In this document: positions 1-64,000 of the stretch, one piece after another | Position numbering within the stretch: the stretch's first letter is position 1 | Layout: every line of letters starts with the position of its first letter | Position numbers and translations under genes: made by a program | The notes under the pieces: generated by a model | Seen by the model: the letters and a program-made list of their open reading frames with translations, nothing else | Database searches by the model: none | What the model was told of the DNA's origin: nothing | Source: Eledone cirrhosa | Lineage: Eukaryota | DNA: 64,000 nucleotides | NCBI GenBank assembly: GCA_964016885.1 | Contig: OZ024741.1 | Coordinates: forward strand, 269,328,001-269,392,000 | Direction of reading: 5' to 3'

Positions 1-14203: not shown

Positions 14204-14698
14204 TCGTTGAGATGTTGCATATTGAAGGGACGGTAGCCCCACACAGTGATACCTTCCATTTCAAATGGTATGCGGTGGAATGGTAGTATCGGTAGAGCGT
14301 CGGACAACCTGTTTTGCAGCATAGAGTTATGGCCCTTTATATTATGAGTTCAAATGCCGTCGTATGTATGTATACATATATGCTTTCCTGTGGAAAGCAC
14401 AACTCTCTTCTGTCACCTGTCGTAAACCATCCAGGTGTACAGCTAGCCTAGAAAGTCATCTACCAAGTCATGGACGCAGGTGGGATGATAACGAAGAATC
14501 AATAAGAGACGGCAATCGTCTGTGAAGACGCTGCAATCCCCATATACATATATATATAGAAAGAGTGAAGAATAACATGGTCAACAGTACAAAAAAGGTG
14601 TTTATTTACAGTCTAACAATTGTTTCACTGATTAAGTTGTCATAATACGAAGTATTCACAACCTATAACTGGATTACCTATAACGATATTTTGTTATC

Positions 14699-14771
<73 letters not shown>

Positions 14772-14777
<6 letters not shown>

Positions 14778-15317
14778 CGAAACAGCGAGTTGATTTGAAA
14801 TTATTAGAAATGTTAGCTATCGCCGTATTTTGACTAAAGCAATTAAAGAAATTATTTAGCCTGATAGTGGGGTTAAGAACCCTCGGAGAAATGGAAAAAG
14901 ATGAGCATTGACGTACATCGACTCCCATGTACGTCAATACTCATCTTTTTCCATTTCTCCGAGGGTTCTTAACCCCACTATCAGGCTAAATAATTTCTTT
15001 AATTGCTTTAGTCAAAATACGGCGATAGCTAACATTTCTAATAATTTCAAATCAACTCGCTGTTTCGAAAATATTCTTACTTGACATTACAGTTGCTAAG
15101 TTTATAGCTTCTAATTTGAATGGAAAAAGACGGGTGATGTGTTGGTGTAAATGGTAGCACAGTGGTCCGGATAAAGAAAGATGTGGGTTCGACTCCCATG
15201 TACGTCAATACTCATCTTTTTTCCATTTCTCCGAGGGTTCTTAACCCCACTATCAAGCTAAATAATTTCTTTAATTGCTTTAGTCAAAATACGGCGATAG
15301 CTAACATTTCTAATAAT
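14772..15317 (+). mobile_element. TA-flanked inverted + tandem insertion (271-nt unit) carrying a tRNA-like structure
   Basis: 14772-14916 is the reverse complement of 14928-15073; 14918 onward repeats at 15189 onward; (TA)n on both sides. Confidence 0.8.
15136..15207 (+). ncRNA. tRNA mimic: acceptor, D and T arms present, no proper anticodon arm
   Basis: Acceptor GATGTGT/GTACGTC-A (several G-U pairs); D arm GTGT-AAATGGTA-GCAC; T arm GTGGG-TTCGACT-CCCAT; T-run follows. Confidence 0.7.
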
Positions 15318-15481
15318 ATATATATATATATGTATATACACACGGGTGTGTATGATTGTGTATAGAAAATTATATTAATAAAAGGAATTGTCTGATTTAC
15401 TCGTTTTATTTACAATCCTTTAAAATGATAATGATATTATAATGAAATAGTATGGTAGAATATTAAATGCTAAGTGTTAAT

Positions 15482-15520
15482 TGAACAAGTACTTTCATGC
15501 TTTCGTAATCTTCAGGTTCA
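15482..15520 (-). ncRNA. Minimal type I hammerhead ribozyme
   Basis: TGAAC-CTGAAGA-ttacgaaagcat-GAAA-GTAC-TT/GTTCA; palindromic loop 3; weak stem II. Confidence 0.7.
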
Positions 15521-15574
15521 TATTCAGTGGTGACAGTCAAGTTTGCAATTTTCAACTGTCTTTTAACTTTTCAG

Positions 15575-18500
15575 CACCAACATGGCCGATATAAGAGTTG
15601 GATGTGTGAATGTACGAGGTCTGGGGTTGCCCTGGAAACAGGGCAAACTCTTAAACCACCCCAGGTCACACAGTATGGTTGTAGTAGCCATTTGCGACAG
15701 CTGGCCCCCATCTTCGACGACTTTGAGATCTACGCACCTCTCTGTCAGCCGGGAGGTGGAGGCGGGGTTGCCGTTTTGCTGCGGTAACCCCTGGACCTCG
15801 TAACACAGACGGTACATCTGGACCCGGAGGGTCGACTGGTGGTCCTAGACGTTGACGGTAGTGAAGGTGGAGCCTTCAGGCTGGTGGCCGCATATGCCCC
15901 ATCCGGGACACCGCGGCCAGACTTCTTCAAACATCTAGAGACTTTTCTGGGAACGTCCCGCTCCTTGCTTTTAGTGAAGGACTGGAATGGAATCCTAGAT
16001 GCACGTTGGGACTATGTGGGAGCATGTCCCGATAAAGGGGTGTGTAGCAGCCTCAAACAGTTAATCGGCCGATTTGACCTGGCCGATAGATATCGACTAG
16101 ATTTTCCGACTGTGCCACTGTGGACGTGGACTAATCGTAGCGGAACATCTAGATCGTACCTAGATAGGGTTCCAGTTAGAAATAAAGATAGAGACATGTT
16201 AAGCTGTCCACAAATGTTCATGGTTGCCTATTCAGATCACAAACTAGTGTCCTGCATGGTCAACCTTGATAGAACCCATAGACAAGGACCCGGCTACTGG
16301 AAGCTGAACTTGTCGTTACCGACATGCAAAGCCTACAGTAGTCGGATTAGCACTTTAGTTAAACAGCACTTGACAGGGGCAATTGTCAACAACAGATGGT
16401 GGTATTCTCTCAAGAGGGCAGTTAGATTAGACTCGTTAGTTTTTACTAAAGAATTAGCGTTAGATAGAAATAGGACCAAGAAGGAACTGGTGGATAAAGT
16501 AGAAGAAGCAATTAGAAGTGGCAACGTAGCCAGCGTGCTAGCAACGAGAACGGCCTTGGACCAGCTCTTCGACGCAAAGCACGAGGGCTGCGTTGTCAGA
16601 AGAAAAATACGTGCTCTGGGTAACGAGGAAGCCAAAGCTGTTAGCTGGGCCCGGGTGACGGAGGCGAAAAGTGGCAACAAGTCGTGAGCCGAAGCAGATG
16701 TGCGCAGCCTTTCAGCGGCACTTTGCTCAGCTGTTCGGGCAGGGCGGTGCGCCGGGAGAGGCTATGGATTTCGGTCCATACCTCCACGGCCTGCCGCGAC
16801 TCTCGGACAGCGAGGCGAAGGCCGATTTCAGCCGCTGAGATAGGGGACGCGCTGAACCAATGCACCAAATGCAAATCTCCAGGTCTCGGCGGTCTACCCT
16901 ACGAATTTTACGTAGCAATGCCGGACTTGTTCTCTGTTCTCCTGGAAGCGGGCTACTGCAACTGGCAACAGAACGGGAGAATTCCCAGTTCTGTGACCAG
17001 TTCTGTCACGCTAGTCAGAAAGGACGAGAATAAGGGGGGTGACATAGGCAACTTCCGGCCCATAACTCTGCTAAACACAGAGTTACAGATTTTGGCCAAG
17101 GTGTTGGCAAAGAGGCTGGCGCTTGTCGTCAAAAACCTGGTGGGAGAAGCGCAGACATGCGCAATCCCGACCAGGTCCATACACGACAACCTCCACCACC
17201 TCATGCGATACATCGTAGACAGGGTTGGGTGTAAACCCAGATTCGGTGGGGCCCTGATCAACTTGGATCAGTATAATGTTTTCGATAGGGTTGACCATCA
17301 TTACCTGGATGCGGTGCTCGAGGCGGCAGGCTTCGGACCCGTGTTCAGGGGCTGGATTGCTGCAATGCACAGAAGCAACATCTGCTCAAGGGTCAAGGTG
17401 AACAGCTACCTCTCGGAGCCGTTCCATATCACGCGATCCATTCGACAGGTATGCCCTCACTACTCCCTTCTGTACGTACTGACTCTCCAGCCACTACTGC
17501 GGAAGTTGGAGCTATTGCAGGGCATCTCTCTGGAACCGGGACTGCGGAAAGCGGCGTCGGCCTACGCCAACGACGTGACAGTAATGATGTCGAGCACTTC
17601 GCAAATCGAGGAAGTCGGAACCTTACTGAAGGAATACGAAAGGTTTTACAGGAGCTAAGCTGAACCGGGACAAGTCCATCGGTTTGCAACTCGGATCGTG
17701 GAGAGGCAAACCGATGGTGTCGTCGGACGCTGGACGGAAGGACCGGTAAAGCTGCTCGGGGTCTGGTTTGCTCCGGACCTCCAGGTGGAGAAGAACTGGA
17801 ACGAGGTGACGGTCAAAGTGTTTGGACTCACCCACAAATGTGCCGAGTGCAAACTATCCTTGAAAGGTCGAGCGGAGGTGGCGAACACTTTTCTAGCGTC
17901 CGTCATCTACTACCGCTTGACCATCGTGCCTTGTCCAGCCAAAACGCTCATCAAAATGGAGCGCGCGCTCTTCCAATTCCTTTGGAAGAAGCGGGCTCCT
18001 TTGGTGAGAAGATCCATCTGCTGCCAACACCCTTCCAACGGAGGGCTGGAGATGCCGTGGCTGACGATACGCAAACACGCGTTCAGGCTGCGGCATCTCT
18101 ACATATTCCTCACCGGACAACCAGTGTGGGCCCCGTTCGTGAGGCGAGCCTTCCCACGACTCGTCTCGCTGACCGAGCTGCAGTCCTGGGTCAAGCAAAG
18201 ACCGAGGAAAATGGGCGACTGGCACATCGAATGTGCTCAGGCGTTCACAGCCCTCTGGCAGGCGGACCCGGAGATCAGTGGAGACGCCACTTCGTCTTCT
18301 ATAGAGGGTTGATCCGCAGCAAGTGCGAGACGCGCTCGGAGAAACTCTAGGCGTAGAGGAAGACGAACTGGCCAGTCTGTTTGGTAGGACCTTCCGCCCG
18401 GGACCGATGGACAACTTCCAAAAGTCACTGGCCTGGTAGTGCTACCGAGGAGCTCTACCAGTTCGAGACAAGCTCTACAGACATGGGCGCCCGGGAAGGG

Positions 18501-19187
18501 ACCCTTCGAAAACGATCTGTCCGAGATGCGTGCGAGACGAAGAAACCGTCGCACACACATTCATACACTGCCCGGCGTTACCGACCTGAGGGGCTATGTA
18601 GAACGACTATTGTCGCGGGTGGGACCAATCCGGTTGACTACCGAGTCCATTGTCATGATCAAACCGCCACCCTACTTCAAAAACGAAGGAGAGGCGGTTT
18701 TCCTTTGTGTGATAGCTATGGCGAAAGAGGTTGTATGGTGGATGAGGTTAAAAGGGCTGAGGTCAGACACCTTTCTCTCCGGCCAACAACTGATTCTTTT
18801 TTCAAATACCACTTTGGAAGAAGAATCAGGATGGAGAGAGAGGTGCTGTACCCCAGCAAGTTTTATGAAAGGTGGGTGAAAGTGGAGAGAATGGCCCGAG
18901 TGAATGGGCCTTCTCTCTATATCAGCCTGTAGGTTGAGGAAAAAGAGGAAGAGAGGAAAGGGGTACAAACTTTTCGTTCTCCTGGAGATGAGGGTTGCAC
19001 ATTTTTTCGGGGGTATGTGTTACCCATATGAAATGTCTCCCCCTATTGGGGAAAATCGATTAATTTTTAAATTGCATTTGTGATAGTATTTTACACGTTT
19101 TTATTGTGTGTAAACTTCCCCTTTGTATTTTTCCCCTTCTTTTTGTGTCCCTGTGGCTAATAAAGAAACATATCTATCTATCTATCT
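15575..19187 (+). mobile_element. Tx1/L1-clade LINE: degraded ORF2 (APE endonuclease + RT) and 3' UTR
   Basis: NVRGL, AYAP, DWN, SYLDR, SDH, GYWKLN, KSPGLGGLPYEFY, FRPITLLN, FDRVDH, SAYANDV; many frameshifts; ends AATAAAGAAAC(ATCT)n. Confidence 0.95.
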
Positions 19188-22100
19188 CCGGATGGCATAG
19201 ACGTTCTTCACATCGGCTCCACGAGTATTGGATATATTCCGTGTAAACAGTAAGTGTTTGTCTGTATTCTTGCGTTATTGTGTTAATTAACCCCCTTGCC
19301 TGGGTCTTCGGACATTAGGGTTAATTTATTTCACCCCTCTTGGGGTGAAATTTTTCATCCTAAAAATCTTGTGATTGTCTCTACGCTAGTGGTAATGGAA
19401 GCCATTACCACAGGTAACGATGACACGCCAACTAAACTGAAGGAGAGCGGGTAGCGGAAGCAACAAGCCACCCCACTGAAAGAATAATGATTATTGGAAA
19501 CATTGGAAAAAATGGAGCCTAACCCTAATGAAAAAAATGTGTAAAAAATTGACATTAATGGATGCCGTTTCGACTTTTAACGGTGCCACGCCCACCAGCA
19601 AAGGTGAAAGAGAAGTAGTAGCTGTGACTACAAGTCTCTCGGATACTGAAAATATAAGTGAACATTTTGAAAAAATGGAGTCTAACCCCAACGGGGAAAA
19701 AAATGTGAACGCATACACCAACATAAATAACACAAACACAACAAAAAATGAAAATTGTAACAACAAAAACCAAGAAAACAACCACATTTCGACAAATGTA
19801 AACAAAGAGGGGCGAACAAAATGACGTTCGCTCAAACTACCAAAAAACCCATTGTGTATGAATCTATTGACATTTCGAACATGGCCCAGCAAATGGAAAA
19901 TGCACGGAAGTATATAACTTTGGAGGAGAATGGTCTATTTTCTTTAAATTCTCCCCCAGAGCTAAAAAAGAAAAATAGCTTAAAAACTATTATTTATAGA
20001 ACAATATCAAACAAAACCCGTAAGCCAGTACAACTCACACAGACAGAGATTGAACTGGCTTTAAAAGATCATCTGAAAAACATTGTATTCATTCGGAAGG
20101 ATAGACTCTACGGTAGTCTATCCTTCCGAATGAAAGATAAATTGACGGCCGAAAAACATTCTCTGGCCCAATTGTGTCGCCCTTATTTACCTTCTTCCCC
20201 ACTTATTTGGGAAGAAGAACGCAAAGATTGACCATACACAGTATCGATCCAGATATTGATTTCTGGGCGGTACTGTGTGGCCTCTTCAACTTGAAAGAGG
20301 ATGCAGTAATTTCGGTAGGTAAGTCCTCCAGCAACGTGTTCGGTGGAACTAGCCTGCAAGTTCTGGTGCAAATGCAGCCAGAACGAATTGCTGGGATCCC
20401 CGACCGCATATTGCTGGATGGGCTTGCCTACTTACACATCACAATGGAGGGTAGACGACCCGCTTGTTACATCTGTGGTGGCAGAGATCACCTGACGGCT
20501 GCCTGTTCCCAAGCAAAGAAAAAAAAACACCGATTTTGCCCACACCAACAACTACAACACTACCAACACAACCTCCACCACCACCACCACAAAAACAACT
20601 AACACCACAAGTTAAAACACAACTGAAAACAATCCCACCCATCCCCCCACACAGAAAACAAATACAATAACACCCATACCACAAACACGAGCCGAAAATG
20701 TACCACTCCCCTCGAATACGGAAGACGATCCCCTTTCGTCGTCAGACGAGGGGGGGGGGGACACTTTCATAAAGTTAAAAGAAAAAAAAGAAAACACACC
20801 ACAGGAACACAAATACAAACAACCCCTCCCCAATACATAACACAGACATCAACACAAAAACACAAAACAGCAAACAAAAAACATCACAAACAAAGAAAAA
20901 TATGCATATACTTACATAAACACAATAAACAAAAAACTGTTAAACGTTATTTATAATAACAACTTAATAAAAACCGAAGGTTCGAATTTCGCACAAGCAA
21001 CGGGGTTCCCCATTTAAAAATGATAAAAGCCCCAATGGACATTTACAAAACGTTAAAAGACACTTTTAAAGAGGACGTGGGGCTCCCCTGCGTCAGACCC
21101 ATTAACCGTGTCCTCCTAAAAAATGTTCCCCCCCAGACACCCACACAACTCCACCCCCCCCAACCCCACTACACACTGATGCCCCTACACTTCCACCACC
21201 CCCACCCAACAACCCATCCCCCATCCCCATGGAAATTGTGCGACCCGGTCCCCGGGACGCAGAGAGGTAAGTGACGTTTCTGTTTACCATCAACATGGCT
21301 GTTTTGAGAGTAGGTTGTCTAAATGCGCGTGGCCTGGGCTCACCTTGGAAGCAAGCAATGCTTCTAAATGACCTCAGGTCACGATGTATAAATGTGATGG
21401 TTATTTGCGAATCCCGGATCAGCAGCATGCGACAGCTGGCCCCCACCTTTGATGACTTTGAGATGCACGCATCTCTCTGTCAGCCCGGAGGTGGGGGTGG
21501 GGTTGTCGTTTTGCTGCAAACACATCTGGGTCTCGCTACACAGACGGTACACTTGGACCCGGAGGGTCGACTAGTGGTTCTGGACCGGGGCAGTGGCGAA
21601 GGCGGAGCTTTTAGGCTGGTCGCCGTATACGGCCCTTTTGGGTCAACGCAGCCGGACTTCTTCCATCGTCTGGAGACTTTTCTAGGGACGTCCCGCTCCT
21701 TGCTTTTAGTGGGGGACTGGAATGGTATCCTAGATGCACGTTGGGACTATGTAGGGGCATGTCCTAATAGAGGGGGTTTTAACAGCCTCAAGGGATTAAT
21801 CGGCCGATACAACCTGGCCGATAGATATCGACTAGATTTTCCGACTGTGCCAACCTGGACTTGGACAAACCATGGCGGTCAATCTAGATCGTACCTAGAT
21901 AGGTTCTTAGTTAGAAATAAGGATAGGGACTTTTTAAGTTGTCCAGAAATGCTCATGGTTGGCTATTCAGACCACAAGTTAGTGACCTCCATGGTCAACC
22001 TTTATAGAACGCATAGACAGGGACCCGGGTACTGGAAGCTCAACTTGTCCTTACCGGCAAGTAAGGCTTACAGGGACCGGATTAGTAGTTTAGTTAAGGA

Positions 22101-24021
22101 GCGGTTGACGGGCGCCATCATCAACAGCAGGTGGTAGGGCTCTCTCAAAAGAGAGATTAGAGTAGCTTCAATAGGAGTTAGTAAGGAGTTAGCCTCAGAT
22201 AGAAATAGGAAGGAAAAGGAATTGGTAGATAGTGTAGAAGAGGCAATTAGAAGCGGCGACGTAGCCAGAGTACTAGCGTCGAGAACGGCCTTAGGCCAGT
22301 TCTTCGATGCGAAACACGAAGGCTGCGTTGTCCGAAGCAAAATACGTGCTCTGGGAAACGAGGGGACCAAAGCTTTAGCTGGGCCCGCGTGACAGAAGCT
22401 AAAAGTGGGATTAGATCCACTATCCGGTCTTTGCGAGACCAGGATGGACGGGTGATCCTTGAACCTAAGCAGAAGTGCGAGGCCTTTCAAAGGCACTTTG
22501 CCCGATTGTTCGGAAGGGGCGAGGGGCCGGATGGGGATGTGGACCTCGGTCCATACCTCGACGGCCTGCCGTGTCTTTCGGACGAGGAGGCGAAGTCCTG
22601 CGAGAGGCCGATCTCAGCTGCTGAAATAGGGGACGTGCTGAGCCAATGCGGCAGACGCAAATCTCCGGGCCTCGATGGTCTTCCATACGAAATGTATTTA
22701 AGTATGCCGGACTTGTTCTTCGAACTCTTCGAGGCGGTCTACTGCAACTGGCAACAGAACGAGAGAATTCCCTGTTCTGTGACCAAGGGCGTAGTCTCGC
22801 TAGTGAGGAAGGACGAGAACAAGGAGGATGAAATAAATAATTTTAGGCCCATAACTCTGCTAAATGAAGAGTTAAAGATTTTGGCCAAGGTGTTAGCAAA
22901 GAGGTTGGCGCTTGTCGTTGGCAACCTGGTGGGACATGCGCAGACATGCGCCATCCCATCCAGGTCCATTCACGATAACCTCGATCTCATGCGATACATC
23001 ATAGAGAGGGTTGGGAACGAACCCGGCTTTGGTGGGGCCCTGATCAATTTGGATCAATCTAAGGCGTTCGATAGGGTCGACCATCGTTACCTGGATGCGG
23101 TGCTAGTGGCGGCAGGTTTCGGACCCGTTTTCAGGGGCTGGATCACTGCCATGCACAGCAGCCGTATCTGCTCTAGGGTCAAGGTGAACGGCTACCTCTC
23201 GGAGCCGTTCGTAATCACGCGGTCCATCCGACAGGGATGCCCTCTCTCCTCCCTTCTGTTTGTATTGGCCCTAGAGCCACTGCTGCGGAAGTTGGAGTTG
23301 TTACATGGAATCCCTTTGGAACCGGGATTGCGGAAAGCGGTGTCGGCCTACGCCGATGACGTGACAGTAATGGTGTCAACCGCCTCGGAAATCGGGGTGA
23401 TCGGCACCTTACTGGAGGAATACGAAAAGTTTACAGGAGCTAAGCTGAACCGGGACAAGTCAGTCGGTTTGCAACTCGGCGACTGGAGGGACAAACCGAT
23501 GGCCTCCAACGGCGTTGTCGGACGTTGGACAGAGGGATCGGTGAAGTTGCTTGGTGTCTGGTTCGGGCCAGACCTCCAGGTGGAGAAGAACTGGGGTGAG
23601 GTATCGAACAGGGTGTTTGCGCTGACGCAGAAGTGGGCTGAGTGCAAACTATCCCTGAAAGTTAGGGCGGAGTGGCGAACGCTTATATAGCGTCCGTCAT
23701 CTATTACCGCCTGACCGCCGTGCCTTGACCAAGGGAAACGCTCACCAAAATGGAGCGCGCACTCTCCCAATTCCTTTGGAAGAAGCGGGCTCCTTTGGTG
23801 AGGAGATCCATCTGCTGTCAACACCCTTCGAAAGGAGGGCTGGGGATGCCGTAGCTGCTGATGCGTAAACACGCATTAAGGCTACGGCAACTCCAGGTAT
23901 TGAGGACTGTATTGTTAATTTTATATTTGTTATTTGTTTTTTTACTCGTTCCTTTATGTAACCCCCCCCCCCTGTATTTGTCCCCTTCTTTGTGCCCTCG
24001 TGGCAAATAAATAGAAACTTA

Positions 24022-24024
<3 letters not shown>
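19188..24024 (+). mobile_element. Tx1/L1-clade LINE, near full length: ORF1 with CCHC knuckle, ORF2 APE-RT, internal 3' deletion
   Basis: ORF1 CYICGGRDHLTAAC; ORF2 from ATG 21295 with GDWN, SDH, KAFDRVDH, RQGCPLS, YADD; jumps to the 3' UTR at about 23901; ends GCAAATAAATAGAAACTTATCT(AT)n. Confidence 0.95.
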
Positions 24025-24081
<57 letters not shown>

Positions 24082-24346
24082 CGCTCTTTTGGCAAATCTG
24101 GACAACCAGAAATAATGATTGATTGTTACTTCCCAATTACCATATACTGTCTAATTACTTGTATTATATATATATTTATATGTTTTAACAGTTTCGCTAT
24201 TCTACAGTAATCCCCTTAGTCCTCTGCTCTCAGCCAATGATGAGATTTTATCTTTGTCCACTTCTCTTTTCTTCAATCATTGCAGGTATTGGCTATGTAG
24301 GGGATTTTTTTCCCAATGTCGTCTTAACATGTTAGATCTCCAATTT

Positions 24347-25267
24347 TACTTTGGGAGGGTCATGTTGCCAATAAGAAACACACGCACCAGTTGCTTTCAC
24401 TTCAATTTCTTATAATAAATTTATAAATTTAGGAATTTATAAATTTCCGGTTAGTTGGTTGGTTCCACAACCAGATGATTGTTTATATATTGTCAAAGTT
24501 CTTTCGTCACACATTCTGTGACCTCTTTTCTTTGTTTTTGTGCCTCTCCTTTATTCTGTCCTACACCATCTTGTTTTTGTGTGTGTGTTGTGTGCTTAGT
24601 TTGCGCATGTGTTACATCCTTCAAGATAGTAAAGAATCATCTGTACTCTACCAACATGCTAAAATAGAACATAAGGGTAAATTAGAGAACATAGAAATAA
24701 AAATAGAATCTACACACAGAAAAGACGCAATGTTTAGACAACTCACAGAGGCAATAAACATAAACGAACTCCAACCAAAATTAAATAGAAAACATGAGTG
24801 GAACAGCAACATCACAACTTACAATTAAGGAGAAAATTAAAACACACACGCACATAGAACAAACAACCAACCAGTAACATGTAAATAAACAAATAAATAA
24901 ACGAATATAAACACACACAGACACATGCGCAAACTAAGCACCCAACACACAGACAAAAACAAGATGGCGTAGGACAGAACAAAGGAGAGGCACAAAAACA
25001 AAGAAAAGAATCCCCAGTCACTGAAGAGGTCACAGAATGTGTGACGAAAGAACTTTGACAATATATAAACAATCATCTGGTTGTGGAACCAACCAACCAA
25101 CCAGAAATTTATAAATTCCTAAATTTATAAATTTATTATAATAAATTGAAGTGAAAGCAACTGGTGCGTGTGTTTCTTATTGGCAACATGACCCTCCCAA
25201 AGTATAACAATATCGGTTTCAACACACGTTTTCAGATAAAGAATCTTGCTAAACAAATTCAGAAACG

Positions 25268-25270
<3 letters not shown>
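24347..25270. mobile_element. Family B PLE: head-to-head inverted, 5'-truncated insertion
   Basis: Left arm 24347-24619 (minus); right arm 24618-25270 (plus) = GIY-YIG end, 3' UTR, HHR and tail, then (TA)n. Confidence 0.92.
25017..25059 (+). ncRNA. Minimal hammerhead ribozyme of family B PLE
   Basis: GTCA-CTGAAGA-G-GTCACA gaatg TGTGAC-GAAA-GAAC-TT/TGAC; second copy on minus at 27670-27712. Confidence 0.8.
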
Positions 25271-25318
<48 letters not shown>

Positions 25319-25532
25319 AATATATATGTAAATATATATGTGCATGAGTGTGTGTGTGTGCGGGAGAGAGTGTGTGTGCGTATTTTCAATTTATTTTAGT
25401 AAAACTATGTTTGTGTAGTTATCTCCACCCCAATTTTTGCCGTCTTTCCAGTTGAATCTCTTCACTACTTTAAACTTTCAACCAAGCTATCTAAATATAT
25501 TTAAATATTTCCAATAATTGTATTGTATAAAA

Positions 25533-26367
25533 TTCCTTAGTCTCCCCCATAACCCCTCTTGCGAGCCACATCTCTCCCTTCTAATGGTTTCCTTCACCTA
25601 CAATGTTTCCCTCATTTCCTTAGTCTCCCCTCATCACTCTTCTTGCGAGCCACATCTCTCCCTTCTAAATGTTTCCTTCACCTTCAATGTTTCCCTCATT
25701 TCTTTAGTCTCCCCTCATCACTCCTCTTGCGACCCATACATCTCCCTTCTAAATGTTTCCTTCACCTTCAATATTTCCCTCATTTCCTTAGCCTCCCCCC
25801 ATCACCCCTCTTGCGAGCTATACCTCTCCCTTCTAAATGTTTCCTTCACCTTCAATGTTTCCCTCATTTCCTTAGTCTCCCCTCATCACTCTTCTTGCGA
25901 GCCATACATCTCCCTTCCAAATGTTTCCTTCACCTTCAATATTTCCCTCATTTCCTTAGCCTCCCCCCATCACCCCTCTTGCGAGCCATACCTCTCCCTT
26001 CTAAATGTTTCCTTCACCTTCAATGTTTCCCTCATTTCCTTAATCTCCCCCATCACCTCTCTTGCGAGCCACATCTCTCCCTTCTAAATGTTTCCTTCAC
26101 CTTCAATGTTTCCCTCATTTCCTTAATCTCCCCCATCACCTCTCTTGCGAGCCATATCTCTCCCTTCTAAATCTTTCCTTCACCTTCAATGTTTCCCTCA
26201 TTTCCTTAATCTCCCCCCACCACCTCTCTTGCGAGCCACATCTCTCCCTTCTAAATGTTTCCTTCACCTTCAATGTTTCCCTCATTTCCTTAATCTCCCC
26301 CCATCACCTCTCTTGCGAGCCATACATCTCCGTCTAAATGTTTCCTTCAATGTTTCCCTCATTTCCA
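25533..26367. repeat. 84-bp pyrimidine-rich tandem repeat, about 10 copies
   Basis: TCTTGCGAGCC recurs every 83-84 bp. Confidence 0.95.
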
Positions 26368-26371
26368 TTGT

Positions 26372-26558
26372 ATAGATAGAGCGCCGGACATCATGCTTTG
26401 CGGCTTAGGGTTTCGCCCCTTTATGCTCTGATTTCAAACCCACCGAGGTTAACTTTGTCTTCCATCCTTACGGGGTCGATAAAATGAAATACCAGATTTA
26501 ATCGACTTTCCAACGCCTCACAAATTATTGACTTTTATTCTTAAATTAAAAATTATTA
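26372..26558 (+). mobile_element. tRNA-derived SINE (diverged)
   Basis: Family core CCTTACGGGGTCGATAAAAT. Confidence 0.8.
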
Positions 26559-27012
26559 TTACTATACGCGAACAATATGTTTTTTAATATATATATATAA
26601 TTAATTTGCTGTCCTTAAGTTAAAAATATAATCTTTCTTTCATTTTATAAAACATTGAGTTTATAACAATTAATTTTCTGTTCTCTGTATGGATTATTTT
26701 ACAATTTAATTTCAAATATATTTATCGATATAAGACAGGCATACACTACCAAATAGCCAGCTTCACTTCCTATGATGATTTCTAGAGTAGCTAAGTGTCC
26801 TCATTAAGGAAAGTATAATTTTGAAGAGTTGCCGATGCCGATGTTTTATAGCCGAATTCAGAAATCTATTAATACCAAACCGGTTGTTAAAATTATATCA
26901 GCGCAGTATACTGGATATTAAAATGTTGCTAGTTAACCATAAAATACGGATATTTGTAGATCTTTGTGATTATAGATTGTGAAGCTCTGAACTCAAATAT
27001 AAGGTTTCTTAC

Positions 27013-27143
27013 TGAAAATGTGGAGAAGTTTTGCCTTGGATCTTCATCAAAAGCAAGAGATCTCATGATATTAGATTCATATAATGATGTGAGGTCCAAG
27101 TACGTTTTTAAGATCTTCGGTTGGAACATGTATATTATATTGC
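27013..27143 (-). pseudogene. Exon-like remnant of an unidentified gene (paralog of 50816-50950)
   Basis: NIIYMFQPKILKTYLDLTSLYESNIMRSLAFDEDPRQNFSTFS then GTAAGA donor; several differences from the paralog are synonymous. Confidence 0.5.
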
Positions 27144-27161
27144 AGCACACACACACACACA

Positions 27162-27250
<89 letters not shown>

Positions 27251-27293
27251 CAAAATATTAATAAATGAGAAATATTATCATAACCAAAGTATA

Positions 27294-27356
27294 TATTTTA
27301 TTATACATATTTCAAAGGTACAATGGTGTTTCAGTACGCTTTCATCAGATAAAATA
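27294..27356 (-). ncRNA. Minimal hammerhead ribozyme in a TA-flanked fragment (27245-27490), family A-related
   Basis: TATTTTAT-CTGATGA-AAGCGTAC..GTACCTTT-GAAA-TATGTA-TA/ATAAAATA (8-bp stem I). Confidence 0.8.
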
Positions 27357-27490
27357 TGTAAGAGATTGGTTATACGACATACCCCTAAAGTCTTGAACCT
27401 TCAATCCCTGCAGTGGTATTAATTCCCCAACACTCAACATTTATATACCACAAATAATAAGATTATCAACGAACTATAAAATCTTTCGGT

Positions 27491-27521
<31 letters not shown>

Positions 27522-27523
27522 TT

Positions 27524-30277
27524 TTATACTTTGGGAGGGTCATGTTGCCAATAAGAAACACACGCACCAGTTGCTTTCACTTCTATTTATTATAAATTAA
27601 ATTTATAAATTTAGGAATTTATAAATTTCCGGTTGGTTGGTTCCACAACCAAATGATTGTTTATATATTGTCAAAGTTATTTCGTCACACATTCTGTGAC
27701 TTCTTCAGTGACTAGGGATTCTTTTCTTTGTTTTTTGTGTCTCTCCTTTGTTCTGTCCTACGCCATCTTGTTTTTGTCTGTGTGTTGTGTGCTTAGTTTG
27801 CGCATGTGTTACATCCGGGTGTCTGTGTGTCTTTATATTTGTTTATTTATTTGTTTATTTACATGTTACTGGTTGGTTGTTTGTTCTATGTGTGTGTGTG
27901 TGTTTTCATTTTGTCCTTAATTGTAAGTTGTGATGTTGCTGTTCCATTCATGTTTTCTATTTAATTTTGGTTGGAGTTCATTTATGTTTATTGCCTCTGT
28001 AATTTGTCTAAACATTGCGTCTTTTCTGTGTGTAGATTCTATTTTTATTTCTATGTTCTCTAATTTACCCTTATGTTCTATTTTAGCATGTTGGTGGAGT
28101 ACATATGATTCTTTACTATCTTGAAGCTCTCGCCAGTGTTCATTTATCCGTTACCCTATACTACGAGCTGTCTCACCTATGTACACTATATTCTTATCTC
28201 TACATTGTCCTTCAGTACATCTTATGCTATATCCTATATTTCTAGTTTTACAGTTAATATGGGGGCTTAATTTACAGATTATACATTTCTCATCTATACA
28301 GGGAGGTCTTTGAAAAGGGTATGTATTGCTAATAAGTGTTTTTATGGAGGTACCTGGTCTTTCTACTATCTTAATATTGAGTTTATGTTTATCTAGGGCC
28401 CTTTTAAATTTGTAAGCTAATTCACCTCTAGGGGTTGTATCGATGAACATTACACTCTGGTATTTATTGTTATCATACCATGAGTTTATTCTATTAGCCT
28501 TATTCCTAGTTCTTTCTATTCTATTCCAAAATTTGCTCCTATACAAGGGGCATGTCCCATTTGTATCATTATTTACCATTTTTTCCCATTTGGTTCTGGC
28601 TCCTCTATATACTCTGATTTTATCTCTCTGCTTGTAACCAGAAAACTGCATACGGTGGATGAAGTGTTGTATGTGTCTCTCTAGTTCTTTGGGGCTGCAC
28701 ATGCGGTCACGTTTCTCATCACCCGTACCAAACCCGCAATCAGTATTTTGATTTTAGTATGGTCCGAAACAGCTGAGTTTCGGTGGATCAGATATTTGGA
28801 AGTCATGGGTTTGGCATAATGGGAATGGAGGATTTGTTTTTTGTTATTAATGGTATCTAACCAGAGCTCTGTGTCTAGTACAGGTAATCGATAGTTGGGT
28901 GTTTGCTTGGGTAGTCTATAGTAACTCTAATACTCTGGTGGATGGAGTTAGCTACTCACTGGATGCTTTCCATGGTGTTTTTCTCTAATTCTTGACTGTT
29001 CTCTAGTGGGGGTGTTTTTACTACGATGTTTATATCATCAACGTAGCGGGAGTACATTATCAGGGTTAAGAGGTTGCTGTCTTCTAACTGTTCTTTAAGT
29101 TTAAGTCTATTGTCCCACCATACCATGAATAGGTTAGCTATGTCACCTGCAATGCTAACACCAATGGCTGCTCCCTCCTCTTGGGTATACGTTTTTCCAT
29201 TAAATTTGAACATATGTTCCTTAAGGGTTAATTTGATACTAGCCCCCACCGCATGTGCAATCATTTTCTTTAGTTCATCGTGGTTTTCGGGGGTCCGCAT
29301 GGCTCTGGTCCACCCCTATCTCTGTGGGTTTTCTTGGCCATTGAGGTAATGGTAGGTGGTCTGCCTCTTGCTGGACTTGTAGGGCACAGGTAGTTAAGGT
29401 CATATGTATCTAGATAATCATTTCTATAGGTAAGTTTAAGTAGGAGTCCCAGCTCACTGGTATCAATCCCACGAAATTCAACATTGCTCTCACTGATCAT
29501 TTCTACGCATTTCTCCACAGTAAAATCCACGTCAATAGATGGTTATAGGGACACAACATCCATACTACCTATTATGCAGTTTGTTAGGTCCCTAGATCGG
29601 TTACTCTCGCCGATTCTGCTGAGGAGGTCCTCCGTGCTGTCACATATATCTGGGGACATTTCAATGATGGGGCGTATGATCATGGAGAGGAAATAGGAAA
29701 GTCTGTAGTTACTAGCAATGTTAGCTCCACAGACTGACCGTGTTGGTGGTCCTGTGACAGAGTCACTACTCGTTTTATGGTCTTTTCGAAGCCCATACAA
29801 CGCTGGCACGTCATTGTTCCAGGCCTGGGAGTTGTTGGCAGTCCTTTTGTTGGGCTGCATTATATTTGTCCATATCATCATATGGGCATTGAGGGTTTTT
29901 TCCCTATCCTCATGCTCTTGTGGTGTTACTTCTCTTGTGTTAGTGATGTGGGGTTGCATTGCCTGGATGTAGTTTGACAGACTGTCAACCGACATTCTGC
30001 CAGACTTGTCTGTTGGAAAGCAAGTAATCTCTCCATTACGCGAGCGCTGCATGAGCTTACGCAAGACATTTGCAGATTTTTCTCCCAGTTGCTGGGCCTC
30101 CATTCTATTTTGCTTCTTGCTATACTGTTCTATAATATTTCTAAGATTAGATCTAGCTATACTAAATTGTGCTTCTGTTTGTTCATCGACCTGCGACGGC
30201 AATTGCGTGCGTTTGTTAGAAGCTAAAGTTACACACGTTTTCAGATAAAGAATCTTGCTAAACAAATTCAGAAACGA
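27524..30277 (-). mobile_element. Family B PLE: long 5'-truncated copy capped by an inverted 47-bp tail
   Basis: PTDKSG, LYGLRKDHK, YVDD, YIGETARS; 30231-30277 matches tail 25222-25268 in plus orientation; (TA)n on both sides. Confidence 0.93.
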
Positions 30278-30301
30278 TATATATATATATATATATATAT
30301 A

Positions 30302-30876
30302 TAGGAAAAAGTATGACCCCGACGGCAGAGCTCATATTTAATATAGAAAATCTTCTACAGGATAAGAACTGTTTCATTCATGAGAAATCATCAGGAAGCT
30401 GACTGTCCAAGTAATATCGTGGTATTTATATATTTTCTGGTGGTAGGAGAGGGTGGTGATTGGGATGAGTGGAGGTCATTGGTTGATGAGTTTAAAGAAA
30501 AGGGAATTCTTTAAAAGCTAATTCTTTAAAAGCTATATTTAGAGTAAATGTATTTACTCTTACACTAAATATATATAAAGCTATGTTTACTCTAAATATA
30601 GCTTTTAAAGAATTCCCTTTAAACCCATCAACCAATGACCAATTCTTTAAACCCATCAACCAATGACCTCCACCCATCCCAATCACCACCCTCTCCTACC
30701 ACCAGAAAAGATATAAATACCACCATATTACTTGGACAGTCCGCTTCCTGATGATTTCTCATGAATGAAACAGTTCTAGCCCTGTAGAAGCTTTTCTATA
30801 TTAAATATCTATACTCTGCTATGTATTGAGTACCTTACTTACTGTGGTTACTCCCGATTGAACCCGGGATAAACTT
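30302..30876. mobile_element. TA-flanked inverted insertion (family C) with an HHR in each arm
   Basis: 30333-30490 is inverted at about 30650-30807; AT-rich palindromic centre; tail 30808-30876. Confidence 0.85.
30743..30791 (+). ncRNA. Type I hammerhead ribozyme
   Basis: GCTTC-CTGATGA-tTTCtcatGAAt-GAAA-CAG-ttctagcc-CTG-TA/GAAGC; mirror copy at about 30351-30398 on minus. Confidence 0.85.
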
Positions 30877-30888
30877 ATATATGTATAT

Positions 30889-30922
<34 letters not shown>

Positions 30923-31539
30923 AGAAATGGCTTCTACTGGAATAGAACTGTTTCATTCAAAAGATGAGTTCTGATTGAACACGTGACTCTCTCTCTCGCT
31001 CTGTCTCTCTCTCTCCATTCTCTCACTTTCTCTCTCTTTCTCTCTCTCTCTCTTTCATACACACACACACACACACACAAACAAACATACATATATATAT
31101 ATTTATATATGTAATTGGAACATGTTTATTAATATATTTTCCGGATAAATGAGCATATTTAAGGCTAAATTAAAAGAGCAGACGTTTGCCGAAAGCTCGC
31201 TTCTTTCATCCTTAATGGGTCACCGTGTGATTAGCGAGCATCAATGTTGAATCTGTGTTTCCTGAACATAAAATCTGGATTACCTTACACCTAGTTCTTA
31301 AAAATTACTTCCATTACTAATTGGCGTCCATTGCCAATTATGGATAAACTCAGCAGTTCCGGAAGTTTCGTTCGCTAAACCCAGACAATATACTCGCAGA
31401 GAGATGAAAGTCATCTCTCTGCGTGAATAAATAGGTTTCCACTCATGAGTATAGCCCCAGAAAATGGGCCTACACTGGGCATGCATCTCAGTATACTTCA
31501 CTAAGTTTATATGTACTCCATTTTATTAATCTTTTTCTT

Positions 31540-31680
31540 AGAGCGCTAGATTAGCAGTAATCGGTAGAGCTTCGAACAATATACTTTGCGGTATACAGTT
31601 ACGGCTTTTTACCTTCTGAGTTCAAATCCCACCGAGGTTAATTTGGGTTTTCATTGTTACTAGGGCGATAAAATATCTAC
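31540..31680 (+). mobile_element. tRNA-derived SINE (diverged)
   Basis: GAGTTCAAATCCCACCGAGGT core. Confidence 0.75.
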
Positions 31681-32207
31681 AGACCCATGCTGGATATTTT
31701 ATATTTCCACTCATGGTAATCCGAGACCCGTAGGGTTCCCTAAATTGCTCAAGAATGGTTGACCTTGTATTGGAATATTTTATTTCATTTTCTTTGACAC
31801 TGTTGGGTTTCATGGACGTTTTCTCTCACTCGATTCTATATACATAACCCCCACCCCACTCCGCCCTAACCCACGGGGTAACCAGGCAGTCTTTAACCGG
31901 TCACTCGACATGTTTAGAAATATTTAAAATACAAAACCTCAATTTCGTTACCTTAATCAAGGAAGGATACACTCTATCTGCAAGACTAACAAGCTGCTGT
32001 CGGCTGCAATGTTATTGATTACAAGGTTTCTCGATGAACGCTGATACCAATAACAGCAGTAACAATGTTTTATATCGTCACAAGACTATAAAAGTGTAGA
32101 GATATGTAACCGATTCAATAGACTCCCAGATGTAAAGTAATTTTTCTATCGACCACAGAAGAATAAATTATAAAATTTGGCACAAGTAGGATTTTGACAT
32201 AAATAAA

Positions 32208-32290
32208 TCTTCTTCTTCTTCTTCTTCTTCTTCTTCTTCTTCTTCTTCTTCTTCTTCTTCTTCTTCTTCTTCTTCTTCTTCTTCTTCTTC
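32208..32290. repeat. (CTT)n microsatellite
   Basis: Direct reading. Confidence 0.98.
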
Positions 32291-32506
32291 TATCTGTCAC
32301 TTTATAAAACTAAGAAATATATTACACACAATAAGCTGTTTGAGAACGCAGATATGAATTTAGTTGATCTGGGTGGTTAACGTCAGAACTTCGCTGGGAT
32401 ATGCTGGTCACAATGTCTTATGATTTAAAGAAAAGCACAAGATAAGTTCAAGAAAAGTATACTTCATTGATTTTATATGTACTCTATTTTATTATTCTCG
32501 TTCTTA

Positions 32507-32930
32507 GAGCGGTGGATTGGTAGTAATCGGTAGAGCGTCGGACTACATACTTTGCGCTAAATAGTTAAGGCCTTTTACGTTCTGAGTTCAAATCCCGCTG
32601 AAGTTAGTTTTGACTTTCATTGTGAAAGTACGCAGCTTAGTGATTAGAGAATTCGGTTTTCAATCGTGAGGTTGCGTGTTCGATTCCCAGACCAAGTGAG
32701 GCGTTATGTCCTTGAACAAAACACTTTATTTCACGTTGCTCTTTCTGCCAAGAGTTGTAACCGATAGATAGTATCAGCAATGGAAAGACCAATGGAAACA
32801 TTGTTTCCTTGGTCCGATTTGACGAGTTCCACCCAACGATAAAATAAAGTACCAGTAACGCTCTGGGGTCAATTTAATCAACTTTTCTCTTTCCTCTAAA
32901 TTGCTGGCCTTGTGCCAAAAATAGAAATAA
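32507..32930 (+). mobile_element. SINE interrupted by a second tRNA-derived SINE
   Basis: First head 32507-32622; second head with GTTCGATTCCC at about 32680; first family's 3' part GATAAAATAAAGTACCAG resumes at about 32838. Confidence 0.65.
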
Positions 32931-32984
32931 TTAATTTCTTTCTTGCTTTCTCTCACTTTTTTCTCCTCATATCTTCCTACTATT

Positions 32985-33221
32985 CTCTCTCTCTCCCTCC
33001 CCTCTCTCCACCCTGTCCCTCCCCTCTCTCGACCCTCTCCCTCTCTCTTCCTGCGTTTCTCTATCTCTTTCTTTCCCCTTCTCTATCTCCATAATTCTCT
33101 CTATTTCCTATACTCCCCTCCCCCTCTCTCTCGCTTTCGTTCCCTCCCAGCTGCTATCATGTTTTCTCTCTACCCCTCTCCCTGCTTCTCTATGTTAATA
33201 TCACTCTCTCCTTCTCTCTGG

Positions 33222-33292
<71 letters not shown>

Positions 33293-33396
33293 CTCTCTAA
33301 CTCCCTCCCATTCTTTCTCTCTAACTCCCCCCTCTCTCTGTTTTTCTCTCTCTAACTCACTCCTCTCTCTCTCTACCCCCTCTCTAACTCTCTCCT
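32985..33396. repeat. (CT)n-rich tract
   Basis: Direct reading. Confidence 0.95.
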
Positions 33397-33791
33397 CAAT
33401 ATGATGTAAAAGGATTTAATTAAATTTGCTGACATCTCTACTAATTAGAAATGAGAAAATTATCAAACAATTGACAGAATCAGTTGTTGTTGTTGGTGGT
33501 GGTGGTGTGTATGGGGGTAGTAGTGGTGGTATTGGTAGTGGTGGAGGTATTCTGAATAAGGCGCTAAAGGTGTGAAGGAAACATCATCAGCTCTTAAAGA
33601 ATATATATATATATATATATATAGTATTAAGGATACTATTTATGGTTATGTATACACTAAAACCTTTTATAGTTATATATATATTAAACCCTAAATAGTG
33701 AAAGACAGTAATTTATTACTATCTTATTACCAGTAAGATAAATAGCTCAATGTAATAACATCAGTTGTTTTACAGAGCAGTTATATATAAG

Positions 33792-34170
33792 TTATATGAA
33801 TCAAAGTTCTGTTTAAACCATTTATTCGCTTACAATTGGTTCTTCCAAACCGAGGTTTGGAGTCTTCGGAGCAATTTTTCAGTGATTTTTTAACATACTT
33901 GACCTCCTTTTCAACACAAGAGACATACAGAAACATATCTATATATATTGACTTTAATCTTTGAATGTAAATTGCCATGCTAAAATATTATAATGGATGT
34001 CAACCCACTGTGCATCAATATATACATATGTTTCTGTATGTCTCTTGTGTTGAAAAGGAGGTCATGTATGTAAACAATCATTGAAAAATTGCTCCGAAGA
34101 CTCCAAACCTCGGTTTGGAAGAAACAATTGTAAGCGAATAAATGATTTAAACAGAACTTTGATTCATGTA

Positions 34171-34172
<2 letters not shown>
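33792..34172. mobile_element. TA-flanked inverted insertion with variant HHR
   Basis: Arms about 33792-33945 and 34020-34171; HHR 34089-34137: TTGCT-CCGAAGA-TCCAAAC/GTTTGGA-GAAA-CAATTG-TA/AGCGA. Confidence 0.82.
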
Positions 34173-34210
<38 letters not shown>

Positions 34211-34212
<2 letters not shown>

Positions 34213-34695
34213 CGGAGGAGTTGTGGTAAGGAACCAGATGGACCATAACGCACCAGAGTACTCAACACTTATGGTAGTAGAGTGGGTAATAGGAGAAAGT
34301 ATGACCCCAGGATCCGAATCTCTCCTTGGTGTCGAAGTCCTGGTTGTCACGGTATCTATCATAGAAAAAAGTTCTCCATCTTAGTCTTTTCGCAAAAAGG
34401 TCGGTTTTTTGCGTGAGCATCCGAAGGTAAAGTTTTCTTGGTGGAATTGGGATGTTCTTGGTGGAGAAGTCGATATTGTGTTTTCGCATGGTGCGGGTAA
34501 AGAAACTTGAGCTGGATGGAAAAGTCAGGATATGGCGTGGTAGGATCGTAAAGTGCTCTACAACTGGGGTAGGAGCTAGATAACGGAGGAGTTGTGGTAA
34601 GGAATCAGATGAACCATAACGCACCAGAGTACTCAATACTCAGGGTAGTAGAGTGGGTAATAGGAGAAAGTATGACCCCGGGGTCATACTTTCTC
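34211..34695 (-). mobile_element. PLE 5'-end tandem insertion (family D) including the ORF N-terminus
   Basis: Direct repeat 34212-34308/34582-34679; MRKHNIDFSTKNIPIPPRKLYLRMLTQKTDLFAKRLRWRTFFY resembles PLE N-termini; 16-bp fold-back at 34680-34695. Confidence 0.8.
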
Positions 34696-34949
34696 ATATA
34701 TATATATATATATATAGTAATAATAATAAATTTGAAGACTTACTTACTTACTTATTTTGATAGCGAACGTTTCCACGAACCAAAGTATCGTCTTCCTGTC
34801 TTCCTCCGGTTGCAACGTTTTTTGAAATATCCACTTCTGCGTTTACAGATTGACTTTGTTAGTTTCAGAAGATCCCGTTAAGGGTGAAAGCAGCGATTCT
34901 TTGCTTAAACTTTAATCTGTTATTTTAATAAATATATATATATATATAT

Positions 34950-35377
34950 ATAGTTATATAGTAAGGTGTATTATTGGTTGTCATACGGTCCAATAAACTT
35001 TTGTTAGCAATATTAAGTTCTCCACGCTTTTGTATATCTCCAGTTCCATTTATGGGAACAGGTAGATGATGTAAGGGGGCGTATTTGTATCAAAATAAAG
35101 ATCCGAAGGCATGGTATAAATTTCCAATCATTTTAATCACGACACATGTTTCACCTGATGAGATCAGTGATAATCGATCATGACCACACGATCGATCTAT
35201 CTCTTATTGAAACATGTGTCGTGATTAAAATGATTGGAAATTTATACCATGCATTCGGATCTTTATTTTGATACAAATACTCCGCCTTACATCATCTAGC
35301 TGTTGCCATAAATGGAACTGGAGATATACAAAAGCGTGGAGAACTTAATATTGGTAACAAAAGTTTATTGGACCGTT
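34950..35377. mobile_element. TA-flanked inverted insertion with HHR
   Basis: Arms 34985-35153 and 35208-35376; HHR 35151-35224: TCAC-CTGATGA...GAAA-CATGTG-TC/GTGA. Confidence 0.85.
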
Positions 35378-35392
35378 ATATATATATATATA

Positions 35393-35835
35393 TCGAATGT
35401 AGAAGAAAGGTAACACACGAGTTGATATATATAAAAACAAATAGTAGAAAGGAAAAAGATTTTTTCAGTAGAAAATGTTGAAGAGAGTCTTTTATAGTGA
35501 AAATAATGATAATAACAAAAAAAATATAGAGAGGGGAAGAAAAGTTAGTTTTCACATACGTGTTCCTTCAGAGAAGAAAGTCACTTTGTTTGTCCATCCT
35601 TCTCTGCTAATGGCTTGGTTGAAAATTAACTTTTCTTCCCCTCTCTCTATTTTTTTTATTATTATCATTATTTTCACTATTTGTACTAATATCCAACCTA
35701 ACAATATTCTGCATATCCGCAATTGACAATGCATTTAATGCTGAAACCGGTATTGTAAATAAATGCTTTGAAATTTCACTAAAAGTATCTCTTCAACATT
35801 TTCTACTGAAAAAATCTTTTCCTTTCTACTATTCG

Positions 35836-35836
<1 letters not shown>
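35393..35836. mobile_element. TA-flanked nested inverted insertion with decayed HHR
   Basis: Outer IR 35440-35493/35781-35833; inner IR about 35519-35554/35620-35657; GCAA-TTGACAA-GCATT/AATGC-GAAA-CCGG-TA/TTGT at 35719-35756. Confidence 0.72.
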
Positions 35837-35888
<52 letters not shown>

Positions 35889-35991
35889 CGGGCAACTGCT
35901 ATTATGCATAGCAAAAGTCGGGTTTAAATATAACTTCATAAGAGCGGAAGAACAGTCAGAGAAGAAGAAAAGCGGGAATGAGAACGATGGG

Positions 35992-36029
<38 letters not shown>

Positions 36030-37324
36030 GGTGGGTGTGGGTGTGGGTGTATGGTCCCGTAACTCCTGAGGGAGTTGTAAGGGAGCTGTATTGACATACG
36101 GCGTTTCTGGAGCCTTTTTCTTTTAAACCTGGCTGAGCCCATCCCTCTCCAGGCCCGAGTCACTCTCTATCTTCCACAGGAAGCGAAACGAATACTACAA
36201 AGTATTCTATCCGAGGTTCTAACGACTCTGCCAATTCACCGCTTATTACAACGGCAATTGAAACCGAGACCTCATGATTACGAAGTGAACTTCTTAACAG
36301 AGCTAAATCTACAGCTAAAAACACCACACTAATTTCCCTCTAAATTCTATATTTAATTCATTTTATCTAACTTAAATTCCAAGGCTGTCTGTCTGCCATT
36401 CCTTTTCTTGACGAGTATTAGTCATTCTTCTCACTATAAATGGCGTAATTTTAATTTTGGTCGCTCATTACATGGAGTATGTTCAGACCTGTCAACTCTC
36501 CTCGTCTGACGGGGAGGTCTCCCACCCACTTTGGGGCGAGTGAGAGATGTCTTCTCTTGTGAAAATGGGTATAGCTTTCATTATGTAAAATCTCCCCATT
36601 TTGCCTCATTTCTCCCCGTTTCGGGGGCACTTTTTTTCATGGTACTCCCCGTTTGGGTTTTTAGAGAGTGGCAGGTCTGGTATGTTTGTACTGACTTTGG
36701 TATTTCATTTTCATGCAGCACGCATCCCAGAGTATTTTCTCCAGTCAGATTCCGGTTCGTTCAGAGAATTATCTGTGAAAAATAATCAGTTAGCCCCCTC
36801 CTCCAAAAAAAAAAACACACAACATCCAATAGAACCCAATCCAATCAACGGTACTTGTAATTCTAAATGGCAGACTTATTTCACTTGATGTCTTGCTGAC
36901 CTGGGAATTAAAATTAATTTAAGGTTACAAATGTCTGTAGAATACTTAACCACTCTTACTCTGTAATTCTATGAATATATAGTTCAGTTCTGAAAAATTG
37001 GAATTGCTGACCGTCGGAACATCACAACATATTATAGAATTCTATTTGAGTTTGAAAACATTCTTTGTTTTGCTTTGAAGATTTATTTAGAATTGAATTG
37101 ACAATAGTCTATTTTTTTTTTATTTTTTTTTTTTATTACCCTCTTTCGTAAACTTTGGCAACGTTAAGGAGGTTTCACTCCTTAGAAATGTAGAAGTGCC
37201 GTCCTGACAAACGGTGTATCTTGAACATTTTAAAGTCTAGCGAAGCTAATCCTTCTCATTCTGGAATTTAGCCGATCTTTCCTCCAGAGAAGAAGACAGA
37301 GGAAGAATCAACCTCAGTAGTAGA

Positions 37325-37460
37325 CTGGTACTTCACTTATTAACCCCGAAAGGATGACAGAGTTAACCTCAGCAGGATTTAACTCAGAACGCAGTGAGGC
37401 GAAGCAAACACCGAAATATTTTTAATCCGATGCCCTAACGATTCTGCCAATTCGCCGCCT
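37325..37460 (-). mobile_element. tRNA-derived SINE
   Basis: Reverse complement of the family head and core; a further head fragment at about 36178-36245. Confidence 0.78.
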
Positions 37461-37519
37461 TTTGTGTCAACTCAAATACCAACCAGGTAACAAACATACA
37501 ATAGATTAATAATATTACT

Positions 37520-37800
37520 TTAGTGAAATTTTTATTAAAAATACAAGAAAGAAATTTACAATTCTACGTTTGCGTTTAAAAGAAAAAGAAAACTAAAAAC
37601 GAAAAGAAGAGGAGAAAAAAAGAATCAGGGAAAGTAAAATGGAAGGGGGAGGGTGTAACAAACCCTATACTGCCGACTCAGCAAATCCCTACGGACAAAA
37701 TGGCGAAAGCATTGCCACGGAGAACAGCCAGCGACAATCACGGCATCAGCCACTTCAACTTCCTGGATTTCTTCCTCGGGTGGGATGTACTGCTTCCGAT
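37520..37800 (-). mobile_element. CRE/RLE-type non-LTR retrotransposon 3' fragment
   Basis: Minus strand reads LSLAVLRGNAFAILS, the RGNA motif that ends restriction-like endonuclease domains, then a T-rich 3' UTR with AATAAA. Confidence 0.6.
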
Positions 37801-38235
37801 TTTACGGAGGAAAACTGCAATTCAAGGAGCGAGGACACCCGAGGTCTCGTAAAAAGAAAAATCTGTAATGCTGAATCGACTCACCGAGAGATAATTTACA
37901 GCTGTATGCCTTTTTAGAGTTACATAGATAAACATTAACTTTGCTTGGTTTATCCACAAAGGACTCATGTTTATAAGGCAAGTGTAATGTAATGGAATGT
38001 TTCTTCAGGCAATTCTGAAAATACATCAGTTAGAGAAGCTGATTGGCTTCAACTTAGAATTAAAACCATTGCACAGCTTCAGCTGGATAATTTTACATCG
38101 TTAATAAATTACGACGATGTGTCTTGATAGAACTGAGTTTAAATTCTATAAGCTGAATAAGCTTTTATTTCATTTTGTTCTTTGTTTAACAGGTTTGAAA
38201 GGTTAATGGTAGAAATCATCCTCTCTAATATGTCG

Positions 38236-38540
38236 TCCACCTCTTGGTCACGGCCGAGGGGATGAGGAAAGCATTGCCCCGGAGGATGGTGAGAGAGACG
38301 CGCTGGAACAGCAACTCCACTTCTTGGTCCCGGCTGACAGGATGGAGAAGGCATTGTCTTGAGGACGGCGACGGGGATTGTACTGGGACAGCCACTCCTT
38401 CTCGCAGGGCTCGCCACTTCTTGGTCCCGGCTGACAGGATGGAGAAGACATTGTCCCGGAGGACGGCGGCAGGGATTGCACTGGGGCACTCACTCTTCAT
38501 CGCAGGGCTCGCACCTACGGGCAGCCAGCGCTGCTCCAAT
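38236..38540 (-). repeat. Three tandem copies (80-98 bp) of the CRE-like C-terminal coding segment
   Basis: [17 protein letters not shown] / [18 protein letters not shown] / [16 protein letters not shown]. Confidence 0.65.
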
Positions 38541-38766
38541 AGCAGTGAGATAGCAGGGATGTGGTCCTGTGAGATAAGTAAATGTTACTCTGAGACCAGT
38601 AAATGTTATACACAGATAAGTAAATATAAATACATTGATTATTTTCTTTGGTTTATTGACAATATCAAGTTTTTCTTTTCTTTTGTTTTTGTAAAATCAC
38701 CGAAAAAAGCCTTCAACTACTTAATTTTTATTAATCAATCGAGTATTTCTTTCTCGCTCTCTCCCT

Positions 38767-38809
<43 letters not shown>

Positions 38810-38848
38810 CTCTCTCATTCCTCTCATCCCTTCCCCTCTCTCTCTCTA

Positions 38849-38945
<97 letters not shown>

Positions 38946-39417
38946 GTACATATATACATACGTACATACATACATACGTACATGCATACATACATACATG
39001 CGTACATACGTACGTACATACATATATACATACATACGTACATACATACATACATATATCCGAGATGATGTTAAATATAGATAAACATGTGTGTACATGT
39101 GTGTACATGTGTGTACATATATGTGCGTGTGTGTGTGTTTATATAAGAATAGTAACAGTAAATTATATATCGTACATAACAGATGTTGTTAGTGATAATA
39201 TTCAACTACATATCTATACTATAGGGTAGGTAGCGGTGGTGGTGGTGGGGTGGGGGTATATTGTAATCTGTTTGAAATTCACTAATTGAAATTTTCACAT
39301 GAGACTATCTTATAACCGACAGACAAATGTTCATATCTTGAACAATAATTAACTAATTATCAGACAAGAGGGCACAGATAAACGTTTATTTCTAGTGCAT
39401 TTCGTTTATATATATTA

Positions 39418-39790
39418 CTAGACTACCCGTGTAGTCTAGTTGTTACCTAAGCGGGATCTCTTCTTGTCTGTCTTTAACTTGTCTACACTAAGGCTTTTCA
39501 GAAATGAAACACAACGGTAAGCACGCTAGCGATTTGATTGGTTATTGCGGAGCTGTTAGCTATTTATGAAGGTACCCGGAAAAAACCCCGTATCTCGGGA
39601 GCCCGTGCTCCGATTTACGTGAAACTTGTTGTATTCTATTTGTACTCCCAGTTCAGGGACAGCTTCCTTTCAAAGTATTTTCCCATTATGCACCATTTAG
39701 GCTGTATTAAATTACAAACAAGCACACAATCACAGAGTTTTAGCAGCATACTAGACCACCCGTGACCCGTTGGGTCACGTTAACTTCAAA
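39418..39790 (-). mobile_element. Helitron-like remnants (two related 3' termini)
   Basis: CTAGACTACCCGTG at 39418 and CTAGACCACC-CGTGACCC-GTT-GGGTCACG at 39751-39779. Confidence 0.5.
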
Positions 39791-39931
39791 ATATTTTTTA
39801 AAATCATGTTCACTTAAAAATAATTTTTGAATAATTAAAATATACACAGACATGTATATAATGTGAAATGAAACAGGAAGGCCCCTATATATACGTGTGT
39901 GTATGTATATATATATATAAATGTGTGTGTG

Positions 39932-39962
<31 letters not shown>

Positions 39963-40454
39963 GTGTATATATATGTGTCCGTGATCTATATACACAGGTC
40001 ATAGACACACACACACACACACATATATATACACACACACTCACATATATACACACAAGAACACCACTAGCTCTCTGTCTCTCTCCCTTCCATTCTCCTT
40101 CTCTGTCTCCTCTTCCTCTCTCTATGTCTCTATTTAAATCTACCCTCCCACAACCACTATCTCTTTCTCTCTATCTTTCTCTCTCTTTGACTTTATTATA
40201 CAGAAATTACGTAATATGACAGCTGCAGTTTGATGTCAACTGTCTTCCACCTTTATGTCGCTAGTAGCGTCCGGTTAGGTTTGCTGAATTTGGAAGGATG
40301 GGTGGTCTGCCCTTGATTTATCGAATTTGGGGGATGAGTACCGTTTGGTCTGGTAGTAATCATGGCTACAATTTGGCGTTCAATTTAGGGTGTTTGTTGA
40401 GGGTTAGTCGACTGAATGGAGTAATAACAGTCTTATTTACGTATATATATTCAT

Positions 40455-40497
<43 letters not shown>

Positions 40498-40498
40498 C

Positions 40499-57672: not shown

Positions 57673-58020
57673 TAGAAAGATAACAAGATCCGAAGGTAGC
57701 TTGTTCAATCAGCGCCACTTTTGATCTTTTCACCGAACCAACTTATCAGTTGTAATGGCAACTTCTAGAAATAGATAATTCCTTTCTAAGTATATCTTAT
57801 TATACTTGTTAAACCAAAGCTATCAAACATCTCTCTTACCAACTTATTCCCTTTCTAAATCGATTTCATACAATCCATTTGCTAACACTTCTGTAAAGTG
57901 CAGTAGTAGGCATTTTTATTCAGTGAACTCAACTCTTTTCGAAATATGAGATATCGATCGATATCTTGAATTGACAATTGGGCGCAATTTTCGAAAGTAT
58001 AATATAAATATATATATATA

Positions 58021-58225
58021 GTGGTAGAACACTGGAAGGTAATATCCGTAGTGGTAGAGCACTCAGTCCATGGGACGAGTTAGGTAGAAGTGGTTACACA
58101 ACAGTTAGTTCACCATACCGAGAACAATTGTTTCACCTTAGCGGATCCTCAGCTCGTAATGAGGATCCGCTAAGGTGAAACAATTGTTCTCGGTATGGTG
58201 AACTAACTGTTGTGTAACCACTTCT
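58021..58225. mobile_element. TA-flanked perfect hairpin insertion with HHR
   Basis: Arms 58085-58151 and 58160-58226; HHR on minus 58119-58156: CGAG-CTGAGGA-tCCgctaaGGt-GAAA-CAATTG-TT/CTCG. Confidence 0.88.
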
Positions 58226-58243
58226 ATATATATATCTATCTAG

Positions 58244-59764
<1,521 letters not shown>

Positions 59765-59802
59765 ATATATATATATATATATATATATAAATATATATAT
59801 AT

Positions 59803-60180
59803 GTAGAATGTGAGTAATATTTTAGAACAATAAAACTATGCATATACAGATAAGTAGCAGTCAACAGTTGGTAGAACTGGAGTATATATTAAAGAAGAAA
59901 TTAAAATATGGTTAAAGAAGTTCCAGATATTTTATTATGCGCATTTCGAAAACAACATCATCCTGGGACAAAAATTGTGTTCTCATCAGATAAAATAAAG
60001 TAACATGATATGAGGTTTATATGTACGTTTTGCAATTTCTTGTTGACAAGTGTTTTTAGGCCTCATATCATGTTACCTTATTTTATCTGATGAGAACACA
60101 ATTTTTGTCCCAGGATGATGTTGTTTTCGAAATGCGCATAATAAAATATATAGAACTTCTTTAACCATCTTTTAATTTCT

Positions 60181-60187
<7 letters not shown>
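59803..60187. mobile_element. TA-flanked inverted insertion with an HHR in each arm
   Basis: Arms about 59885-60015 and 60061-60190; HHR 60079-60148: TATTTTAT-CTGATGA..GAAA-TGCGCA-TA/ATAAAATA. Confidence 0.88.
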
Positions 60188-60238
<51 letters not shown>

Positions 60239-60244
<6 letters not shown>

Positions 60245-60460
60245 AAGTTAAATAAAAAGTCAAATGTTTAAAATTTAGCTTCGTTTATTACTGCTATATA
60301 TATTTCAGTGACAGCCATCTTCGGCTGTGACCTCTTCAGGCAGTTTGAATTAGTATGGTATAGACAAGTACATATGTTGTTGAGGTGTATAATATTGTCA
60401 ATACTCTGACATGCCCAGTTCCTGGTTGGGTTGTTATTTCACTGAGGAACTGGAATCATA
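60239..60460 (-). mobile_element. Family E fragment with HHR (60291-60343)
   Basis: Reverse complement of about 45990-46210. Confidence 0.88.
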
Positions 60461-60469
60461 AACTCAAAA

Positions 60470-60536
<67 letters not shown>

Positions 60537-61269
60537 ATTCATTATTTAACGATCGTTTCTAGGGTATATATGTGTTATAATTGGTATGCATATTCGACAG
60601 ATCTATGTACAAAATTATACAAAATTATACAAATTATCAAGATTAAATATACATACCTAACACATATATACGCCGTCTTCAGAAATAATGAAGTATATTT
60701 ATTGATAATAACAACAATTCAAAATATCAGTTCAAAATTGACCAATGAAAACACAAAGGGTTAAAAGCAGTTCGGTGTGTGTATATACATGTAAAATCCT
60801 TACACATATTTTACAAAAATGTGTGTATAATTTGTATACGCATATTAAAAAGATGGATGCAAACACAAAATTTCAAGGTTAATATCTCTGTAAGCTTAAT
60901 GCGCTGATAAGATGCGCATTGATACTTATGGAGTCAAGCATATAAATATATTTTTTCATACTCACACATATCAGTATAATCACACATACATGCGCGTATA
61001 TGCATAAATATACACATAACCACGAACATACAAACACACACACTCCCCCACTCACATTTATATATGTGGATATAAAATCATAAGCACATAGAAATTAAGT
61101 CACTCACATAAAACACTGGCACACACATTTCAAGATCAAGATACAGAAATTAGGTGGGAGGGGGGGGAGGGGTCAGTATTCAATTGTCTGAGCAGACTGC
61201 CTAATGTAAATGTATCTATAAATTAAGAAAAATAAAAAAATAAAACAATAAAATATAATAAATTTAATA

Positions 61270-61512
61270 TAATATACATACACATACAGATATATATACA
61301 CATACATACATGTACGCGCACATAGAGATATTTACGCATACACACATACACACATACATATACAGTCATACACACACATACACTTACACGAACATACACA
61401 TACACATATAAAAAGATATATATATACACACACACACGCGCAACACATACATACATACACATATATATAAAAAATAGATAATAAAGATATATATCCATAT
61501 ATATATATATAT

Positions 61513-61561
<49 letters not shown>

Positions 61562-61656
61562 TATACATATACATACACATACATCTAAATATACATACAC
61601 ATACATATACACATACATGTACATACACGTACATACATATACGCACATCGATATAC

Positions 61657-61697
<41 letters not shown>

Positions 61698-61965
61698 CAC
61701 TCACATAGACATATAGATACATACACACACAGCTTACATACACACGTATATATATATATATATAGATGTACCTTCATACATAGAATTAGATATATAATCA
61801 TACATACATATGCACCTACTTATACTCATATATATAAATACATACGCTTCCATATATGTGTATATACATAAAAAACAATACAACCTCACCAAACTCAGAC
61901 ATACAAATAAAAATAATAATTAAAAGGCATATGTATATACATACACACACGCATTAATAGAGATG

Positions 61966-62000
<35 letters not shown>

Positions 62001-62034
62001 ATACACATATATAAACATACATACACACACATAT

Positions 62035-62089
<55 letters not shown>

Positions 62090-62095
62090 TAGATT

Positions 62096-62132
<37 letters not shown>

Positions 62133-62576
62133 ATATATATCCACACACTCATACCACCATAAATACACATACAAACACCCACATGTATATATATATATAT
62201 ATCTATATACACACACGTATATATATATACATATATATACATATATACATATACATACACACACATAACATAAAAAACAGACATGCACATACATATATAT
62301 ATATATATTTTATTACTCTTATATATACATATATTATATATACATACACAACCTCACTTATACACATATACACATAAGTTATATTATAATAATAAAGAAT
62401 AATATACATATATACATATACATATACATATACATATATATATATATATATATATACATACATACATACACATACATACATACACATAAATATATACATA
62501 CATAAATACACACATACGAATAAAGACATATATTCACACATAGACACCTATATATATATATATATATATATATATC

Positions 62577-62625
<49 letters not shown>

Positions 62626-63890
62626 ACACACACACACACACACAGACACACATACTCACTCACATATATATATATATATACATATGTGTATGTGTGTGTG
62701 CGCACATACACATATATACACACACACACACAAACACACACAAACACATACATATGCATACGTGCACACACACACACATATATCACATAGATACTAAGAT
62801 AAACATATAAATAGAGAGACATACATATATATACACAACACACATGCACATACATACATACACGCACATACATATACATACATATATACACATATATATA
62901 TATTCCTATATATACAAGCATACACATACATACACATATATACACATACATACACATATACATACAACACATTCACATACACATACATATATAATGCATA
63001 TATATACATATATATACATACATATGTATGTACAATCATATATACACACACAATCTTACATTCATATTTGCATGCTCATATATGTATTTTTATATTTAGA
63101 TATAAATACCCAAACCTATATAGACACCTACCTACATATATATTCATACATAGACGCTTACAAATACAGATGATAATAGTATGGGGGAAAGGGGGGGGTT
63201 GGAGAAGGGGATCAAAGTAAATATATGTTTCAAGAAACATATAATATTTTCCGTATCTTAATTCAATGTATGTTCTTACATATTTTCAGTGCTAGGAAAT
63301 ACGAAATCTATGCATCTCAAAATAAATAAGTATACCATTAATCATATGTTAACCAAACCAAAGATAGTCAACATATTGATTTCTAAGGTGTAAATTAGTT
63401 AGGTTTATAATATTTGAAGCAGAATTTTGAAGTCAAACAGTAGTAGATTATTAATTACATTATAACTAAATTAAAGTTAATAACGTTATGGTATCAATAT
63501 TAGGAGATGAATTTAGTAATAGGGAAAAGAAACCCAAATAAAAATAAAATAAAGTATTACATCGGTAGTAGCATATAAATTATATGTTAACTAAATTAAA
63601 AATTATATATTTATTTCAATAGTATACGTTAATTAGTATATGTTAATTAGGTATACAATACATAAAGCAGATATTGTATTTCATCAATAGCATAATATAA
63701 TTATATGCAAATAGAAATCAAAATTAATACGCATACATATACATATACATACACATACACATATACATACATATACACACATATATATATATATATATAT
63801 ATACATATATATACATATATACACATATATATATACATACAGATACACATACACAACACACACATATACATACACATATACATATACATA
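61270..63890. repeat. Extended (CA/TA) low-complexity region
   Basis: Direct reading. Confidence 0.9.
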
Positions 63891-64000
63891 TCTTTTTAAA
63901 AAATTGCACAGAATATATTAACTAGGTATATATCCAAAACACATCGCATTCTATGATTACATGACATTCTGCAATTCGTCTGTATAAGGATACTAATTTT

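Follow-up and report, generated by a model that had tools for sequence, protein, structure and literature searches.

Penelope-like elements (PLEs) of the Hydra clade are marked by an RWK motif, a DKT motif, a CxCX5C linker, CxxC and CxH motifs and, at the C-terminus, a GIY-YIG endonuclease (PMC8557442; statements taken from this and the other papers cited here refer to their accessible portions). The element described here resembles them in its RWK-like motif, DKT, CxCX5C, CxxC, CxH and C-terminal GIY-YIG, in carrying a hammerhead ribozyme and lying in (TA)n, and in forming tailed partial tandems that include an inverted, 5'-truncated copy; it differs in its U3-A8 hammerhead core with a long stem II, its tail of ~80 nt rather than 30–40 nt and its unit of ~3.1 kb. 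In the accessible text of that paper the function of the hammerhead is called unclear, and no 5' ends are mapped to the cut. PLE hammerheads, including that of Schistosoma Cercyon, are known as type I ribozymes in the pLTR with a U3-A8 core, a published variant in these elements, and the element agrees with them in these points (PMC4209133); cutting of precursor RNA was proposed there, and evidence in vivo was stated to be absent. In contrast to those hammerheads, the stem III of the element is a full 5-bp hairpin, so the monomer could fold.

Two further systems are instructive. Poseidon of Anolis carolinensis, studied in vitro (PMC11167929), is like the element in that both target strands are nicked and extended, two internal reverse transcriptase (RT) start sites define the tail, and a dimer is predicted; ribozyme cleavage was dispensable in vitro, uncleaved RNA was the main substrate and, in the portion accessible, no RNA-seq end fell at the cut, whereas the element has genomic ends there, as a minor class. 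R2 elements with an HDV-like ribozyme (PMC3774820) have genomic 5' junctions that mark the ribozyme cut and carry non-templated bases, as the element does, but ribozyme and element class are different, and the R2 cut is the normal 5' end while that of the element is a minor one. The Hydra clade, the U3-A8 core, fold-backs and ribozyme-marked junctions in R2 are thus already known. In the literature covered, which left most subscription papers and the supplements of PMC8557442 and PMC11167929 outside, there was no report mapping PLE 5' ends to a hammerhead cut, and the accessible part of bioRxiv 10.64898/2026.07.22.740005 contains nothing on cut sites.

The element family and its hammerhead

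The host, Eledone cirrhosa, has a genome of ~3.0 Gb, and the window analysed is a 64-kb stretch of it. We number the element so that the first G of GGGGTC is +1 and the C that precedes it in full copies is -1; the word +1..+25 has 7,621 exact copies in the genome, and long copies show the ~3.1 kb unit. The predicted protein, read from ORF pieces of three copies (L311, L304 and L307), contains RT motifs (QFDIES, YRDDG) followed by VIY...YIG, and this single-ORF layout, RT and then a C-terminal GIY-YIG endonuclease, is the one by which the Hydra clade is recognized. It also has RLRWR (RWR instead of RWK), SDKTG (DKT for DKG) and FGFNTY, while GxKF/Y is not kept; the CxCX5C linker (CNCPDRSTC) and the endonuclease CxxC (CNLC) and CxH (CKH) are all present in copy L304. 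A CCHH motif is not evident by eye in the ORF pieces. Relatives about 700 amino acids long were found at E 1e-129; Pfam scans of 11 ORF pieces returned no informative family, and the 20 stretches of copies looked at held no intact ORF. By its motifs the element is placed among the Hydra-type PLEs. Its target is (TA)n, in most of 91 copies as well as at the insertion described below, and copies end at two fixed sites, ~+98..103 and +16..20, both in (TA)n, the pattern to be expected if the RT begins at two sites and is primed from both strands, as in the accessible account of Poseidon (PMC11167929).

Upstream of +1, full copies have stem I followed by TTGANAA and a long stem II, then GAAA, stem III of 5 bp and GTC, and the copy strand folds into a complete hammerhead of type I, its core surrounded by three stems of which stem I is open (z -2.2 for L301 and -2.3 for L440). 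The predicted cut is GUC/G, exactly before +1. An earlier note on this DNA had postulated a full hammerhead upstream of GGGGTC, and in full copies it is indeed complete, with the predicted cut where the note had placed it. The check proposed there, a search for CUGANGA, would have failed wrongly because the core is UUGANAA; CTGANGA occurs many times in the window, from which the note had thought it absent, and it is missing only from the element family. TTGANAA is found in most of 46 copies together with GAAAC and GTC, and the canonical C3-G8 is absent; core position 7 varies (C/A/G/T) and the other core positions mostly hold. In a diverged subfamily (105 matches) three stem II pairs are altered on both sides relative to the other subfamily. 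Compensatory stem II change between the two subfamilies amounts to 20 cells, against 9.4 when shuffled (three events counted), and 95% of the cells of the hammerhead stems are paired in this comparison; covariation of the stems within one subfamily gave no signal. An Rfam scan of the 64-kb window returned, among the best 150 of 303 matches, solely microsatellite-driven miRNA matches. The possibility of an HDV-like ribozyme was given up when the hammerhead fold came to light.

Other hammerhead-like motifs occur in the window. Near 60339 (minus strand) and at 46110–46190 (plus strand) CTGAAGA precedes a hairpin and GAAA, which makes up a second such motif, belonging to another family, and at 30330–30860 an inverted pair with a canonical-looking CTGATGA...GAAAC on both arms adjoins a relative of the element (30301–30334).

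Anatomy of the insertion at 34211–34695

The insertion, its flanks and two relatives in the window are as follows.

34174..34210, no strand: left flank, (TA)n target
34211..34308, minus strand: segment 2, element +1..+98, the part of the pLTR past the predicted cut; its 3' end is the distal RT start site of the family and abuts (TA)n
34309..34311, minus strand: tandem-joint insert of 3 nt; the base beside GGGG is T, not the C(-1) of the element
34312..34679, minus strand: segment 1, element +1..+368, 5' UTR and ORF N-terminus, ATG at 34489
34680..34695, plus strand: inverted arm, element +1..+16; its end is near the proximal start site of the family (+16..+20) and abuts (TA)n
34696..34716, no strand: right flank, (TA)n target
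30301..30334, minus strand: relative with a short arm, element -14..+20
46266..46447, minus strand: relative of the common kind; the fold-back turns at ~-38/-40, in stem II, and stem III and the cut site are intact

Together the three segments (+98 to +1, +368 to +1 and, in inverted orientation, +16 to +1) make up one insertion, bounded by (TA)n at both ends, and each of them starts with GGGGTC, at the predicted hammerhead cut. GGGGTCATAC begins on the minus strand at 34679 and again at 34308, and 34679/34680 is the centre of a palindrome whose arm is perfect over 16 bp, just as the earlier note had described; GCCGTC-GGGG, which it had reported in the two relatives, lies at 46371–46362 and 30326–30317, both on the minus strand. 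The 5' UTR and PLE-type N-terminus that it had recognized are also present: the ORF of segment 1 begins at 34489 (element +191) with MRKHNIDFSTKNIPIP...RLRWRTFF. Comparison with 29 relatives shows segment 1 to be element +1..+368, the relatives continuing differently beyond that point, and the tandem segments are identical at 92 of 98 positions. Non-LTR retrozymes are non-coding tandem arrays of 150–400 nt units with a whole hammerhead in each; this class was rejected for the locus, as its segments lack the ribozyme and one extends into the ORF.

The two joints differ in what they can tell. Because base -1 is C, the CG at the fold-back centre admits a second reading, as a microhomology of 2 nt, so the blunt fold-back by itself proves little, and the join with 'no overlap' proposed earlier is unreadable from it. 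At the tandem joint 3 nt (34311–34309) match neither flanking segment; the segments do start at GGGGTC, as had been claimed, but this boundary is not clean. Since the base before GGGG is T rather than C(-1), segment 2 begins exactly at +1, and a non-templated A added to the cDNA is likely part of the insert. The tandem joint is therefore the better witness of the two, with a T before GGGG like that at many joints where the cDNA has gained an A. The pattern is not due to chance: the word +1..+25 exists in 7,621 exact copies, and ends at +1 on both arms recur genome-wide.

On the two sides of the insertion, at 33782–34181 and 34985–35376, lie duplications in inverted orientation, 86% and 90% alike, which belong to other repeat families and have (TA)n at their borders; these are likely head-to-head insertions of other PLE families.

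A minor 5' end at the predicted cut and a main end upstream

Fold-backs were counted from complete lists of exact matches read by eye, since the automated junction caller over-extends some arms through microhomology. In the whole genome 31 of 62 fold-backs with a spacer of 0–19 nt have both arms at the predicted cut (+1/-1), and, of the remaining arm pairs that lack microhomology, none is found at more than 2 loci in these lists. At spacer 0–4 the fraction is 24 of 36, the remaining 12 being of a GTC microhomology type (two matches of this list are on small contigs and could be duplicates of placed loci), and at spacer 5–19 it is 7 of 26 (+1/+1). The 24 joints comprise 5 blunt ones (34211–34695 included), 6 with a single A/T, 4 with AT, TT or AAT, 4 with a single C/G and 5 mixed. 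A/T-bearing inserts, for which the C(-1) of the element cannot account, are found in 22 of the 31. Joints short of the G run are present at 13 loci, of which two are +3/+3, one is +4/+4 and 8 have one arm at +1, and in sister subfamilies 10 of 28 fold-backs are clearly at the cut on both arms and 2 are unclear. Extension of the spacer to 24 nt adds a large group (146 of 208 fold-backs at 20–24 nt) that, among 50 listed, is mostly microhomology at the natural palindrome and stem III; such hot spots within 24 nt outnumber the cut joints.

The signal is weaker when arms are taken singly: 75 end at +1 against 23 at +3, 23 at -2 and 34 at -5, an enrichment of only 2–3 fold (6 of 30 inspected +1 matches were indel variants, in a check that covered the +1 set). 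A first single-arm pattern with 406 matches had been set aside, swamped by five-G variants. With the other arm at -40, ~20 of 48 are at +1 compared with 7 at -5 and 9 at -3, a modest rise. The cut-end class makes up ~1–3% of copies (75 filtered matches versus 7,621).

Most copies end elsewhere. Among 90 loci taken in genome order, an unbiased set, 60 of 101 arms end at -44..-35, with a mode at -41, and none at +1; both arms reach -40 in 1,166 fold-backs. The cut is thus a minor, exact end and the main end lies 41 nt upstream, so that the spike of 5' ends predicted at the GUC site exists as a sharp both-arm peak, though not as the principal end. Arms ending at -41 have a G in 12 of 15 cases where the genome has T, ~5 of these 12 being explicable by the partner arm or a templated insert. 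Extra Gs at the 5' ends of L1 and SVA have been ascribed to copying of the cap (accessible part of PMC3287187), and the end peak at -41 together with the extra Gs makes it likely that the template of most copies is a capped RNA with its start at -41, within stem II, and no UUGANAA core; a stop of the RT in the inner hairpin is another possible cause of these ends. A transcript beginning there, downstream of the core, could not cut itself in cis. In the diverged subfamily (L432–L443, compared with L301) TTAGT at the -41 start is retained despite changed surroundings. We take this TTAGT to resemble an initiator motif.

The recurrent start at +1 in a small minority of copies likely records hammerhead activity in living cells, as judged from these genomic ends. 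For 34211–34695 we consider it probable (roughly 0.72) that three segments start at the cut because the template had already cleaved itself there, and that it was likely copied three times. A self-cleaved template, as the earlier note had suggested, is the best reading in view of the full hammerhead upstream of GGGGTC, the right cut position and the sharp peak of 5' ends, with the correction that the cut is a minor end. An RT pausing on uncleaved RNA, at the base of stem III, whose first position is -2, or past the G run, would mimic a cut; the 5-bp hairpin directly upstream of +1, the low single-arm enrichment and the raised numbers of ends at +2..+4 are all in keeping with this. It is nevertheless unlikely, since pausing would affect every cDNA on its own and yield mostly +1/-40 pairs, whereas joints with both arms at +1 are as common as these (31 versus ~20), and ends with A/T inserts are at +1 and not at -1 (25 versus 2 without microhomology in automated calls on 91 matches, in which some arms are over-extended). 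Microhomology joins, or later loss of a palindrome centre, would require no RNA end, and the blunt CG centre at 34679/34680 is open to that interpretation. Microhomology does drive most short fold-backs, including the 12 GTC joints, and the 5 blunt centres are indistinguishable from its products, but of the other upstream palindromes of 2 nt, -4/-3 has 0 joints and -6/-5 has 1, 22 joints at +1 have A/T inserts and no homology, the tandem joint of 34211–34695 has T at -1 and again no homology, and centre loss would not select one base in several subfamilies; for the cut-end class this explanation is largely refuted, and we rate it slightly below the pause.

Probable repeated copying of one RNA

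If the arms were independent, 0.2–0.9 joints with both ends at +1 would be expected at spacer ≤6 (an estimate that extrapolates the short-spacer -40/-40 count from 50 of the 1,166 loci), and 24 are seen at spacer ≤4. Ends so far above independence make it likely that one RNA was copied repeatedly rather than a second one recruited. Three-segment insertions keep one kind of end, at +1 in 34211–34695, L409 and L021 (the tandem joint of the last is placeable only within -2..+2) and near -40 in L002, L007, L011 and L024, and in long fold-backs the arms share the subfamily type in 12 of 13 cases versus 28% expected, which could likewise be caused by a period of activity or by gene conversion.

The earlier note had the cDNA jump to a second RNA. 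Such a jump to another cleaved RNA, for instance where cleavage of a single tandem read-through transcript has yielded both +1 RNAs and a dimeric RT keeps them together, would also produce concordant ends if the two RNAs came from one precursor, and insertions with mixed ends (L143, L004 and L417) show that two RNAs can meet; it takes a smaller share of the probability given above for a cleaved template and is in itself rather unlikely. The 6 differences in 98 sites between segments 1 and 2 seem to favour it, but all six are rare variants among 287 other copies and are divided three and three, as expected from decay after insertion, and all three segments carry one minority marker (9 of 59 classified arms). 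Given the concordant ends, re-use of one RNA fits best. A circular template, with the 5'-OH end at +1 ligated to the +368 end and copied round more than once, would suit a tandem joint that connects +368 with +1, and circles have been proposed for PLEs (in the accessible part of PMC4209133); it is very improbable here, as the second pass halts at +1 instead of continuing, the joint has 3 extra nt, and tandem joints elsewhere land at many places. Least probable of all is an assembly artefact: the palindrome does lie beside microsatellites, and no independent record bridged the joints (contigs of 4 runs from one study, uninformative either way), but the arms end at the fixed sites of the family, the tandem segments differ at 6 sites, and dozens of loci have the same geometry.

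Several further joints were noted. In L004 (near 1501), in L417 (near 1504) and at G000:C3:230315263, +1 is fused directly to a few bases of the -41 start, as if a cDNA had run off a cleaved end before jumping to a capped RNA at its 5' end. In L001, L007, L011, L024 and G000:C2:123893782 the landing points of tandem jumps are +366..+372; a landing hot spot near +370 (4 of 13 in a selected set) was not retained, the genome-wide counts of 3 versus 1 and 0 being too few. Short insertions of the family in threefold tandem occur at L418 1478–1918 and G000:C2:371398046–371401001.

On the reading of a self-cleaved template, we infer the following course for 34211–34695. The endonuclease would nick both strands of (TA)n, one nick priming at element +98 and the other at +16. 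The first cDNA would run off the cleaved 5' end, gain extra bases, jump to +368, most likely on the same RNA, run off the end again and form a head-to-head joint with the short cDNA. The whole ribozyme would be present in read-through transcripts only, and the -41 capped transcripts would feed most copies. A wider model, which we put forward tentatively and rate somewhat below even odds, is that the PLE transcript starts inside its own hammerhead, so that the ribozyme fires only on read-through RNA, that cleaved RNAs are real templates in the germ line, and that one RNA may be copied two or three times per insertion, which would explain tandem and inverted PLE structures without a second RNA.

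Whether PLE hammerheads cut in vivo, and for what purpose, is an open question in the accessible parts of PMC8557442, PMC11167929 and PMC4209133, and it is this question that a base-exact pile of 5' ends addresses. The pile at the predicted cut is indirect genomic evidence that these hammerheads did cut, as a side route and not the main one, and 34211–34695 is a three-segment case of the cut-end footprint. The concordance of ends within one insertion leads to a testable proposal for the origin of tandem and inverted copies of PLEs.
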